Shown in pieces: positions 1-64,000 of a stretch of DNA of 64,000 nt. Below the pieces are notes generated by a model. The model saw only the letters and a list, made by a program, of their open reading frames with translations, was not told where the DNA came from and made no database searches. Source of the stretch: an uncultured Spirochaetales bacterium (lineage in GTDB: Bacteria; Spirochaetota; Spirochaetia; Sphaerochaetales; Sphaerochaetaceae); the NCBI GenBank assembly GCA_949283305.1, contig CASDRU010000016.1:10155-74154 (forward strand), in the 5' to 3' direction. How positions within the stretch are numbered: position 1 is the first letter of the stretch; each line of letters begins with the position of its first letter. The position numbers and the translations under genes were made by a program.

Positions 1-966
1 AAGCATGTAATCCTTGCTTCTGTTGCGGACAATTATTCCCTTTTCAAGCAATTTAGAATAAAGCTCATATGCATCCTTTACCTTAACAAGGAGGAAATTG
101 GCCTCAGAAGGGAACACTCTGATGACAAAGGAGAGTTTCTCAAGCTTTGCTGCAAGACGCTCCCTTTCCTTTATTATCATATCTTTGTCACGCTCTATCG
201 AAGATGCATCAGAGAGCACCCTGATTGCATCCTCCTGATCTGAAAGCGATACATTGTAAGGAGCCTTGAGGCGAAGATAGACATCTACAATCTCCTCATC
301 TGCAAACATGAACCCCACACGGGAGGATGCAAGTGAGAAGAACTTGCTCATTGTCTTCAATACCACAATTCTCCTGTTGCCATCTCTCTGATTCCAGAGC
401 GTTCCGTAAGAGGAGGCAAATTCTGCATAAGCCTCATCAATTACAGTAATCCCGGGATTTGCATCTGCAATCTCAAGAATCTCATCCTTTGGGAAAAGCA
501 TTCCGGTAGGATTATTCGGATTAGTGATGAAGACTATTTTAACATCACCTTTTTTCACTCGCTCTTTCGCACTCTCCACATCAAGGGAGAAGTCAGGCCT
601 CAAGGGGATATCAACAACACTGACATCATTAAAGAGCGAGAAGACTTTATACTCCCCGTAGGTGGGGGAGAAAATCATGACCTTATCCTCTCCTGGTGTG
701 CAGAAAAGACGGATGAGCATATCAATCATCTCATCAGAGCCGTTTGACACAGCAATGTTTTCAAAGGGAACTGAGAAATAAGAACTTATTTTCTCTCTCA
801 GCCTGACGGCCTTCGGATCAGGGTATCTGTTCTTCCCGCCTCCAAGATGGTCATAGCAGTTTTCATTTGCATCAAGATAGATTGCATCAGCGCAATCTGC
901 CTCATCACGTGCGCATTTATACCCATCAAGAGATATTAGGTGTTTTCTTAAAAGACTTTCAATCAA
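1..966 (-). CDS. hisC: histidinol-phosphate aminotransferase (3' end runs off the window edge)
   Basis: Hand translation of the minus strand gives ...IYLDANENCYDH... and the PLP-lysine motif TMSKFFSLASSRVG. TTG start at 966 overlaps the hisD stop (TTGATTGA), with GGAGG about 6 nt upstream. It completes the hisG-hisD-hisC order. Confidence 0.85.
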   Translation of the reverse strand, partial: MIESLLRKHLISLDGYKCARDEADCADAIYLDANENCYDHLGGGKNRYPDPKAVRLREKISSYFSVPFENIAVSNGSDEMIDMLIRLFCTPGEDKVMIFSPTYGEYKVFSLFNDVSVVDIPLRPDFSLDVESAKERVKKGDVKIVFITNPNNPTGMLFPKDEILEIADANPGITVIDEAYAEFASSYGTLWNQRDGNRRIVVLKTMSKFFSLASSRVGFMFADEEIVDVYLRLKAPYNVSLSDQEDAIRVLSDASSIERDKDMIIKERERLAAKLEKLSFVIRVFPSEANFLLVKVKDAYELYSKLLEKGIIVRNRSKDYML

Positions 967-2242
967 GACGCACCTCCATTGCCCTCTTGTGAGCATCAAG
1001 GCCTTCTGATAAAGCCATCGTCATTACAGAAGAAGCAAGCTCTCTTGCTCCTTTCCTGCTGATTTTCTCGACTGTTATCTTCTTGATGAAACTGTCAAGC
1101 GATACCCCGCCAGTGAATTTTGCCTGAGCAGAAGTCGGTAGACTGTGATTAACTCCGCTTGCATAATCCCCGCAGCTTTCAGATGAATAAGGACCAAGGA
1201 ATATGCTTCCTGCGTTGTTTACTCTCTCAAGCATATCCATATGATTTCTTGTATTCAGAATAAGATGTTCTGGCGCATACTCATTAATTGCATCGATTAT
1301 CAGATTCTCATCCTCAGAGATTATCGCAACAGATGATGAGAGAGATTTCTCAATGATTTTCCTGCGGTCAAGAGTATCTATCTCCTTTTCAAGTTCCTTC
1401 ATGACTGAGGAAAGCACTTTTCTCCCGTTTTTCTCATCTTCTCTGATCAAAAGCACCACCTGACTGTCTTCTCCGTGCTCTGCCTGGGAAAGAAGATCGA
1501 GAGCGGCATATCGGGCAGATGAGAAGTGGTCGATTACTACCATGACCTCAGAAGGGCCCGCAAACATGTCTATACAGACATCCTCTGACACCATTTTCTT
1601 GGCAATGTTCACATAACGGTTTCCGGGACCGAAAATCTTATCCCTCTTTTTTATGCTTTCTGTGCCGTATGCGAATGCTGCTATTGCCTGAGCTCCGCCG
1701 ACCTTGAGAATTTTCCTTGCACCAGAGATTTTGGCGGCAAACAGAACCGCATCATTGACTTTACCGTTTTTTGCTGGGGTGGCAATCATTATATCCTTGC
1801 ACTTGGCAATCTGTGCAGGAATTGCAAGCATGAGCACAGTTGAAAACAGGGGTGCACTTCCACCTGGAACATAGAGTCCCACACTCTCAATCGGACGGGA
1901 AATTCGCCAGAGCTTCACCCCATCCATTGTGCTCACCTTCTTTTCACTCATCCTCTGGCTCTCATGGAATTTCCTTATGTTGCTGGCAGCTGTTTCAATA
2001 GCACTCTTGAGAGCATCATCAAGAGCATTTTCAGATCTCTCAATCTCTTCTTCTGAGACAAAGAGGCTGTCAAGTGAAGAGGAGTCAAAAATCTGCGCAT
2101 ACTCATAAAGAGCAGCATCACCTCTCTTTCTGACATTCTTTATGATTTCTCTCACACATTTTTCTGCGTTCCTGTCATTCTCAAAGGGACGGCAGAGTAT
2201 TTTATCAAGCTTTTCTCTCTCAGGATTGCAATATACTTTCAT
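959..2242 (-). CDS. hisD: histidinol dehydrogenase
   Basis: 427 aa ORF with the SQAEHGEDSQ and GGSAPLFSTVLM motifs typical of HisD. It starts 3 nt after hisG. Confidence 0.95.
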   Translation of the reverse strand: MKVYCNPEREKLDKILCRPFENDRNAEKCVREIIKNVRKRGDAALYEYAQIFDSSSLDSLFVSEEEIERSENALDDALKSAIETAASNIRKFHESQRMSEKKVSTMDGVKLWRISRPIESVGLYVPGGSAPLFSTVLMLAIPAQIAKCKDIMIATPAKNGKVNDAVLFAAKISGARKILKVGGAQAIAAFAYGTESIKKRDKIFGPGNRYVNIAKKMVSEDVCIDMFAGPSEVMVVIDHFSSARYAALDLLSQAEHGEDSQVVLLIREDEKNGRKVLSSVMKELEKEIDTLDRRKIIEKSLSSSVAIISEDENLIIDAINEYAPEHLILNTRNHMDMLERVNNAGSIFLGPYSSESCGDYASGVNHSLPTSAQAKFTGGVSLDSFIKKITVEKISRKGARELASSVMTMALSEGLDAHKRAMEVRLD

Positions 2243-2245
2243 CTT

Positions 2246-3094
2246 CTACTCCGTCATCTTCTCGATATCAAGGACTATTATTCCCTCAGCTCCAAGAGTC
2301 CTGAGACTTTCAAACACGCTCCAGAAATCATCCTCGCTGACAACAGCCTGGACACTTACCCATTGAGGGTTGAAAAGAGGCGTGACAGTCGGGCTTTTCA
2401 TTCCCCCTATTATGAGTGCAGCCTCTTCTATCTTGTCCTTAGGTAGATTGAAAAGCACATATTTTTTCTTCCTTGCAAGCATCACCGCATCCAGGCGGGA
2501 AAGGAGGCGTGCCAGCACCGGGCCTTCAAATCCTTTCTTTGAGATAAGGACTGCAGAGGATTTGTAGATGCACTCATCCTCTTTCAGCCCGTTCATCTTA
2601 AGAGTAACTCCTGTGGACACAAGATCACATATTGCATCAGATACCTTTATCGAAGGAGCAATTTCCACAGAGCCCTGAAGAACTTCTATTTTCGCATTCA
2701 CTCCATTCTCATCAAGTATCTTCTTAAGTATCCCGGGATAGCTTGTGGCAATCGTCTTTCCTTCAAGACTCTTTATCCCCGCATATGGAAAATCAGATGG
2801 AGTTGCTATTGAAAGACGGCAGGAGGCAAAGCCAAGATCTCTTACTACATTCAAGTCATAGCCGGACTCATCAAGCTCATTTCTCCCTACAATTCCAAGA
2901 TCCACTATACCTTCGCTCACATAGCGCGGGATATCGTCATCGCGCACGAAGAGGAAGGAAAGAGGAAAATTTCTTGCCTCCGCTTTCAAGACCCTGTCAT
3001 CAGCATAAAAATCGATTCCGCATTTTCTGATCATATCCAGAGATTTCTCTGACAGTCTGCCGCTTTTCTGAAGTGCGATGCTTATCCTTTCCAT
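2246..3094 (-). CDS. hisG: ATP phosphoribosyltransferase, long form
   Basis: 282 aa with FLFVRDDDIPRYVSEGIVDLGIVGRNEL and a C-terminal regulatory domain. AAAGGAGG Shine-Dalgarno (SD) sequence upstream. Confidence 0.93.
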   Translation of the reverse strand: MERISIALQKSGRLSEKSLDMIRKCGIDFYADDRVLKAEARNFPLSFLFVRDDDIPRYVSEGIVDLGIVGRNELDESGYDLNVVRDLGFASCRLSIATPSDFPYAGIKSLEGKTIATSYPGILKKILDENGVNAKIEVLQGSVEIAPSIKVSDAICDLVSTGVTLKMNGLKEDECIYKSSAVLISKKGFEGPVLARLLSRLDAVMLARKKKYVLFNLPKDKIEEAALIIGGMKSPTVTPLFNPQWVSVQAVVSEDDFWSVFESLRTLGAEGIIVLDIEKMTE

Positions 3095-3106
3095 AACTCC
3101 TCCTTT

Positions 3107-3136
3107 AATAAAAAAGCCCTTCCAAAATGGAAGAGC
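3107..3136 (-). terminator. intrinsic terminator hairpin immediately upstream of the hisG SD (candidate attenuator)
   Basis: Minus-strand RNA reads GCUCUUCCA-UUU-UGGAAGGGC (9 bp, one G-U) followed by UUUUUUAUU, then AAAGGAGG and the hisG AUG. Confidence 0.55.
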
Positions 3137-3165
3137 CTCTTATAAAAAACACCACCATCCTGGAA

Positions 3166-3216
3166 TCAGGCTGTACGTGATGTGTGATGATGTGCTTCTG
3201 TGTTTCTATATATCAT
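3166..3216 (-). promoter_or_regulatory. candidate his leader peptide ORF (MIYRNTEAHHHTSRTA)
   Basis: 16-codon ORF with three consecutive His codons (CAT CAT CAC), 30 nt upstream of the terminator hairpin. No SD is visible upstream of its ATG. Confidence 0.35.
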
Positions 3217-3248
3217 GACAAAAGATTAATCCCTATTCTCTTCTCTGG

Positions 3249-3824
3249 TCAAGACTTTTCCTCATATGTTACATCAACATTCCCGTTTTTCCTGTCAATG
3301 TACCATTTTGCAACAGCAGAAACAACCATCGCTGTTCCAGCAACGATCAAAATGATAGCAATTACTGTCATCACAACTGACTGGATGAAGGATGGGAAGA
3401 GGAACAGGAAAACTGCAAAGATCACTGATGAGACTGCACTGGTTATGAGAGTCGATGGAATCCCGAGCTTCTTCAGCTTCACTGAATCCAGTATACCGAC
3501 AGCTCCGGAAAGGAGCAGATCAAGGGCAAAGAGGTAGATTATGATGTTTCCAAGCACATGGGGCTTTGCAAGCGAGAGATATATTATGATTAGAGAAAGG
3601 ATTATATTTATCCCGTTCTTCAGCGCGCCTGTTATGAAAAGCCGCCTTGATGAACGGAGGAAATACCTTGTCACAACATACAGCTCCCTTGCTGATGAGA
3701 AGAGAAGGAAGAATGCGAGGATAAGAAAAACTATTGCTATTACTCTTGACGGGAAAAGAAGAATCAAAAATCCCAATAAAAGAGGGAACAGCGCCGTGAT
3801 AATCTGTAGTGCTAACTTTTTCAT
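3249..3824 (-). CDS. multi-pass membrane protein (HdeD/DUF308-like, tentative)
   Basis: 191 aa, about six hydrophobic helices, no catalytic motif recognised. Confidence 0.55.
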   Translation of the reverse strand: MKKLALQIITALFPLLLGFLILLFPSRVIAIVFLILAFFLLFSSARELYVVTRYFLRSSRRLFITGALKNGINIILSLIIIYLSLAKPHVLGNIIIYLFALDLLLSGAVGILDSVKLKKLGIPSTLITSAVSSVIFAVFLFLFPSFIQSVVMTVIAIILIVAGTAMVVSAVAKWYIDRKNGNVDVTYEEKS

Positions 3825-3863
3825 ACTTATAATTTAAACCCACTTATTAAAAAAAGCAAAAAA

Positions 3864-4592
3864 ATGTATCTTTTCATTATGCACGACCTGTTATTTGATA
3901 TGGACGGCACGCTTTATGACTTCAAGAAAAGTGAGAGCGTATGCCTTGAGAAAGTATTTCGTGAAGCTGATATTGCTTACACTGATGAAATGATTGCACT
4001 CTATCAGAGTGTGAATCACAGGCTCTGGGATGAATATGAGAAAGGACTCGTCAGCCAGAGCTATGTTGAAAATGAGCGCATGCAGCTCTTCTTTGATGAA
4101 ATCGGATGCAGAAAAGACGGGCATAAAGCCGCCTCCGATTATGTAGAATACCTTTCCCAGACTGACTTCATGATTGATGGGGCCAGGGATTTTCTAGAGA
4201 GGATAAAGGACAACAGACGCCTTTTCATAATCACCAACGGTATTGCGAAGACACAGTATGGCAGGCTCCGCAACAGCCTTACCATGGACTTTTATGACAG
4301 AGTTTTCATCTCCGGTGAAATCGGGCTACAGAAACCGGAGAAAGCTTTCTTTGACCATGTCATGAAAGAAGGCGGCATCTCAAGAGAGAATGCTATTGTG
4401 ATTGGAGACAGCGAGAAAAGCGACATAATGGGAGCACGGAATGCAGGCATGAAGAGCATCTTCATTTCATTTGACAGAAAGAAATCCAGTCTTGCCGACT
4501 ACAGCGTCTCAACTTATGAAGAGCTATACAGCTTGATTGTTGACCTCGATAAGGCGGAGAGTAACAATCAAGAGCTCGTTCGGTCCAACTGA
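3864..4592 (+). CDS. HAD-superfamily hydrolase (YjjG-like nucleotidase subfamily, tentative)
   Basis: Motif I DMDGTL, and GDSEKSDIMGARNAG near the C-terminus. The start may be the ATG at 3879. Confidence 0.8.
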   Translation: MYLFIMHDLLFDMDGTLYDFKKSESVCLEKVFREADIAYTDEMIALYQSVNHRLWDEYEKGLVSQSYVENERMQLFFDEIGCRKDGHKAASDYVEYLSQTDFMIDGARDFLERIKDNRRLFIITNGIAKTQYGRLRNSLTMDFYDRVFISGEIGLQKPEKAFFDHVMKEGGISRENAIVIGDSEKSDIMGARNAGMKSIFISFDRKKSSLADYSVSTYEELYSLIVDLDKAESNNQELVRSN

Positions 4593-5234
4593 AAAGAATC
4601 CCTCTTCTCCAAATGCGTATGTGGGGTGTATCCAGAGCCGCCAGAGCGATCCCTCATTCATCATGATGAGGGCTTCTCTTATTGCAGGAATCATGGAGGA
4701 TACAAGAACCGTCTCTCCTCCTTCTGCAGTTGTTGCAACGTTTGAACCGTCAAGCAGGCTTATTGAATATGAGACAGTAACGGATGAATCACTTGCAGGC
4801 TTTACACCTTCCCCCTGATAAAGCACCTCATATTCAAATATATCCCGCACTGTGTTCACATTGCTTCTTTCTTTGTTGATTTTCAAAAAGGTCTCTGCCT
4901 CCTCCAGATTCTTCTCCGCCTCAGCTTCTCTCTCCTCCTGAGCAGACAGCAGTATATCCTCCTGATGGAGAGAGAATATGTTCATCATCTCATCATCAGA
5001 ATAAATATTCTCTCCCCTGCTTTCAGCAAGGACTCCGGATGCAAAGAAATATGGATCTATATCAATTGAGGACTCCCGGGTCATATTGTAAAAAAGAGCA
5101 CCGTAGGCATATGAGAACTTCTCCTCAAGGCTCTTGGGATCATTTAACAAAGCATAATCTGAATTCTCAGCGTTTTTTTCCTGTGAACAGGATAAAAGAA
5201 GAAGAGATAATAATATCAAAAAAAGCTTTTTCAA
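4524..5234 (-). CDS. FKBP-type peptidyl-prolyl cis-trans isomerase lipoprotein
   Basis: Signal peptide with lipobox LLLSC. C-terminal FKBP domain (VTVSYSISLLDGSNV...IHPTYAFGEEG). Confidence 0.85.
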   Translation of the reverse strand: MKKLFLILLSLLLLSCSQEKNAENSDYALLNDPKSLEEKFSYAYGALFYNMTRESSIDIDPYFFASGVLAESRGENIYSDDEMMNIFSLHQEDILLSAQEEREAEAEKNLEEAETFLKINKERSNVNTVRDIFEYEVLYQGEGVKPASDSSVTVSYSISLLDGSNVATTAEGGETVLVSSMIPAIREALIMMNEGSLWRLWIHPTYAFGEEGFFSVGPNELLIVTLRLIEVNNQAV

Positions 5235-5746
5235 AACACTTCTCCATTTGAGTCTATTATACAGATTGTGACCATGTCCTCAACCTCTATTGAAAGGAGA
5301 GCCTCGCTCAGAAGGTCATCATATGCAATCACGCTCGCACTTTTTATTACTGAAGAATAAAGTGCGCCGCAGCCTCCGAATGCCTGAAGGTACACGCTTT
5401 TATGTTCCTTGAGAGCATTCATCACCTCACTGCTCCTCGGGCCCTTTCCAATAAGGACCCTTGCACCGAGTGAGAGCATGTACGGTGTGTATTTGTCCAT
5501 TCTCTGGCTTGTTGTAGGGCCTGCAGATCCAATTACATCTCCCTCTTTCTTCTCAGATGGTCCCATATAATATATTCCTGAACCATCAAAATCCAGCGCT
5601 AGGCTGTTATGGCTGTCAAATATCCTCTTATGAGCAGCATCACGCGCGACAAAGAGCTTTCCGCTGATGATCACTTCATCACCCTTTTTTATGCTCAAAA
5701 GATCCTTTTCATCAGAAATGGGAAGAGTGAGTCTTACTTTATTCAA
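5231..5746 (-). CDS. class I fumarate hydratase / Fe-S hydro-lyase, beta subunit
   Basis: 171 aa with GKLFVARDAAHKRI and GPTTSQRMD motifs. Overlaps the alpha subunit gene. Confidence 0.85.
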   Translation of the reverse strand: MNKVRLTLPISDEKDLLSIKKGDEVIISGKLFVARDAAHKRIFDSHNSLALDFDGSGIYYMGPSEKKEGDVIGSAGPTTSQRMDKYTPYMLSLGARVLIGKGPRSSEVMNALKEHKSVYLQAFGGCGALYSSVIKSASVIAYDDLLSEALLSIEVEDMVTICIIDSNGEVF

Positions 5747-6572
5747 GATTACCTCCTTTTAAGATCAATGAAGCACTGCGCTCAGCCCAGCATGAGATAT
5801 TCATGGCAAAAGGAAGACCTGCGATGTGGACAGGATATGAAAGAACAGAAACATCAAGGCATGTAGCCTTTCCCCTGAGCCCTCCTGCCCCGATTTCCAG
5901 CTCATTTATCTTCTCCATTATCCTATTTTCAAGAAGAGTGTACCTCTCATCCTCGTTTTTCCTTACAAGGGCCTTCTTCGAAAGCTCGGCAGCTTTATCG
6001 AGTGTTCCTCCAAGCCCTATTCCTATGAACATCGGCGGACAGGGCTTAGCTCCAGCCTTCTTTACTCCTCTTAATGCTGCTTCAATCACATCCTCTGGGC
6101 TGGAAGTAGGGCTTAAAAGTTCAGTATATGAGCAGTTCTCGCTTCCAAATCCCTTTAACAGGATATCAATTCTTATATCAGAGCCCTCTGTGACCTCATA
6201 GCAGATCACGCATGGCATGTTGTTGCCTGTGTTTTTTCTCTGAAAAAGAGGATCACTGACTATGCTCTTTCTGAAAAGCCCGTTTTCTGCTGCTTTCTTT
6301 AGTCCTTTCTTTATCTCGCAATCAAGAAATGCAATATCAGCGCCGCTTTCTCTACCCGCTTCAACACTGACCCAGAACATTCCGGTGTCCTGACAGAGCG
6401 GAATATCTTTTTCTCTTGCAATCTCAATATTCTCTGCTATCATGTCAAGGCATAGCCGCGCTTCTTCTTTTTCTTCTCTCTTCTGCGCATCCAGCAGCTT
6501 CTGCTCCACAGAAAGTGGAAGAATGCGGGAGGATTTTATGACAATTTCCTCTATTTTCTCACATAGTCTCAT
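5739..6572 (-). CDS. class I fumarate hydratase / Fe-S hydro-lyase, alpha subunit
   Basis: LCQDTGMF, GSENCS and CPP Cys motifs. Start moved to MRLCEK at 6572, because the 6662 start would run through the upstream gene. Confidence 0.85.
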   Translation of the reverse strand: MRLCEKIEEIVIKSSRILPLSVEQKLLDAQKREEKEEARLCLDMIAENIEIAREKDIPLCQDTGMFWVSVEAGRESGADIAFLDCEIKKGLKKAAENGLFRKSIVSDPLFQRKNTGNNMPCVICYEVTEGSDIRIDILLKGFGSENCSYTELLSPTSSPEDVIEAALRGVKKAGAKPCPPMFIGIGLGGTLDKAAELSKKALVRKNEDERYTLLENRIMEKINELEIGAGGLRGKATCLDVSVLSYPVHIAGLPFAMNISCWAERSASLILKGGNLE

Positions 6573-7533
6573 AGAGATCTCCTTCAAAAACATCCATCTC
6601 TTCCATTTTTGCCTCAAGTAGAGAAAGGAATCTTGATTTATCGGGGAAAGAGCGGGGAGCAATAAGGCGATGCGAAGGAGTCTCGCTTATTAGGCGCTGG
6701 ATTACTATATCCTTCCTCAGATGACGCAGGAAGATGATGACAGCATCAAGGTACTCATCAAAACTCAGAAGCTTTATTTCTCCTTTTCTCCACTCTTCTG
6801 CAAGCCTCGTTCCACCAGTTATATGAAGGTTGTGGATTTTCACAAAATCAGAATAAATGGATACTGCCCTGCTTGTTCTTATAAAATCCTCAGCCCCTTC
6901 TCCTGGAAGACCCAGAATCACATGCGTTGAAAGCATTATGTTCCTCTTCTTTATCATCTCTGCGGCTTTCAGATAGCATTCAAGATTATGGCCGCGGTTA
7001 ATCCTCTCAAGACTCCTGTCATTTGCACTCTGAAGCCCAAGCTCTATTGAAACAGCACGCTCAGGAGATGCAAAGCTTTCTATGAGATCAAGCCTCTCTT
7101 CATCTATTTCATCAGGACGGGTGGATATTATGAACTCAATGAAGTCTGCGCAGGAAAGAGCCTCTGAATATATTCTCTCCAGGTTCTTTATGCTGTCATA
7201 TGTGTTCGTATAGCTTTGCAGATAAAGTGCGAATGCCTCAGCACCATAGCGCTCAGTGAGAAAATTTCTTCCTTTTTCTATCTGCTTCTTTATGCTGTCG
7301 ACTCTTATGCTGTTCTTTTCGGCAACAACGGGATTATAAAGTGAATCGTGATGAAACGCGCTCTCATCCCTTCTCTGGTATGTGGCAACGCTGCCTGTGC
7401 CATCGCAGAAAGCGCATCCTCCTCCTTTGTTCTTGTCCCTGTTGGGGCATGAGAAACCAGCATCAACCCCTATTCTGTAAACTCTTTTATGATATTTCTC
7501 TTCCAGATATTCCTTATAGGAGTGCCATCTCAT
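6559..7533 (-). CDS. radical SAM protein, TIGR01212 (YhcC) family
   Basis: FSCPNRDKNKGGGCAFCDG cluster motif at the N-terminus. 324 aa. Confidence 0.85.
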   Translation of the reverse strand: MRWHSYKEYLEEKYHKRVYRIGVDAGFSCPNRDKNKGGGCAFCDGTGSVATYQRRDESAFHHDSLYNPVVAEKNSIRVDSIKKQIEKGRNFLTERYGAEAFALYLQSYTNTYDSIKNLERIYSEALSCADFIEFIISTRPDEIDEERLDLIESFASPERAVSIELGLQSANDRSLERINRGHNLECYLKAAEMIKKRNIMLSTHVILGLPGEGAEDFIRTSRAVSIYSDFVKIHNLHITGGTRLAEEWRKGEIKLLSFDEYLDAVIIFLRHLRKDIVIQRLISETPSHRLIAPRSFPDKSRFLSLLEAKMEEMDVFEGDLYETM

Positions 7534-9719
7534 TTAAATGATACCCCAACTGTATAAGCTCCCTTTACAGAGAAATTCATCTTAAATGCAATCTGCCCGA
7601 AATCTGTGTTATAGCCGACCTTCACAATAAAGCCAATATCATAATCATCCATCATGACAAAAGGAGCTGGCAAAGCGTCAGGCCAGAGATGAGGGGCATT
7701 TGTCATTGCTTTTTCAAAGCCCTCGGCATATATAAGGCCGTCAACAAAGACATCTTCTGCAACAACTCCCCTGATACCGAGAGCAAGGCACATATCGTCA
7801 CGGCTTAAGGAGAATGCCTGTGTAAGACCGAATGAAGAAGAAAGGTTCTTATCCCCCCTTATTGAATAAAATGAATATTCAAGCAGGAACGCTGTATTGT
7901 CTATGAATGATGGAATGCGTGATGAGAGGGAAAGAGATGCAGAATATGAAAGTGGCGGTGCCATATTGACTGAGGCATCTGCGATGACCTCCACTCCGGA
8001 AGAAAGAAGATCATCTGAAAGCGCATCATATTCGATATATGCAGAGAAAACAGGGACAAATATATTCCTAAAGCTCCTTTCTTCCATTCCAGAGGGGCTG
8101 TAAAGCTTTTCAAGATAGTAATAGTCAAATCCGACAGAGAGCTCAGCTATGAAATTGAAATCTGTCTGGAAGGACACTCCACCTCTCAGGCGAAGGGAGA
8201 AATCCGTTGTGTCGCTGGTTGTCTTCAAAAGACTTTTCTTTGCTATCGATGAATAAGAGCCGACTCCAGCTGAAAAGTCTGCGAAGACGGATGTTATCTT
8301 TCCAAATCGGTAGTAATAGGAAAACAGAAGACTGGTTGCCTCATCAAAATCAAGTCCTGTAAGGATTTCACCCTTATGCTCTGAAAGGAAGATATCAAAG
8401 AGGATATCGAATTTCGGAAGCAGGGAAAGAGAGAAGGATCCATCTCTGAAATCACCGGCGGCCACAAGATTTACTGAAGCGCCAAGAGAAAGGCTGTACT
8501 GAGCTTCTTTATAATCAGTTGATTTCACATAGATTACAGCATCTTTAACACTGTAAGAGAGATTCATGAAGTGCTCTCTGTCCCTTATCTCCTTGAGAGT
8601 ACGCTCAAACTCGTTCATCAGAGCCTTGTCAGCTTTCTTCCCGATGAAGAAGTCAAAATAACCCTTATAGTCCTCAAGTCCCGGATAGACTATGTTCTCT
8701 ATCGTGTAATCCTCTATCTCGCTGTAGGATATATAGTCATCATATTCTCTGTCCCCTAGCTCTTTTTCAAGCTCAGAAAACGTCTCTTCATATTTTTGAA
8801 CTTCCGCTCTGCCTGTTTCGATTATCTCTCTCCATTTTCCAAACTCGAGAGTGTCATAATTCTCATTCACGGCATCGAGGGTTATCAGGTAGTCCGCGTT
8901 CTCATAGCTTTCGAGAGTGTTTGACTGTGAAATCAGGTCCAGAAAGCGTAGCACGGAGCCGGAAAAGCTCATGACATCATCGCTTTCGATGCTCTCAATT
9001 GTCTTACTTGCATTCTTTATATCCACAGCAAGGACAATATCCGCTCCTTTCTCATGCGCAAGATCTACAGGAAGATTATCAACCAATCCCCCGTCAACCA
9101 CAACTCTTCCATCCTCAAGCGTCACCGCATTAAATATGATCGGCAGGGACATTGATGCCCTGATTGCTGTAAAAAGATCGCCAGAAGAGAATACTATCGC
9201 CTCTCCTGTAATATAATCTGTCCCAACAGCATAAAACGGTATTGAGAGATTGGAAAAATCATCAACATCCAGGACCTTGGAAAGATTCTTTCTTAAAAAT
9301 GCTGATATCACCTGGTCATCGATCACGCCGCTGGATGTGCCGAAAGAGTCAGAAGAGAATCCGATATTCGCTATATTCGTCTCTATATCAAGCTTTCCTC
9401 CACGCAGATCCTCAATATTGCTTCTTGCATTGAAGTGCATGAAGAGGGACATCACATCACCCTCATCAGCAATGATCTCTTCTATCTCATCAGAAGTGTA
9501 ACCTGCTGCATAGAAACATCCAATCAATGCCCCCATACTCGTTCCTATGACCATATCAGGCACGATTGAACGCTTTTCCAGCTCCTCAATAACTGCAATA
9601 TGGGCAATTCCCTTTGCCCCTCCGCCGGAAAGCACAAGTGCAAGCGTCGGCTCCTTTGAGAAAGCTGCAGTTGAAATGGCGATGAGAAGAAAAAGAGATG
9701 TGATGAATTTTCTCAGCAT
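7530..9719 (-). CDS. patatin-like phospholipase fused to a C-terminal beta-barrel region (PlpD-like, type Vd autotransporter architecture)
   Basis: Signal peptide, GGGAKG oxyanion motif, GTSMG nucleophile elbow and DGGLVDNLP Asp motif. About 400 aa of alternating-hydrophobic beta-strand sequence at the C-terminus. Confidence 0.85.
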   Translation of the reverse strand: MLRKFITSLFLLIAISTAAFSKEPTLALVLSGGGAKGIAHIAVIEELEKRSIVPDMVIGTSMGALIGCFYAAGYTSDEIEEIIADEGDVMSLFMHFNARSNIEDLRGGKLDIETNIANIGFSSDSFGTSSGVIDDQVISAFLRKNLSKVLDVDDFSNLSIPFYAVGTDYITGEAIVFSSGDLFTAIRASMSLPIIFNAVTLEDGRVVVDGGLVDNLPVDLAHEKGADIVLAVDIKNASKTIESIESDDVMSFSGSVLRFLDLISQSNTLESYENADYLITLDAVNENYDTLEFGKWREIIETGRAEVQKYEETFSELEKELGDREYDDYISYSEIEDYTIENIVYPGLEDYKGYFDFFIGKKADKALMNEFERTLKEIRDREHFMNLSYSVKDAVIYVKSTDYKEAQYSLSLGASVNLVAAGDFRDGSFSLSLLPKFDILFDIFLSEHKGEILTGLDFDEATSLLFSYYYRFGKITSVFADFSAGVGSYSSIAKKSLLKTTSDTTDFSLRLRGGVSFQTDFNFIAELSVGFDYYYLEKLYSPSGMEERSFRNIFVPVFSAYIEYDALSDDLLSSGVEVIADASVNMAPPLSYSASLSLSSRIPSFIDNTAFLLEYSFYSIRGDKNLSSSFGLTQAFSLSRDDMCLALGIRGVVAEDVFVDGLIYAEGFEKAMTNAPHLWPDALPAPFVMMDDYDIGFIVKVGYNTDFGQIAFKMNFSVKGAYTVGVSFK

Positions 9720-10639
9720 AAAAGAGCCCCTATTATCTTCTTGTCTCCGTTTATGAAGCTCTGGGCATCCATTTCTTTCTTACCTGGCTTCTGGAGACGT
9801 GATATGTATATATAATAGTCCGGTGTACTGACTTTAAGACCTTTGCCTTTCACAAAAGCGACAACGGTTCCCGGTTTTTCCGTGCATTTCTCATCAAGCG
9901 AGAACACAGAACCATATACACCGGATATTATCAGAATCTCACCACCATACAGGCAGAAAGCCTTTGGCCATGGCCAGCATGCACGTATTCTTGCATGAAT
10001 CTCCGCTGCAGGCCTCTCAAAATCCAGCCTTCCATCTTCTTTCTTTATGAAGTATGTGTAGCTTGCTTCTCCGCTCTGCTCTTTTTCCTCGTAATCATCG
10101 ATGTGTGAAAACGTCGCAGAGGCAAGGGAGGAAGCGATGGATGATATCTTCTTCTCAAGGCTCTCGCTTGTTTCTGTCCCATCAAGAGCATAGTCTGTGT
10201 AGTTTATTATCTCTCCTTCATCCACAGCAGGTGCTATGTTCTGTATGCACACACGGCTTTCCTTCTTTCTTGAAAGGATTGTGGAGAAAAGCGGGGAGCA
10301 TCCCCTGAATTCTGGAAGAGCTGACGGGTGTATGTTGTATTTTCTCTCAAAGAGCGCGAGGAATTTGGGTCCGAAGATCTTTCCATAGCTGAAAGAAACA
10401 AGAGTGTCGCATCCAAGAGGAGCAAGAGCTGAGCGTGCTTCTTTTTTAAGAGAGTCAAACTGATATACAGGAAGTGAAAGCTCAAGTGCTTTCACCTTAA
10501 CAGGAGGAGCAATGAGCGCGCTTCCTCTTTTACCTCTCTCATCCGGACTTGTAAGCACAGCTGAGACCAATGAAAGCTCATTCAGTCTCTCAAGTGTCTC
10601 AACTGCTATAGCACTTGTTGCTGCGAAAAGTATCTTCAT
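9713..10639 (-). CDS. fmt: methionyl-tRNA formyltransferase
   Basis: IHPSALPEFRGCSPL motif. Immediately downstream of def. Confidence 0.9.
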   Translation of the reverse strand: MKILFAATSAIAVETLERLNELSLVSAVLTSPDERGKRGSALIAPPVKVKALELSLPVYQFDSLKKEARSALAPLGCDTLVSFSYGKIFGPKFLALFERKYNIHPSALPEFRGCSPLFSTILSRKKESRVCIQNIAPAVDEGEIINYTDYALDGTETSESLEKKISSIASSLASATFSHIDDYEEKEQSGEASYTYFIKKEDGRLDFERPAAEIHARIRACWPWPKAFCLYGGEILIISGVYGSVFSLDEKCTEKPGTVVAFVKGKGLKVSTPDYYIYISRLQKPGKKEMDAQSFINGDKKIIGALLC

Positions 10640-10647
10640 TCCTCACC

Positions 10648-11163
10648 TCAGCGTGATTTTCTGCTGTACTTTTTCTTTTTCTTATGAAACAGTGACACGA
10701 CCTTGTCTTTTTCCTTCTCTTCAAGATGATCGATGAAAAGAACACCGTTAAGATGGTCATTCTCATGCTGGATCACCCTCGCAAGAAGCCCGTCAGCATC
10801 GAGAGTGAAGAACTTTCCACTCACATCCTGAGCCTGGACCTTCACACGCGCGGGACGCATCACGTCACGGTAGAATCCCGGAATTGAAAGGCATCCTTCC
10901 TCATATGGAACAAGCTCGACACTTGTTTCAATGATCTCCGGATTGATAAGAGCATAACGCTCACCTTTTTTTCTTGTATTGACAACAAATATCTTCTTGC
11001 TGATCCCTACCTGCGGGGCTGCAAGACCGACTCCTTCAGCCTCCTCAAGAGTCTCAAACATAGCATCAACAAGAATCTTCAGCGCATCATCAAATTCATC
11101 AACGCTCTCAGTCTGGCTTCTGAGAACCTCATCATCCATATCAAAAATATCAAGCATGTACAT
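10648..11163 (-). CDS. def: peptide deformylase
   Basis: GLAAPQVG, EGCLSIPG and QHENDHLNG motifs. Confidence 0.95.
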   Translation of the reverse strand: MYMLDIFDMDDEVLRSQTESVDEFDDALKILVDAMFETLEEAEGVGLAAPQVGISKKIFVVNTRKKGERYALINPEIIETSVELVPYEEGCLSIPGFYRDVMRPARVKVQAQDVSGKFFTLDADGLLARVIQHENDHLNGVLFIDHLEEKEKDKVVSLFHKKKKKYSRKSR

Positions 11164-11197
11164 AATATAACATTAAAGGAGGAATGAAGAAAGGCTC

Positions 11198-13165
11198 TCA
11201 GGTTATGTCCACAGGATCAGTGTCTATCTCCAAATATGTGTTCCTCGCGGCTTTGTAGGAGGAAAAGAAGACTGAGAGGGTTTCCAGCATGCTCTTGAAT
11301 GAACGGGACTCAGAACGCAGAAGAAGATGATAGCGGTAATATCCTTTCTTCTTCTCAATCAGAGCTTCTCCTGCAGAATACACATCAACGCCCTTTAAGT
11401 TCTCAAGGAGAGAAAAAAGCTCGCTTTCAAGGCGCTCTGCCTCCTTTTGCGCGCACTCTCTGATTCTGCTTCTCACTGTAAGGTTAACAAGGCGGGAAAA
11501 CGGAGGAAATGAAACCATTCTACGCATTTCAAGCTCCTCGCTGTAGAATGCTTCCTGGTCATTCATCTCAACAGCCCTTATAGCAGGATTTGTTATCTGT
11601 GTTGTCTGGATAATCACATGCCCGTCATTTCTGTAACGCCCGACACGGCCCGCAACCTGCTGCAAAAGATCGAATGTCCTTTCATTTGCCCTGAAATCCG
11701 GAGAAAACAGCGATGTATCAGCATTTATGACGCCAACTAGGGTGACTAAGGGAAAATTCAGTCCTTTTGCAATCATCTGAGTTCCGAGAAGAATATCGAT
11801 TTCTCCTCTCTCAAAGGCCTTAAGCGTATCCTTCACATAGCTTTTTCCCTTTACGCTGTCGCTGTCCAGCCTTTTTATCCTCTTTAGCGGAAACAGATTC
11901 ATCAGTTCCTCTTCAATCCTCTCAGTGCCGCTTCCTGTACTGATTAAATCCATGCTGCCGCATGAAGGGCATGAATGGACAAGAGGAATGCTCTTGCCGC
12001 ATGTATGACATAAAAGCCGCCCCTTATCCTTGTGGTATGTCATGTTGACAGAACAGTTAGGGCATTTTATGACTGAAGAGCATGTTGAACACATGATTGA
12101 ATGAGAGTAGCCCCGTCTGTTGAGAAAGAGGATCACTCCCTTCTTGTCATCAAGCTCCTTCTTCATGGCATCATAAAGCACTTTGGAGATATTCCCCTTC
12201 TCGTTTCTCATATCCACAATCCTGATTGACGGGAAATGCCCTTCTCCGACCCGGTGCGGCATGTCAATGCGTCTGATCAGGCCTTTTCTCATCAGATGAT
12301 AGGACTCAAAGCTTGGAGTTGCCGAGCCCATGACAAGAGGAATAGATGAGTATTCGCTTCTCATCTGAGCTATCTGCCGTGCATGATAACGCGGAGTATT
12401 CTGACTCTTATAAGTATTCTCATGCTCCTCATCAAGGATTATGAGGCCGAGATTTGAAAACGGAGAAAATACGGCACTCCTTGCTCCAATCAGTATGTCC
12501 GCATCCCCTTTTTTTATATCCATCAATGCCTTAAGGCGCTCAGATGGAGTGAGAGATGAATGTATTATTCTTACCCGGGAAGAAAAACGTTTTGAAACAC
12601 TGTCCTTGATCTGCTCGCTCAGCGTTATCTCAGGAACAAGATAAAGAACCTGCTTTCCATTTCTTATCACATTCTCTGCAAGGCGCAGATACACCTCGCT
12701 CTTTCCGCTTCCGGTAACGCCGGCAAGATAAAAAAGCCTTTTGTTCTCCTTTATTCCATTCAATATGCTTTCTATGGCATTCTTCTGGTCTTCAGAAAGG
12801 TTTTCAATCCTCTCAAAATCACAGGAGTCTGAAAAGGAAGGTGTCTCATTTGCTTCCCTTTTAGCTCCAGGGACCATCAGAGACAGATTCACGCCTATAT
12901 TTGACATATAGATGCTCTTCATGCGCTTTGCGATGTAAAGAGACTCCTCGTTTATGATCTGGCTCTTATCGATTATCCTGTCAATCATCCTGTATTCAAT
13001 TGAAGGATCGGCGCTCTCTGATTCTTCTATGACAATGCCCGTCATCTTCCTGCTTCCAAAAGGGACAGAAACTCTCTTGAACAGGGCAGACTCATTTCCA
13101 TCATATTTATATGTAAAAAGGCTTGTCAGTGCCGGGGTCGGAAGTGCCACAAGAAGGTATTTCAA
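11198..13165 (-). CDS. priA: primosomal protein N' (replication restart helicase)
   Basis: Walker A GVTGSGKSEVY, DEEH box, Cys-rich zinc region CSTCSSVIKCPNCS...CHTCG...CPSCGS. Confidence 0.92.
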   Translation of the reverse strand: MKYLLVALPTPALTSLFTYKYDGNESALFKRVSVPFGSRKMTGIVIEESESADPSIEYRMIDRIIDKSQIINEESLYIAKRMKSIYMSNIGVNLSLMVPGAKREANETPSFSDSCDFERIENLSEDQKNAIESILNGIKENKRLFYLAGVTGSGKSEVYLRLAENVIRNGKQVLYLVPEITLSEQIKDSVSKRFSSRVRIIHSSLTPSERLKALMDIKKGDADILIGARSAVFSPFSNLGLIILDEEHENTYKSQNTPRYHARQIAQMRSEYSSIPLVMGSATPSFESYHLMRKGLIRRIDMPHRVGEGHFPSIRIVDMRNEKGNISKVLYDAMKKELDDKKGVILFLNRRGYSHSIMCSTCSSVIKCPNCSVNMTYHKDKGRLLCHTCGKSIPLVHSCPSCGSMDLISTGSGTERIEEELMNLFPLKRIKRLDSDSVKGKSYVKDTLKAFERGEIDILLGTQMIAKGLNFPLVTLVGVINADTSLFSPDFRANERTFDLLQQVAGRVGRYRNDGHVIIQTTQITNPAIRAVEMNDQEAFYSEELEMRRMVSFPPFSRLVNLTVRSRIRECAQKEAERLESELFSLLENLKGVDVYSAGEALIEKKKGYYRYHLLLRSESRSFKSMLETLSVFFSSYKAARNTYLEIDTDPVDIT

Positions 13166-13821
13166 GAAAGGCTCTCCTTTATCTTTTTCAAATCCTCAAA
13201 AACAGGACGGCGGAGCATCCTGTCCCCCATCAGCTCCTGTGGAGAATATGTTATAAAAGTCTTTCTTGAAAGAAAGCGGAAAGACCTGACAGATGCTCTC
13301 ATGTTCTCAAAAGGAACATTCATATTTGTAAGAAAGCGTGCGCATTCAGAGCCCATTATCACAATAAGTGAAGGATCAAGGGCTTCTATTCTCTCCTTGA
13401 GAAAACCTTTGCACATTGAAGCATAACGGCCGTCAAAAGCAGCTACAGGGCAGTTTATGAGAGGAATCACGGCCCTGTTTGAACGGGAGAGAGAAAGCAC
13501 GTTCATCTCTTTTTCAAAAAGAGCTTCACTTTGATCAGAGAAAACGGAATCCGGTGTCTCAAGCTTTGAGAGAATGAACACGACCTTCGCCTTCTGAGGA
13601 TTGAAATAGGTATTCTCTCTCCTGTTCTGCCAGAGCGGGCATTTATGACAGTCTGAAATGCTTTCACTTTTTTCCTCTTTCCTTTCTTCTCCCTCAGGAA
13701 ATTTCACGGCATATTCAGAAAAAGGAGTATTCTCCATCATCAGATCATCGCAAAATACAGCCTCAGCCTGATCAAGGAGTGTGTAAAAATATTCAAGCGC
13801 GTCTTTGTTTTCTCTTATCAT
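13162..13821 (-). CDS. uracil-DNA glycosylase family 4-like protein, divergent
   Basis: CHKCPLWQNRR resembles the family-4 N-terminal Cys motif, but I cannot find the GEAPG or HPS catalytic motifs. Confidence 0.45.
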   Translation of the reverse strand: MIRENKDALEYFYTLLDQAEAVFCDDLMMENTPFSEYAVKFPEGEERKEEKSESISDCHKCPLWQNRRENTYFNPQKAKVVFILSKLETPDSVFSDQSEALFEKEMNVLSLSRSNRAVIPLINCPVAAFDGRYASMCKGFLKERIEALDPSLIVIMGSECARFLTNMNVPFENMRASVRSFRFLSRKTFITYSPQELMGDRMLRRPVFEDLKKIKESLS

Positions 13822-14654
13822 AGATTCTCAAACCATTCATATTTTTGCCTGTCATAGCTTATGTTTGCAAGATAGAGAGCGCATGGAGATGCTGTCTTAT
13901 ATGCAAGAGATCTGTCCTTTTTCTCAAGCATGGAGGCAAAATCTGATTTATCAAGACCGAGGCGCTCTGCTTCTAGCATACTTCCTGTCATGCTTCTCAC
14001 CTGGTTATATAAAAAGGCATTAGCCGCAACACGGTAGCGCAACACCGGAGATGAGAATGTATCAAAAATCACATCCCAGGAGGAAAGATATATATCCCTC
14101 ATCTTTGACGTGCTCTTATCGCGCGATGAGGAGAATGTAGTGAAATCATGAGTCCCAAAGAGCACCGATGCATACTCATTGAGCCTCCTGATATCTGGCA
14201 TGCGCTTGACAGGAAGCACTCTCTTCTCGTCAAAAGCAGTGACTGTGCCGATATCCTTCACAAGATACCAGTATTCCCTGCTCTGTGTGGAAAAACGTGC
14301 GTGAAAACCACCATCCTTCTCAACGCTTTCAGAACACCTTATCGAATGAGGAAGCATGGTGTTCAATATTATGTGGAATTTTGATGCCTCTATATTGGAA
14401 AATGTATCAAAATGGGCAACCTGCATCAGGGCATGCACCCCGCTGTCAGTTCTTCCAGAGCCGTATATGACAGTTTCTTCTTTTGTAACATGCCTGAGGA
14501 CCCGCTCAATCTCTTCCTGAACGGTAATGCATCCATCCTGGCGCTGCCAGCCATGATAATAAGATCCGTCATAGGAAAGAGTCAGTGCTATCCTTCTTTC
14601 CCCCTCAGCAAGTGCTTTGAAGCTCTCCGGCCTCTTCCAGTCACTCCTTGCCAT
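13818..14654 (-). CDS. truA: tRNA pseudouridine(38-40) synthase
   Basis: GSGRTDSGVHA catalytic Asp motif. 278 aa. Confidence 0.92.
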   Translation of the reverse strand: MARSDWKRPESFKALAEGERRIALTLSYDGSYYHGWQRQDGCITVQEEIERVLRHVTKEETVIYGSGRTDSGVHALMQVAHFDTFSNIEASKFHIILNTMLPHSIRCSESVEKDGGFHARFSTQSREYWYLVKDIGTVTAFDEKRVLPVKRMPDIRRLNEYASVLFGTHDFTTFSSSRDKSTSKMRDIYLSSWDVIFDTFSSPVLRYRVAANAFLYNQVRSMTGSMLEAERLGLDKSDFASMLEKKDRSLAYKTASPCALYLANISYDRQKYEWFENL

Positions 14655-14994
14655 CTATCACCACCATGGCAACTGAATATTCCTTTTCGTGGGAAAGTGA
14701 AAGGAATACCCTCTCATTCTTGTCCAAGACATCAGAGAATGTGACTATATAAGGCATTCCATCCTCATTTTCCCTTATTTCAATCATATTTGCCTCAATT
14801 GTTCTAAAGCCCTTTCCAAGAGCTTTCACGAATGCTTCCTTTGCGGCAAATCGGGATGAGAAGAATGCAGAGGAATCACTTCTTCTTCCAGCTTCCTCAA
14901 GCTCTGCTTGTGTGAATATCTTCTTCAGCACTCCCTCTTCCAGATTGTCAAAACGGGAGTTTTTGGCTATATCAGTGCCTACTGCTTTAATCAT
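14641..14994 (-). CDS. acpS: holo-[acyl-carrier-protein] synthase
   Basis: 117 aa, N-terminal GTDIAKNSRF, FAAKEAFVKALG. Confidence 0.85.
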   Translation of the reverse strand: MIKAVGTDIAKNSRFDNLEEGVLKKIFTQAELEEAGRRSDSSAFFSSRFAAKEAFVKALGKGFRTIEANMIEIRENEDGMPYIVTFSDVLDKNERVFLSLSHEKEYSVAMVVIDGKE

Positions 14995-15376
14995 CAGGCT
15001 CTCCGAAGAGGATCCTGACGCTTGAGGGATCAGAATATATTGCTATAGTGTTCTTCTTGTAAATGTCCTCTCTGTACTCAAGGATTACCGGAACACTTGT
15101 TATTCCAGCACTGTCCACTGCTGAGAAATCAGCCCTTGCCTTTATTCCAGCAGGGTCTACAAGATAAATCACATTCTCATTTCCGCTTATCACGACATCA
15201 ACACTCTCCGGAACAAGGCTCTCAGCCTCAAAATCATCTGGAAGCGTGACAGAAAGAGGAATCGTTATGACTCTGTCCGTTATGTTCGTAAACTCTATGA
15301 GAAGCACAGCCAGTATGGCAAGGAGAAGAGAGAATACCTTAGCACCCCAGAATGAGAAGAATTTATTCTGCTTCAT
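14987..15376 (-). CDS. YbbR-like domain protein (CdaR-type partner of CdaA)
   Basis: N-terminal TM helix plus one YbbR-like beta domain. Overlaps the cdaA stop, which is the conserved cdaA-cdaR arrangement. Confidence 0.6.
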   Translation of the reverse strand: MKQNKFFSFWGAKVFSLLLAILAVLLIEFTNITDRVITIPLSVTLPDDFEAESLVPESVDVVISGNENVIYLVDPAGIKARADFSAVDSAGITSVPVILEYREDIYKKNTIAIYSDPSSVRILFGEPDD

Positions 15377-16181
15377 TCATCCCCTCCTTGTTTATGTCCG
15401 ACGGAAGGACGTCGTGGTAGGCAAAGAGCTGCAGGAGCACTCTTTTGAGAGTGTCATTTGAAAGATCATAATAAATGTTCGCATTATAGGCCAGGCTTAT
15501 TGCCCCGGTCTCCTCTGAGACGACAAGAACAATCGCATCCGAGTTCTCAGCAAGGCCCAGCGCGGCACGGTGACGGGTTCCGAAGCTTGCCTTTATTCCG
15601 CTCTGTTCAGAAAGCGGAAGATAGCATGCGGCATATGTGATCCTTCCACCCTCCACCACGGCAGCTCCGTCATGGAGAGGAGTGTCGTGATCGAAGATTG
15701 TCAGAAGCAGTGTGCTGGAAAGGTCCGCATTGATTCTGGTTCCTGAGTCCAGGACACTCTTTATGTCAATATGCCTTGGAAATACTATGAGCGCACCTCT
15801 TTTCTTCTCTACCAGGATATTGCATGCATTTAAAATTGAATCAATCTGGTCGGCAGTCGTCTGACTTCCGATTCTGAAAAAGCGGCCTCGCCTTATTATT
15901 GATGTGGAGAAAGCCCTTCTGAGTTCCTGATGATAAAACACCACAAGAAGTATGAGAAAAGGCAGGAAAGCCTTTTCTATTATCATGGTAAGGACATCAA
16001 AGTGCAAAAGAGAGAAGAGAAAATATGCTATGCCTAAAGAAAGGACTGCAAAGATTATCTGACGCGCTTTCGTATCGCTGACTATTATATACAGCCTGTA
16101 GAACACGAACGCGAGAATCAGAATCTCACATGTCAGTCTCAAATAATCAATCCAAGAAAGGCTTGTCAGTACCTCTATCAT
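15363..16181 (-). CDS. cdaA: diadenylate cyclase
   Basis: Three N-terminal TM helices. DisA_N motifs DGAAVV and GTRHRAALG...VSEETGAISL. Confidence 0.9.
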   Translation of the reverse strand: MIEVLTSLSWIDYLRLTCEILILAFVFYRLYIIVSDTKARQIIFAVLSLGIAYFLFSLLHFDVLTMIIEKAFLPFLILLVVFYHQELRRAFSTSIIRRGRFFRIGSQTTADQIDSILNACNILVEKKRGALIVFPRHIDIKSVLDSGTRINADLSSTLLLTIFDHDTPLHDGAAVVEGGRITYAACYLPLSEQSGIKASFGTRHRAALGLAENSDAIVLVVSEETGAISLAYNANIYYDLSNDTLKRVLLQLFAYHDVLPSDINKEGMNEAE

Positions 16182-16191
16182 CCTTTTCCTC

Positions 16192-17697
16192 TTATAGCCA
16201 TCCCAGCGTGCGGGATACTGCCTTCTTCCAGAATCCTACCCTGTTTTCCCTCTCTTTGTCATCCATCAGCGGAGAAAAGCTCTCCTTTACCCGCCAGTAT
16301 TTCTCAAGCTCAGCCGTGCTTTTCCATACTCCGGCAGTCAGCCCGGCTGCAAATGCTGCTCCTAGTGCGGTAGTCTCAGTAATCTCCGGCTTGTCCACAC
16401 GTAAGTTCAGGATATCGCTTTGGAACCTCATTAAAGGAGCGCTGTTTGTCATGCCTCCGTCCACTTTCAGGCTCTCAAGCTTTATTTTTGTGTCCTCTTC
16501 CATGCTGGAGAAGATGTCGTAGACTTGGAAAGCTGTGGCCTCAAGGACTGCGCGGCATATATGCTCACGTCTTGTATAGCCTGTAAGGCCGGCAATCACT
16601 CCACGGGCATCGCTTCTCCAGTACGGAGCAAAGAGTCCAGCAAAGGCCGGAACAATATACACTCCACCTGTATCGGCAACCTGCTCGGCAAGCATATCAA
16701 GTTCTTTTGCATCCTTTACAAGCTTCAGATTGTCCCGTGCCCACTGAACAAGGGAGCCGGCAACAGCAATCGAGCCTTCAAGGGCATAATACGGCTTCAT
16801 TCCATCTATCTGATAGGCAACAGTAGTTAAAAGCCCGAGGGAGGAAAGATATCTTTCCGTTCCGGTATTGAGAAGCAAGAAGCATCCTGTGCCGTATGTG
16901 CACTTGCTCTGCCCCTTGTCAAAGCAGGCCTGGCCGAAAAGCGCCGCCTGCTGGTCTCCTAGAATTGCAGCAAGAGGAACAGATGCGGCAAAAGGTCCGT
17001 CTTCTCTTGTAAAGGCATATACCCTCCCGCTTGAAGGAACAATTTCCGGCAGATTCTCCTTTCTGATAGAAAAGAGAGCAAGCATGTCATCATCCCAGGA
17101 GAGAGTGTTTATGTTCATCAGCATATAGCGCGAGGCGTTTGTAACATCTGTGACACATACACCGGAAAGACAGTACATGATATATGCATCCATCGTGGCA
17201 AAGCACAGATCATCATCCTTTGCGGCCTCTTTTACCGAGTCAACATTATCAAGGAGCCATCTTATCTTGCTTGCCGCAAAATACGGAGAGTAAAGAAGGC
17301 CTGTCCTTTCCTTCAGCTCTTCCTCGCTCATCCTGCTTCTTGCCTCTTTTATTATCTCCTCGCCCCTCAGGTCCTGCCATACTATTGCATTATGAAGAAT
17401 CTTTCCGCTCGAACGCAGGAAAGGAATAACAGTTTCCCTCTGGTTTGTAATGCCGACTGCATTTATATCCCGCCCTGAAAGTCCGGCCTTGTCAAGGGCA
17501 GAACGGATTACATAGTCAGTGTTTTTCCTTATCTCTTCCCCATTATGCTCGACCCAGCCCGGGCGCGGATAAATCTGTTTATGCTCAATCTGCTCAACAG
17601 AAACAATGCGTGCTTTTTCATTGAATATTATGAACCTGGTGCTTGTTGTCCCCTGGTCCAGGGCCCCAATATATCTCATGAGACTATTATAAACCAA
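16192..17697 (-). CDS. glpK: glycerol kinase
   Basis: ALDQGTTSTRF, GITNQRET and similarity across the full length. The start may be the MRYIG Met at 17679. Confidence 0.95.
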   Translation of the reverse strand: MVYNSLMRYIGALDQGTTSTRFIIFNEKARIVSVEQIEHKQIYPRPGWVEHNGEEIRKNTDYVIRSALDKAGLSGRDINAVGITNQRETVIPFLRSSGKILHNAIVWQDLRGEEIIKEARSRMSEEELKERTGLLYSPYFAASKIRWLLDNVDSVKEAAKDDDLCFATMDAYIMYCLSGVCVTDVTNASRYMLMNINTLSWDDDMLALFSIRKENLPEIVPSSGRVYAFTREDGPFAASVPLAAILGDQQAALFGQACFDKGQSKCTYGTGCFLLLNTGTERYLSSLGLLTTVAYQIDGMKPYYALEGSIAVAGSLVQWARDNLKLVKDAKELDMLAEQVADTGGVYIVPAFAGLFAPYWRSDARGVIAGLTGYTRREHICRAVLEATAFQVYDIFSSMEEDTKIKLESLKVDGGMTNSAPLMRFQSDILNLRVDKPEITETTALGAAFAAGLTAGVWKSTAELEKYWRVKESFSPLMDDKERENRVGFWKKAVSRTLGWL

Positions 17698-17709
17698 AAA
17701 GACGGGAAA

Positions 17710-19431
17710 TCAATTCTTATACTGGCTTTCATACAAATCTGAATAGAATCCCTTTTTCTCAAGAAGTTCCTTATGGCTTCCGCTCTCGATTATATTTCCA
17801 TCCTTAAGCACAAGGACAAGGTCTGCATTCACGATTGTTGAAAGCCTGTGAGCCACGATGAAGGAAGTACGCCCCTCCTTGAGCCTGTCAAAGGAAGTCT
17901 GGATTATCTTCTCTGTTCTCGTGTCTATGCTGCTTGTCGCCTCATCAAGAATTAAAACCGGAGCATCAGAGAGCATCACACGCGTTATTGCGATCATCTG
18001 TCTCTCACCTTCAGAAAGGCTTGTATCCTCATTTGAGAGCATCGTGTCATAGGAAGAGGAGAGGCGGGAGATGAACGAGTCTGCCTGACTCTTTTTAGCG
18101 GCGCTGAACACCTCCTCATCGCTGTACTTCCTTCCCATCAGGATATTGTCCTTCACGCTTGCCTTGAGTATGAATGTGTCCTGAAGAACAAGCGCTATAT
18201 TGTCTCTCAGGCTTTTTTTCGTAAATGATGATATATCCTTTCCATCTATGAGGATCCTTCCTTTATCGGGATCGTAGAATCTCATCAGAAGATTTATGAT
18301 TGTCGTCTTTCCGCTGCCTGTCGGGCCTACTATTGCGACAGTGCTTCCCTTCTTGACATCTATGCTTATATCCTCTAGCAGCTTCCTGCTTTTGTCATAT
18401 GAGAAAGAAAGATTGTCAAACCTTATTCCACTGCCAACTGTATCAAGATGCTCAACTCCATCATCTGTATCCTTCTTCTCGTCAATGAGCTCGAAAACAC
18501 GTGCAAAGCAGACAAAGGCATTCTCAAGCTCGGTAATGACCTGCGAAATGTCATTGAACGGTTTTGTATACTGTGTGGCATAGCTCAAACATACAGAAAG
18601 AAGTCCGACTGTTATGTTTCCCCTGATTGCAAGCACCGCTCCAAGGAGTGCAACTATCGCATAAACGACATTGTTGACGAATCTTGTAGATGGATTGGTG
18701 ATTGATGAGAAGAAAGTGGCTTTCATGCTTGCATCCGCATAGCGGTTGTTGATCTCTTCCATCTCTTTCTGGCTCACTTCTTCATGATTGTAGCTCTTTA
18801 TCTCCTCAGCATTGTTGAGGCTCTGCTCGACATAGTCAGTCAGATTTCCTCTTTCCTCTGCCTGGCTCTGGAAAGTTCTGTGCGTTCTCTTTGCGATAAA
18901 TGATGCGACAAAAAGTGAAAGAGGAGTAAGGACAACAACCGCAAGGGCAAGTGCCCAGTTGATGGAAAACAGGAGGACAAGAGTTCCTAAAACCGTGATT
19001 ATTGCTGTAAAGAGCTGGGAAAATCCGAGAAGGAGCCCATCGCTTGCTATGTCTATGTCACTGGTAATCCTCGATACGAGGTCCCCTGTCTTATGCGTGT
19101 CGATAAATGATGAGGGAAGACGGACAAGGGAAAAGAATGCATCACGGCGGATGCTGCTGGTGACTTTATATGCAATCCTGTTATTCACTATCTGCATCAG
19201 ATAGAGTGTTATGAAATAGACGGATGCAGATATAAGTATTTCCAGCGCAAGAGGAAAGATTGAGGCAAAGTCAACATCATTCTCTCCTATGATGTAGTCA
19301 ACGGCAAGACCTGCAAGATAGGGCACCAAGAGCGCGCTTATCACAGAAAGGAGTGCAAAGATGAATGAGAGGGCTACAAGGAGTCTGCTCTTTTTAAGAT
19401 ATGCAGCTGTCTTTTTTATTGTCTTAAACAT
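17710..19431 (-). CDS. ABC exporter, fused permease/ATPase (second half of a heterodimeric pair)
   Basis: Six TM helices plus Walker A GPTGSGKTT, signature LSEGERQ and Walker B LILDEATS. Start set to MFKTIKK at 19431 with GGAGGAGGAG upstream. Confidence 0.9.
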   Translation of the reverse strand: MFKTIKKTAAYLKKSRLLVALSFIFALLSVISALLVPYLAGLAVDYIIGENDVDFASIFPLALEILISASVYFITLYLMQIVNNRIAYKVTSSIRRDAFFSLVRLPSSFIDTHKTGDLVSRITSDIDIASDGLLLGFSQLFTAIITVLGTLVLLFSINWALALAVVVLTPLSLFVASFIAKRTHRTFQSQAEERGNLTDYVEQSLNNAEEIKSYNHEEVSQKEMEEINNRYADASMKATFFSSITNPSTRFVNNVVYAIVALLGAVLAIRGNITVGLLSVCLSYATQYTKPFNDISQVITELENAFVCFARVFELIDEKKDTDDGVEHLDTVGSGIRFDNLSFSYDKSRKLLEDISIDVKKGSTVAIVGPTGSGKTTIINLLMRFYDPDKGRILIDGKDISSFTKKSLRDNIALVLQDTFILKASVKDNILMGRKYSDEEVFSAAKKSQADSFISRLSSSYDTMLSNEDTSLSEGERQMIAITRVMLSDAPVLILDEATSSIDTRTEKIIQTSFDRLKEGRTSFIVAHRLSTIVNADLVLVLKDGNIIESGSHKELLEKKGFYSDLYESQYKN

Positions 19432-21124
19432 TCTCCTCCTCCTTTGTCTGTGAATTATATATCTCTCTGTAGAATGAAGAGGTTGAGAGAAGCTCCTCAT
19501 GCGTTCCGGATGAAACAAGTACGCCGTTATCAAGGACAAGGATCATATCCGAGTCAGCAATGCTCTTTATTCTCTGGCTTATTATTATCTTCGTGGCATC
19601 AAGTGTGCTTAAATTCCTTCTCAGCTCAAGATCGGTTTTGTAATCAAGAGCAGAGAATGTATCATCAAGAATGATTATGTCAGCCTTCTTCATAAGAGCT
19701 CTTGCAAGAGACAGCCTCTGGCGCTGACCTCCTGAGAGGTTGCCTGCATTCCTCTCCAGAGGAGCATCAAGGCCCTTCTTCTCGACAAACTCCTCAGCAC
19801 ATGAGAGATGAAGGGCCTCGGAATAAGGCACGCTTCCGGATGCAAAGTCAAGATTGCTTTTAATGCTTCCTGAAAACAGCCTTGCTTTCTGTGCGGCAAA
19901 AGATATCCTGCTTCTAAGAAATTCCTGGCTGTACTCCTTTATATCCTTCCCAAAGAGCATGATGCTTCCGCTTCCTCTGTCATAGAGCCGGCAAATAAGG
20001 AGTGCAAGAGTGCTCTTTCCGCTTCCTGTTCCTCCGATTATGCCAACCCTCATGCCTTTCTTTATAGAAAAGCTTATATCCTTCAGAACATCATTCTTGC
20101 CGTTATATGAGAAACAGACATCTTTGAATGTGATTGCATCCTCGCCTGAAAATGATGAGAGTGTGCCGAAAGTCATCGTTGGAGAGACAGAAAAGACTTT
20201 TTCTATTCTGGATGCGGATGCCAGTGCTTTTGATATCGATATTATGAGATTTGCAAGCTTTATCAGCTCGACAAGAATCTGGCTCATGTAGTTTATCAGG
20301 GCAATTACCTGCCCCTGAGTGAGATTTCCCATATCTACATTGATTGCTCCGAAATAAATCAGCGCGATTATTGCAAGATTGATGACCAGGCTCGTAAGAG
20401 GGCTTGTAAGCGATGATACCCGGCTTGAGAAGAGCTGGAAGTTCTTCATCCCGGTGTTCTCTTCGTCGAACCTTCTCTTCTCATTCTCCTCAAGAGAAAA
20501 GGCCCTGATTACCCTGTTGCCGTCAATGTTCTCCTTTGTGACTGCTGTGACGCTGTCAAGCTTTTCCTGCACTAAGCGGAAACGCTTTATGGAGAGACGG
20601 AGAAGAAGCGCTATTATAAAGGAAAGAAGTGCTATTGATATAAAGAAAATCACAGATGCTGCCGGGGACACGATGAATGCCATGATGGCGGCACCGAATA
20701 CGACAAATGGGGATCTCAGGAGCAGGCGGAGCGTTAAATTGAATCCGCTCTGGACCATGTTCATATCACCGTTCATCCTTGTAATCAGCGTGGATGATCC
20801 GAAATCCTCCATCTCCCTTTTCGAGAAAGAGAGGATGTGAGCAAAAAGGGCCGCTCTCAGATCACGGGCAAACAGGCTTGCACTGCGGGCAGAGAAATAC
20901 TGGGCAGTTATCGAGAAAGCAAGGCCTGTCAAGGCAAGGAGAAGCAGCAGACCTGTCATCCTGAATGTGTAGCTCATATTGCCAAGTGCAATACCTTTAT
21001 CTATTATTGATGCCACTACAAGAGGCACAAGGAGCTCGAAAACCGCTTCAAGAAGCTTGAAGAACGGAGCTGCTATGCATTCTTTCTTATATGGACGTAT
21101 GAAAGAGAATACCTTTTTCTGCAT
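19424..21124 (-). CDS. ABC exporter, fused permease/ATPase (first half of a heterodimeric pair)
   Basis: Walker A GGTGSGKST, LSGGQRQR, IILDDTFS. Overlaps the partner gene by 8 nt. Confidence 0.9.
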   Translation of the reverse strand: MQKKVFSFIRPYKKECIAAPFFKLLEAVFELLVPLVVASIIDKGIALGNMSYTFRMTGLLLLLALTGLAFSITAQYFSARSASLFARDLRAALFAHILSFSKREMEDFGSSTLITRMNGDMNMVQSGFNLTLRLLLRSPFVVFGAAIMAFIVSPAASVIFFISIALLSFIIALLLRLSIKRFRLVQEKLDSVTAVTKENIDGNRVIRAFSLEENEKRRFDEENTGMKNFQLFSSRVSSLTSPLTSLVINLAIIALIYFGAINVDMGNLTQGQVIALINYMSQILVELIKLANLIISISKALASASRIEKVFSVSPTMTFGTLSSFSGEDAITFKDVCFSYNGKNDVLKDISFSIKKGMRVGIIGGTGSGKSTLALLICRLYDRGSGSIMLFGKDIKEYSQEFLRSRISFAAQKARLFSGSIKSNLDFASGSVPYSEALHLSCAEEFVEKKGLDAPLERNAGNLSGGQRQRLSLARALMKKADIIILDDTFSALDYKTDLELRRNLSTLDATKIIISQRIKSIADSDMILVLDNGVLVSSGTHEELLSTSSFYREIYNSQTKEEENV

Positions 21125-21294
21125 AAGACTATCCTACCCTTTTCTCTAAATGGCAGAAAGATGTTTTCTGACACAAGGAACATGAAACTTCACAGTATCT
21201 ATACATTTTGAAAATGAAAGCCACATCTAAGTCTCTTATTCTTAGCTTGTACAAACAAAAAGAGCAAAAATTTTTCTTCCTCAATACCCCTCCT

Positions 21295-21319
21295 TGGCTA
21301 CCTTGAAAAAAGGTAGCCA
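21295..21319. terminator. 10-bp inverted repeat between the M16 peptidase gene and the ABC operon
   Basis: TGGCTACCTT-gaaaa-AAGGTAGCCA. The T-run lies only on the plus-strand side, so its function as the minus-strand terminator is uncertain. Confidence 0.35.
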
Positions 21320-21326
21320 TTCTTTT

Positions 21327-24173
21327 TCAGAACGGAAGTGTCTTATATTCTCCTGACTGACTTTTTTCCTTTAAGAGAGATGCAGAAGAAAGTATTGCCT
21401 TCTCTGCCAGAGGAAGAGATAAAAGGATTGCATCCTTTGCTTTCGCAATATCCAGAAGAGTGACCTCCTCCATTGCTTTCCTATTCTTTTTCCTGTAGCT
21501 GTCAGTAATCCCGTACAGTCTTCTCGACAGATAAATCTGCGCTTTCTGTGCAGGAGAAAGAGGCTTCAGATCCCTGCTCCTTGCTTGGATCTTCGCACTC
21601 TCTAGCTCAGATGACGAAATGTCAAGTGCCTTTGTGGCCTCGATAAAATCAGAAAAGCTCTCATCTATTCTCGGGTCGCGGTATGAATAGTAGACAACGG
21701 CATTTTCAGCTATGTCCATGAATGCACCCGCGCCATAGGCTCCCCCCTTTGCCCTTATATATGCCCAGAGAGTCGTTGAAGAGAGCACTGAAAGAAAGAA
21801 CCTTGCCGCATTCTTTTGTCTGAGCGAGTCAAAATGAGGAGAGAAGGCAGAACTCAGAAAAGCAACTGGGGACGGTATCAAATAGGTCTCATTGGAAGAA
21901 TAAGGCTTAAAGCCATCCTTGTTCTTTCTTTCCCTCCCAGATGAAGAAAAATGCGAGAGGAAGGATGATGCGGCACTGAGGCATATTTCTTCATCTTCCC
22001 TTTCGCAGCATACCTGAAGGTGGAAGCGCTCTCTGTTATTGATTAGGCTTCTTACGGCTCTTATCCCGTCAGAAAGTTCAGAGTAGTTTTCAATATCGCT
22101 TATATCCTTCCAGAATGTTATCCCGCTGATGATCTCTGCATTATGAAGGGATGCAGATAGATGGCTCTCAGCAAGGCTCATTGCATAAGTGTGGGCATTC
22201 TGTATCACACCGGAGAGAAAGTCTGTCTTTATATCCGTAACGGCATTTCTCACCTCATTCTCCTTTATGTTTCCTTCAAGGAGAAGCCTGCTTATGAAAG
22301 CCGTACCTTCTTCTACTGTGTTTGCCAGGAATTTTGCACGAAGCATGAAATAGCATTTGTCTTCCTTTTTCTCAATATCAGATGCACTGTCGACATAAGG
22401 GGCAAACGATCCGGTTAAAAACCTTATCTTCGTACTCACTTCCTCAAGTGACATTTCAGGAAGGGAGCACATGGTGAGAAGCCTTGAATAGATGTTCAGA
22501 TACTGCTTCTGTCTGTCAGAAAAGTCAGAGATATCGACAGCAAGGTCAAAATAGATCACACCTGCAGTATGAAGAGTTATCAGAGTCAGGCTGTCCTTTT
22601 CCTTTCCAGGATTCTTCTCAAATTCCTTTTCTTTCACATCGGAAGAAGAAAGAGTGGGAAATGAAGAGAGAGCCTCCTCATCATCTTCTTCCCTTTTATA
22701 GGCCTCAAGTAGCTCTTCATCCTCTTTGCAGTAAAGCGCACTCTCTTCTTCAAGTGAAAGTGCAAGCTTTCTTTCCAGCTCCGCCTCTTCTTCCTTTGAC
22801 ATCTTTACAACAGAGAGGACCCTTGTGCTGTTATTGAGAATCTCATTTCTGATAAACTCATTGAAAAGGAGCGGATTTTTCCTGTACTCGGCCCTTATTT
22901 TCTCAAAATCATCAAACGGCTCTGTATAGTCAAAAACATTTTTGTTATACGCAAATGCCCTGTCAATCTTGAAAAGAGCTCTCATTCCATCAGGAATTCC
23001 TCCAGGAATCTCCTTTAAGGAGAACTCGTAGCGGCGAAGCGCAGCTTCCACCTGCATCTCGCCAAGGGGAGTGCTTGCAATCTCTTCCAGGGCTGAGAGT
23101 ATAAAAGCCTCAGCTTTGATCTCATCTTCCTCTCTTGCCCCTGAAAATCCGCAGGAGAATGTATAGTGCGAAAAATCGCTGCTCATACCGCTTTCAGAAG
23201 AAAGGTCCTCGCCTATGCCGCTTTCCTTTATTCTCATGTAAAGAGGACAGCCAGGAGAGCCCAGGAGGATATCCACAAGAATCGAGAGCATCATTCCATA
23301 CACAGCGTCTGAAGAAGGAGCAAGGCGCCATGAGAGAAGTATGCTGCACTTCTCTTCATCTGATCCTTCTGCAAGCATTGAAGAGGAGTGCACCTTCCTG
23401 GGCGCATCAAATGCCGGAAGATTTACATATCTCTCAATTTCATCGCCAGAGCTTGCATCTGCCAAATAACTTTCAAGGCGGCAGAGAATCTCATCCGTCT
23501 CAAAATCTCCCCACAAGAAAAGATGCATGTTTGACGGACTGTAATATTTCTCATACGTCTTTTTGTACTCTTCCCATTTGAGGTGCGTGATTGCTACCGG
23601 CTCTCCTCCGCTTTCATAGCTGTAGGCAGTATCTGGAAAAAGGGAGCGCTGGCTTGAAGTGCTTATCACGCTCTCATGCTGGGTAGCAGATCCAAGCATC
23701 TCAGAATATACAACTCCCTCAAAATGGAATTCACCGTTTTTTTCCGCCACATGGCATGCCTCGCTCATGAAGGCTTCTTTTCTCAGCAGAGGATCAAAGA
23801 CAGCATCTGTATATACATCAAAGAAATTGAGAAAGTCTTTCTTCACAGGACTGGAAGCAAGATAATATGTCCTGTCAACGCCTGTCATAGCGTTTGCAAA
23901 CGTGCTGCATCCGCTTTTGAGCAGTTCGGTAAACGGATCCTTAAGTCGATATTTCCTGCTCCCGGATAAAACAGTATGCTCGATTATGTGGAATACCCCG
24001 CTGTCATCAAAGGGAGGCGTGTACACAACATATGAGAAAAAGGCCTCCGGATCCTTGTTCTTTACATGAAAGACCTCAAAGCCGCTTTTCTCATGTCTGT
24101 ATAAAAAACACTCGCCATCAAAGCTCCGGCTCTTCTTTGAGCCGCAAAGCGTAAAATCATGTTTCCTGTCCAT
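21327..24173 (-). CDS. M16C-family (PreP/insulinase-like) zinc metallopeptidase
   Basis: 948 aa with the inverted zincin motif HIIEHTVLSGS near the N-terminus. Confidence 0.88.
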   Translation of the reverse strand: MDRKHDFTLCGSKKSRSFDGECFLYRHEKSGFEVFHVKNKDPEAFFSYVVYTPPFDDSGVFHIIEHTVLSGSRKYRLKDPFTELLKSGCSTFANAMTGVDRTYYLASSPVKKDFLNFFDVYTDAVFDPLLRKEAFMSEACHVAEKNGEFHFEGVVYSEMLGSATQHESVISTSSQRSLFPDTAYSYESGGEPVAITHLKWEEYKKTYEKYYSPSNMHLFLWGDFETDEILCRLESYLADASSGDEIERYVNLPAFDAPRKVHSSSMLAEGSDEEKCSILLSWRLAPSSDAVYGMMLSILVDILLGSPGCPLYMRIKESGIGEDLSSESGMSSDFSHYTFSCGFSGAREEDEIKAEAFILSALEEIASTPLGEMQVEAALRRYEFSLKEIPGGIPDGMRALFKIDRAFAYNKNVFDYTEPFDDFEKIRAEYRKNPLLFNEFIRNEILNNSTRVLSVVKMSKEEEAELERKLALSLEEESALYCKEDEELLEAYKREEDDEEALSSFPTLSSSDVKEKEFEKNPGKEKDSLTLITLHTAGVIYFDLAVDISDFSDRQKQYLNIYSRLLTMCSLPEMSLEEVSTKIRFLTGSFAPYVDSASDIEKKEDKCYFMLRAKFLANTVEEGTAFISRLLLEGNIKENEVRNAVTDIKTDFLSGVIQNAHTYAMSLAESHLSASLHNAEIISGITFWKDISDIENYSELSDGIRAVRSLINNRERFHLQVCCEREDEEICLSAASSFLSHFSSSGRERKNKDGFKPYSSNETYLIPSPVAFLSSAFSPHFDSLRQKNAARFFLSVLSSTTLWAYIRAKGGAYGAGAFMDIAENAVVYYSYRDPRIDESFSDFIEATKALDISSSELESAKIQARSRDLKPLSPAQKAQIYLSRRLYGITDSYRKKNRKAMEEVTLLDIAKAKDAILLSLPLAEKAILSSASLLKEKSQSGEYKTLPF

Positions 24174-24185
24174 AAATAATCCTAA

Positions 24186-25556
24186 TCAGAATTCAGTAAG
24201 GAAAGCCGATGCGGTGAGCCTTCCTGCATAGCTGAATGCCTCGTCCGATGCGTCTTTATATTCCTCTGAATATCCGCACGAGAATACTGAGTAATCGCTG
24301 TATACTGTTTCCTGAGTCTTTGTATCAAACACATCTATATGTGCATCAACACGCACTGCGGTACTTCTTTCTGTTACTGTGTCATCAGTTATTCCTGCCC
24401 TTATTATGAGCACATACGGCTTTGCATCCCCGTTTGAAAGATAAGAATGAAGCACATCAGAAAGGCTCTCCCCTTCCCCTTTTACTGCAGAAAAAGGAAT
24501 CATGAGATCTGAAAAGAATGAATTGAATCCATCAAGGAACAGCTCATCCTCATTCTCCTCGCCTTTCTCATCATAAGTGACGATTACTGCATCGAGCATC
24601 AAAGAGAAATCGAAACGCTCATCGTAGGTGTAGCTCACGCTCTTTTCCTCTATGATCCTCATTATGCTCTCATAATATGCTGTATTCAGGCTCTCAAGCT
24701 TCTTCAGCTTCTCCTCATCAAAATTGAAAGATACATCCACTGCACCTTTTCTGATGTAATAGCTGTTCGTGAAAACCGCATCATATCTGCCCTTGCTGTC
24801 AGTCAGGCCGTCAATATAATCACTCTTCATCTCTGAATCGCTCTCGACCATTTTAAAAGTGAAGATCAAAGGGGCATTTTCAACAGGAGGATGGAAAAGC
24901 CCTCTGTTTCTTTTCACGCTTGCATTGCTGTTTATACTGCCGGAATCTGAACTGACCTTTAAATTCATGCCCTCAAGGTAATATGAGACATAATCGCTGT
25001 AAATTACAGTGCTTCTGACACTCTCATCCCTGACAGGTCCCTCCAGAGAGAGAATAAGCGCGTCAAGAGAAAGAGAAAAAGCATCAGCATCAAAGCCATC
25101 GCGGTATCTTTCTCTTGATGAGGCCAAAAGCGTTTTTATCTCTTCTTCTCTTTCCTGGCTCTCTGCAGCCTCAATTGTCCTCATCTGGTCAAAGAGATCC
25201 GCATCGACAGAAAATCCGAGATAGAACGTATATTCATCCCCGGAGCGGAAACTGTATGTGTTTTCCACCCTTCCCTCAAGCTCTGCGATGCTTCCGCCTG
25301 TGAGCATCTGACGGTAATACCTTGTATATGCATCCCAGCCAAGGTCCCTGCTCATCTCATCGAGGGAAGATCTGTATGCACCCTGACGAGCTTCATCCTC
25401 ACTTGAAGCAGTGGCAGAAGAGATGAAAAGGATGCGGCCTGACGGGCTATGCGGATTTGTAATCCAGAGGGGAAGATTGAGACGGGAAAGGTCAAAAGAA
25501 GAGCATGATGTGAAAATCAATAGTGCTGAGAGTAAAAGAAAGACAATTTTCTTCAT
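24186..25556 (-). CDS. lipoprotein of unknown function (LPP20-like N-terminus, tentative)
   Basis: Signal peptide with lipobox IFTSC. 456 aa. 4-nt overlap with the upstream gene. Confidence 0.6.
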   Translation of the reverse strand: MKKIVFLLLSALLIFTSCSSFDLSRLNLPLWITNPHSPSGRILFISSATASSEDEARQGAYRSSLDEMSRDLGWDAYTRYYRQMLTGGSIAELEGRVENTYSFRSGDEYTFYLGFSVDADLFDQMRTIEAAESQEREEEIKTLLASSRERYRDGFDADAFSLSLDALILSLEGPVRDESVRSTVIYSDYVSYYLEGMNLKVSSDSGSINSNASVKRNRGLFHPPVENAPLIFTFKMVESDSEMKSDYIDGLTDSKGRYDAVFTNSYYIRKGAVDVSFNFDEEKLKKLESLNTAYYESIMRIIEEKSVSYTYDERFDFSLMLDAVIVTYDEKGEENEDELFLDGFNSFFSDLMIPFSAVKGEGESLSDVLHSYLSNGDAKPYVLIIRAGITDDTVTERSTAVRVDAHIDVFDTKTQETVYSDYSVFSCGYSEEYKDASDEAFSYAGRLTASAFLTEF

Positions 25557-26449
25557 AGCAGTACTCCTGCTGATATGCTCATCGTATTTCCCCTTAATGT
25601 TGAATATCTGTAGGCTATATTATAATACAGATTCACGCTGATATAGTGCTCATAGCCTGCTACAATTTCAGCTTCAAGCGAAAACGATGGCGAAAAAGAA
25701 AAAAGCATTGCAGCATCTGCAAAGACTGCCCCGCTTCTGATCATGGAGAAATCTGAAGAAAGGAGCGATGAAAGATTCCACCTCGCCTTGAGAGACAGAA
25801 GCGGCGAATATATGCTCCTTCCACGCACATTTGTGTATTCAAAGCCTAAAGAAGGATATATGTTCTTGAAAAGACTCATGAAATAAAAGCGGATACCCGC
25901 AGAAGGCATAAAGGAATCAAGAGGGGTCGAAAAAGAGATCTCGGCTGAAAAAACAGGTCCGCTTTGAACTCTGTAGCCTGCCTTTGCACTCTTTCCTGAA
26001 AAATGCTCAAGCATGTTCACTCCATCTTCTTTCTCGCTGACCATCAGAACGCTCTTTCTCTTCCCCTCATCATCCAGCGCATATAAAAGCTTTCCTTCAC
26101 TGTAGTCTGTCTCAGATGCGATGAAGCGCCCGTCCTCATAGAAAATCACAGGGCCATCGGAAAAGAGGGCCTTCTCAAGCCGGAGTGAGTTCTCTATGCT
26201 CTTCTTTATCTCTTCTTCCCCGCTTGCGCTGATGTTCCTCTCCTTGCCGTCCACCGTATATGAGATGAAGATGAATCCATCACTTTCTCTGTAATCCGTG
26301 ATAACTAAATCCGCATCCCGTCTTCCATCCATCTGGGAATAAAATACAGAGAGTATTTCATCCGGGACCGTGCCGGGAGCAGAAACAGATGAGAAGGCTG
26401 ACAGATTAACCAGCACAAGAAGAGACAGAAGTATTGCTATCTTTCTCAA
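25553..26449 (-). CDS. secreted protein with a beta-rich C-terminal half, unknown function
   Basis: Cleavable-looking signal peptide, and alternating hydrophobic pattern in the last ~130 aa. 4-nt overlap with pepT. Confidence 0.55.
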   Translation of the reverse strand: MRKIAILLSLLVLVNLSAFSSVSAPGTVPDEILSVFYSQMDGRRDADLVITDYRESDGFIFISYTVDGKERNISASGEEEIKKSIENSLRLEKALFSDGPVIFYEDGRFIASETDYSEGKLLYALDDEGKRKSVLMVSEKEDGVNMLEHFSGKSAKAGYRVQSGPVFSAEISFSTPLDSFMPSAGIRFYFMSLFKNIYPSLGFEYTNVRGRSIYSPLLSLKARWNLSSLLSSDFSMIRSGAVFADAAMLFSFSPSFSLEAEIVAGYEHYISVNLYYNIAYRYSTLRGNTMSISAGVLL

Positions 26450-27672
26450 GCTTCCACCTGTATTTTCATTATCTCAAGAACAAGGAGGGCCGAACGGTGC
26501 ATTGCATCAAGACTCACCCACTCTTTCAGAGAATGAAGATTATGTCCGCCTGTGAAGATATTGGGACAGCTTATGCCGAGCCTCTCAGCCATTCTTGCTC
26601 CATCAGTTCCTCCGCGGATTATTGTCTTCCTGATATCGACACCTATATTCTTTCCCCCGTTAACTATCGCATCAATGGCAGATGAATCCCTGCGGTTTAT
26701 CTCCCCCATGTTGTGATATGAGACATGGCTTGTTATCTCAAGTGAGCCGCGGTATATGTCGGCAATTGCTTTTGCAAGATTCTCAACTGAGGCAATCCTG
26801 TGCTCGAACTCAGCTTTATCAAAATCCCTGATGAACACATCAAGACGAGCCTCTGTCTGGGTTCCGGAAAGCGAAAGCGGGCAGTAATAGCCGTAGCGCT
26901 CATCCGTTGCTTCCGGGCTCTCTGCCTGGGGAAGAGCTGATGCGATATGAGAAAGAATTGTGACCGCATTTACAAGCTTTCCGCGCGCCGACCCAAGGTG
27001 AATGCTGTTTCCTTTTGCATTTATCGTGATGCTTGCAGCGTTGAAGCATTCATCTTCTATATATGGCTCCTCTGCCCCGTCTATTGTGTAACAGACTTTG
27101 GCAGAGACCCTCTCATACGGGAAATTGTCCATTCCTGCACCGGTTTCTTCATCGCATGTAAAATAAACCTCAATATCCGGATGAGGAAAGTCGGGATTTT
27201 CCTTTATGTATTCAAGGACGCTCATTATTATCGCAACCCCTGCCTTGTCATCAGAGCCCAGCAGTGTGCTGCCGTCACTTGTTATGATGCATCCTCCTTC
27301 ATATTTTTTCAAATCAGGATTCTCTTCGACAGAAATCACAACCCCAGAAGAAAGAGTTATGTCCTTTCCGTCATAGCACTCTATTACATTTGCTTTAACT
27401 CCGTTGCCCATCACGTCATCGGCAGTGTCCACGTGAGCCATGAAAGCAATCCTTCTGCCTTTTCTGTTGCCCTTGAGCACGCCTGAAAGGACCCATGTAT
27501 CATCAAGCATTGTCTCCAGGCCAAGAGCCTTGAGCTCTTTCTCAAGCTGGAGTATAAGATCCTTCTGACCCTCTGTTGTAGGGATTTTCTTTCCCGCATT
27601 CTCGGGATTGCTCATAGTGTCGAATTCTGTATAACTGATAAAACGTCTGACAAGTGACTTTTTGATATCCAT
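26446..27672 (-). CDS. pepT: peptidase T (tripeptide aminopeptidase)
   Basis: FMAHVDT, SDDKAGVAI and CDEETG motifs of M20B PepT. Confidence 0.9.
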   Translation of the reverse strand: MDIKKSLVRRFISYTEFDTMSNPENAGKKIPTTEGQKDLILQLEKELKALGLETMLDDTWVLSGVLKGNRKGRRIAFMAHVDTADDVMGNGVKANVIECYDGKDITLSSGVVISVEENPDLKKYEGGCIITSDGSTLLGSDDKAGVAIIMSVLEYIKENPDFPHPDIEVYFTCDEETGAGMDNFPYERVSAKVCYTIDGAEEPYIEDECFNAASITINAKGNSIHLGSARGKLVNAVTILSHIASALPQAESPEATDERYGYYCPLSLSGTQTEARLDVFIRDFDKAEFEHRIASVENLAKAIADIYRGSLEITSHVSYHNMGEINRRDSSAIDAIVNGGKNIGVDIRKTIIRGGTDGARMAERLGISCPNIFTGGHNLHSLKEWVSLDAMHRSALLVLEIMKIQVEA

Positions 27673-27721
27673 ATATCACCTCTTGAAACATTATGCCACT
27701 TGTCAGCCTTTAGGGAAAGTT

Positions 27722-28588
27722 CTACCCGCTTATTTTCTTCAGTATTGAGAAATCCTGCCATACCTGGTAAACAGTGAAGACTCCGAGAATTACTGCGGCA
27801 ATCACAGGAGAATAGCCGAATGCTGCAGAAGTTGTCAGCACGGCACTGGCGATTCCCCAGGACGCAGCCGGCTCCTTTGTTATCTCAGTGATCCACTCTT
27901 CAAATGTCTGCTGCGGGATCGTGCTGTTCTTGTCAAAGAACTGGCAGAGTGAGTAGATTGCAGAGGCAAGAACACCGGCGGCAATTGCCGCGGCACATGC
28001 TGCTGTTACCTTCCCCCACACTACAAGGTTCGGCACGAATGCATACACAATTGCGGCAGTAAGCAGGACAGCTGCCTTTATGACCATCTTGCGTACTATA
28101 TCGTTGTATTCCTTTCTCTGCTGGGTATTCATCACACGGCTCAGTGCGCTGCCGCTTTCCTCTAGATTGCGCTCAAGGTCATCAATTTCAGCTCTTGCCT
28201 TCTCTATCTCAGCCTTTGCCTCCGGGCTGCTCACCATGCTCTCTGCCTTATTGAACACTTCGTCCACATTGCTATACTCATCAGTGTAGAGAGCAAACTC
28301 CAGATATTCTCTTCCTCCCTCCTCGCTCAATGTCCTGCTTGCCACCTGGCGGGCATCAAAATCCTCTTCAAGGATTCTCTCAAGATCTTCAGGAAGGCTC
28401 TCATCCTCCCTCAAGGCCTTCTTCACTTCATCAAGATGCATGTCAATCAGCTTTGCTGCCCTCTCGGCAAGAAGCCTGTCTGAAAGACTTTCCGGCCCCG
28501 ACAGTCCCATGGTGCATGAATAAAGCAGCGATGCGATGAGGATTATCGCGATGACCTTCACTCTCTGTGTTTTTGCGAAAAATTCCAT
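27722..28588 (-). CDS. membrane lipoprotein-like protein, unknown function
   Basis: Lipobox LLYSC, acidic coiled-coil-like middle region, 3-4 C-terminal TM helices. Confidence 0.55.
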   Translation of the reverse strand: MEFFAKTQRVKVIAIILIASLLYSCTMGLSGPESLSDRLLAERAAKLIDMHLDEVKKALREDESLPEDLERILEEDFDARQVASRTLSEEGGREYLEFALYTDEYSNVDEVFNKAESMVSSPEAKAEIEKARAEIDDLERNLEESGSALSRVMNTQQRKEYNDIVRKMVIKAAVLLTAAIVYAFVPNLVVWGKVTAACAAAIAAGVLASAIYSLCQFFDKNSTIPQQTFEEWITEITKEPAASWGIASAVLTTSAAFGYSPVIAAVILGVFTVYQVWQDFSILKKISG

Positions 28589-28601
28589 AGCTCCTCCTTT
28601 T

Positions 28602-29117
28602 TCAGAGTTTCACTCCTACAAGAAGAGATGCGTAGATATCCATATAGGACAGAAAATATTTTTTCAGTATGTCAAGGCTCTCGCTCACAAGCATCGCAGG
28701 ATCTGTGATATATATTCTCGGCTCGAAATAGAAATAAGAGAATGAGAATGTCCATCCAGCGGTTATCGATGAGAAGAACACATTGCGCTCAGGAGGACTG
28801 AAATGTCCGAAGAACCTTCCATAGCGGATGGCATCAACACCTATGAAGAACCCAAGGCTGTCAAAAGGGTAATAATCAAGGCGGAAGGAGGTATCAAGAA
28901 GCGCGATATCACTCTCAAGATCAAAATTATAGGAAATGGAGAAAGCATAGCGCATGCTCCCGCTTCTGATTGAGAACTCAAGAGGAACCCTCTTGCCGCT
29001 TAAGAAGAATGAATCTGTTGCCACTGCATCAGCTGCTATGTAATAGCTGACTGCAGATACGGATAAAAGTGGAAGAAGTAAAAGCAGCAAAACCATGATA
29101 ATCTTCAGTTTTGCCAT
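28602..29117 (-). CDS. small secreted beta-rich protein (possible outer-membrane barrel)
   Basis: Signal peptide. 171 aa rich in aromatic/alternating strands. Confidence 0.5.
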   Translation of the reverse strand: MAKLKIIMVLLLLLLPLLSVSAVSYYIAADAVATDSFFLSGKRVPLEFSIRSGSMRYAFSISYNFDLESDIALLDTSFRLDYYPFDSLGFFIGVDAIRYGRFFGHFSPPERNVFFSSITAGWTFSFSYFYFEPRIYITDPAMLVSESLDILKKYFLSYMDIYASLLVGVKL

Positions 29118-29161
29118 GCTTTTGATGATAGCACAGAAATTAATCCCGTCAAGGGAAAAAA

Positions 29162-29689
29162 CTACCAGCCCAGAGCCTTCTTTATGTTCTCCTCTTCATC
29201 CTTTATTTTCTTTGATGTGAACTTGATTGTTTTATCATCATCCTTCAGAAAGAACTCGATCCCCATATGATAATCATCGACCTTCTTTATCGAGTATGAG
29301 TCAATATCATCCTTCCTGATGCTCAAAACTGCTCTGATGTTTCCCAAATCCGATTGACGGATAAAAAACTCAATATTCTCCTCATCAATTGAGAGCACTC
29401 CTGCCTTAAGCTCGGTCTTGCTACTTATATATCCGCATTTATAAAGAAACAGGCTGTCCTTCTTCCTCTTTCTCACCATGGATTTTGAGATATATGCCGT
29501 AGTTATGTAGTAAATGGCCGCAAGAAGCACAAGAGAGAGAATCAGAAGAAGATTTATCCTTCTGTATTCAAGGGATGAATAAACTATCCAGGCCATGTCA
29601 ATGAGTATGAGAGCTATCGAAAACTTATGAATCATCAGGTGTATTCTGCTTTTTTTTCTGACCATTTTCAAGGCATCAATTTCTCTCAT
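29162..29689 (-). CDS. membrane-anchored protein with a PH/GRAM-like C-terminal region (tentative)
   Basis: Two TM helices followed by a soluble domain. Start placed at an internal Met (29689; 29665 and 29635 are also possible) because the 29839 start overlaps the divergent gene. Confidence 0.5.
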   Translation of the reverse strand: MREIDALKMVRKKSRIHLMIHKFSIALILIDMAWIVYSSLEYRRINLLLILSLVLLAAIYYITTAYISKSMVRKRKKDSLFLYKCGYISSKTELKAGVLSIDEENIEFFIRQSDLGNIRAVLSIRKDDIDSYSIKKVDDYHMGIEFFLKDDDKTIKFTSKKIKDEEENIKKALGW

Positions 29690-29714
29690 TACAGGAATAA
29701 CAGAGGAGGAATGA

Positions 29715-31832
29715 ATGAAAAAAATCTTATGCATTCTTTTATCATTATCGGTACTTCTCCTTTTTTCCTGTAACCAGGAAGGAGAAAAGACAGCCACGAT
29801 GAGGATAATTCTTGAGGATGTGAAGACCAGCCGTCTCATAGCACCTGAAAATTATCCTCTTGAAATCGACACCTATTACATAACGGGTCAGGGTCCTGAC
29901 GGAAAGCGCTTTGACATCCATACAGGAAAGACAAGCGCGACGATTGAGAATGTCGTGATCGGAGAATGGACTATCAAGGTCCAGGGCCTGAATGAGTATG
30001 ACAATGTGATAGTCGAGGGAAGCAAGAGCTTTACTTTAAGCAACAGCAACAATTCTGTCACCATCACGCTTGACACGCTATATGGTGAAGGAGATCTGAG
30101 TGTCAAGCTCAAATGGAAGGACTCAACTGTCGAGAATCCAAGGCTTGAGGTCAACCTCACAAGGCAGAGTGGAGAAAAAGAGACACTGAATGCAGAGATT
30201 TCAGGGAACACAGCATCCATATATAAGGAAAATCTTGCAAGCGGATCATACATTTTCCAGGCCCAGCTCTTTGATTCAGATACTCTGATTTCAGGACTGA
30301 CTGAAGCAGTCAGGATAGTTGACAGCCAGATAAGTTCTGCTGAGCTCGATTTCGTGCAGACAGATTTCATACTCACACCGGGATCAATCAGCCTGATTGA
30401 CAAGTCAGGCATTCCTGTAAGATGCAATATCAGCGGCATTGACGGTGATCTGAAGGCCGGGCCTCACACAGTCACACTTGTTCCTGAGCGCGATGCGGAT
30501 CTGGAGGATCTTACAGTAAACTGGTATATCGATGGCAACCTTGCAGGAAGCGGAAGAGAATGCGAACTTACATTTGACACAGGAGTGCACCGTCTTGATG
30601 CTGTTGCATACACATCCAAACTGGGCTCATATGGCTCGACAGGACTCAGTGTCACAGTCCTGGATGACACTGATTTCGGAATTCCTGGAAATGCAAGAGT
30701 AATTGACAGCACAGCAGGACTCGATATAGGGCGGAACAATTATTTTTCCTTCCTTCCGGACGGAAGGCTGATGGCATTCAGCAGCGATGGAAATACTGCT
30801 CAGGTATTCAAGGTCTCTGCAAGCGAATTCACTCTTGAAAAAGAATATACAGGACTTGAGTTCCAGAAAGGATATGTCGCATCTGCACTTGCAGTGGAAG
30901 ATGATGAATCAGGAATGTTCAATATGCTTATATGCACTGATGATGACATAAACACATATCACTACTACATGAATCCAGAGACCCTTGAGCTCAATTATGT
31001 TAACTCATCCGGAGATACCTACTCATCAGATATGTGGTTTGGAAACTGCAAAATAACTAAGGTCCTGCCGGATATTGCATATGACACGGTTTATGATGAG
31101 TTCCTGTTTGTCGGAATAGATAATCCTCTTACAGAGGAGGATTATGAACGCCCTGCGATGTCTGGAAAAGTAGGAGCTATGATTGGAAGAAGGCCTGTTG
31201 ACGGTATAAATGCACACGAAGACTTTGCACTTCTTGATGCATATCCGGTACGCGATTTTGACAAGGATGCCACATTTGACAACCGTCCATCCTCCCCTCT
31301 TCTTGACACTGCGGCATTCGCAATCAGCCCAAACAGCGAGCAGTATGCGATAATAGACAGGAGCCAGGGAAGATTTGTCACATTGAACGAGATGACATTC
31401 GATCACACAGATTATTACGGAAACTTCCGCTATCATGGAGATTCATTTGCAGATCCGGATAAATATATCGGCGCAAATGACATGATATACAAGACAAATG
31501 ATATTGCGGTGATTGCCGGAAGGGGCTTCATAGCAACCGTTAAGACATATAAGGACAAGGGATCCACTGATGCTTTCTATAAGGAAGTGAGCGGTGCAGA
31601 TTTCTCAAGTCTTGCAATGAACCCGGTTACAAAGCACATATACGCTCTTGATGAAAGCGATGATGCACTTTATGTCTACACCGTATCTTCTAACGGGGAC
31701 ATCCAGGAAAGTGCTGTTATTGACACAGTCTCAAGCTATAGTGACATGGAGGTATCTCCAGATGGAAAGAGCCTTATTCTCTATAATTCCACAGGAGCTT
31801 CTGTCAAGATGATGCTTATAAATGTTAATTGA
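29715..31832 (+). CDS. large surface lipoprotein, Ig-like N-terminal modules plus beta-propeller-like C-terminus (tentative)
   Basis: Lipobox LLFSC. 705 aa. The C-terminal segment YALDESDDALYVYTV...SPDGKSLILYN resembles lactonase-type propeller blades. Confidence 0.65.
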   Translation: MKKILCILLSLSVLLLFSCNQEGEKTATMRIILEDVKTSRLIAPENYPLEIDTYYITGQGPDGKRFDIHTGKTSATIENVVIGEWTIKVQGLNEYDNVIVEGSKSFTLSNSNNSVTITLDTLYGEGDLSVKLKWKDSTVENPRLEVNLTRQSGEKETLNAEISGNTASIYKENLASGSYIFQAQLFDSDTLISGLTEAVRIVDSQISSAELDFVQTDFILTPGSISLIDKSGIPVRCNISGIDGDLKAGPHTVTLVPERDADLEDLTVNWYIDGNLAGSGRECELTFDTGVHRLDAVAYTSKLGSYGSTGLSVTVLDDTDFGIPGNARVIDSTAGLDIGRNNYFSFLPDGRLMAFSSDGNTAQVFKVSASEFTLEKEYTGLEFQKGYVASALAVEDDESGMFNMLICTDDDINTYHYYMNPETLELNYVNSSGDTYSSDMWFGNCKITKVLPDIAYDTVYDEFLFVGIDNPLTEEDYERPAMSGKVGAMIGRRPVDGINAHEDFALLDAYPVRDFDKDATFDNRPSSPLLDTAAFAISPNSEQYAIIDRSQGRFVTLNEMTFDHTDYYGNFRYHGDSFADPDKYIGANDMIYKTNDIAVIAGRGFIATVKTYKDKGSTDAFYKEVSGADFSSLAMNPVTKHIYALDESDDALYVYTVSSNGDIQESAVIDTVSSYSDMEVSPDGKSLILYNSTGASVKMMLINVN

Positions 31833-31836
31833 TTGC

Positions 31837-31863
31837 AAGGGCAGGAAATCCTGCCCTTTCTTC
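31837..31863 (+). terminator. intrinsic terminator after the lipoprotein gene
   Basis: AAGGGCAGG-aaat-CCTGCCCTT followed by TCTTC. Confidence 0.7.
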
Positions 31864-31893
31864 AAAACAGAGAAGCTGCCTGATAAAACAAGG
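31862..31893. repeat. displaced copy of the feoB 3' end (direct repeat, left)
   Basis: tcaaaacagagaagctgcctgataaaacaagg matches 32571-32604 with 1 substitution and a 2-nt indel. Confidence 0.8.
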
Positions 31894-31901
31894 TTCATAA
31901 A

Positions 31902-32200
31902 TTGATTAATACTAAAAAGTTTAGTGCTATAAACGTGAAGTATGCTGTGATGATACCTAAGCGATTTGACACTCTTATATTGCAAATGCCCAAGAATGCC
32001 CAGATTGTTTTAAAAAATCTGATTAAGGATATTTCAGAGAATGGACCTGTACAGCCAAAGTATCACACTACAGCAGGATTGGAAAAATCACTTATCATTG
32101 CCACCTTGCATACAGATGGGTAGCATGCTGGTGCTGCGAAGATGGGAAATTTATTGTGGAGGTTGATTATGTTGGTAGCCGTAAGAAAGCCCCCTATTGA
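31902..32200 (+). pseudogene. RelE/ParE-superfamily-like toxin (HigB-like position), frameshifted
   Basis: The N-terminal half is in frame 0 (...ENGPVQPK). The C-terminal half is in the other frame (VSHYSRIGKITYHCHLAYRWVACWCCEDGKFIVEVDYVGSRKKAPY*). One extra A at CCAAAG (32055-32060) would fuse them. Confidence 0.6.
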
Positions 32201-32528
32201 ATTTAATGTTACAGGAAATATTCCAGAAAGCCTCCTTTCTGGACTTATTAAGGAATACGGACCTGATAACGTAAGAGTTGAAAACACAGATTGCGTCAAT
32301 GCAATGGAAATGGAATGGTTTAAGGAACTTGAAATGGAGGACACTCCGGCAAAAAACATGAGGTTCTACAGGAAGCTTTCAGGCATGACACAGGCTGTAC
32401 TTGCAGAAAGAATCGGGGCTTCAAAGCAGTTTGTTTCTGATATGGAAAACGGGCGGAAATCCATAAGCAAGGCAACTGCAAAGAAACTTGCTAAAATTTT
32501 CGATGTTTCTGTTTCAAGATTCATCTGA
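32169..32528 (+). CDS. HTH (XRE-family) antitoxin, HigA-like position
   Basis: C-terminal HTH segment MRFYRKLSGMTQAVLAERIGASKQFVSDMENGRKSIS. Start taken as MLVAVRKPPIEF; the alternative ATG is at 32142. Confidence 0.75.
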   Translation: MLVAVRKPPIEFNVTGNIPESLLSGLIKEYGPDNVRVENTDCVNAMEMEWFKELEMEDTPAKNMRFYRKLSGMTQAVLAERIGASKQFVSDMENGRKSISKATAKKLAKIFDVSVSRFI

Positions 32529-32558
32529 AAACCCCTCACGCTCAGATTATGTGAGGGG
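32527..32558 (-). terminator. hairpin serving as the feoB terminator (cassette-borne)
   Basis: CCCCTCAC-N11-GTGAGGGG, with TTTTC following on the minus strand. Confidence 0.55.
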
Positions 32559-32570
32559 CAATCGTCTTAC

Positions 32571-32604
32571 TCAAAACAGAGAAGCTACCTGATAGAAAAC
32601 AAGG
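32571..32604. repeat. feoB 3' end (direct repeat, right, functional copy)
   Basis: Pairs with 31862-31893. Confidence 0.8.
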
Positions 32605-34919
32605 GAGACAAGATATGCAAGAGCAAGCTGAGCAAAGACTACGAAAAGCATCCATTTTGCTCCAAGCTCCCTCTTTACAGCAGTGACTGCTGCCACACAT
32701 GGGGTATAAAGCAGGCAGAAAAGAAGGAAAGAGAAAGCCTCGGTTGCTCCCATCTCCATTTTAAGCGCTTCAACAGATCCGTAAAGTATGCTGAGCGTGG
32801 ATACGACACTCTCTTTTGCCATGAATCCGGAAACAAGGCTTGTGACTGTCTTCCATGAAGCAAAGCCAAGTGGGATGAAAAGCGGAGCGATTGCTCCTGC
32901 GATTATAGACAGTATGCTTTTTTCGCTTCCCGGGGCGAAATTGAGGGTGAAATCGAAACTCTGGAGAGCCCATATTATTATTGTGGCGACAAAAATGACA
33001 GTAAATGCACGCTCAATGAAATCCTTGCTCTTCTCCCATAGCAGTCTTGCGACATTCTTTGCACCCGGCATTCTGTAGTTCGGAAGTTCCATGACGAAAG
33101 GAACGGCTTCTCCCTTGAACAGCACCTTCTTGAAAAGGAGGGCAACAAGTATCCCCATCACTATTCCAATAAGATAGAGTGCTATCATGACAAGAGCATG
33201 TGCGCGGGTAAAGAAGGCTGCTGTGAAGAATGCATAAATCGGCAGCTTTGCAGAGCAGCTCATGAACGGCGTCAAGAGTATTGTCATCTTTCTGTCTCTT
33301 TCAGAGGGGAGAGTACGGGATGCCATGACTGCTGGAACAGAGCATCCGAAACCTATTAAAAGAGGCACTATGCTACGCCCAGAAAGTCCAAGCTTTCTAA
33401 GCAGTTTGTCCATGACAAAAGCAATACGGGCCATATATCCGCTGTCCTCAAGAAGTGAAAGGAAGAAGAAAAGAGTCACGATTATTGGAAGGAATGATAG
33501 CACGCTGCCTACCCCGTTGAATATTCCGTCAATGATCAGACTATAAAACACCTCATTGATTTCAAGAGAAAGCAAAAGGGATGAAACGCTGTCAGTTGCA
33601 AGTCCTATCAGATAATCGAGGGCTGAAGAAAGGGCGGCTCCCACGACATTGAATGTGAGGAAGAACACAAGTCCCATTATGATGATGAATGCAGGAATTG
33701 CAGTGAATTTTCCTGTAAGAATCCTGTCAGCCATCTGACTTCTGATTCTCTCCTTTGACACAGCTGGTTTCTTCACAGTAAGACGGGAAACCCTGTTTAT
33801 GAAAGAAAATCTCATGTCCGCAATAGCGGCAGAGCGGTCAAGCCCTCTTTCCCTCTCCATCTGCATCACTATGTGCGAAAGCATCTCCTTCTCATTCTCA
33901 TCAAGATCCAGGGCCTCAAGGATAATCTCATCACCTTCGACAAGTTTTGAGGATGCAAAACGGAGAGGAATCCCTGCTCGCTCCGCATGATCCTCGATAA
34001 GATGCATCACCGAGTGAAGGCATCTGTGTACCGTTCCGTTATACTCCAGCGGTGAGCATATATCCTGCCTCAACGGCTTTTCCTGATAGCGGGCAACATG
34101 CATCAGGTGCTCTACAAGCTCCCTTATCCCCTCTTTCTTTGAGGCAGAAATCGGGACAACAGGAACCCCCAGAAGCTCCTCAAGCAGGTTGATGTTTATC
34201 GTTCCTCCGTTTGTACGCACCTCATCCATCATATTCAGTGCAACTACCATGGGTTTATCAAGCTCGATAAGCTGCATGGTAAGATACAGGTTTCTTTCTA
34301 TATTTGTCGCATCGACTATGTTTATAATTCCGTTCACATCCTCTTCAAGAACAAAGTTCCTGGTGACAATCTCTTCCTGTGTGTACGGGCTCATAGAGTA
34401 TATGCCGGGCAGATCAGTAACTGTAGCAGATGTGCCCTTTATGACACCATCCTTTCTGTCAACGGTGACTCCGGGAAAGTTTCCCACATGCTGGTTTGCT
34501 CCTGTGAGCTGATTGAAAAGCGTTGTCTTTCCGCAGTTCTGATTCCCGACAAGCGCAAAGGAGAGTCTGACATCATCAGCAAGAGGATGCTCATTCTTCT
34601 TGTCGTGGAATTTGCCTTCCTCTCCAAGTCCCGGATGAAGATGCCTCTCAAATTCCTCAGCATTTAGCTCCAGATCTTCTTCCTCTTTCTCTTCGGCCTT
34701 TTCTATCTCAATTTTTGCGGCATCATTGATTCTCAACGTGAGCTCATAGCCGCTTATCCTTATTTCAACAGGATCCCCCATTGGCGCATATTTTTCAACT
34801 CTTATATATGCCCCGGGAATAAGACCCATATCCAGAAAATGCTGACGAATCTCACCCTCTCCACCCACAGAGATGATCTTCGCGCTTTCTCCGGCCTTCA
34901 GATCCTTTATGCTTAACAT
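32571..34919 (-). CDS. feoB: ferrous iron transporter, FeoA-FeoB fusion
   Basis: N-terminal ~75 aa FeoA-like SH3 domain (LSIKDLKAGESAKII...), then the G-domain motif GNQNCGKTTLFNQLTG and a polytopic membrane domain. Confidence 0.92.
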   Translation of the reverse strand: MLSIKDLKAGESAKIISVGGEGEIRQHFLDMGLIPGAYIRVEKYAPMGDPVEIRISGYELTLRINDAAKIEIEKAEEKEEEDLELNAEEFERHLHPGLGEEGKFHDKKNEHPLADDVRLSFALVGNQNCGKTTLFNQLTGANQHVGNFPGVTVDRKDGVIKGTSATVTDLPGIYSMSPYTQEEIVTRNFVLEEDVNGIINIVDATNIERNLYLTMQLIELDKPMVVALNMMDEVRTNGGTININLLEELLGVPVVPISASKKEGIRELVEHLMHVARYQEKPLRQDICSPLEYNGTVHRCLHSVMHLIEDHAERAGIPLRFASSKLVEGDEIILEALDLDENEKEMLSHIVMQMERERGLDRSAAIADMRFSFINRVSRLTVKKPAVSKERIRSQMADRILTGKFTAIPAFIIIMGLVFFLTFNVVGAALSSALDYLIGLATDSVSSLLLSLEINEVFYSLIIDGIFNGVGSVLSFLPIIVTLFFFLSLLEDSGYMARIAFVMDKLLRKLGLSGRSIVPLLIGFGCSVPAVMASRTLPSERDRKMTILLTPFMSCSAKLPIYAFFTAAFFTRAHALVMIALYLIGIVMGILVALLFKKVLFKGEAVPFVMELPNYRMPGAKNVARLLWEKSKDFIERAFTVIFVATIIIWALQSFDFTLNFAPGSEKSILSIIAGAIAPLFIPLGFASWKTVTSLVSGFMAKESVVSTLSILYGSVEALKMEMGATEAFSFLLFCLLYTPCVAAVTAVKRELGAKWMLFVVFAQLALAYLVSLVFYQVASLF

Positions 34920-34966
34920 TTATTTCTCCTTGGCTGAAAGAATAAACAAGTGCGCTATTTTTTTCA

Positions 34967-35008
34967 ATAAAAAAGCCCCTCCCTCCAGCCTTGTCTGGAG
35001 AAGAGGGG
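34967..35008 (-). terminator. intrinsic terminator after hydA
   Basis: Minus-strand arms CCCCUCUUCUCCAG-ACAAGG-CUGGAGGGAGGGG (6 bp + bulge + 6 bp), followed by CUUUUUUAUU. Confidence 0.7.
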
Positions 35009-35030
35009 ACTCCGTTTGCAGGAATATCGG

Positions 35031-36770
35031 TTACCTTATGTCCTTATAGACATTCTTTTTTGAAAATTCCGTATGAAGAAGTTCATGAGACTTATGTGAA
35101 AGAGGAGCACCAAGATAATCCTTGTATATCCTCTTGATTGACGGATTCTCATGAGAGCGGCGGAGAGTGCATTTCTCATCATCTGAATAAAGTCCCTCTG
35201 TCCTCTGCTTTCTGACCTCGTCATCTGTTCCAATCGGCTGTCCGCCGCCGGCGATACAGCCTCCGCGGCATGCCATAATCTCTATGAACTCATACGGTGC
35301 CTGCTTTCCTTCCTTCTTTGCTTCTCTCACCTCTTCAAGGATTTCCTTGGCATTTGCCATTCCATGGATGACAGCAACACGGACAGGAGTGCCGTCAAAG
35401 TCAACAGTACCCTTCTTGACTTCCTCAAGACCGCGCACTGCATCAACTTCAACTTTATCAAGCTCCTTGTCAGTAACAAGCTTATATGCAGTCCTGACTG
35501 CAGCTTCCATGACGCCTCCTGTGACTCCGAAGATTGTTCCAGCTCCAGTGTATTCTCCAATCGGAGAATCTGCCTCACTCTCTTCAAGATTCTTGAAATC
35601 AATACCGTACTGGCTGATGATTCTTGCAAGTTCCCTTGTAGTGAGCACAACATCAACATCCTTTCCTGTAGCGCTTATTGGTCTTCTTATCTCATCCTTC
35701 TTGGCAGTACATGGCATGATTGCGACAGAGAAGATCTTCTCAGGATCGATTCCGGCTTTCTCAGCCCAGTATGTCTTTGTGATTGCGCCCTGCATCATCA
35801 TCGGGCTCTTTGCGCTTGATAGGTTGTCAAGAAGATCCGGATAATACTCTTCGATGTAGTTTATCCATCCAGGACAGCATGATGTGAACTGAGGAAGCAC
35901 TCCCTTGTTCTTGATTCTGTCGACCAGCTCGCTGCCCTCTTCCATGATTGTGAGGTCTGCACCGAAGTTTGTATCAAACACATAATCAAAGCCAAGGCGC
36001 CTGAGTGCTGTGTAAATCTTTCCTGTTGTGATCTCTCCCGGCTCAAGACCGAACTCCTCGCCAAGAGCGACCCTTACAGCAGGAGCCATCTGCACTGCAG
36101 TGATCTTGTCAGGATTGTGTATTGCCTTCATGACAGGAGAAACCTCATCAACTTCATAGATAGCTCCGACTGGGCAATGTGTTATGCACTGTCCGCACTT
36201 TATGCATGGGCTCTCGTTAAGCGGGAGAGAAGCTGCAGGGCTCATTGATGTGCCATCACCGCGGCCAATGAACTCGAGAGCATATACTCCCTGAAGCTGC
36301 TGGCATACCTGAACACAGCGTCCGCACTTTATGCACTTATATGGATCAAGGACTATGACTCCTGTAGAATCATCGATTACCCTTTCCTTGATTCTCGGTG
36401 TGAACGGCTGCTCACGGATTCCATATTCAATTGCAAGCTTCTGCAGCTCGCACTTATTGTTTCTCACACATGTCAGGCAGCTTGTAGGATGTGTTGACAT
36501 GGTAAGCTCTATGATTGTCTTTCTGACTTCATAAAGCTCATCATCATGTGTGATGATTCTCATGCCCTCGGCGCATGGAGTTGCACATGCGCGGAGAATC
36601 TTTGCAGATCCTTCCTGCTTGCACACGCATAGTCCGCATGATCCGAATGGCTTCAAATCCGGATGATAGCAGAGTGTCGGGATTCTGACTCCTGCCTTCT
36701 TTGCTGCTTCAAGCACGCTTGTTCCTGCTTCAACTTCTACAGGAATTCCGTTTATTGTCAAATGAATCAT
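35031..36770 (-). CDS. hydA: [FeFe] hydrogenase catalytic subunit (group A3, bifurcating type)
   Basis: N-terminal 2Fe-2S and 4Fe-4S Cys clusters. H-cluster motifs TSCCPGW, MPCTAKK and MACRGGCIAGGGQP. Confidence 0.95.
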   Translation of the reverse strand: MIHLTINGIPVEVEAGTSVLEAAKKAGVRIPTLCYHPDLKPFGSCGLCVCKQEGSAKILRACATPCAEGMRIITHDDELYEVRKTIIELTMSTHPTSCLTCVRNNKCELQKLAIEYGIREQPFTPRIKERVIDDSTGVIVLDPYKCIKCGRCVQVCQQLQGVYALEFIGRGDGTSMSPAASLPLNESPCIKCGQCITHCPVGAIYEVDEVSPVMKAIHNPDKITAVQMAPAVRVALGEEFGLEPGEITTGKIYTALRRLGFDYVFDTNFGADLTIMEEGSELVDRIKNKGVLPQFTSCCPGWINYIEEYYPDLLDNLSSAKSPMMMQGAITKTYWAEKAGIDPEKIFSVAIMPCTAKKDEIRRPISATGKDVDVVLTTRELARIISQYGIDFKNLEESEADSPIGEYTGAGTIFGVTGGVMEAAVRTAYKLVTDKELDKVEVDAVRGLEEVKKGTVDFDGTPVRVAVIHGMANAKEILEEVREAKKEGKQAPYEFIEIMACRGGCIAGGGQPIGTDDEVRKQRTEGLYSDDEKCTLRRSHENPSIKRIYKDYLGAPLSHKSHELLHTEFSKKNVYKDIR

Positions 36771-36785
36771 AATCTCCAGTCCTCC

Positions 36786-38573
36786 TTACTTCACGCTGAT
36801 AGCAGAGAATTTACATGTGTCCTTACAGACACCGCACTTGATACATACCTGTGTATTGATGCTGTGAGGCTTCTTGAGCTCTCCTGAAATAGCACCGACA
36901 GGGCACTTTCTTGCACATGCTGTACATCCGATGCACTTTGACGGGTCAATCTGGTAGGAAATGAGCTTCTTACACTTTCCTGCAGGACACTTCTTGTCTT
37001 TAATATGTGCCTCATACTCCTCAGGGAAGTATTTGAGCGTTGAGAGAATCGGGTTAGGACTTGTCTGGCCAAGAGCGCAGAGGGAGCCTTTCTGCATTGC
37101 ATGGGCAATGGTGTAAAGCTGGTCAAGATCCTTATCTGTTGCCTTTCCTTGTGTGATCTTCTCAAGTATTGCATAAAGTGTCTTTCCTCCGATTCTGCAT
37201 GGAGCACACTTTCCGCAGGACTCATCGATTGTGAAGTTGAGGTAGAACTTGGCAACATCAACAATACAGTCATCCTCATCCATGACGATCATACCGCCGG
37301 AACCCATCATCGATCCGATTTTCATAAGAGATCCGAAATCAATAGGAGTGTCGAGGTTCTCCTCTGTGATGACTCCTCCTGAAGGACCTCCTGTCTGAAC
37401 GGCCTTGAATTTCTTTCCATGCGCGATTCCTCCGCCGATATCGAATACGATTTCTCTCAGCGTTGTTCCCATCGGGACTTCAACAAGGCCGGAGTTGCAT
37501 ACCTTTCCTGTCAGCGCGAAGACCTTGGTACCATGGCTGTCTGCCGTACCGATTGAAGCAAACCATGCTCCGCCCCTGACTATGATCTCAGGAATATTCG
37601 CCCATGTCTCAACATTGTTGATGACTGTCGGTTTTCCCCACAGTCCCTTTGTTGCCGGGAATGGCGGTCGCGGCATCGGCATTCCGCGGTGGCCTTCAAT
37701 TGACTGCAAGAGAGCAGTCTCCTCACCGCATACAAAAGCACCTGCTCCGAGCCTGATCTCGATATTGAAATCAAAACCGCTTCCAAGTATGTCCTTTCCA
37801 AGCAGGCCATACTCCCTTGCCTGGGCCATGGCAACTTCAAGGCGATGGATTGCAAGAGGATATTCTGCACGGATGTAGATATATCCGTTATGTGCACCGA
37901 TTGTCTTTCCGCAGATTGTCATCGCCTCAAGAACAGAATGCGGGTCTCCTTCGAGAGTGGACCTGTCCATGTATGCTCCCGGGTCTCCCTCATCGGCATT
38001 ACATACGACATATTTTTCATCCCCGTCTGCCTGCTTTGTGAAGTTCCACTTCATCCATGTCGGGAATCCGGCACCGCCGCGACCTCGCAGTCCTGCTGTC
38101 TTGAGCTCCTCAATCACATCATCTTCGCTCATGTCAAAAAGAACTTTCTCAAGAGCCTTATAGCCGTCGCGTGCGATGTACTCGTCAATATTCTCCGGAT
38201 CGATTATTCCGCAGTTCCTCAAAACGATTCTCTGCTGCTTCTGATAGAACTGGATATCCTCAACCTCTTCATACGGCTTTCTCACTGTATGTCCGTACTG
38301 GAGTCTTGCAATCTCCCTTCCCTTTATCACATGCTCGCTTATGATTTCTTTTGCATCTTCAGGTTTTACCTGTACATAGAAGCTGTCCTCTGGAAGGACC
38401 TTTACAATCGGGCCCTGCTCGCAGAAGCCAAAACATCCTGTCTTGATGACCTGGACCTGGTCAGCTACTCCCTGAGCCTTTGCCTCTTCAATGAGGTTCT
38501 TGTAAATCTGATCCGAGCGGGATGATTCACATCCGGTTCCGCCGCAGACCAGGATATAATTCTTGAAAGCCAT
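36786..38573 (-). CDS. hydB: NuoF-like flavoprotein subunit of the hydrogenase
   Basis: N-terminal thioredoxin-like 2Fe-2S domain, GRGGAGFPT FMN site, ESCGKCAPCR, and a C-terminal 2x[4Fe-4S] region. Confidence 0.95.
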   Translation of the reverse strand: MAFKNYILVCGGTGCESSRSDQIYKNLIEEAKAQGVADQVQVIKTGCFGFCEQGPIVKVLPEDSFYVQVKPEDAKEIISEHVIKGREIARLQYGHTVRKPYEEVEDIQFYQKQQRIVLRNCGIIDPENIDEYIARDGYKALEKVLFDMSEDDVIEELKTAGLRGRGGAGFPTWMKWNFTKQADGDEKYVVCNADEGDPGAYMDRSTLEGDPHSVLEAMTICGKTIGAHNGYIYIRAEYPLAIHRLEVAMAQAREYGLLGKDILGSGFDFNIEIRLGAGAFVCGEETALLQSIEGHRGMPMPRPPFPATKGLWGKPTVINNVETWANIPEIIVRGGAWFASIGTADSHGTKVFALTGKVCNSGLVEVPMGTTLREIVFDIGGGIAHGKKFKAVQTGGPSGGVITEENLDTPIDFGSLMKIGSMMGSGGMIVMDEDDCIVDVAKFYLNFTIDESCGKCAPCRIGGKTLYAILEKITQGKATDKDLDQLYTIAHAMQKGSLCALGQTSPNPILSTLKYFPEEYEAHIKDKKCPAGKCKKLISYQIDPSKCIGCTACARKCPVGAISGELKKPHSINTQVCIKCGVCKDTCKFSAISVK

Positions 38574-38581
38574 ATTACCTC

Positions 38582-38956
38582 CTACTCCTCATCCGGTGTC
38601 ACAGCAAGCTCATTTATAACAACACCGCCTTTCACTGTCTTCTCTACAATGTTCTTGCAGTCCGACTTCTTCACGTTTCCATATGTGACAAGACCAACTT
38701 TTGGGCTGTGGATCTGCACAACCGGCTCAGCACCTTTCTTGATGCTTCCTGCCTGTGTGATTATCACACCCTCGATATTCTGTCTTTCAATCTCGTCAGC
38801 AAGCTCATTCAAAATGACCTTTGCACCTTTCTCAATTCCGCTGGTACCCATTGAGACAATCACGTGGATTGCACGGTTATGGATATCGCGCTTCTTCATC
38901 TTTTCCTGTTCCCTGCTTCTTATCTCGTGCAGTTCTTCCAATGTCAGCTTAGCCAT
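38582..38956 (-). CDS. thioredoxin-like [2Fe-2S] ferredoxin-fold protein lacking the cluster cysteines
   Basis: 124 aa. It aligns by eye to the HydB N-terminal domain, but all four ligand positions are non-Cys. There is one Cys in the whole protein. Confidence 0.6.
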   Translation of the reverse strand: MAKLTLEELHEIRSREQEKMKKRDIHNRAIHVIVSMGTSGIEKGAKVILNELADEIERQNIEGVIITQAGSIKKGAEPVVQIHSPKVGLVTYGNVKKSDCKNIVEKTVKGGVVINELAVTPDEE

Positions 38957-39381
38957 CTCTTCTCCTCTTTTCTAATCAGCTCTTTTATCATCCCGATCTC
39001 TTTTGCGCTTTCAGCCCTTCTTTCCGTTGAATATGTGAAAGCGGTCTTGCCGTCTTTCATTATCACAAGCACAAGCTTTTCTGTGTAATTGAAGAGCGAG
39101 GCAACTGTCGGGGCTATGTCTCTCATGCTCTTATCGAGATCCAGGGTGAAGGAAACCAGGGTGCCTGGAGAGCAATCCTTCATTTCGAAGGAGGTGCTCA
39201 TTTCTTTCATCAGGACGATTCCCTTGCCTTCTCCCTTCTTCTCCACGCCTTTCTTCCCGTCATCAAGGACACTCACTTCAACAGAATCTCTTTTGTAGTC
39301 GAGTGTGAGATGCACATAAGACGAGAGAGCCTGGATACTGTTCTTCACAGCCTCAATCAGAGCATCAGAGCTTTCCATCAC
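38944..39381 (-). CDS. histidine-kinase-like ATPase (HATPase_c-like) small protein
   Basis: 145 aa with VLDDGKKG...GEGKGIVLMK resembling the D-box and G-box. Its position between hydC and hydB matches other bifurcating hydrogenase operons. Confidence 0.55.
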   Translation of the reverse strand: MMESSDALIEAVKNSIQALSSYVHLTLDYKRDSVEVSVLDDGKKGVEKKGEGKGIVLMKEMSTSFEMKDCSPGTLVSFTLDLDKSMRDIAPTVASLFNYTEKLVLVIMKDGKTAFTYSTERRAESAKEIGMIKELIRKEEKRWLS

Positions 39382-39842
39382 GCAAACTTGTCAAGGATTC
39401 CCGGTATCTGGTCCTTTGTGACCTTTCCAAAGACCTCTCCTGAGATTGTCATGACAGGAGCAAGTCCACAGCATCCAACACAGCGCACAGCCTCAAGAGA
39501 GAATCTTCCATCCTCTGTCAGACCACCGACTGTGAGACCGACCTGCTTCTCCAGCTCATCAATTATGATATCGCCTCCCTTCAGGTAGCATGCAGTTCCA
39601 AGACATACCTGTATATTGTATTTTCCCGGCTTGTTGAGCTTGAAAAAATGATAGAAGGTGACTACTCCCCAGATTGTGGCAAGAGGCACCCCGAGCTTGT
39701 CAGCAACCTCCTGTGCAGCCTCGCGGGAGATATATCCGAACTCCTGCTGCACCTTATGAAGAATCATGATGAGATTGCCTTTCTTTTCCTTCCACTGATC
39801 AATGAATGAATTCAGCTCATCTGAAAACAAATTCTGAGACAT
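39378..39842 (-). CDS. hydC: NuoE-like [2Fe-2S] subunit of the hydrogenase
   Basis: CLGTACYLKGG and CVGCCGLAP motifs. 154 aa. Confidence 0.92.
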   Translation of the reverse strand: MSQNLFSDELNSFIDQWKEKKGNLIMILHKVQQEFGYISREAAQEVADKLGVPLATIWGVVTFYHFFKLNKPGKYNIQVCLGTACYLKGGDIIIDELEKQVGLTVGGLTEDGRFSLEAVRCVGCCGLAPVMTISGEVFGKVTKDQIPGILDKFA

Positions 39843-39868
39843 TTATTTCTCCTTTTTGTAACAGAGTT

Positions 39869-39897
39869 ATTTTAGCTATTTTTTTATCGATAAGCAA
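39869..39897 (-). promoter_or_regulatory. candidate sigma70-type promoter of the hyd operon
   Basis: On the minus strand TTGCTT-17 nt-TAAAAT, about 27 nt upstream of the hydC ATG. Confidence 0.4.
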
Positions 39898-39932
39898 TAA
39901 AATTCACATTTACTTAATATAGAATATTAAGA

Positions 39933-39962
39933 TTGACTGAAAAGAGATGTTAATGTTATCAT
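39933..39962 (+). promoter_or_regulatory. candidate rex promoter
   Basis: TTGACT-18 nt-TATCAT. Confidence 0.4.
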
Positions 39963-39969
39963 ATTCACA
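39954..39969. promoter_or_regulatory. candidate Rex operator
   Basis: TGTTAT-CATA-TTCACA, compared with the published TGTGAA/TGTTAA-N4-TTCACA/TTAACA inverted-repeat consensus. It overlaps the -10 of the rex promoter. Confidence 0.45.
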
Positions 39970-39987
39970 TTAAAGGAGCAAAACATC

Positions 39988-40626
39988 ATGAATAGTGACA
40001 TGTTAGGTAGAATTACAAGATATTACAGGGCACTTAATCGCCTGAGATCCATAGGTTTAGAGAAAGTATTCGCACATAACCTTGCAGATGCCGCTGGAGT
40101 AAGTGCGGCAATTGTAAGAAAAGATTTCTCCCTTTTGTCCATTCATGGCCAGAAAAGAGGCGGATACGAGATAGAAGAGCTCATAAAGAAACTTGCACAG
40201 ATCCTTGGAAAAGGAGAGTCTGAGAATGTGATAATCATAGGATGCGGAAGGATTGGTAAAGCCCTCATGCACTACTCTGGATTCGAGCCGGATGGAATCC
40301 GCGTCGTTGCTGGCTTTGATTCCGACCCGCTTGTATATGCAGATGCATCAAATCCCATTCCTGTCTATCCGATGAGCAGGCTTGAAGAGGTGGTGGAAGC
40401 AATGAATGTCAAGGTCGCTATCATAACAGTGCCGGAAAATGCTGCAGCTGACTGCTACTCCCGCCTTGTCGAGACAAACATAGAAGGCATTTTGAACTTC
40501 ACTCCTGTAACGCTCAAGAGCAGGAACATAAACGGGAGCATGCGCCCTGTTGTCCACAACATAAACATCGCCCTGGAGCTTGAACAGATTTTCTATGAGA
40601 TACAGTTTCTTGGCAAGGAAGACTAA
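39988..40626 (+). CDS. rex: redox-sensing transcriptional repressor Rex
   Basis: N-terminal winged helix (RYYRALNRL...AAIVRKDFS) plus Rossmann motif IIIGCGRIGKAL. Confidence 0.92.
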   Translation: MNSDMLGRITRYYRALNRLRSIGLEKVFAHNLADAAGVSAAIVRKDFSLLSIHGQKRGGYEIEELIKKLAQILGKGESENVIIIGCGRIGKALMHYSGFEPDGIRVVAGFDSDPLVYADASNPIPVYPMSRLEEVVEAMNVKVAIITVPENAAADCYSRLVETNIEGILNFTPVTLKSRNINGSMRPVVHNINIALELEQIFYEIQFLGKED

Positions 40627-41360
40627 CTGATTTTTCTTATCCACGAAAAGAGGTACTGCTGCGACAGTGCCTCATATGGAGCAAAATAGCTCTTGTCCTT
40701 TCCCGGGTAATACTCATTCATCACTCTCTTCATCCATACATCGATGGGGAAAGCCTCCATCTTGTTGTATGCGAATATGAGTATGCAGGAAGCAACTTTT
40801 TCCCCTATTCCCTTTATTTTCATAAGCTCCTTCTCTGCTTCCTCAAAGCTCATTGAATAAAGGCTGTCAAGCACATCCGCATGCTTTATTGCATCAACGA
40901 TGAACGGTGCACGGAACCCGGTGCCAAGTCCTATCAGATCGCTCTCAGTTGCATCCTTCATCTCTTCAAGAGTCGGAAAGGTGTAATGATTCTCATCTAT
41001 CCGTTTTCCATAACGCCGTGAAATCCTCTCATAAAGTCCCGTTATCCTCTTTATGTTGTTTGCCTGAGAAAGTATGAAGGAAATGAGGGTCGTGAATGGG
41101 TCCTGCTTCAGGATCCTGAGCATTCCCACCTCATCCACAGCACGCCTGAGGATTTCATCCTTATTTCTTATCTCTCTGCCGGCAGCCTCCCAGTCATATG
41201 AGGTATTGAAATATGAAGACAGAAACTCATCCTGATAAAAATCCTCAGCTGTTTTTATTCTGTATACTCTGTCATTCAGAACAGCCGCATAGCACATATC
41301 TTCCTTGCGCCAGGAAAAGCTCTGCCCTCCAAATAACACTTCTTCCAAATTTTCGACCAT
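40623..41360 (-). CDS. ogg: 8-oxoguanine DNA glycosylase (OGG1-type HhH-GPD)
   Basis: GGQSFSW, HhH segment IKGIGEKVASCILIF, FPIDVWMKR. Confidence 0.8.
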   Translation of the reverse strand: MVENLEEVLFGGQSFSWRKEDMCYAAVLNDRVYRIKTAEDFYQDEFLSSYFNTSYDWEAAGREIRNKDEILRRAVDEVGMLRILKQDPFTTLISFILSQANNIKRITGLYERISRRYGKRIDENHYTFPTLEEMKDATESDLIGLGTGFRAPFIVDAIKHADVLDSLYSMSFEEAEKELMKIKGIGEKVASCILIFAYNKMEAFPIDVWMKRVMNEYYPGKDKSYFAPYEALSQQYLFSWIRKIS

Positions 41361-41363
41361 AGC

Positions 41364-42299
41364 CTAATTGTAGCGGAAGATGACCTTGACTGCCAGATGG
41401 TCAGAATATCCTGAGTCCGTCTTTATCTCATACTTTTGTGGCCTGCCAGAAGAATCGGTATAAGGAGGATTGTCATAAATCACAGTCCCCTGGTACTCAA
41501 GCATGCTGCCATCAAAGGCGTGGGACGTGAATATGATGTTGTCAAAGAAGTACCATTTGTCCTCATAACAATATGTGCCTGCATAGAAAGAAGAGACTGT
41601 CGGACAGAAAAAGACTGAAGAGGAGACATTCCCCTCATCTGCAGTCACATAAAGAGGAGAATCAAAACCGCTGGAAGGGATGCTTATAAGACTGCTCTTT
41701 CCCGCATCCTCATTAAAATCACCTGCGGCAATTGCCAGTGAATCAGAAGAAGAGAGAAGAAATGAGATATATTCAAAGAGTTCTCTTCTTTTTTCTTCCG
41801 CATCAGGGCCTCCGAGCCTGCTCGGAGCATGCAGGGCATAGACTGTGATGCTGTCACTTCTGAAATCAAGATTAACCTCAAGAACCGGTCTCATCTGCTC
41901 AAGGGAATGCACAGACACATCATTTACAGGTATTTTAGATATAAATGCAACCGAAATCGGAATATCTGTATCGATAAAACCATAATATTTATATCCGCTC
42001 TTGTATAACCCCGCGTTTATGAGATCAATAATGACCTTTTCCGATTCTATCTCCTCTAGAACTATAAGCGTTGCATCCATGCTCCTCAATGCAGAGGAAA
42101 TTAAAGAGATTCTTTTTCTGTATTTATTCTCATCATATCCCCCGTCCTTATTGAACGGGAAATACTCATCCCCATCGTCCGTGTCATCAAAAAGGAGATA
42201 CGCATTGTAAGTGAGAATTGAGAATGTACTGTCATCCAAAGAAGGCTGAGTGCAGGATACAGCAAGGAGAAAAAGAATGGCCAATACTGCAGTTTTCAT
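41364..42299 (-). CDS. endonuclease/exonuclease/phosphatase-family lipoprotein
   Basis: Lipobox LAVSC. EEP motifs LEEIES, AGDFN and SDHLAV. Confidence 0.75.
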   Translation of the reverse strand: MKTAVLAILFLLAVSCTQPSLDDSTFSILTYNAYLLFDDTDDGDEYFPFNKDGGYDENKYRKRISLISSALRSMDATLIVLEEIESEKVIIDLINAGLYKSGYKYYGFIDTDIPISVAFISKIPVNDVSVHSLEQMRPVLEVNLDFRSDSITVYALHAPSRLGGPDAEEKRRELFEYISFLLSSSDSLAIAAGDFNEDAGKSSLISIPSSGFDSPLYVTADEGNVSSSVFFCPTVSSFYAGTYCYEDKWYFFDNIIFTSHAFDGSMLEYQGTVIYDNPPYTDSSGRPQKYEIKTDSGYSDHLAVKVIFRYN

Positions 42300-42383
42300 G
42301 AAAGAAAAGAAAAACAGGTCCTGTTTTCAGACAAAAAAAGCTGATGATTGACCACCAGCTTTAGAGAATATTTGCTCTGGTTT

Positions 42384-42944
42384 TCAGATTTCGCTTCTGT
42401 TTGTCACTATTCTGCCTACAATGCCGTACTCCAGCGCCTCATTGCTTGTAAGCCAGTAATCGCGTTCAGTGTTCCTTGAAACCTCATCGCATGTCTTTCC
42501 TGTTGCCTCTGCAATCAGAGAATCAAGCGCGTTGCGTAGCTTTTCAATCTTTTCTGCCTGTATCGCAATATCAATTGCGACTCCCTTCATCTGAGAAAGA
42601 GGCTGATGAATCAGGTATGCGCTGTGCGGAAGTGAAAGACGGTGTGATTTATCAACAGAAAGATAAATAAGCGCTGCAGCACTAGCAACAAGTCCGCTTC
42701 CTACAACGAACACAGGGCTCTTGACGTATCTGATCATGTCATAGATGGCAAAGCCTGAGTATACATCGCCCCCGGGGCTGTTTATGTAGACATAAATCGG
42801 GGCATCTGAGATGCTGTCAAGGATCAGGATGTTTTTAATGAACCTGTCTGCCTGGTCCTTGTCTATTTCTCCCGAGATGAGAATGCTTCTTGTCTCAAGG
42901 AGCCTGTCCTCATTCTGATTTTTCTTCTCTTCTTTATTTTCCAT
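42384..42944 (-). CDS. clpP: ClpP-family protease subunit
   Basis: Ser (GLVASAAAL), His (LIHQP) and Asp (ERDYWLTSNEALEYG) all align to the catalytic triad. Start at MENKEE (42944). No clpX adjacent. Confidence 0.85.
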   Translation of the reverse strand: MENKEEKKNQNEDRLLETRSILISGEIDKDQADRFIKNILILDSISDAPIYVYINSPGGDVYSGFAIYDMIRYVKSPVFVVGSGLVASAAALIYLSVDKSHRLSLPHSAYLIHQPLSQMKGVAIDIAIQAEKIEKLRNALDSLIAEATGKTCDEVSRNTERDYWLTSNEALEYGIVGRIVTNRSEI

Positions 42945-43029
42945 GTAACTGAAAGTAACACAATAATGTGAAATAGGAAAGCCTGATGAACTGATTGAAG
43001 AAAAAAGCTTATCCAATTAGAGTATCAAT

Positions 43030-43917
43030 ATGAAAAGTATAAGCGTTTCAATAGTTGGCCGCCCGAGTAGCGGTAAAAGCACTCTTATAAACACAATATG
43101 CGAAATGAAGGTGTCGATAACCAGCCCGACTCCCCAGACAACACGCAACAAGATAAAAGGAATATACACGGACAGCAGAGGTCAGATTGTCTTTGTCGAC
43201 ACACCCGGCTTCCATCTGTCGGACAAAGAAGTGAACAGGAGGATGAGAGAAATAACAATTGAGAGTCTCTCTGAGTGCGATGTGCTGTTATATCTTCTGG
43301 ATGGGAAAAGAAGCGCAAAAAAAGAGGAGGAGACGCTTGCAGAGCTTGTAAGGAAAGTAAAGGTCCCTGTTGTTGCTGCAGTGAACAAGAAAGACATACT
43401 CTCAGAAGAGGAGATAAAGGACGCTGAATTTTTTATCAGGAAGACTCTGGATGTAGAGCCTTATTTCATATCTGCAAAGAATGACGAGGGTATTGATGAT
43501 CTTCTCATAAAGATTTTCTCACTGGGACCTGAGGGGGAACTGATGTATGATGAAAGCCAGTACACAGACCAGAATCTCGAGTTCAGAATCAGTGAGATCA
43601 TAAGAGAAAAGACGATAAATCTCTTAAAAGACGAGATGCCCCATGTGATCTTCGTTGAAATCGAGGACATAGAATACTCAGAAGAGGAAGACTCTGTGTG
43701 GATCCGCGCAGTAATAAACACTGAGCGCGAGGGGCAGAAAGGCATTGTTGTCGGAAAAGGCGGAGAAAACATAAAGAAAATAAGGAAAGAATCGTTTAAA
43801 GAGATAAAGAGGATATTTCCTAATTCAAAGCTTCAGCTTGACCTCAGAGTGAAGAGCCAGAGCAAGTGGAGAAACAATCAGGCAGTACTGGACAGGATTT
43901 TCAAAAAGAATTCCTGA
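43030..43917 (+). CDS. era: GTPase Era
   Basis: G1 GRPSSGKSTL, G3 DTPG, G4 NKKD, and a C-terminal KH domain. Confidence 0.93.
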   Translation: MKSISVSIVGRPSSGKSTLINTICEMKVSITSPTPQTTRNKIKGIYTDSRGQIVFVDTPGFHLSDKEVNRRMREITIESLSECDVLLYLLDGKRSAKKEEETLAELVRKVKVPVVAAVNKKDILSEEEIKDAEFFIRKTLDVEPYFISAKNDEGIDDLLIKIFSLGPEGELMYDESQYTDQNLEFRISEIIREKTINLLKDEMPHVIFVEIEDIEYSEEEDSVWIRAVINTEREGQKGIVVGKGGENIKKIRKESFKEIKRIFPNSKLQLDLRVKSQSKWRNNQAVLDRIFKKNS

Positions 43918-44431
43918 TGAACTTTGCCCAGGTGTGTTCTCCTGCTTTATTTTCTGCTTCACAAAGTGAGATGAAGTATGAGTCCATCCTTTTTTCAAGC
44001 TCGCTGTCAGAAGCTCCCTTCTTCATCATTGCCGATAGCTCATAAATTGCAATTCCTATTGCATGACGCGGCGTGTGGACTGTCGAATATCCCTGGGCAA
44101 GGGCGTGGAAAAGCGATGCATCATGCTTGTCTTCAATAATATTGGAAACCCGATGAAGAGCCAGAATATAAGGCTTTGCATCATGCATTTTTCTCTTTCC
44201 CTCAGCCCATTCATTTACAGCAATGTCTGCTTCAGGCAAGAGAGAATAATCATAAAGCCTTACTAAATATTCTGATATCCTCTTGCACTCATTAAGTGCA
44301 AAACATGTGACAACACAACGCTCAGAAGAATCTATTTTCTCAATCAAGGGAAGAAGAGAAATGCTGGTTTTGTTAAAGAGGATCTCTCTTTTTCTCTTCA
44401 TCCTCTGCCGTTCTGCTGTAAAATCCATCAT
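43901..44431 (-). CDS. hypothetical all-alpha protein (possibly Imm5-like, very tentative)
   Basis: 176 aa ORF with no motif I can name with confidence. Overlaps the era 3' end by 17 nt (convergent). Confidence 0.5.
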   Translation of the reverse strand: MMDFTAERQRMKRKREILFNKTSISLLPLIEKIDSSERCVVTCFALNECKRISEYLVRLYDYSLLPEADIAVNEWAEGKRKMHDAKPYILALHRVSNIIEDKHDASLFHALAQGYSTVHTPRHAIGIAIYELSAMMKKGASDSELEKRMDSYFISLCEAENKAGEHTWAKFIRNSF

Positions 44432-44976
44432 CTTATGAAATTTGTTCTCACTCTCTTTTCTCTCTCAGGCAGTGCAAGGGAAGCCTTCTTTATGCTCTCT
44501 GAGATATATACCATGTTGCGTGCAAGTGTTCTCAGGCTCTGCAGTCCCTCCTCATCACGCTCGACTTCAGATGGAGCAGATCCATGCACCTCGTTCCAGT
44601 AAAAGGATGATGCGACAATCATCTCGGAAATCGTGAAGTACATGTTCAGGCGCTCAAATGCGCTTGTGCTTCCTGCTCTTCTTGATGAGACAACGGCAGC
44701 ACCTACTTTGAGACGAGGTGTGCAGCGGTTGAAGATCTCATCATAGAAATAGCAGGCAAGGCCGGTTGCTGATGCATAATAAACAGGGGAAGAAAGCACA
44801 ATGGCATCTGCTTCCTTCACTTTCTCAACAGCATCCAGAATATCTTTTTTATCAAAAGACGCCTGGATTATCTGGGACTCGACACCCAGCTCATCAAATA
44901 CCCTCACCATCTCAAGAAGCGCGCGGTGTGTGCATCCGTTTGCCTTCGGAGAACCGTTAAAAAGAACTACTTTCAT
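44428..44976 (-). CDS. NADPH-dependent FMN reductase / flavodoxin-like protein
   Basis: MKVVLFNGSPKANGCT N-terminus. Start at 44976 with AGGAGG upstream. Confidence 0.75.
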   Translation of the reverse strand: MKVVLFNGSPKANGCTHRALLEMVRVFDELGVESQIIQASFDKKDILDAVEKVKEADAIVLSSPVYYASATGLACYFYDEIFNRCTPRLKVGAAVVSSRRAGSTSAFERLNMYFTISEMIVASSFYWNEVHGSAPSEVERDEEGLQSLRTLARNMVYISESIKKASLALPEREKRVRTNFIR

Positions 44977-45024
44977 GTCTTCCTCCTGAAAAAAAATCCG
45001 CCAAAAATCTGGCGGAATCAGCAA

Positions 45025-46611
45025 TCATACATAATAAGAGAGTATTCTCTCTATTCTTTCCCTGCCGCAAGTCTTCATGAAGCCTGCAAGCTTAGGACCT
45101 CTTTCCTTTCCAATCAGCGCAAGATACACGAGCTTGAAGAATGCAGGATTATCAAGCCCGTTATCCCCTGCGGCCTTATAGATATACTGACTGAATTCCT
45201 TTTCATCTGAAGAATCAAGGTATTCCTTTGCATACTGAAGAAGTTCGGATAGCGCCTTTTTCTCATTCTCTGAAGCTTCAAGGCTTTCGTTCCTTGCCGA
45301 GAGAAGAGACCATCTGAATTCCTCTGGAGCATACTTTCTGATCCAGTTAGATGCACAGACAAGTCTTGCCTTGAGCCTCTCAACCTGCTCACTCTTGACA
45401 TCATCAAGGCTTTCCATGACCTTGGCTATGTCAAAGTCATGAAGCTGAAGAAGATTACAGAGATGACGGAACGGCACCTGGTATCCCTCGCAAGGCGGAA
45501 CTGAATCTGAGACCTGAGAAAGCTCATAGATTCTCTTCTCCTTCTCTCTTCTCTGTTCCTTCACATCCACAAGGCCGAAATAAATCCTTTCAGTAGTATC
45601 GTAATCCTCATATATTTTGAGAACATCAAGGTCATAGGATATTGCGAACTCGGCATTCGGCCTTGTACCTGCAAAAAGATATCTGACGATCTCAGGGGTG
45701 TAGATTTCAAGCACGTCAAAGAGGTCTACAACCTCTCCGCTTGAAGAGCTCATCTTGCCGCCCTTGCCTTTGATCTTTATAAAGTCGTAACGAAGGGAAA
45801 CAGGAGCCTCAGCACCGAAAATCCTGACTACCTTCTTTGAAGTGTCATAAGAGCCGCCCTCTGTCAGGTGATCCTTTCCACCCGGCTCAAAGTCAACGCC
45901 TTCGTACGCCCATCTCATCGGCCAGTCGATGCGCCATGGAAGCTTTGTATTCGGAGTGTTTCTAAAATCTATTGTCTCTTCCCTGTCAAGATCCGTGTCT
46001 CTGTATGTGATTGAATATTCACCGTCATAAGAAAGGACCTTGGTATTATCGCGGTTTGTGAAGCTGGAGAATACAGAGACGGGAAACCAGTCTTCCTCAA
46101 GAGGAGTTGTCCTGTATTCGTCAAGAATCGCCCTGATTTCATCCCTGTGGTCCAGCGCTGTCTTTATGCCATCAGCATAAACATTTTTTCTGTAGCGCTC
46201 TGCCTGATAAAGATACTCAGGATTGATGCCTACAGCAGGAAGAGCCTTCTCAACCCTCACCTCGTTTGCTCTGGCATAGCTTTCCTCTTCTCCGTTAGTG
46301 TCAGGAACTAGTGTTATCGGCTGCCTTAAATATGTCTCAAGCCTCTCTGGATCCTTCATGTTCTTTGGAACCTTTCTGAACACATCATAATCATCCCAGG
46401 AGTAGATGAACCTTACTTTCTTGCCTCTGGCTCTCAGTGCCCTTACAACAAGATCAACTGTGATTATCTCCCTGAAATTTCCAATATGAACAGTGCCTGA
46501 TGGAGTTATTCCGCTTGCACATGTATAGATTTCCTTATCACCTTTTTCCCTAATAATCTTTTCCGCAATCTGGTCCGCCCAGTGGAAAAGCTCTTTCTTT
46601 TCATCGCTCAT
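45025..46611 (-). CDS. lysK: lysyl-tRNA synthetase, class I
   Basis: HIGN motif (GTVHIGNFREI) and KMSSS motif (GKMSSSSGE). Start at MSDEKK (46611). Confidence 0.92.
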   Translation of the reverse strand: MSDEKKELFHWADQIAEKIIREKGDKEIYTCASGITPSGTVHIGNFREIITVDLVVRALRARGKKVRFIYSWDDYDVFRKVPKNMKDPERLETYLRQPITLVPDTNGEEESYARANEVRVEKALPAVGINPEYLYQAERYRKNVYADGIKTALDHRDEIRAILDEYRTTPLEEDWFPVSVFSSFTNRDNTKVLSYDGEYSITYRDTDLDREETIDFRNTPNTKLPWRIDWPMRWAYEGVDFEPGGKDHLTEGGSYDTSKKVVRIFGAEAPVSLRYDFIKIKGKGGKMSSSSGEVVDLFDVLEIYTPEIVRYLFAGTRPNAEFAISYDLDVLKIYEDYDTTERIYFGLVDVKEQRREKEKRIYELSQVSDSVPPCEGYQVPFRHLCNLLQLHDFDIAKVMESLDDVKSEQVERLKARLVCASNWIRKYAPEEFRWSLLSARNESLEASENEKKALSELLQYAKEYLDSSDEKEFSQYIYKAAGDNGLDNPAFFKLVYLALIGKERGPKLAGFMKTCGRERIERILSYYV

Positions 46612-46726
46612 AATTCTTTTCCTAATATTATATGGGATTAACTGCAAAGATTAACTTATCATAAAAAGAATAAGACAGCAAGGTGAGGCATTGCTGAAAG
46701 GGATGAGGCAGAATATAATTTGCTCT

Positions 46727-47290
46727 ATGAAGAAAGCCATCATATCTGCATTGATCTTAATGAGCATGCTCTCTCTCGGTGCAACAGGAGCCTCAATATA
46801 TCTTGAGGAAAGAGCTGAAGAAAACCTGCAGGAAGTCTTTTCATGCCTCTCAAATGACTACAGGAAAGGCACTGTGCTTGAAATCAGGAATAACGAGAGC
46901 GGAAAAAGCGTCCTCGCTATTGTCTCTGGCTCTGCTGAGATGATGGACGGTGTGTCCGTGCTCCTCAATCAGAGAGCTGCATCAGAAATCACTCTGGAAG
47001 GCTATGCGGATGTCAGCATAGCAGTAGCACTCGAAAGCGATGAGGAGGATGAAGAAAGCGGATGGTACAAGGTCTTCATCAAGAGTGTTGCAACAAATGA
47101 AGAAGCTTCTCTCCTGTCAGCTCTGCTTGAAGAGAACGGCATGAAGGCATCAGTAGTGCTCAGAGACGGCCTTATCGACATCTATGTGCGCTACATACCT
47201 CTCTACATGCTCTCAGAGCAGCAGAAGAAGCTTGAGCAGATGGGATTCACCCACACTTACACAAGCATGGATGAAAACCCTTATTCTTGA
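46727..47290 (+). CDS. secreted protein with a C-terminal SPOR-like domain (tentative)
   Basis: Signal peptide. The C-terminal WYKVFIKSV...EEASLLSALLEENGMKASV pattern resembles SPOR. Confidence 0.4.
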   Translation: MKKAIISALILMSMLSLGATGASIYLEERAEENLQEVFSCLSNDYRKGTVLEIRNNESGKSVLAIVSGSAEMMDGVSVLLNQRAASEITLEGYADVSIAVALESDEEDEESGWYKVFIKSVATNEEASLLSALLEENGMKASVVLRDGLIDIYVRYIPLYMLSEQQKKLEQMGFTHTYTSMDENPYS

Positions 47291-48442
47291 TCAGAAATCA
47301 AGGAAGAACGTGAAAGTTGTCGTGAAGTTATCCAGCTCCTTGTCAGTATATTTCTCACCAGTGAATATGTATGCTATCTGATACCCGAGATCAATCATGT
47401 CAAAGAATGAGAGCGTGAACTGGGCACCCACAGAACCAAGGAAATTTGAAGCAGGCAAATCTGTATTGAAATAGTCTCCAGATCCATATCCAAGATCAAG
47501 GAATATGTTTATTCTCGGCATTATTGATGCAATTCCAAGGGCAGGACCGGCAACACGCAGGTCAAGATTGTTGACGAGTGTGAATTCACTGTTATATGAA
47601 TATGTGCTGTATCCTCTGACCTTACGTCCAAGAGATACCGGACCCTGAGCAGAGATAGGTACATGCTTTCCGCTTGTCCAGTTAACGTTGAACCTGTCAA
47701 TCAGGACAAAGGAGACCCACTTGTTCACATCTGTCTCTACCGACCATAAAGTCTTTGCAAAGACAGCATTCAATGTGAGTGAATAATAGTCAGCAAAGCC
47801 ATCAGTGATGCCATGATTCAGGAAATACGGCGCCCATTTTGCTTCTGCATAGACTTCTATGCCATCATTTTCGAAGAGAGTATCCTCCATCATGTTCAGC
47901 GTAAGCCTCAAATTGAAGGCTGTAGTGAATGCGTGAGCATCCCCTGCAAGGTCAGGATAAATCTTTCCGCTGTAATTGGAGCCAAGGAAAGAAGAAACAG
48001 ATCCGTTCTTGCCGCTTTTGAAGCTGTCCCTGTTTATCTCATATTTCATTGCTATGTCAAAGCGCAGGGTCAGAAGATCATCAAGAAAGCCCTGATAGGT
48101 CCTTATCTGATAATCTGTCTGTATGACATCATATGTGAGGAATTTCTCTCTTTCTCTCCAATCTCTTATCTCATCCTCGTTTTCAGGAACTTCTCCAGTT
48201 TCTGGATCCTGGAAAACCTTTCTCTGGACATATCCTCCTCCGACAAGAAGATCGATTTCGGTTGTATTTCCTTCTAAAAACTCATCTTCATAACCTGCTC
48301 CAAGCATTATGTATGTGGGCAGGAATCCGGCAAGGATTTCCGGATGCTGGTTCAAATCAGCAAAGACAAATTTGAAATTTCCTGCAAATGACGGGAAAAC
48401 ACACAGAATAAGTGCAAAAAGCAAGACAAATATTTTCTTCAT
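47291..48442 (-). CDS. outer-membrane beta-barrel-like protein
   Basis: Signal peptide MKKIFVLLFALILCVFPSFA, beta-strand periodicity, C-terminal ...FFLDF. Confidence 0.6.
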   Translation of the reverse strand: MKKIFVLLFALILCVFPSFAGNFKFVFADLNQHPEILAGFLPTYIMLGAGYEDEFLEGNTTEIDLLVGGGYVQRKVFQDPETGEVPENEDEIRDWREREKFLTYDVIQTDYQIRTYQGFLDDLLTLRFDIAMKYEINRDSFKSGKNGSVSSFLGSNYSGKIYPDLAGDAHAFTTAFNLRLTLNMMEDTLFENDGIEVYAEAKWAPYFLNHGITDGFADYYSLTLNAVFAKTLWSVETDVNKWVSFVLIDRFNVNWTSGKHVPISAQGPVSLGRKVRGYSTYSYNSEFTLVNNLDLRVAGPALGIASIMPRINIFLDLGYGSGDYFNTDLPASNFLGSVGAQFTLSFFDMIDLGYQIAYIFTGEKYTDKELDNFTTTFTFFLDF

Positions 48443-48479
48443 ATCTGAATTATCGAAAAAAGAAAGGATGAGGGCAATA

Positions 48480-48866
48480 TCAGTTCCAGAGCTCTGGAAG
48501 AAGTTTTTCAAGCTCCACAGGTCCGTTTTCAAGAAGCACCTGAGTCTTCAGGTTCCTCTTGTCCACCTGGTATATGAATTCCCTGCACCTGCCGCAAGGA
48601 GGCATTATCCTTCCCATATGAGAGAGCGTCACCATCTTGATTATTCTTGACTCAGAATGCGTGAGAGCACTGCTCAGCGCGCTCACTTCTGCACAGTGCC
48701 CCATCGAACATGGCGTATCTATATTGATTCCTACATATATCTTCCCGCTTTCCATCATGATTGCAGATGATACATAGCCGCAGCTTGAGCATTCGCTGAG
48801 CTCTCTTGGATTCAGAGTGTTGGAGGCAGCATCAATTAAGCGGACAAAATCCTTATCAAGTTCCAT
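48480..48866 (-). CDS. cdd: cytidine deaminase
   Basis: HCAEVSAL and PCGRCREF zinc motifs. 128 aa. Confidence 0.9.
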   Translation of the reverse strand: MELDKDFVRLIDAASNTLNPRELSECSSCGYVSSAIMMESGKIYVGINIDTPCSMGHCAEVSALSSALTHSESRIIKMVTLSHMGRIMPPCGRCREFIYQVDKRNLKTQVLLENGPVELEKLLPELWN

Positions 48867-49338
48867 TTTCTTTCTCCAGAATATATATTCCGACCTTTCC
48901 GCTGATGCTCTCTATAGAAAGTCTTAAAATAAGCACGGAAGAAATAGAAAGGTCTATTTCCTTTTCGACTGCAGATGAGGGAACATTGGGGCAATACTTT
49001 TTGCAAAGCTCTCTCAAATACTTTCTCTTCTCCTCCTCAGAGGATACAAAATCGATTTTTCCCTCGACAATCACACTCCTGAAGTCGGTTGCGAATTTCT
49101 CAGGCCGGACAAGATCAGAATCAATTACAGAAAAGCAGGCATAAGGATTTTTTTCTGCTGCTTCAATCTTCCTTCCCTCTTTTGCCGAATGGAAGACAAT
49201 ATGTTTCCCGCACCTGACAAAATTGAGAGGAACAGCATATGGCACAGCGCCGTCAACAAGCGAAAGTGTTCCGCTTGATGCCCTGTCAAGGATGCTGAGA
49301 CAGTCCTTCTCACAAATAGCCTGCTTTGCTCTTCTCAT
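48856..49338 (-). CDS. pyridoxamine 5'-phosphate oxidase-family protein (Nim-like)
   Basis: MRRAKQAI...GTLSLVDGAVPYAVPLNFV...IVFHSAKEGRK pattern. Start at 49338. Confidence 0.7.
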   Translation of the reverse strand: MRRAKQAICEKDCLSILDRASSGTLSLVDGAVPYAVPLNFVRCGKHIVFHSAKEGRKIEAAEKNPYACFSVIDSDLVRPEKFATDFRSVIVEGKIDFVSSEEEKRKYLRELCKKYCPNVPSSAVEKEIDLSISSVLILRLSIESISGKVGIYILEKENGT

Positions 49339-49403
49339 AAGAATATTAAACCCCTTAAAGCATATATTTAACAAGGCAGATAAAGAAGAGAAAAATTAAA
49401 ATT

Positions 49404-49431
49404 TTGTCTTTTCAACATTTAATGATAGAAT
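49404..49431 (+). promoter_or_regulatory. candidate promoter of the purine permease/adenine deaminase operon
   Basis: TTGTCT-16 nt-TAGAAT with TG at the extended -10 position. Confidence 0.4.
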
Positions 49432-49495
49432 ATAAGAGGGTCGTTGACCTTTTACAAACCAAATTTCCTTCATTTGATGGAAAAGAGAGGCGTTT

Positions 49496-50866
49496 ATGGA
49501 TAAATTCTTTCACCTAAAGGAGAATGGCACGAATGTGAAACGTGAGATCGTTGCAGGATTCACCACGTTCTTCACTATGGCCTACATCATCTTCGTAAAC
49601 CCTGACATGCTGAATGAAACTGGCATGAGCTGGGAGGGAGTGTTCTGCGCCACCTGTCTTTCCGCGCTGGTAGGCACACTCATCATGGCACTTTTTGCAA
49701 ATGTACCCTACGCAGTTGCGCCGGGAATGGGGTTAAATGCCCTCTTTACATACACAGTATGTCTTACCGGCGGATTCACATGGCGCGAGGCGCTTGCAAT
49801 GGTATTCATCTGCGGTATCATCAACATCATAATCACTGTCACAAAACTGAGGAAGGCAATTGTAAGAAGCATTCCTGACAGCCTTAAGAACGCAATCGGA
49901 TGCGGTATCGGACTGTTCATTGCATATCTGGGACTCATCAATTCAGGAATAGTCACATTCGGAAGCGGAACACCTGCGATGGCAACATTCAATGTGCCGT
50001 CCGTGCTTCTAACAGTTATCGGAATCATTATCATGGTAGTGCTGATGGTCATGAACGTGAAGGGAGCAATACTGATAGGCATCATTGCCACAACGATAAT
50101 CGGCATTCCTCTCAAAGTCACACAGATACCTACATCCATATTCAGCGGAGCACACACATGGGAAGGTTTCAAGGAAGTGTCTTTTGCCTTCTTCGGCGCA
50201 GACGGTTTTGGAAATCTCTTCTCAAATCCGAAAACCATCCCGTTTGTGATTGTATCAATCTTCAGCATGTCCCTCTCTGATACATTCGACTCAGTCGGAA
50301 CATTCATCGGAACAAGCAAGAAGAGCCATATCTTTGAGGAGGAAGATCTCAATGAAGTAAGCTCCTCAGGCATCAAGACAAAGCTTGACAAGGCACTGGT
50401 AGCAGACAGCTTCGCAACAAGCCTTGGGGCACTCTTTGGAACAAGCAACGCAACGACATATGTTGAAAGCGCATCCGGAATTGCAGCCGGAGGAAGAACA
50501 GGTCTTACTTCCCTGACTACAGCTATCCTCTTCCTGCTATGCCTTCCGTTCAGCGGACTTTTCGGAATGGTGCCAAGTGCAGCAACAGCCCCGGCACTCA
50601 TCATAGTCGGTATCCTCATGGCTGAGCCGTTTGCAGAAATCAACTGGAAAGATATCCAGGAAGCTATACCTGCATTCTTCACTGTGGCCATCATGAGCTT
50701 CACATACGGAATCACAAACGGTATCGCAGCTGGATTCATTATGTACTGCCTGACAAAGATCTTTACAAAGAAGGCAAAGGAGATACACCCAATCATCATA
50801 GGCGCATCCATCCTCTTTGTAATTGACTTCCTTCTTAAGGCACTGCAGGGTGCAGGCATAATCTAA
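49496..50866 (+). CDS. NCS2/AzgA-family purine (adenine/guanine/hypoxanthine) permease
   Basis: 456 aa, about 12-13 TM helices. The N-terminus FFHLKENGTNVKREIVAGFTTFFTMAYIIFVNP is typical of the family. Confidence 0.88.
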   Translation: MDKFFHLKENGTNVKREIVAGFTTFFTMAYIIFVNPDMLNETGMSWEGVFCATCLSALVGTLIMALFANVPYAVAPGMGLNALFTYTVCLTGGFTWREALAMVFICGIINIIITVTKLRKAIVRSIPDSLKNAIGCGIGLFIAYLGLINSGIVTFGSGTPAMATFNVPSVLLTVIGIIIMVVLMVMNVKGAILIGIIATTIIGIPLKVTQIPTSIFSGAHTWEGFKEVSFAFFGADGFGNLFSNPKTIPFVIVSIFSMSLSDTFDSVGTFIGTSKKSHIFEEEDLNEVSSSGIKTKLDKALVADSFATSLGALFGTSNATTYVESASGIAAGGRTGLTSLTTAILFLLCLPFSGLFGMVPSAATAPALIIVGILMAEPFAEINWKDIQEAIPAFFTVAIMSFTYGITNGIAAGFIMYCLTKIFTKKAKEIHPIIIGASILFVIDFLLKALQGAGII

Positions 50867-50914
50867 GGCATGCTTAAGCGGTCCTCATGGGCCGCTCATC
50901 TTTTTGGAGAAGAC

Positions 50915-52654
50915 ATGGAAAAAGAACTTGCAGAAGTGCTGCTTGATGCGGCAAATGGAAGAGAGGAATGTGACCTTGTGATAAAAAATGCAAGGATTGC
51001 TGATGTATATAACCAGGAATTCTTCACCGGCAGTGTATATATAAAGAATGGCTATATTGTCGGATTTGATGATGTTCTGAAGGCAAAAGAGGAAAGAGAT
51101 GCTGAGGGCAGATATCTGATCCCTGGCTTCATAGATGCCCACTGCCATATTGAGAGTTCCCACTTAAGTCCTTCTGAGTATTCAGATGCGGTTGTCCCTA
51201 CAGGATGCACGACTGTAATTGCAGATCCGCATGAAATCTGCAACGTCACAGGACTTGATGGACTTGAGTACATGCTCAAGGCCTCTGAGGATATCCCGCT
51301 TTCTGTCTATTTCATGGTTCCTTCCTGTGTCCCCGCAACGGCCTTTGAGCACTCAGGTGCAGTACTTCTGGCAAGGGACTTGAAAAAATACATGGATGGA
51401 AAAAGAATTCTCGGTCTTGGAGAGATGATGAACTACCCAGGAGTTCTTGCAAAGGATGAAGAAGTCTTGAATAAACTCTCACTATGCTGGAAAAACGGGA
51501 AGAACATTGACGGGCACTGTCCTTCCTTGAGAGGAAAGGAACTTTCTGCATATGTCCTCACAGGAATAAATACCGACCATGAGGCAGAGACAGCAGAAGA
51601 GCTCAGGGAAAAGACCAGAAAAGGAATGTATGTCATGCTCCGTCAGGGCACAGCATGCCAGAATGTAAGGGAGCTGGTAAAAGGAGTTGATGAGAAGAAC
51701 ATATCACGAATACTCTTCTGCACAGATGACAGGCAGCCGCAGTCGATTACAAGGGAAGGAGGGGTCAACTATGGCGTAAGCCTTGCGATAAGAGAAGGCC
51801 TTGACCCTGCACTCGCGATAAGGGCCGCAAGTCTCAATGCCGCACTTTGCTACGGCCTGAGCGACAGAGGAAGCATAGCACCTGGAAAGAGAGCCGACTT
51901 CTTCCTCACATCTGAAGTGGATGACGGAATAAATGCAGAAGATGTGTATATCTCAGGCACTCTTGTCGCATCAGGAAACAGGATAATAAAGAAGGCTAAG
52001 CATACAAAGCCGGAAAATGTGGCAGGGAAGATGGATGTAAAGGATTTCTCAAAAGAGAAGCTGAGACTTACATTAAAGAGCGACTGCGTCCGTATCATAG
52101 ACATCGTAGCCGGAGGTGTTGTCACAAAATGCGGCAAAGCAAAAGTGAAGAGAGATGAAGATGGAGTATGGATACATGATCCAGAAAAAGATATTCTCAA
52201 AATTTCCGTTATCGAACGCCATCACGCAACAGGTCTTGTCTCAAATGCCCTGATTCGTGGCTATGGCCTTAAGCATGGAGCTGTTGCTACATCAATTGCC
52301 CATGATTCTCACAATATCATAGTCGTTGGAGACAATGATGAGGATATGGAGCTTGCCGTGAAAAAGCTTATCGCAACTGGTGGCGGAATAACTATGTTCC
52401 GCGACAGGGAAGAACTTGCAACACATGTTCTTGAGATAGCCGGGCTCATGACCGATGCTACTCTCAGCGAGGTGACTGAATGCCTGGACATGATGCACGA
52501 GAAGGCAGAAAAGGAACTCGGAGTTTCAAAAGACATAGATCCATTCATGACTTTGTGCTTCATGGCACTCCCTGTCATTCCAGCTTTAAAGCTCACGGAC
52601 TCAGGACTCTTTGATGTAAACGCATTCTCATTCGTGCCACTGGAGGCTGACTGA
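50915..52654 (+). CDS. ade: adenine deaminase
   Basis: IDAHCHIESS metal motif. Start placed at MEKEL (GGAGAAG upstream); the alternative ATG is at 50870. Confidence 0.9.
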   Translation: MEKELAEVLLDAANGREECDLVIKNARIADVYNQEFFTGSVYIKNGYIVGFDDVLKAKEERDAEGRYLIPGFIDAHCHIESSHLSPSEYSDAVVPTGCTTVIADPHEICNVTGLDGLEYMLKASEDIPLSVYFMVPSCVPATAFEHSGAVLLARDLKKYMDGKRILGLGEMMNYPGVLAKDEEVLNKLSLCWKNGKNIDGHCPSLRGKELSAYVLTGINTDHEAETAEELREKTRKGMYVMLRQGTACQNVRELVKGVDEKNISRILFCTDDRQPQSITREGGVNYGVSLAIREGLDPALAIRAASLNAALCYGLSDRGSIAPGKRADFFLTSEVDDGINAEDVYISGTLVASGNRIIKKAKHTKPENVAGKMDVKDFSKEKLRLTLKSDCVRIIDIVAGGVVTKCGKAKVKRDEDGVWIHDPEKDILKISVIERHHATGLVSNALIRGYGLKHGAVATSIAHDSHNIIVVGDNDEDMELAVKKLIATGGGITMFRDREELATHVLEIAGLMTDATLSEVTECLDMMHEKAEKELGVSKDIDPFMTLCFMALPVIPALKLTDSGLFDVNAFSFVPLEAD

Positions 52655-53145
52655 TGCATGCATACTATCAATCAGTCTGTGGCAGGATTCTGCTCACTGC
52701 CACAGAGGATTTTCTTACAGGACTCTATTTTGAGAACCAGAAAGGCTATCCTGATCTGTCAGGTTCAGAAGAAGGAGAAAACAGGGTAATAGCAGAGACA
52801 AGACGCTATCTTGATCTCTATTTCTCGGGCAGGGATCCTGATTTTTCTCCTTCCATTCTTGTTGAAGGGTCTGATTTCCACAAGAAGGTATGCTCACTCA
52901 TGCTTGAAATTCCATATGGAACGACAATGACATATAAAGAATTAGCAGACAGAATTGCAAAAGAAAGAGGCATAATGAAAATGTCTGCAAGAGCTGTAGG
53001 AGCTGCTGTCGGCAAAAACAGGATTTCTATAATTATTCCCTGCCACCGCGTAATCGGTTCAAATGGAAATCTCACAGGCTATGCCGGAGGGGTTGAAAGG
53101 AAAAGAAAGCTGCTTGAGCTTGAAGGCATCACCCTGTTTTCATGA
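52654..53145 (+). CDS. ogt: methylated-DNA--protein-cysteine methyltransferase
   Basis: IIIPCHRV active site. Its start overlaps the ade stop (TGATG). Confidence 0.9.
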   Translation: MHAYYQSVCGRILLTATEDFLTGLYFENQKGYPDLSGSEEGENRVIAETRRYLDLYFSGRDPDFSPSILVEGSDFHKKVCSLMLEIPYGTTMTYKELADRIAKERGIMKMSARAVGAAVGKNRISIIIPCHRVIGSNGNLTGYAGGVERKRKLLELEGITLFS

Positions 53146-53820
53146 AAACATTTTTCTGAAGCTGAATGCATCTTTAAATTCAAAAAATCTGTCAAGAACT
53201 CTAGAGCATTTCCCGATTGTCCAGCCGTTTATAAGGGCACAGATAACAGTGCCGGCCTTCACGCCCTCAAAATGCCACAGCCCAAAGAAAATGAATGACA
53301 TTATGATTGCAGTCATGCAGCTCATACAGTCATAGACTGTTTTTGTCTTATTGATGTCAAAGCCATATTCACAAGATATTTCCTTGACAAAAAGCTCATA
53401 CGCCTCCGGCGTAATATATGTTTTGAAAAGCAAAGATACACCAATGGCACATACGGCAAGACCAGAAATATAAAACACAGTCCGTCCTAAAAAAGAAGCA
53501 GAATCAATCAGATTCACAAGATTCAGCATCAGATCCAGAACATTTCCATAGATGAATGCTGTGATGAAAGAAAAGAGAAACTTCTTTTTAAACTGATGCA
53601 GAACCAATGAAAGTATGATAAGTACAAATGCCTGAAAACAATACTCGGCCATACCAAATGAAAACCAGCTTATATATTCTGATGCTTTGAGATAAACAAG
53701 ATAGGCAGGAGCGACAACCATGGACAAACCAAAATCTGCCTTCTCCATCAAGGCAGTGCCCAAAGCCAGAGCAATTATTCCAAATACATAGGCTACTTCT
53801 GTGTAAAACGTTCTTTTCAT
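53140..53820 (-). CDS. polytopic membrane protein (YczE-like, tentative)
   Basis: About 6 TM helices. Start at MKRTFY (53820). Confidence 0.55.
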   Translation of the reverse strand: MKRTFYTEVAYVFGIIALALGTALMEKADFGLSMVVAPAYLVYLKASEYISWFSFGMAEYCFQAFVLIILSLVLHQFKKKFLFSFITAFIYGNVLDLMLNLVNLIDSASFLGRTVFYISGLAVCAIGVSLLFKTYITPEAYELFVKEISCEYGFDINKTKTVYDCMSCMTAIIMSFIFFGLWHFEGVKAGTVICALINGWTIGKCSRVLDRFFEFKDAFSFRKMFS

Positions 53821-53972
53821 AACACTCCACATTAAAGATGACGTTTGATACAGAAACGGCAAAAGATGAAACAAGAAGAAAATACTCTTCCCCATTTAAT
53901 TCTACATCAAAAAGAAGGCTATGCTAATCTCTATTTTTTATGTCTGATACAAATGTCTTTAAACTCTTCATT

Positions 53973-54058
53973 AAAAAGGAGCGGCTCCTTGGATTACCGC
54001 TCCTCGCTTTATAAGAAAAGGTTTTGCATCACCTTTTGCATTTGCTGATGTGTTTGAA
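53973..54058. repeat. tRNA-flank repeat unit, copy A (hairpin + spacer, tRNA part almost gone)
   Basis: Hairpin GGAGCGG-N12-CCGCTCC at 53978-54003. The spacer is about 85% like copy C. Only tttgaac remains of the tRNA end. Confidence 0.75.
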
Positions 54059-54107
54059 CGCTCTTGATGATACAAACGGACGAAACTTTCAGAGGTGGAG
54101 GCTAAAT

Positions 54108-54302
54108 TCAGCAAAAGTGGCTACCTTCAGTCTGCTTTGTATTCAGCTCCTTCGTCTTCGTTACGATTCTCTCGATATTCTATAATATTTCTCTCCGCAT
54201 TGGACGCATTCTAGACAAGGGACATTCTTGATGATGTTTGTATAATCCTACATATGTTGTTGTAGACTCCTTGATCTCTTTTCTGCGGCAATATGAACAC
54301 AT
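54108..54302 (-). pseudogene. decayed YgiT/MqsA-type zinc-finger ORF (tentative)
   Basis: MCSYCRRKEIKESTTTYV in one frame and DYTNIIKNVPCLECVQCGEKYY in the next. A third frame carries NIERIVTKTKEL.... This gives CxxC...CxxC only after repairing two frameshifts. Confidence 0.3.
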
Positions 54303-54329
54303 CCATTTTCTCCTTGCAAAATCCAAACT

Positions 54330-54584
54330 TCAGTAAATGTTCTTGCGATGCCCAATCTTAAGAACAGAGATTATGATTCTCGATTCCTGGATTTCACAGA
54401 TTACCCTGTAATCCCCAACACGATACCGCCATAAACCTCGCATATTCTCGACAAGAGCTTTACCTCTGCTTCTGGGATTCTCAAGCCGTCCGACTTCATC
54501 CATGTAATCAAGAATCCTCTTCTGAATGGTCTTATCGAGCTTTTCGAGCTGCTTTCTCGCCGTTTCGGTGTATTGGATTCTCAT
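54330..54584 (-). CDS. relE: RelE/ParE-family toxin
   Basis: 84 aa with ...LWRYRVGDYRVICEIQESRIIISVLKIGHRKNIY. 4-nt overlap with the antitoxin gene. Confidence 0.88.
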   Translation of the reverse strand: MRIQYTETARKQLEKLDKTIQKRILDYMDEVGRLENPRSRGKALVENMRGLWRYRVGDYRVICEIQESRIIISVLKIGHRKNIY

Positions 54585-54814
54585 AGACCGAGCTCTTTCC
54601 TGATTTCATCGGATGAATAGGTCTTTTCCTTTCCTGCTCTGACTCTTTCACTTATGTCTACAGCATCATAGATATCTTCTATCTCGGAGAGGTAATCCTC
54701 AAGAAGGACATTGTAATAGAAACCAGAGCTACGCCTTGTTCTCTTGGCAAGATTGTCGACACGCTCTTTCAATTCTGGTGTAGTCCGAAATGTTACAGTT
54801 GATGTCAATGCCAT
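54581..54814 (-). CDS. ribbon-helix-helix (CopG/RelB-type) antitoxin
   Basis: MALTSTVTFRTTPELKERVDNLAKR... RHH N-terminus. Start at 54814 with GAGAGGAG upstream. Confidence 0.8.
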   Translation of the reverse strand: MALTSTVTFRTTPELKERVDNLAKRTRRSSGFYYNVLLEDYLSEIEDIYDAVDISERVRAGKEKTYSSDEIRKELGL

Positions 54815-54835
54815 ATCATTCTCCTCTCTATTTAG

Positions 54836-54864
54836 AATGTAATACATAGTTTGCATTGTGTCAA
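54836..54864 (-). promoter_or_regulatory. candidate promoter of the RHH/RelE operon
   Basis: On the minus strand TTGACA-17 nt-TACATT, flanked by imperfect inverted repeats AGAATACAT / ATGTATT..CT. Confidence 0.5.
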
Positions 54865-54895
54865 AATGTATTCTAGATTTGATCCGAAGGCAAAG

Positions 54896-55006
54896 AAAAA
54901 TAAATAAGGAGCGGCTCCTTGGATTACCGCTCCTCGCTTTGTATCATCTTTTGTGTTTGCTGATGGAGCCTGCTGGATTTGAACCGGCGACCCAAGGATT
55001 ATGAGT
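54896..55006. repeat. tRNA-flank repeat unit, copy B (hairpin + shortened spacer + tRNA 3' half)
   Basis: Hairpin at 54908-54933 is identical to copies A and C. Confidence 0.85.
54964..55006 (-). pseudogene. tRNA-Met 3' half fragment (discriminator to 5' edge of anticodon loop)
   Basis: 41/43 nt identical to 56011-56053. The two differences lie in the acceptor stem. Confidence 0.85.
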
Positions 55007-55207
55007 GCATCCTTCTGAGTGTCAGATACAAGTAGTTAGCGATATTTCTTGATATAAGATAAGTAATTAAATGATATGTGTAAATAAGAGTGCTCAGATA
55101 TGCTTCTTACTTATCTTCCTGTAGTAATTCTGCAAGAACTTCTGCCTGGAAAGGAAGAAGACTTTCTCCGACTTGGTTGGTCTATCATTATCCCATCTGA
55201 CCTTGGA

Positions 55208-55771
55208 CTATTCGAGAGTGCAGATATAATCAGCAACCTGTAAAAGCTTGTAGTCCTTCTGATAGGCTGTACGGAAATCCATTCTGTTTCCGAATATCTT
55301 CCCAAACGTATTCCTGAGGATTTTGCTTATAGCGGCTTGTCTGCAATCATAATATATGGTGATTCTTTCGAAGCTCTGAAAATAATCAAGTTTGTCCTCA
55401 ATGAAGCTTTTTATCTGATGTTCAAATGCATCTTCCAGTTGTTTGCTATCTTGATAGAACGATTTTTTTGCTGTGAATGTAGTGTAAGAAATTGGAAGCT
55501 GTTCTGCAAATCTTGCAAATACACGGAATATGCTTTTCCTTTCTTCACGTAGCATATTCTCAAATGGTTTATCCTGCCTTATCAATGGAATTGTATGTAT
55601 AAATGCTACCTTGCAATTCATTGATAGTAATTTCGCATCAAGGAAAGCAATCTCAGAAGAGATATCATCATCCTGATCATGGAAAACCATAGCAAGGCAA
55701 TATTCAGGATTCTGTCTGTTGGAAAGGTTCAGATTACCACTTTCATCGATATGGATAGACAGAACAGACAA
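55208..55771 (-). CDS. DUF3800-family protein, possibly truncated by an in-frame TAG
   Basis: TTG start. The N-terminal LSIHIDESGN is typical of DUF3800, as is LQVADYIC near the end. The same frame stays open for 37 more codons after the TAG, down to 55094. Confidence 0.7.
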   Translation of the reverse strand: MSVLSIHIDESGNLNLSNRQNPEYCLAMVFHDQDDDISSEIAFLDAKLLSMNCKVAFIHTIPLIRQDKPFENMLREERKSIFRVFARFAEQLPISYTTFTAKKSFYQDSKQLEDAFEHQIKSFIEDKLDYFQSFERITIYYDCRQAAISKILRNTFGKIFGNRMDFRTAYQKDYKLLQVADYICTLE

Positions 55772-55929
55772 GACAAGCCCCTTACAAAGAAATTGCCAGA
55801 GGTCTACCTCTGGCTCTACGGCGGGGAACTCGCCCCTGTTCGGCTTGGTGTCCGACCTAACTATAATATAGCAGGAAACTTACTCTTTGGAAAGTTCTAT
55901 TACCTCTGGTTCCTGGAGAAAGTGAAGGA

Positions 55930-56053
55930 AAATAAATAAGGAGCGGCTCCTTGGATTACCGCTCCTCGTTTGCTAAGAAAAGGCTTTGTATCACCTTTTG
56001 TATCTTAAGATGGGCCCTGCTGGATTTGAACCGGCGACCCAAGGATTATGAGT
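55930..56053. repeat. tRNA-flank repeat unit, copy C (hairpin + spacer + 3' half of the intact tRNA)
   Basis: Hairpin at 55940-55965 followed on the minus strand by TTATTTATTTT. It functions as the tRNA terminator. Confidence 0.85.
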
Positions 56054-56083
56054 CCTTTGCTCTAACCGCTGAGCTAAGAGCCC
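56011..56083 (-). tRNA. tRNA with CAT anticodon (elongator Met, or Ile2 if lysidinylated); CCA not encoded
   Basis: A 73-nt cloverleaf folded by hand: acceptor GGGCUCU/AGGGCCC, D arm GCUC/GAGC, anticodon arm AAGGA-CUCAUAA-UCCUU, T arm GCCGG-UUCAAAU-CCAGC (one C-A mismatch). Confidence 0.85.
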
Positions 56084-56135
56084 GTGCTCTGTAAATTTAG
56101 CAGAATTGAAATTTTTTCGCAATACCTGATTTTGC

Positions 56136-56164
56136 TTGACATAGTATGAGTCTGATGCTATATA
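56136..56164 (+). promoter_or_regulatory. candidate promoter of the ytrA-type operon
   Basis: TTGACA-17 nt-TATATA. Confidence 0.55.
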
Positions 56165-56168
56165 GTTA

Positions 56169-56186
56169 GTTAGTTGAGTAACTAAC
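56169..56186. promoter_or_regulatory. perfect inverted repeat, candidate GntR/YtrA operator
   Basis: GTTAGTT-GAGT-AACTAAC, located between the -10 and the SD. Confidence 0.5.
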
Positions 56187-56203
56187 CAATAAAGGAGAAA
56201 AAC

Positions 56204-56575
56204 TTGAGTTGGAATTTTAGAGAGGACATACCTATATTCATTCAACTTGCATCTTTTATTGAAGATGATATCTTCTGCCTGAAATACAGAGAAGGAGAAG
56301 CCCTTCCGTCAACCACAGAATTAAGCGCGACACTGCGCATCAATCCTGCAACAGTCCTGAAGGGCGTGAACATCCTTGTCGATGAAGGTCTGGTAGAGAA
56401 AAGAAGAGGTCTTGGAATGTATGTAAAGGAAAATGCAAGGGAAATGATAAAAGAGAAAAGAAAAGCATCCTTCTCTTCTTCATTTGTCTTTCCTCTTGTA
56501 AATGAGGCAAAGAAACTCGGAATGACTGAAGATGAGATACTGGATGCTGTTAAAAAGGAGATTGAAAATGATTGA
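56204..56575 (+). CDS. GntR-family transcriptional regulator, YtrA subfamily
   Basis: 123 aa with LPSTTELSATLRINPATVLKGVNILVDEGLVEKRRGLGMYV. TTG start with AAAGGAG upstream. Confidence 0.88.
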   Translation: MSWNFREDIPIFIQLASFIEDDIFCLKYREGEALPSTTELSATLRINPATVLKGVNILVDEGLVEKRRGLGMYVKENAREMIKEKRKASFSSSFVFPLVNEAKKLGMTEDEILDAVKKEIEND

Positions 56576-57371
56576 GATTAAGAATGTCTCTAAGAATTTT
56601 GGAGATATAAAAGCACTTGACAATGTATCTCTTGAAATTGAGAAAGGCCATATATATGGATTTTTTGGAAGAAACGGTGCAGGCAAAAGCACCCTCATGA
56701 GGGCAATTGCTGATTACATCCCTCTTACAGGGGGAAGCATCAGTGCCACCGAAGATGAAGATCTTTCAAGACTCGTATCCCTTTCCAGCGAGGACAACCT
56801 CTTTCTGTCCTCACTGCGTGTGAAAAAGATCCTTGAATATCTTTCTGATATTGGACGATGCGATGCAGAGGAGGAAGCCAGACTTTTGAGAGTCTTCAAT
56901 CTGAATGGAAAGAAGAAATGGGAAAAGCTCAGCCAGGGAGAAAGGATGATGCTGAAAAACATAATCACTCTCTCATCAGATGCCGAGTATCTGCTCTTTG
57001 ATGAACCTGTCGCAAACCTGGATCCGGTAAACAGGGACCTGTTTTATCATGAGGTGATGAGAAAGCTTGAGGAAGGGAAAGCCGTTTTCATATCAACACA
57101 CCTCATCAATGATATAGAGAATATTGCAGACAGGATAATATTCATAGACAGCGGAAGGATAATCCTTAATGAGAGTGCGGAAAAACTGAGCACTGCATGC
57201 CGTACATATTCAAAACCTGATGGGGCTTTCATCAAGCATGGCTTCCGCCTCAACAAGCCCTACTGGCTTATATTCTCAGAAGAAAGAGATGAGGATAAAG
57301 AGCATGTAGATCTTGAAAACCTGTTTATTGAAATGGCAAAGGAGGATTCAAATGAAAATTACAAGATATGA
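56568..57371 (+). CDS. ABC transporter ATP-binding protein
   Basis: Walker A GRNGAGKSTL, signature-like LSQGERM, Walker B LLFDEP. Its ATG overlaps the regulator stop (ATGATTGA). Confidence 0.85.
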   Translation: MIEIKNVSKNFGDIKALDNVSLEIEKGHIYGFFGRNGAGKSTLMRAIADYIPLTGGSISATEDEDLSRLVSLSSEDNLFLSSLRVKKILEYLSDIGRCDAEEEARLLRVFNLNGKKKWEKLSQGERMMLKNIITLSSDAEYLLFDEPVANLDPVNRDLFYHEVMRKLEEGKAVFISTHLINDIENIADRIIFIDSGRIILNESAEKLSTACRTYSKPDGAFIKHGFRLNKPYWLIFSEERDEDKEHVDLENLFIEMAKEDSNENYKI

Positions 57372-57984
57372 CAAGAGAGAGCTTCTGTCATCAGGCATTA
57401 CTTTTATAGGTGTTTATATTATTTTTCTTGCCGTAAATTTATTCACAGGAGGAAGAATCCTGATTGATGATGATTATATATCATCAGCTGTAATTTCATC
57501 TGTTCTTCTCTCCTGTATCGCTATTGCCGCTTTATGCCTAGGATGCTGCACCATTCAGAATTTCAGGATGAACATGCTTTCAGGACTGTCAAGGAAATCC
57601 AGCTACGCTGACATGATTAAAAGGCACGCTCTTTCCTTCTATGTTCCAGTCATCCCCTTCTGCATGCTAACATTCATAACATTTGCTCCAGAGAGAGATT
57701 TCAGTAGTGCTGTCTTTTACCTAATGCTTGTAATCCTTGCACCTGCATCACTTTTCTTCCTGGGCCTCAGCTTCACGACTTTTGTGCTTGCACTGAGAAA
57801 GCTCTTTGCTGTTCCTCTGATTATTCTTTTAAGCATATTTTATCTGATGTGTGCGGGCAATCTGATAAGAACAAGAGCAAGCGCATTGCTGTTCCTGTCT
57901 GTCTCAGCGCTCATTCTCTTTGCATTCACCTGCACTCTTCTCGTCAGGAAGAAAGTGGCAATCAAAAGCACGACAATAAACTGA
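57352..57984 (+). CDS. polytopic membrane protein (putative permease partner of the ABC ATPase)
   Basis: About 6 TM helices. GGAGG upstream of the ATG at 57352. Confidence 0.6.
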   Translation: MKITRYDKRELLSSGITFIGVYIIFLAVNLFTGGRILIDDDYISSAVISSVLLSCIAIAALCLGCCTIQNFRMNMLSGLSRKSSYADMIKRHALSFYVPVIPFCMLTFITFAPERDFSSAVFYLMLVILAPASLFFLGLSFTTFVLALRKLFAVPLIILLSIFYLMCAGNLIRTRASALLFLSVSALILFAFTCTLLVRKKVAIKSTTIN

Positions 57985-57985
57985 A

Positions 57986-58008
57986 AAAAGGAGGCCGCGC
58001 CTCCTTTT
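57986..58008. terminator. bidirectional terminator between convergent genes
   Basis: AAAAGGAGGC-cgc-GCCTCCTTTT, with A/T runs on both sides. Confidence 0.7.
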
Positions 58009-58009
58009 C

Positions 58010-58492
58010 TCATTCATCATCTTCAGAAAACATCCACTGAGAATAATCTCCATCATCTTCAGTGATGAAGGACTCATCTGCAAGATTCTTAAGAAGAGCA
58101 AAAACCTCTTCGTCATTTCCCCGCCCCTGATAAACCCCCAGATCCTCGCGGAGGCTGTGGCTGTAGAGAAAAATGCGCGGGGGTGTATAGAAGCTTTTTG
58201 TATCGTACTGCCGCTGAATCTCTTTTACACTCACAGAGCTTGCTGAAGCAAGAAGACGCAGATTCACGCTCTCAATCTGGGAAACAAAACAAGGACGGCC
58301 CTCAGAATAGAGAACATATGCATAATGAATGGCTATCATGCTGTTCTGGCTGTCTACTGCCGGGAATTTGTGCATGCTGAATTCAAGACCATTATCTTCC
58401 TTTCCCCTTCTGACAACTGAGGAATTCATATCAAGGAGAGTATCGAACTCCCCTCTTTCTATTGCATCAAGACTGTCTTTTTTTAATATCAT
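58010..58492 (-). CDS. hypothetical acidic protein
   Basis: 160 aa ORF that overlaps the upstream yihY-like gene by 4 nt. No recognisable motif. Confidence 0.5.
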   Translation of the reverse strand: MILKKDSLDAIERGEFDTLLDMNSSVVRRGKEDNGLEFSMHKFPAVDSQNSMIAIHYAYVLYSEGRPCFVSQIESVNLRLLASASSVSVKEIQRQYDTKSFYTPPRIFLYSHSLREDLGVYQGRGNDEEVFALLKNLADESFITEDDGDYSQWMFSEDDE

Positions 58493-59760
58493 ACTCTCTC
58501 CAGAAGATTCTCGACATTGAGGTTTTCCATGTCCTTTACTCCACGGGATGCAAGCTCGATTGCAATAGCCTCTCCCACTGTCGAAATATCCTCATTCATC
58601 TTGTTCTCAAGCCCGTAAAGAACCTGAATTATCTCTTTCAGGTATATTCTGTCCAGAGGCCTGGATGGAATGAATGCCGTGTGATTGTTGTTCACGCTCA
58701 TTATTATTCCACCGTCCTCAAGACAGTTTATATATCCATACAGCCTGCTCTGTGGGACCGCAAGCTTTCTGACCAGCTCTCTCTCATTCATTGCTCCGCC
58801 TCCGCTTTTGTATCTGTCAGAGACTAGGAGTACAAGATTTATTCCCTCCGTTATCTGGGAAAGCGGGGACTCAGGATGCCCTTTTATGAGTCCTTTATCC
58901 GGACGGAACTGATGAACATATGCAATTTCTGCAGACATCATTATCAGATACCACAGTATGTAGAAATAAAGCAGTGCAAATAAGATGGATGCAAGCGAAC
59001 CGTAGATTATCGAGTAATTGACCGATGTGTTGATGAAGAATGAGAAAACAGCAGATGATATTATGATAGCCACCATGCCGCTGGTTGCACCGATTGCGGC
59101 ACTTGTCTTCCTTATCTTTGCGTTCGGAAGGAACTTTATCAGGGAAAAGAGTATTCCCCATATGCTTCCCACAAGAACAAGGTTCTCCCATATAGTCTTG
59201 CTTCTTTCTGCGTAGCCTATTGCAGAACGGACAGATCCGGCAATCTTTGACTGTATGGCGACAAGAAGGAGAATGAGGAACGCAAGCACAACAAGAAAAG
59301 TGAGGAATGTAGTGAAGCGTCTCAGCGTGCTTGTTCTTGGAGATGTGCGGAATATCCTGTTTATGACAGTATATGCCTTGTTTACAAGAAGAATGCTCGT
59401 TATGGCGAATGTGACAAAACCAACAATCCCAAGACTCATTGCATTTCCTGTATAGGACCTCAAAGCGGCAACAAGCTCCTCTGCATTGTCAACCATCAGA
59501 TTATCTGAGAGAAAATGAATCAGGAATGCTATGAATGAATCCAGAGCCCCGAATGCAGAGAGTATGAAGAACAGAAAAGTCACAGTCGGCACCAGAGCAA
59601 TGAGAGTCGAATAAACCATTCCTGATGCCATTATGTTTATATTGTCCCTTCCCATCCTTCTGAATGACAGGGCAAGAACATGGAAGTAATCAGACCACCA
59701 AGCCTGTACTTTTGTTAAAATTCCTTTTTCCTTATTATTGTTCATCAGGCCACCCTGCAA
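58489..59760 (-). CDS. YihY/BrkB-family membrane protein with a C-terminal winged-helix-like extension
   Basis: About 6 TM helices typical of YihY. The last ~120 aa (ERELVRKLAVPQSRLYGYINCLEDGGII...) resemble an Rrf2-like wHTH. The start may be at 59745. Confidence 0.7.
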   Translation of the reverse strand: MQGGLMNNNKEKGILTKVQAWWSDYFHVLALSFRRMGRDNINIMASGMVYSTLIALVPTVTFLFFILSAFGALDSFIAFLIHFLSDNLMVDNAEELVAALRSYTGNAMSLGIVGFVTFAITSILLVNKAYTVINRIFRTSPRTSTLRRFTTFLTFLVVLAFLILLLVAIQSKIAGSVRSAIGYAERSKTIWENLVLVGSIWGILFSLIKFLPNAKIRKTSAAIGATSGMVAIIISSAVFSFFINTSVNYSIIYGSLASILFALLYFYILWYLIMMSAEIAYVHQFRPDKGLIKGHPESPLSQITEGINLVLLVSDRYKSGGGAMNERELVRKLAVPQSRLYGYINCLEDGGIIMSVNNNHTAFIPSRPLDRIYLKEIIQVLYGLENKMNEDISTVGEAIAIELASRGVKDMENLNVENLLERV

Positions 59761-60652
59761 GGAAGTTCAGTATGTCGTTATAGACTTCATTTCTGTTTGT
59801 CTCATTGAGTATCTCATGGCGTGCTCCTGGATAAAGATGGCATCTGACATCCTTGACTCCTGCCTCCTTATATAGCTTCTCGACCTTCTTCACGCCCTTT
59901 GAGTAGGCACCGACAGGATCCTCTGAGCCGCTGAGAATCAGCATGCTCAGATCTTTTCTGACCTTTCTTGCATTCTCAATGCTGTTTGCATTCTCAATGA
60001 GCTCTATAAGATCAAGATAGAAAGAGGAAGTGCATACAAAGCCGCAGAAATCATCATTTTCATACTTCTCGACCTCACTTTTATCCCTGGAAAGCCAGGC
60101 ATTGCTTCCCTCTCCTTTGAAATGCTTTGAATATGAGGAGAAAGCCATGTTGTTCATGAATGAATCCACATAATCTGGCCCGTATTTTTTTATCCTCTGC
60201 CTTGCTATGATGCGGCCAAAAAAGGAAAGAAGGCCCTGAGAGTATCCTGTGCCTATTATTACAGCCTTGTCATAGTCCTCAGGATAGTATGAAAGACAGA
60301 GTCTTGTTATGAATGAGCCCATTGAATGCCCGATTACCATATGCTTCAGACCAGCCTTCTCTTTTTTGATCAGGCTGTCCACGCTGTGAGATGCCTCTAT
60401 GGCATAAAGCCATCCATCCTCGCTTTTGAAAAAGCCCTTCTTTCCATCTTTGGCGCTTTTTCCATGTCCCGGATGGTCCTGAATATATACAGTGTATCCG
60501 TACTTGTTCAAAAAGCTTATGAAATTCTCATAGCGCTTTGAATGCTCCGCCATGCCATGATTGATATGGACCACGGCTTTTTCATCCTCAGCAGGATATA
60601 CGCAAAAGAAAAGTTTTTCTCCGTCAGATAGCTCAATAAATCTCTCTGTCAT
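59735..60652 (-). CDS. alpha/beta hydrolase (lysophospholipase/monoacylglycerol lipase-like)
   Basis: HGMAEH and GHSMGS nucleophile elbow. Start at MTERFIEL (60652). Confidence 0.8.
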   Translation of the reverse strand: MTERFIELSDGEKLFFCVYPAEDEKAVVHINHGMAEHSKRYENFISFLNKYGYTVYIQDHPGHGKSAKDGKKGFFKSEDGWLYAIEASHSVDSLIKKEKAGLKHMVIGHSMGSFITRLCLSYYPEDYDKAVIIGTGYSQGLLSFFGRIIARQRIKKYGPDYVDSFMNNMAFSSYSKHFKGEGSNAWLSRDKSEVEKYENDDFCGFVCTSSFYLDLIELIENANSIENARKVRKDLSMLILSGSEDPVGAYSKGVKKVEKLYKEAGVKDVRCHLYPGARHEILNETNRNEVYNDILNFLAGWPDEQ

Positions 60653-60787
60653 AGCTAAACTATAGCACAAGCGGTGCACTCAGTCATTCTTTTATTTCAT
60701 TTGAGAATGCCTCATGCCATGATTTTGCTCAAAATGGTTCTTTTGCCTGAACTTGTGCATGCTTTTTTTGTAGGTTATCATCTGAAT

Positions 60788-61276
60788 ATGAAATATCTTA
60801 TAGTCTCAGATGTTCACTCATCCCCTGATGCCGTGAAGAAGATAATTAAAATAAAATACCAGCTTTCCTGCGATGCTGTGATAAACTGCGGAGATTTATG
60901 CCCTGTCACAGAAGATGACATAGCGCTCTCTTCATCCTTCCTTTCAGTGAGCGGCAACTGTGACAGATATTATTCACTTCCCTTCGATCTTCCTTTAAAA
61001 AGACAGTTCCTCTTTTCTGGACGCACTGTGACAGTCACTCATGGAGACAGGTATGTCTATTCTGATTTCAACCTGAAAAGCGGGGATATATTCATATCAG
61101 GGCACACCCACATTCCACTGCTTGAGAAAACTGGAAGCGGAATCATCCTGATCAATCCTGGCTCTGCAGCACGTCCTCGCTCGAAAGAAGGAAAGACTGT
61201 CGCTGTCTTAAGTGAAGCAGAGGCTGAGATAATCTCATTTACTTCTCTTGCCACGCTTAAGAAGATAGCGCTCTAG
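60788..61276 (+). CDS. metallophosphoesterase, YfcE/MJ0936 family
   Basis: MKYLIVSDVHS, GDL and GHTH motifs. The longer 60674 start looks artefactual. Confidence 0.8.
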   Translation: MKYLIVSDVHSSPDAVKKIIKIKYQLSCDAVINCGDLCPVTEDDIALSSSFLSVSGNCDRYYSLPFDLPLKRQFLFSGRTVTVTHGDRYVYSDFNLKSGDIFISGHTHIPLLEKTGSGIILINPGSAARPRSKEGKTVAVLSEAEAEIISFTSLATLKKIAL

Positions 61277-62758
61277 CCTTCTCTTTTCATCGTAGTAACA
61301 GGAAATGAGCCTTGATTCTGAAATGGATCTGTTTCCGTCGATATCAGGATCTATGCTGTATATGAAATGATCAGGAATCCTGTTTCTCTCATCCTCTTCC
61401 ATGTTCAGAATATCAAGTCCCTCAGAAAGAAGATTCCTTGTAGCAAGCATGTGCATCTTCACATGCCGCATCGTCCAGCGCAGGAGTGCTCGGCTTTTGA
61501 AACATATGCGCGGCAGTGTTGATATATATGAAATATAAGAGCTCATGATGGGAAGATTGCGGTCCGCAAGGGCTCTGGTATACACCCTCTCATAAAGAGC
61601 AAGAATTGCCGCAATATCCTCTCTCGTGATCCTAACTCTCAAATATCTTGTGTACTTCGGCTCTGAAACTTCTCCAAGAATGTAGAAAAGCGCATCTTCA
61701 TAGCTGCCCCGCAGATCAGTCTCGATTATCCTTCCTCCCATCTGGAAGATCGGAGTGTAATACATGTTCCTGCCAGAGGACAGAAGTATGCATGCATTCT
61801 TGATCTCCTCTTCATCCCTGATTCTGTTATCTGCAAGATAGGCTGAAGAAAGAATGGTGTCCAGACCATAGTCTGAAAGGATTTTTGCTATCTTCACCAC
61901 CTTTGTTATCGAGAAAATGTCATTTTTTGAACCAAGTGCCATACAAGTGCGGAGAGTCGGGGCATAAGAATAATCCTTTATGTATCTCAGACAAGAAACA
62001 GGGCATGATGTGCATGTTGAAGCATAAAGACCGAATCTCTCTTTCAGGTACTGCCCGTCAAGACAGATTGCACGCGCATCGAAACGGCGGGAAAAATTAT
62101 CTACAGGCATATATGATATTCTTGAAGCATCGCAAATTGCCATTGCAGATCCATCCCTTTTCAGGCTCTTATAAAGCCTTGTCTTCTCAAGACGGGCAAG
62201 AAAAAAGGGAGAAAGATTTCCGTTTTTCTTTATTCCTGGATTGAAGACTACAGCTTTCAGACCCATAAGGGCCATAAGATATCCAAGATAGAGAGATGAG
62301 AGAATCTCTCTTTCATTCAGGTATGATGCGCTGAAAAGAGATTTCCTTTCTGCGGCAATGCCTGTTATGATTGCCTCTTCTCCGCTTTTCATATACAAGG
62401 AGATGAATTCATTCTGGCTCAGAAGTGAAGAAGAAGGAAGCAATGACACCCCGCTTCCTGAGACTGAAAGATAAAGAAGCCTCTTTGCTCTTCCTGTGAT
62501 TATGAGCGCGCTGTAACCATAGTATTTCAATATTGCTGATATGTTCGAACTTATATATGTGGAAATCTTCTTGGCAAGAGGAAGGGAAGAAAAGCCTATG
62601 AGGCTGACACTGTCCTTCTCGCTATCTTCAGCAGAAGAAAATGCAATGTATTCATCGTATTTCTTTCCAAGGACATTAAGAAGACGGAAAGGAGATGTAT
62701 TTATATCCGAATCAACCTTTATGCTCTCTTTCTCAAGGTCCACAACAAGCATGCTCAT
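61235..62758 (-). CDS. aldehyde:ferredoxin oxidoreductase-family protein, short and divergent
   Basis: CTSCPVSC (CxxCxxxC) followed by LGSKNDIFSI...AKILSDYGLDTILSSAYLA, the AOR-family core pattern. 507 aa, shorter than the usual ~600. Confidence 0.55.
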   Translation of the reverse strand: MSMLVVDLEKESIKVDSDINTSPFRLLNVLGKKYDEYIAFSSAEDSEKDSVSLIGFSSLPLAKKISTYISSNISAILKYYGYSALIITGRAKRLLYLSVSGSGVSLLPSSSLLSQNEFISLYMKSGEEAIITGIAAERKSLFSASYLNEREILSSLYLGYLMALMGLKAVVFNPGIKKNGNLSPFFLARLEKTRLYKSLKRDGSAMAICDASRISYMPVDNFSRRFDARAICLDGQYLKERFGLYASTCTSCPVSCLRYIKDYSYAPTLRTCMALGSKNDIFSITKVVKIAKILSDYGLDTILSSAYLADNRIRDEEEIKNACILLSSGRNMYYTPIFQMGGRIIETDLRGSYEDALFYILGEVSEPKYTRYLRVRITREDIAAILALYERVYTRALADRNLPIMSSYISYISTLPRICFKSRALLRWTMRHVKMHMLATRNLLSEGLDILNMEEDERNRIPDHFIYSIDPDIDGNRSISESRLISCYYDEKRRLERYLLKRGKRSK

Positions 62759-62786
62759 ACCATGATTATAGAAAAATTAGTTTTTT

Positions 62787-62814
62787 TTGTAATCCTCACA
62801 ATTAATGCTATAAT
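62787..62814 (+). promoter_or_regulatory. candidate promoter of the uridine-kinase-like gene
   Basis: TTGTAA-16 nt-TATAAT. The -10 ends 9 nt before the ATG. Confidence 0.45.
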
Positions 62815-62823
62815 TAACAGACC

Positions 62824-64000
62824 ATGAAAAAAATAATTATAAAGTACGGATCAAAGGAAATAGAGGCTGAGCCTTTTATCAAGATAGAGGAGCTGTTCAA
62901 GGACGAAGAGAAGCTTTCTTATATGGACAATCCGACAGTAGGAGTTCTCTCAGACGGCGTGCTCAGGGGGCTTGATGAGAGAATTGAGACATCATGCTCG
63001 ATTGAAAGGGTTCCCCTTTTCTCTTCACTGGGAAAGAGAATATACAGGAAAACTCTCTGTTTTCTCCTCTTTTATGCATCCAGCATAATATATCCATCAC
63101 GGAAGATGAAAATCGAACACAGTTTAGGAGATGGCTTTTATTTCCATTATCTTGACAGTGACAGTTTCTCAATAGAGATGCTGAAAGAAAAGATGATGGA
63201 GATTGTCGGAAATAAAGAAAGGATTGACGTAGTAAGACTGAGCCATCTTGATGCAGTGAGAATTCTGAAGGAAAACAGCTGCGATGATACAGTGGACTTG
63301 ATAAGCACGATGAATGATGAGTCCTACCGCTTCATAAAGGCAGGCTCCTCATATCAGCTGTATACAGAAAAGGTTCTTCCCTCCTTTTCATTCATCAGTC
63401 TTTTCGATCTCAGAGAATACTCAGGGGGAATGCTTCTCCGCTATCCGCAGATGAGAAGCCCCGAGAGGATAAGGGAATTTACAGACAATCCCCTTCTCTT
63501 CTCGATTTTCTCAGAAAGCAGAAGAAACAGGAAGCTGATAAACTTCAGGTCGATAGCTGACTTGAACAAAGCAATACTTGATTCAAGCATTTCAGACAAG
63601 ATTCTGCTCCTTGAGAGTCAGATGAGAAGGAAGATTGCCGCAATTGCAGATGATATAGGAAAGCGCAGGACAGTGAGGATTGTGTTCATTTCAGGCCCAT
63701 CATCTTCAGGAAAGACGACATTCTCACTCAGGCTGTCAAATGAGCTGAGACTGCTTGGCTACAATCCTATCAAGATATCCCTTGATGACTATTACAAGAG
63801 CAGAGAGGATGTACCCCGCACCGCAGACGGAGATTATGACTTTGAGTGTCTTGAAGCTCTCAGGCTTGATTTGTTCCAGAGCCAGCTTGGTGATCTTATT
63901 GCCGGCAGGCCTGTCAATCTGCCATCATTCTCATTCACAAGCCAGAAGACCACATTCTCAGAAACTCCATTTAAAATGGAGGAGAACACTGTTCTTGTCA
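62824..64000 (+). CDS. uridine kinase-family protein with a long N-terminal (TGS/ThrRS-like) extension; 3' end beyond the window
   Basis: Hand translation gives MKKIIIKYGSKEIEAEPF... and later the P-loop VFISGPSSSGKTTFSLRL and ISLDDYYK. The frame stays open to the window edge. Confidence 0.8.
   Translation, partial: MKKIIIKYGSKEIEAEPFIKIEELFKDEEKLSYMDNPTVGVLSDGVLRGLDERIETSCSIERVPLFSSLGKRIYRKTLCFLLFYASSIIYPSRKMKIEHSLGDGFYFHYLDSDSFSIEMLKEKMMEIVGNKERIDVVRLSHLDAVRILKENSCDDTVDLISTMNDESYRFIKAGSSYQLYTEKVLPSFSFISLFDLREYSGGMLLRYPQMRSPERIREFTDNPLLFSIFSESRRNRKLINFRSIADLNKAILDSSISDKILLLESQMRRKIAAIADDIGKRRTVRIVFISGPSSSGKTTFSLRLSNELRLLGYNPIKISLDDYYKSREDVPRTADGDYDFECLEALRLDLFQSQLGDLIAGRPVNLPSFSFTSQKTTFSETPFKMEENTVLV

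Follow-up and report, generated by a model that had tools for sequence, protein, structure and literature searches.

The pdif modules of Acinetobacter plasmids and the cassettes of integrons are small units of one or two genes, frequently toxin-antitoxin pairs, that depend for their movement on a recombinase whose gene lies elsewhere. These modules are bounded by conserved pdif or attC sites and not by a duplicated target. A different kind of event, insertion with long target duplication, has also been described, and its mechanism is unknown (Nobusato 2000, Gene 259:99; Furuta, Abe & Kobayashi 2010, PMC2853133). In the later study, duplications of more than 30 bp flank restriction-modification genes, empty sites are present in related genomes, and the repeats often include the start or stop codon of a neighboring gene. 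Its authors suggested that DNA breakage by the cargo itself takes part. Direct repeats of 8-514 bp also flank insertion sequences of the IS1634/IS1549 type, again without a mechanistic model (Vilei 1999; Plikaytis 1998; review PMC2266710).

We find that a 677-nt unit was inserted at the convergent junction of a lipoprotein gene and feoB after the split from a sister species of ~94% identity. Below, positions are those of the window, the whole 64,000-nt stretch of DNA that was analysed. The insertion site comprises the following features.

29715-31832, plus strand: lipoprotein gene, 705 aa, convergent with feoB and left neighbour of the insertion (open reading frame, member of a 99%-identical protein cluster)
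31837-31858, no strand: hairpin with a 10-bp stem, shared terminator of the ancestral convergent genes (inverted repeat, RNA fold)
31862-31893, minus strand: left target copy, the dead feoB 3' end, 32 nt with a 2-nt deletion (identical in filled strains L022-L027)
31894-32570, plus strand: inserted cassette, 677 nt, with promoter/operator, toxin pseudogene, antitoxin and hairpin (absent from empty sites)
32532-32558, no strand: cassette-borne hairpin, now just downstream of the feoB stop (RNA fold)
32571-32604, minus strand: right target copy, the live feoB 3' end including the stop codon (two substitutions away from the single copy of empty sites)
32571-34919, minus strand: feoB, a FeoA-FeoB fusion of 782 aa (TIGR00437, E=9.5e-181; Pfam FeoA, FeoB_N, Gate and FeoB_C)

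The host is a chicken-gut spirochaete, and the protein cluster that includes the lipoprotein is from Ca. Ornithospirochaeta avicola. According to the preliminary description of this DNA, the final 34 nt of feoB are present a second time as a copy of 32 nt. This holds, and these are the sole two copies in the genome. The direct repeat (31862-31893 and 32571-32604) measures 709 nt from start to start; its copies differ by one substitution, and the left one has also lost 2 nt. A search for a 24-nt core of the repeat gave exactly two sites in the window at a tolerance of 3 mismatches (0 expected, 100 shuffles) and two in the entire 1.49-Mb genome at a tolerance of 4 substitutions; the repeat is thus unique to the feoB locus. 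A chance repeat or an assembly artefact was rejected, given a genome-unique repeat and a filled site in eight independent assemblies. The arms of the left hairpin (31837-31846 and 31849-31858) are 100% complementary (-17.8 kcal/mol, z=-4.0), and the hairpin ends 3 nt ahead of the left repeat copy.

Species representatives of the genus were discarded as empty-site references because they are too diverged (~60% identity of the FeoB C-terminus, no synteny). Empty and filled sites were compared instead on same-species contigs found via the lipoprotein; a metagenome search with the same protein gave no match. The sister genomes are ~94% identical overall and 94-96% identical at the feoB locus. Three empty sites, L028 (GCA_019113245.1), L030 and G091 C4:100094-100127, have one target copy and 29 nt between the genes. 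The cassette is absent from all three, and the flank alignments overlap there by 34 nt. In these empty-site genomes, the lipoprotein gene directly adjoins feoB and the left hairpin adjoins the single target copy. The empty site with a single copy that had been predicted for this junction in related genomes is therefore real, and so is the proposed ancestral order of lipoprotein gene, hairpin and feoB end, with L028 and L030 carrying their one copy beside the hairpin. Likewise, the proposal that a small cassette without a recombinase entered the end of feoB is borne out by the 677-nt insert that sister genomes lack. By species, the site is filled in 8/8 assemblies of the window's species and empty in both assemblies of the sister species; among these eight and two assemblies, neither species was seen to be polymorphic for the insertion.

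The origin of the second copy can be read from one allele. Both repeat copies of filled sites carry the resident allele GAAGC, versus GAAGA in the empty-site lineage, and in strain L029 the two copies are identical save the 2-nt deletion. Because both copies have the resident allele, the repeat looks like a target duplication and not like DNA imported with the cassette, contrary to the earlier idea that the cassette had supplied a "replacement 3' end". The duplicated 34 nt span the feoB stop codon, and feoB thus stayed intact. That the cassette was gained, rather than precisely lost elsewhere by recombination between repeats (34-51 nt), is favored by parsimony and by one shared substitution.

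Within the cassette, we distinguish three further features.

31903-31932, plus strand: putative promoter with a palindromic operator, TTGATT ... TGCTATAAA (aligned with L033)
31935-32200, plus strand: RelE/YafQ-fold toxin gene, a pseudogene in two reading frames through a 1-nt deletion near 32067
32169-32528, plus strand: HTH_3 (XRE-type) antitoxin gene, 119 aa, intact, overlapping the toxin end by 32 nt (PF01381, E=3.7e-14)

The cassette is tightly cut around one transcription unit. It begins 9 nt ahead of the -35 hexamer and ends 42 nt past the antitoxin stop codon. Its nearest homologue, L033, is 79% identical at the nucleotide level, with homology running from 31897 to 32528. Among cassettes, conservation extends from the -35 hexamer to the antitoxin stop, and only short unrelated extras lie outside that unit, among them stretches of 29 nt and 25 nt in G091 and the 42-nt tail at feoB. 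The promoter region, which a simple consensus scan missed, aligns to TTGACA-AGTACTAATAAAAATAGTACT-ATCAT of L033, and this alignment suggests a putative promoter/operator at 31903-31932. RNA-mediated (retro-copied) insertion was considered and rejected, since the -35 region and the operator, both conserved with L033, are inside the insert. The hairpin at 32532-32558 is absent from L033. It folds at -18.3 kcal/mol on the minus strand (z=-3.8), where it is followed by UUUU, and at -15.2 kcal/mol on the plus strand; it is probably the present feoB terminator. No integrase ORF, other mobile-element gene or gene remnant was found between the repeats. Six cassettes have no terminal inverted repeats (the best inverted end match is 5-9 nt and lies away from the termini), and, with a view to an integron-cassette reading, no conserved attC-like end is common to the cassettes.

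A toxin-antitoxin pair does lie between the copies, as first described; its toxin gene is a pseudogene, which the preliminary description had not recognized. An intact toxin allele of 88 aa (P0055) is present in strain L026, the gene is independently broken in other strains, and three independent lesions occur among the strains. Neither the toxin pieces nor the intact toxin matched any Pfam or NCBIfam model (even at E<=1) or any PADLOC model (even at E<=0.1). A structural model of the intact allele (pLDDT 81.6) recovered YafQ, YoeB, HP0894, RelE and HigB in Foldseek (probability 1.0, TM 0.62-0.68), and the family profile, whose invariant motifs are YHCHL and GSREKAPY, matched HP0892 at E=0.024. 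The modeled structure thus predicts a RelE/YoeB/YafQ fold, and the toxin is predicted to cleave mRNA. The antitoxin matches the HipB and HigA antitoxin models more weakly than PF01381. Its codon differences among strains are 4-9 synonymous versus 0-1 nonsynonymous; judged by this pattern, the antitoxin is under purifying selection. Toxin and antitoxin are adjacent as a conserved unit at 49/53 loci (tblastn).

The same signature recurs elsewhere in the family. Of 50 family loci in the order, five are closely flanked by direct repeats (19-51 nt), each with its own sequence: the window (34 nt), L021 (19), L035 (51), L053 (31) and L054 (41). All are 3-128 nt from the gene pair, and they score 33-97 against a maximum of 30 in a cross-locus null (208 comparisons). 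A second batch of 20 more distant loci had no flanking repeats. Most family copies may have arrived otherwise or may be too old to tell. Empty sites were verified for two toxin-antitoxin events only. The second is a reciprocal one, in which the sister genome G091 has a related cassette, one of the five, with a 51-nt duplication and the window's genome a single copy at C10:280871-280921. The relatives of L053 and L054 offered no usable comparison for an empty site, since their intergenic DNA has diverged too far or their contigs have undergone rearrangement.

A further event of this kind lies in the window itself, with a different cargo.

54893-56053, minus strand: 918-nt DUF3800 cassette (55007-55924) between 114/129-nt copies (alignment of the copies)

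The flanking copies (54893-55006 and 55925-56053) consist of the 3' part of tRNA-Met, which is at 56011-56083, and its trailer, and the DUF3800 protein is recognized by PF12686 (E=1.7e-7). There are three copies of the tRNA-Met trailer. In the sister genome G091, the site is empty, with a single copy at C4:77662-77790. The parallel that had been drawn between this cassette and the one at feoB is thus well founded; the distance between them is ~23.4 kb and not 22 kb. The view that the process is general and not local also fits, as the family has different flanking duplications at other loci. Two extensions of that view are not supported. One is that gene 3' ends are the specific target: at other loci, verified or likely insertions hit promoter regions (51 nt in G091 and 41 nt in L054). 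The other is a single trans-acting mechanism: the cassettes share neither an att core nor terminal inverted repeats, and so give no indication of a dedicated recombinase.

We therefore read the feoB event as an insertion with long target duplication that was not site-specific, because att core, terminal inverted repeats and cis recombinase are all lacking; we give this reading a probability of roughly 0.65. Set beside the rules used in PMC2853133, the locus has one target copy in insert-free relatives, a duplication above 30 bp (34 nt, of which the left copy retains 32), and an insert far below 20 kb that contains no mobile-element genes, only the toxin pseudogene and the antitoxin. The restriction and modification genes demanded of the insert in that study are not there; this rule is a screen and not a property of the mechanism. 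An integrative element bounded by att sites would have an integrase inside and related repeats, whereas here no integrase is present and the five repeats (19-51 nt) are unrelated. An insertion sequence or MITE would have terminal inverted repeats and a short duplication of fixed length, and the cassettes have neither. For comparison, a classical ISL3-like element in the same genome is flanked by an 8-nt target duplication versus 34 nt at feoB and 19-129 nt at other cassettes.

Mechanistically, the two junctions would form at staggered target positions, 34 nt apart at feoB and 19-129 nt at other sites. This could happen by staggered breaks followed by fill-in, or by a nascent strand that switches to foreign DNA and rejoins the chromosome upstream of its exit. 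Selection would then retain those insertions that spare both neighboring genes and bring cargo that is hard to lose, such as an addiction module. Later, the toxin at feoB decayed, the antitoxin was retained under purifying selection and the cassette hairpin probably came to serve as the feoB terminator.

Enzymes acting in trans have to be weighed against this reading. A tyrosine recombinase could have moved a CIME-like or integrase-less element that carried in its own feoB end, in which case the 34-nt repeats would be attL and attR. Direct repeats at the 3' end of a gene or tRNA are the classic integrase signature, six tyrosine recombinase (Phage_integrase-family) genes lie in the genome, all of them outside the window's contig C16 (on C2, C6 and C20), and the family member L021 lies ~0.5 kb from an integrase gene. 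However, the five family repeats have no common core, two of them are promoter regions, and the repeats are anywhere between 19 and 129 nt long. The three tRNA-Met trailer copies end at differing points, the leftmost without a tRNA part. Furthermore, the C-terminus of FeoB lacks conservation even among members of the genus, so that a travelling cassette is unlikely to have brought a matching 34 nt, and both copies have the resident allele. On balance, we regard recombinase action as unlikely. An IS1634-family transposase could instead have acted in trans, or its staggered cleavage of the target could have captured foreign DNA. In a sister genome, an IS1634-family element (NF033559, E=1e-96) has a 233-nt target duplication (229/233 identical) at a site that is empty in the window's genome; the family is present in 150/258 genomes of the order versus 1/14 control genomes, and cassette duplications of 19-129 nt are within the published 8-514 bp (PMC2266710). 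Yet that element has 16/18-nt terminal repeats, with ends CTGTCTTTAGACTTTGAG, whereas terminal inverted repeats are absent from the cassettes, whose ends do not resemble those of the element. No IS1634 transposase was found in the window's genome assembly (95.7% complete), and the genomes with flanked cassettes are not enriched in the family (3/5, equal to the background of 58%). We consider this explanation improbable.

The remaining rivals concern the history of the DNA between the repeats. By Campbell-type homologous recombination, a circular cassette with one 34-nt repeat from a filled strain could have recombined with the feoB end. Such repeats permit excision and re-entry at the same locus, the left copy is identical in all filled strains including its 2-nt deletion, and antitoxin nucleotide diversity of up to 2.8% among strains would fit recombination. 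This accounts for spread within a species but not for the origin of the duplication, and it sits poorly with eight filled assemblies of one species, two empty ones of the other and no polymorphism seen within either; as the source of the event, we find it quite improbable. Alternatively, a larger prophage or island might have entered the feoB end and decayed to a toxin-antitoxin pair between att sites. Addiction modules often outlive their carriers, and family homologues are found on Leptospira plasmids and one Leptospira phage. Against this, the insert is trimmed to the 9 nt and 42 nt given above, the independent event in G091 is equally tight, and exact trimming down to one transcription unit is unlikely to have occurred twice; moreover, no remnants of other genes are left between the repeats. 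We judge such decay to be very improbable indeed. For insertion with long target duplication itself, the points on the negative side are flanking repeats at only 5/50 family loci, verified empty sites for only two toxin-antitoxin events, a direction of change read from parsimony and one shared substitution, and, leaving an enzyme in trans some probability, the integrase genes elsewhere in the genome and the commonness of IS1634-type transposases in the order.

A bolder proposal is that Sphaerochaeta-like spirochaetes have a dedicated insertion activity that places promoter-to-terminator addiction or defense cassettes, without terminal repeats, into staggered cuts of 20-230 nt. An IS1634-type transposase in trans might provide this activity, or some other enzyme of the host. 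We offer this tentatively, as a rather unlikely option. If true, insertion with long target duplication would be a real pathway of mobility and not a by-product of illegitimate recombination.

The feoB case is a new, clean example of the already described insertion with long target duplication, with a cargo that is not predicted to cut DNA. Finding the signature with a predicted mRNA-cleaving cargo and with DUF3800 shifts attention from the cargo to a host or general process combined with selection for modules that are hard to lose. The lineage also offers a usable system, with reciprocal filled and empty sites in two sister genomes, several flanked copies and an IS1634-type duplication of 233 nt. 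The locus can be read as a life history, from the arrival of a chromosomal toxin-antitoxin module through repeated inactivation of the toxin and retention of the antitoxin to the probable reuse of the cassette hairpin by feoB.

Among known systems, the gene pair resembles type II systems of the RelE/YafQ/YoeB/HigB kind (HP0892/HP0894, YafQ-DinJ, HigBA) in its predicted toxin fold and in the palindromic operator of its promoter. As in HigBA, the toxin gene comes first and an overlapping gene for an XRE-type HTH antitoxin second; unlike the toxins of these systems, that of the window is unrecognized by Pfam, NCBIfam or PADLOC models. CIMEs and tandem islands at tRNA or gene 3' ends share with the cassettes 3'-end direct repeats, the lack of a cis recombinase and a small cargo, but their att core is fixed for each integrase, whereas each cassette locus has a repeat of its own, in some cases a promoter. 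[quoted passage not shown] The published insertions with long target duplication are likewise compact selfish units with repeats of variable length, an intact neighboring gene and no transposase or integrase. Their cargo is mainly restriction-modification, whereas here it is a RelE-fold pair and DUF3800, neither predicted to cut DNA; and the present host is an uncultured spirochaete in which one cargo family bears the signature at several loci.

Sequence comparison with a sister species indicates that the toxin-antitoxin cassette at the 3' end of feoB duplicated its target when it inserted. The main features at this junction are:

29715-31832, plus strand: gene for a 705-aa lipoprotein, convergent with feoB
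32169-32528: antitoxin gene, encoding a 119-aa XRE-type HTH protein (PF01381, E = 3.7e-14)
32571-34919, minus strand: feoB, a FeoA-FeoB fusion (TIGR00437, E = 9.5e-181)

The final 34 nt of feoB, including its stop codon (32571-32604), have a second copy 709 nt upstream at 31862-31893. The copies are 1 substitution apart, with a 2-nt deletion in the left one. In the window, a 24-nt core of this repeat is found exactly two times (0 expected); the count for the whole 1.49-Mb genome is also two. A hairpin with a 10-bp stem (31837-31858; -17.8 kcal/mol) lies 3 nt ahead of the left copy. Ahead of the right copy, at a distance of 12 nt, is another hairpin (32532-32558), which is followed by UUUU on the feoB strand. 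The preliminary description of the repeat, hairpins and feoB end proved accurate.

The cassette is present in all seven further assemblies of the window species (L022 to L027 and L029; ENA and Logan). A protein cluster of the chicken-gut spirochaete Candidatus Ornithospirochaeta avicola is 99% identical to the lipoprotein. In both records of the sister species (L028, which is genome G091, GCA_019113245.1; and L030), which is 93.5% identical to the window species over 1.03 Mb, the feoB-lipoprotein gap is only 29 nt. Both show the empty site that had been predicted, with a single copy of the segment straight after the hairpin. Aligned to G091, the window flanks overlap by 34 nt (contig C4:100094-100127). 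It had also been proposed that the cassette supplied a replacement end for feoB. We found no indication of this, as both copies carry the resident allele, GAAGC, versus GAAGA in the empty species; in L029, the 2-nt deletion is the only difference between them. The presumed direction of change, a gain of the cassette, is argued from parsimony and a single shared substitution.

Homology to the nearest related cassette (L033, from a different genus; 79% nucleotide identity) spans 31897-32528, beginning just ahead of the -35 hexamer and ending with the stop codon of the antitoxin gene. The same limits recur in five G091-type cassettes, which start with a TTGAAA hexamer and an AGTAAT...ATTACT palindrome and end at the stop codon; beyond them lie short unrelated sequences. 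Terminal inverted repeats were sought in the cassettes and found in none. An RNA intermediate is excluded because the promoter lies within the insert.

Two overlapping genes lie between the repeat copies. The 119-aa HTH protein also has weaker matches to HipB and HigA antitoxin models. The upstream toxin gene is broken across two frames in the window: one A is missing near 32067 in the window strain, L022 and L025, one A is missing from a later A-run in L023 and L027, and L024 has a 43-nt deletion. The gene is intact in L026 (88 aa; P0055). Pfam, NCBIfam and PADLOC models did not recognize the toxin protein. A profile of 19 homologues gave a full-length match to HP0892, a Helicobacter toxin (E = 0.024), and a Foldseek search with the AlphaFold model (pLDDT 81.6) returned YafQ, YoeB, HP0894, RelE and HigB (probability 1.0, TM 0.62-0.68). 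Toxin and antitoxin genes are side by side at 49 of 53 loci checked. Homologues are present on Leptospira plasmids and one Leptospira phage, and a Legionella plasmid homologue carries a RelE-type toxin annotation. We assign the pair to the type II toxin-antitoxin systems of the RelE superfamily, with the toxin predicted from models. Antitoxin codons differ among strains by 4-9 synonymous versus 0-1 nonsynonymous changes; the toxin is decaying while the antitoxin is kept. The Logan short-read contigs L025, L026 and L027 all end at the toxin/antitoxin overlap (about window 32197-32200), breaks probably caused by strain polymorphism in the toxin gene.

Of the 258 genomes of the order, 60 contain the toxin family, frequently as fragments. 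We compared the 450 nt upstream with the 450 nt downstream of the gene pair at 30 loci, using 208 cross-locus comparisons as the null (top score 30). Five loci exceeded this null (scores 33-97): the window (34 nt), L021 (19), L035 (51), L053 (31) and L054 (41). Their repeats all differ in sequence, and 3-128 nt separate them from the genes. A further 20 more distant loci had no flanking repeats, giving 5 of 50 family loci overall. The repeat at L021 covers the stop codon of an HTH gene, and that at L054 is promoter-like in appearance. L035, in G091, has an empty counterpart in the window genome (G000) with one 51-nt copy (C10:280871-280921); this site is a promoter region that has hpt on one side and a dehydrogenase E1 gene on the other. 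Therefore, each sister genome has one family cassette, at different sites. The two are about 70% identical, and both have a broken toxin, the G091 lesion being an in-frame TGA. Verified empty sites exist for only these two toxin-antitoxin events. Note that just 3' of the flanked cassette at L053 is a 104-aa ORF (L053:2268-2582; G246:C83) with a DUF4415/BrnA-type-antitoxin-like C-terminus (GYQTKINDALRSYV), and the whole 1.5-kb interval is missing from relatives. At L004:1238-1452 (G020:C36), a CRISPR-like array (30-nt repeat GTTTGCTCCACGAATGTGGAGATGTTTCTG, 61-63-nt period) adjoins an antitoxin-gene homologue.

Comparing G000 with 1.14 Mb of G091, we found four insertions whose flanks overlap over a long stretch: the toxin-antitoxin cassette of each genome (34 and 51 nt), a DUF3800 cassette and one IS1634-family element. 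The 918-nt DUF3800 cassette, at tRNA-Met, has a 114/129-nt duplication, with one copy in G091. The tRNA-Met trailer hairpin occurs three times in the window (53969-54005, 54899-54935 and 55931-55967); the copies have differing end points, the leftmost lacks the tRNA part, and between them sit a RelE/antitoxin pair (54330-54856) and the DUF3800 cassette. For this array, the empty G091 site and the shifting ends of the repeats seem to favor long target duplication over decayed integrase islands. The 1934-nt IS1634-family element of G091 (C3:40806-42739; L093:806-2739) encodes a 565-aa transposase (NF033559, E = 1e-96) and has terminal inverted repeats of 16/18 nt. Its target duplication measures 233 nt, with 229/233 positions identical, and the corresponding G000 site (C6, near 149828-150062) is empty. 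The classical elements follow the expected pattern: one ISL3-like element, whose transposase is frameshifted (G000 C6:8842-10194) and which is missing in G091, has an 8-nt target duplication (AAAATAAA), and IscB/TnpB/IS605-like insertions have none. The latter are single-gene insertions by which the sister genomes differ (G000 C18:160872-162014 and C6:152350-153609; G091 C19:15522-16823, C13:134258-135592 and 97208-98518), judged by eye to be IscB-like (MVYVLNSDGSPLMPC...) and TnpB/IS605 OrfB-like. G000 also has three tandem tyrosine-recombinase genes resembling a recombinase-in-trio (C2:2364-4834), one more integrase-family gene at the start of C20, and a ~100-nt tandem repeat within a PEVP/TATVEE-repeat gene (C18:124667-124781) whose copy number differs from G091. 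An island of ~5 kb in G091 (C4:140459-145391), missing in G000, is edged by a diverged ~0.6-kb duplication of a small gene and contains small accessory genes, a YafQ/DinJ-like pair among them.

Integrase-mediated integration of the cassette is unlikely, because the repeats share no common core and promoters are among the targets. An IS1634-type transposase acting on the cassettes is a lead only: the duplications that such transposases make are long and vary from 8 to 514 bp (PMC2266710), and the family is very common in the order (150 of 258 genomes versus 1 of 14 controls). However, the cassettes are without IS-like ends, we found no IS1634-type transposase in G000, and the family is not enriched among genomes with flanked cassettes.

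[quoted passage not shown] Two junctions would have formed at staggered target positions, via staggered breaks and fill-in or via template switching, and selection may then have favored insertions that spare neighbors and cargo that resists loss. Like the cases in PMC2853133, ours lacks mobility genes, has relatives in which the site is empty, and is flanked by repeats of more than 30 bp; the repeats vary in length and in many cases cover a start or stop codon, which lets the neighboring gene survive. The authors of that study proposed DNA breakage by the cargo. In contrast to the published restriction-modification cargo, the cargo here is predicted to be a ribosome-dependent mRNA nuclease, which makes a cargo-independent insertion process more likely.

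Follow-up and report, generated by a model that had tools for sequence, protein, structure and literature searches.

The analysed window is a stretch of 64,000 nucleotides from an uncultured Spirochaetales bacterium, and it contains an array of small repeat-bounded units anchored at a tRNA gene. The left anchor is an intact tRNA-Met (anticodon CAT; 56011-56083, minus strand), found with ARAGORN and matching Rfam RF00005 with 65.7 bits; genes for a GntR regulator and for an ABC transporter adjoin it on the other side. The 26-nt hairpin GGAGCGGTAATCCAAGGAGCCGCTCC matches exactly only at positions 53978, 54908 and 55940, each time on the minus strand, with hairpin-to-hairpin spacings of 930 and 1032. 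No further copy is present in the 64 kb at up to 3 mismatches, the expectation from shuffled sequence being 0. An initial annotation had described the tRNA and three identical hairpins, and ARAGORN, Rfam and the exact-match search bear out their positions and spacings. The same annotation took the repeat to be the hairpin with a related spacer. Both are there, but the hairpin is the core of a larger repeated unit of about 80 nt, which we call R.

The three R copies lie on the minus strand, all in direct orientation. Copy C (55934-56013, 80 nt, nhmmer; hairpin 55940-55965) begins within the final bases of the tRNA; it contains two hairpins and a T-run, with a predicted fold of -26.4 kcal/mol (z=-4.0). 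Copy B (54902-54966, 65 nt; hairpin 54908-54933), delimited by nhmmer and allele comparison, has a 15-nt deletion in its spacer. Copy A (53973-54050, 78 nt, nhmmer; hairpin 53978-54003) is the last, and beyond it the chromosomal flank carries a DUF6198 membrane gene (53140-53820). The 26-nt hairpin is formed by 7-bp arms around a 12-nt centre, and the 26 bp, loop included, do not vary within a genome. R shows no covariation and no signal other than that of a terminator.

As initially annotated, the interval between copies C and B holds a DUF3800 gene, and the one between B and A holds a RelE/ribbon-helix-helix (RHH) pair with a decayed zinc-finger ORF; PF12686 and PF05016 support this cargo, and the RHH match is weak. 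The DUF3800 gene (55208-55771, minus strand; PF12686, 1.7e-7) is preceded by a promoter and a conserved, structured leader or small RNA (55777-55893, minus strand), recognised by promoter scan and compensatory changes. The promoter-like site reads TTTCCA-17-TGnTATATT, and the leader ends in its own terminator hairpin (55795-55814), the stem of which shows the compensatory changes. The ORF is terminated by a TAG nonsense codon at 55208-55210; in the protein alignment homologues extend 38 residues further, to about 55091, and truncation is seen in most copies of the gene.

A DUF3800 gene next to a conserved structured RNA with an intrinsic terminator at its end is reminiscent of the DUF3800-I to -XI motifs, structured RNAs associated with DUF3800 genes (Weinberg et al. 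2017, PMC5737381). Unlike those motifs, the leader in the window matches no Rfam 15 family at E<=1: cmscan of positions 53000-57000 returned the tRNA plus weak, sub-threshold, unrelated matches only. We also considered the displaced tRNA half described below as an RNA partner of DUF3800, and rejected this, as the gene and its leader occur in L034, L045 and L047 with no tRNA, half-tRNA or R nearby.

Nine conspecific contigs span the locus with 98.8-100% identical flanks; four carry one DUF3800 unit and five carry two. The two paralogous units of the latter, c1 and c2, are just 63-71% identical in their centres. Comparison of paralogue sites places a homologous-recombination junction in the DUF3800 gene of the window at 55274-55287 (minus strand). 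Upstream of it 175/175 informative sites agree with c1, and downstream 29/29 agree with c2. The single unit in the window is thus a clean c1/c2 recombinant, and the copy number has changed by homologous recombination inside the gene.

The DUF3800 modules end in a tRNA-Met 3' half. In the window this displaced half lies beside copy B (54964-55006, minus strand), corresponds to tRNA positions ~31-73 and is identical to the intact gene at 41/43 positions, both substitutions falling in the acceptor stem. The sequence 5' of it resembles the tRNA 5' half no more than shuffled sequence does (P=0.8). We therefore take the break at the anticodon loop to be real and reject the idea that copy B is a whole, decayed tRNA; alignment and shuffles thereby confirm what had been noted for this fragment. 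In front of the half stands GAAGGATGC, and with it an AAGGAT/ATCCTT inverted repeat is re-established on the two sides of the anticodon-loop sequence (54994-55015). The inverted repeat at the GAAGGATGC junction is anticodon-stem-like and may correspond to the core of an attR site. Tyrosine-integrase islands classically leave such a pattern, with an intact tRNA and, displaced from it, a 3' half beginning in the anticodon loop. The initial annotation had pointed to this footprint, and for unit C-B the tRNA with its 43-nt repeat supports the reading. Unit B-A has no such tRNA repeat; its right end is a different element, the A-block.

Unit B-A encodes a toxin-antitoxin pair. Its promoter and RHH antitoxin (54581-54864, minus strand; promoter scan and weak Pfam match) comprise a promoter-like site, TTGACA-17-TACATT, at 54836-54864 and an ORF at 54581-54856, the likely start of which at 54814 gives a 77-aa protein. 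The RHH/DUF6290 match has an E-value of about 0.005-0.01, below the Pfam cut-offs; the exact 77-aa protein is recorded in 74 collection blocks. The start of the ParE/RelE-family toxin (54330-54584, minus strand; PF05016, 2.4e-17) overlaps the antitoxin stop by 4 nt. A ParE-fold toxin following a small antitoxin in one operon is the arrangement of a type II ParE/RHH system, with the RHH match being weak. Downstream lies a decayed YokU-like zinc-ribbon gene (54124-54326, ORF 54180-54326, minus strand), called from the ORF and a comparison with homologues. The homologue in L001 is intact at 74 aa and has a marginal YokU match.

The A-block (54051-54123, minus strand) was delimited by nhmmer, alignment and motif search. 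It is a conserved, non-coding element of ~70 nt, with TAGCCAC in two copies followed by CTGAAAGTTTCGTCCGTTTGTATCATCAAGAGCGTTCAAACA. It forms the right end of the non-DUF3800 units and is conserved before distal R copies in at least 8 further loci. The stretch beside copy A had been annotated as a vestige of the tRNA. We reject this: local alignments of the A-block to tRNA-Met, tRNA-Val and tRNA-Arg are no better than those of shuffled sequences (P=0.2-0.6). In a consensus fold of the A-block with R only the two R hairpins appear, and the A-block has no conserved fold. Its motif TTTCGCCCGATTGTAT reappears as TTTCGCCCAATAGTAT and TTTTGCCAAATAGT in four islands, about 150 nt inward from the left end, and shuffled sequence gives zero matches to it. 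Presence at both island ends is the placement expected of arm-type binding sites, and the A-block is a candidate arm for recombinase binding; R and the A-block may likewise have served as att arm sequences. No integrase coding remnant was seen in the conserved left end of the islands.

In line with what had been stated for the window, the ORFs scanned show no recombinase. Recombinase families of Pfam are absent from all unit ORFs and from 37 scanned window ORFs, a part of the window's total, and from the precomputed Pfam lists within ±10 kb of the locus in ten conspecific contigs. An integrase in or next to the att site, as in a tyrosine-integrase island, was likewise not found by Pfam scans, and no integrase accompanies the arrays at tRNA sites in other species (8-20 kb loci). 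Three other candidates were set aside. The small serine recombinase beside DUF3800 in L033-L035 lies inside the island in L033 but is of the invertase type, and L034 and L035 have no R, so that no link can be drawn. An IS200/Y1 transposase near R in L036 belongs to an independent insertion sequence that has hairpins of its own and has inserted into a DUF3800 leader. In L038, three tyrosine recombinases stand in tandem beside tRNA-Asp, where R is absent. The suggested search of mobile-element collections was negative: R, hairpin 1 and the A-block have no matches in IMG/VR and JGI metagenomes, and whole-locus BLAST against phages and plasmids matched the tRNA gene alone.

Outside the locus the repeat is found in other species, behind three different tRNAs. 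All 12 genome matches to the 26-mer (12/12) carry R, and all are uncultured Spirochaetaceae or Spirochaetales. At least 10 uncultured Spirochaetaceae species have R behind tRNA-Met; elsewhere it begins immediately behind the last base of tRNA-Arg(CCT) and tRNA-Val(CAC). R is a lineage-wide rather than a local feature. The initial annotation had found it puzzling that the repeat runs past the tRNA end. This extension is real, and the puzzle is resolved by R being part of the recombining or inherited unit. Many species have it at each boundary between units, and it occurs behind three different tRNAs.

Additional R copies delimit further units in L001, L002, L004 and L011. Two classes can be distinguished between R copies: DUF3800 units with a tRNA half, and units with toxin-antitoxin genes or lipoprotein/phage remnants that carry an A-block. 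Their order is not fixed, RHH/ParE preceding VapBC in L001 and following it in L011. The RHH-ParE module is present in tRNA-Met and tRNA-Arg arrays alike. A module of a 425-aa gene and an A-block, 97.5% identical, occurs at the tRNA-Val site in L041 and in L006, where it lies upstream of a flank that in L007 follows tRNA-Met. L007 itself is an apparently empty site consisting of the tRNA and R. Larger elements also exist. In L033 an island of at least 8.8 kb ends in the same series of DUF3800, half-tRNA and R, and an A-block island in L041 contains phage remnants (HNH, Sie-like, amidoligase). The cross-genome comparison that the initial annotation proposed thus reveals variation in unit presence and order, but the change that could be traced within the species is homologous recombination.

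The sister species L002, with 93% flank identity, has the order tRNA-R-RHH/ParE-A-R, and the DUF3800 unit is absent. Copy B and the bases downstream of it match the tRNA-proximal R of L002, and copy C has another spacer allele. Judging from these alleles, copy B is orthologous to the native tRNA-proximal R of L002, and copy C, now next to the tRNA, is a foreign allele. This indicates that the incoming DNA was inserted within the tRNA, to the left of R. Displaced copies follow a gradient of decay: the outer half has a 1-nt deletion, and B has two substitutions plus the 15-nt deletion. The crossover of the A-block units could not be positioned from R alleles, as these are mosaic and as comparing L006 with L007 and L006 with L041 gives opposite answers.

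Local tandem duplication of the tRNA and its flank, with decay of the extra tRNAs and unrelated genes in between, would account for three direct flank copies at one place, and unequal crossing-over is clearly active at the locus. This origin is very improbable and is already contradicted by the comparison across species. Copy B breaks sharply at the anticodon loop with no 5'-half similarity, and nothing in copy A resembles a tRNA. The R alleles are of different origin, the two DUF3800 units share only 63-71% identity in their centres, and the same units occur at other tRNAs in other orders.

We favour, with a probability of about 0.6, serial site-specific integration at a tRNA-Met hotspot, followed by decay and homologous reshuffling. 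The host, an uncultured Spirochaetaceae species of the gut, is close to Candidatus Ornithospirochaeta avicola, and the hotspot would be the 3' end of its tRNA-Met gene. Related integrative elements would enter one after another beside the tRNA, each restoring the tRNA, bringing its own R and displacing older copies inward. The RHH-ParE-YokU unit with its A-block end may predate the split from the sister species. The diverged DUF3800 elements c2, and then c1, would have integrated through a crossover in the anticodon loop, each leaving a tRNA 3' half and R. In the strain of the window, recombination between c1 and c2 would then have removed one unit, giving the chimeric DUF3800 gene, which also has a nonsense codon. 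The R copies probably act as terminators and as homology for reshuffling. A tyrosine-type integrase would have been the original agent. The present units may be integrase-less remnants or miniature derivatives, and their further movement would need a recombinase from elsewhere.

Of the two options offered by the initial annotation, serial integration with near-total deletion or decay is the better one. It fits best because a foreign R allele lies at the tRNA, copy B is orthologous to that of L002 and the displaced copies are increasingly mutated, and also because DUF3800 is truncated, the L033 island reaches at least 8.8 kb and L041 retains phage remnants. Several points stand against it. The ~1 kb units share boundaries across species, and discrete mobile mini-units would explain this no less well than independent deletions. 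Simple attP/attB recombination does not predict R exactly behind three tRNAs and at the apparently empty L007 site without extra assumptions. R alleles are mosaic, which left the crossover position of the A-block units unfixed. No circular or excised form was seen, and in the ORFs and loci covered no integrase was found at any array at these tRNA sites.

The other option was an integron-like array growing and exchanging at the repeats. Content and order are variable, but the traced change lies inside DUF3800 and not at R. In its active form, a recombinase encoded elsewhere would recognise R and insert, excise and reorder ~1 kb promoter-bearing units at several tRNAs, the A-block being the cassette-borne site and the tRNA|R boundary the chromosomal one. 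Discrete R-bounded units of species-variable content and order speak for it, as do the A-block module at two chromosomal sites, the RHH-ParE module in both tRNA-Met and tRNA-Arg arrays, and a 1.4 kb unit in L024 that has both conserved ends and no recombinase. The invariant hairpin, its 12-2-12 geometry and the 7-bp outer inverted repeats would suit a crossover site, and R alleles are mosaic even between strains with ~99% identical flanks. Against it, no recombinase was found in the DNA examined, no circle or excision product was seen, the sole traceable within-species change is homologous recombination away from R, the cargo is decaying, R has the signal of a terminator alone, and neither R nor the A-block has a match in the phage, plasmid, viral or JGI metagenome collections. 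We find no direct support for an active system of this kind and consider it unlikely. It is more doubtful still that these arrays represent an undescribed cassette system of gut spirochaetes, in which a recombinase encoded outside the array uses the 80-nt R, with the A-block as the cassette-side arm, and self-expressed ~1 kb units with defence or toxin-antitoxin genes go in after the last base of several tRNAs.

Site-specific machinery might also play no part at present. R would then simply be a trailer and terminator conserved behind tRNAs, with units spreading and being reshuffled by RecA-type homologous recombination alone: after DNA uptake, crossovers in the tRNA and in an R copy would place donor units beside the tRNA. 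Homologous recombination is demonstrated here by c1/c2, mosaic R alleles are compatible with gene conversion, a tRNA/R double crossover also predicts a foreign R allele beside the tRNA, and no recombinase was found. We nevertheless regard this account as quite improbable, as it explains neither the first origin of the anticodon-loop junction with its stem-like inverted repeat, nor the joining of R to three unrelated tRNAs and the A-block at an identical base, nor the A-block motif kept at both island ends.

Set beside known systems, the locus, an insertion hotspot that recurs in related species, seems to be a site of a familiar kind that has some unusual details rather than a new cassette machine. 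Chromosomal integrons share tandem ~1 kb single-module units that are rich in toxin-antitoxin genes, have conserved recombination-site-like ends and vary in order. Unlike them, the array is anchored at a tRNA gene and has no IntI, nor an attI beside an integrase; where intI, attI and Pc would be expected, the GntR regulator and ABC transporter adjoin the tRNA. Integron cassettes are mostly promoterless, and here promoter-like sites are present in both units, with an R terminator closing each of them. Direct reading revealed no RYYYAAC...GTTRRRY pairs and no attC fold at the unit boundaries, and with no conserved fold in the A-block we rejected attC-like sites. The integron-like logic initially proposed is not supported in these respects: the units have their own promoters, and attC-like sites and an adjacent integrase are absent. 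Xer-dependent dif modules differ as well, dif being a 28-bp XerC/XerD site (11-6-11) in alternating orientation, whereas R forms direct repeats only and its hairpin has 7-bp arms around a 12-nt centre.

Closer parallels are tandem islands formed at tRNA or tmRNA genes by site-specific integrases, such as the tycheposons of Prochlorococcus (10.1101/2020.12.28.424599) and the ssrA islands of Dehalococcoides (PMC3146451). Tycheposons include tandem elements with partial tRNAs between them as well as degraded remnants (10.1101/2020.12.28.424599). The likeness of such islands to our locus extends to the intact tRNA at one end, partial tRNA 3' copies between successive elements, older elements pushed inward, common degraded remnants and defence or accessory cargo. 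In contrast to them, the units here are ~1 kb and none seen has an integrase or replication module; R lies mostly outside the tRNA and is shared by three tRNAs, and the second unit class ends in the A-block. Integrase-less, cis-mobilizable elements (CIMEs) are known to accrete at the att sites of ICEs and IMEs (PMC5704250). As in CIMEs, att-type direct repeats flank units that have no recombination or transfer genes of their own; CIMEs stand in tandem at the site of their autonomous relatives, and no autonomous partner element was found in the DNA available. Here, toxin-antitoxin and DUF3800 modules make up the cargo, in a spirochaete host.

The locus illustrates how a lineage of uncultured gut spirochaetes maintains, at its tRNA genes, a modest and variable stock of toxin-antitoxin genes and of DUF3800 genes of the defence type, and provides a worked example of array change by serial insertion and then homologous deletion. 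If a trans-acting recombinase exists, it would form a compact site-specific system with defined substrates of ~80-150 nt, and if the arrays were an undescribed cassette system, this would work as a functional analogue of an integron, anchored at tRNAs and having neither IntI nor attC. Two features of the arrays are notable: three different tRNAs have one and the same 80-nt trailer joined exactly to their 3' ends, and there are integrase-less units with conserved ends on both sides.

The only tRNA gene in the window, a tRNA-Met(CAT) identified by ARAGORN and Rfam at 56011-56083 (-), is followed by a repeated element. An exact search for the 26-mer GGAGCGGTAATCCAAGGAGCCGCTCC returned three copies on the minus strand, starting at 53978, 54908 and 55940, which reproduces the hairpin positions of the initial annotation. 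With up to three mismatches allowed, the window contains no further copies; the chance expectation is also zero. Alignment of the three copies together with a profile search extends the repeat to a unit of ~80 nt, which we named R (copy C next to the tRNA, then B and the distal A). R starts at the final bases of the tRNA, followed by a first hairpin (AAAAGG..CCTTTT), then the 26-nt hairpin and, last, a T-run. Its RNA is predicted to fold into a terminator-like structure (-26.4 kcal/mol, z=-4.0). An alternative smaller hairpin within the 26-nt hairpin, AAGGAG-CCG-CTCCTT, is found immediately before the T-run at 55938-55952 and 54906-54920 (-), and pairs a Shine-Dalgarno-like with an anti-Shine-Dalgarno-like sequence.

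Two types of sequence are present upstream of R: the tRNA 3' end, or a block of ~70 nt (A-block). Copy B (54902-54966), in which 15 nt of the spacer are missing, is preceded by the tRNA 3' half noted previously (54964-55006, 43 nt, 41/43 identical), and the sequence upstream of this fragment does not resemble the tRNA 5' half. Copy A was thought to retain a tRNA vestige as well, but the sequence in front of it is the A-block (54051-54123), composed of TAGCCACC.. one or two times and then CTGAAAGTTTCGCCCGATTGTATCATCAAGnnnGTTCAAACA. The A-block has no significant similarity to the tRNAs involved in R arrays, and no conserved fold was found in it. It is kept across species behind different cargo, including RHH-ParE-YokU, MazE-PIN and a 425-aa lipoprotein. 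Given this conservation and the lack of tRNA similarity, the sequence before copy A is a distinct element end.

A 26-mer scan of species-representative genomes identified 12 loci, all in uncultured Spirochaetaceae or Spirochaetales MAGs, among them Candidatus Ornithospirochaeta avicola. Wherever a locus includes the tRNA, R lies immediately 3' of tRNA-Met. Extra units are bounded by two R copies each in loci L001, L002 and L004, and by four in L011. The hairpin recurs in related genomes, a comparison that the initial annotation had suggested. IMG/VR and JGI metagenomes yielded no match to R, its first hairpin or the A-block, and the locus matched GenBank phages and PLSDB plasmids at the tRNA gene alone. 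Contigs encoding a 77-aa antitoxin identical to that of the window revealed R joined to the final base of tRNA-Arg(CCT) (L024, L025, L027, L028, L031), and a contig with the 425-aa module (L041) has R joined to the final base of tRNA-Val(CAC). The tRNA|R junction is invariably ..CA|T(C/T).., and the A-block|R junction is alike.

The exact junctions, the fixed unit boundaries and the mosaicism of R leave room for a minority reading: an integron-like system whose trans-acting recombinase would use R as its substrate. No direct evidence for such a system was found. The fusion to R falls at the same single base in three unrelated tRNAs and in the A-block, R also occurs at apparently empty sites, and the ~1 kb units have identical boundaries across species. 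R alleles are mosaic even among strains with ~99% identical flanks. In L013-L020, alignment of the tRNA-proximal R distinguishes at least five haplotypes composed of exchangeable segments (TCTTAAGATAC or TCTAAAGACGT; CTTAGCAAACGA or ATTGCAAAACGA; loop TAATCC or TATTCC), which suggests frequent conversion among R copies.

The comparison of the locus between genomes, proposed in the initial annotation, revealed that presence and order of the units vary between species and strains. The DUF3800 unit is missing from the sister species (L002/L023, 93% flank identity), whose layout is tRNA-R-RHH/ParE-A-R-DUF6198. The order of the same units differs between L012 (tRNA-R-VapBC), L001 (RHH/ParE-A-R-VapBC, 96.7% identical to L012 from R on) and L011 (tRNA-R-(truncated DUF3800 leader)-R-VapBC-A-R-RHH/ParE...). 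In L007, R directly follows tRNA-Met and leads into a flank 98% identical to that of L006, where the corresponding R has the 425-aa gene and A-block upstream in place of the tRNA. This L006 module (425-aa gene and A-block) and its counterpart beside tRNA-Val in L041 share 97.5% identity, while the adjoining R copies differ by ~11%.

Larger islands are also found. In L033, the same terminal arrangement as in the window (DUF3800, half-tRNA and R), beside the same DUF6198 flank, closes an island spanning at least 8.8 kb, with genes for AbiTii, ankyrin and NUDIX proteins and a serine recombinase of the invertase type. The L041 island contains phage remnants (HNH, Sie-like, amidoligase) and a sigma-like regulator fragment. 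A left end of ~300 nt after R is conserved among L024, L025, L031 and L041 and bears the A-block-like motifs TTTAGCCACCC, TTTCGCCCAATAGTAT and TTTTGCCAAATAGT, which had no matches in shuffled sequence. Found near both island ends, the A-block motif looks like integrase arm-type sites. On this view, L024 is a unit of 1.4 kb with both conserved ends and no recombinase.

Ten contigs with a ParE protein identical to that of the window and flanks 98.7-100% identical to it served as the strain set; nine of them extend across the tRNA end of the array. Of these, four carry a single DUF3800 unit, as in the window; in the other five, two units (c1 and c2) lie in tandem, and both terminate in a tRNA half plus R. 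The ends of c1 and c2 are 87-100% identical and the centre only 63-71%, so they are old paralogues or separate acquisitions. The window unit matches c1 through 175 informative sites in a row, then c2 through 29, with one switch between 55287 and 55274. The one-unit state thus arose by homologous recombination within the DUF3800 gene, and not by exchange between the repeated tRNA-flank units as previously considered. Copy B and the following bases match the tRNA-proximal R and downstream sequence of the sister species, whereas the spacer allele of copy C differs and resembles those of L012 and L004. This indicates that new DNA entered to the left of R, inside the tRNA, consistent with an element bearing a tRNA 3' half plus R having crossed over within the anticodon loop. 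The att cores of tRNA-targeting integrases retain an inverted repeat around the loop sequence; at the junction GAAGGATGC|ACTCATAATCCTT, an AAGGAT/ATCCTT repeat is retained in this position. Damage to the displaced copies is progressive.

No recombinase was found among 37 scanned ORFs of the window, in agreement with the initial annotation, in the precomputed Pfam lists for 10 kb on either side in the ten strains or in those for the antitoxin-bearing contigs, or among the cargo ORFs scanned in other arrays, except for the invertase in L033-L035. For an IS200, an IS3, three tandem tyrosine recombinases and the invertase, all from related loci, no connection to R was found. The tyrosine-recombinase genes (L038, 2148-5426; 430, 328 and 342 aa) adjoin a tRNA-Asp and a DUF3800 module, resemble a recombinase-in-trio element and have no R nearby. 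In L036 (1444-2150), a DUF3800 leader is interrupted by an IS200-type Y1 transposase element, and an IS605 TnpA/TnpB pair lies close to another DUF3800 module in L047 (12484-14186).

The best-supported account of the array is serial integration, decay and homologous reshuffling. Elements would integrate site-specifically, one after another, at the tRNA hotspot, decay into integrase-less remnants or miniature elements, and have their units reshuffled by homologous recombination. Serial integration followed by deletion was one of two options raised initially, and both the decay of the units and the tRNA-half junction agree with it. The extension of the repeat beyond the tRNA end, which had appeared puzzling, is explained by this account, in which R is carried by every incoming element and is already present at every target. 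The proposed behaviour is that of accreted integrase-less elements and of tRNA-linked islands, where tandem elements with partial tRNAs between them and degraded remnants are common (10.1101/2020.12.28.424599).

Pfam agrees with the cargo described earlier: the C-B interval contains a DUF3800 gene, and the B-A interval a ParE toxin, a ribbon-helix-helix antitoxin (a weak match, below the cut-offs) and a decayed zinc-ribbon ORF, whose intact homologue in L001 is YokU-like. A TAG nonsense codon at 55208-55210 (-) shortens the window DUF3800 protein, which continues for 38 further residues in conspecific homologues. Among other strains, the paralogues are truncated at the N-terminus or carry small deletions, including ones that remove the leader terminator; the array units are decaying. 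In L014 (8697-9618, compared with window 54967-55933), the region of the DUF3800 leader and gene start has a deletion of 45 nt, with flanks 100% identical over 7.8 kb, which suggests rapid local change.

Directly upstream of the DUF3800 gene, conservation across homologues delineates a leader or small structured RNA of ~100 nt (55777-55873, -). It contains a TG-extended -10 promoter, hairpins and a 3'-terminal terminator (55795-55814), the stem of which has compensatory base changes across 8 variants (GCCAGAGG/CCTCTGGC, GCCGGAGG/CCTCCGGC, GCCGGAGG/CCTTCGGC). The leader has no match among Rfam 15 families. At least 11 unrelated structured RNAs of unknown function accompany DUF3800 genes (PMC5737381), and the leader may be an additional motif of the type listed by Weinberg et al. 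2017. Published descriptions call the DUF3800 domain RNase H-like and tie it to defence systems (PMC10910872, PMC13594972). Elsewhere in the window, Pfam gave no match for a run of ORFs at 24186-31832 (456, 298, 288, 225 and 705 aa) located amid housekeeping genes.
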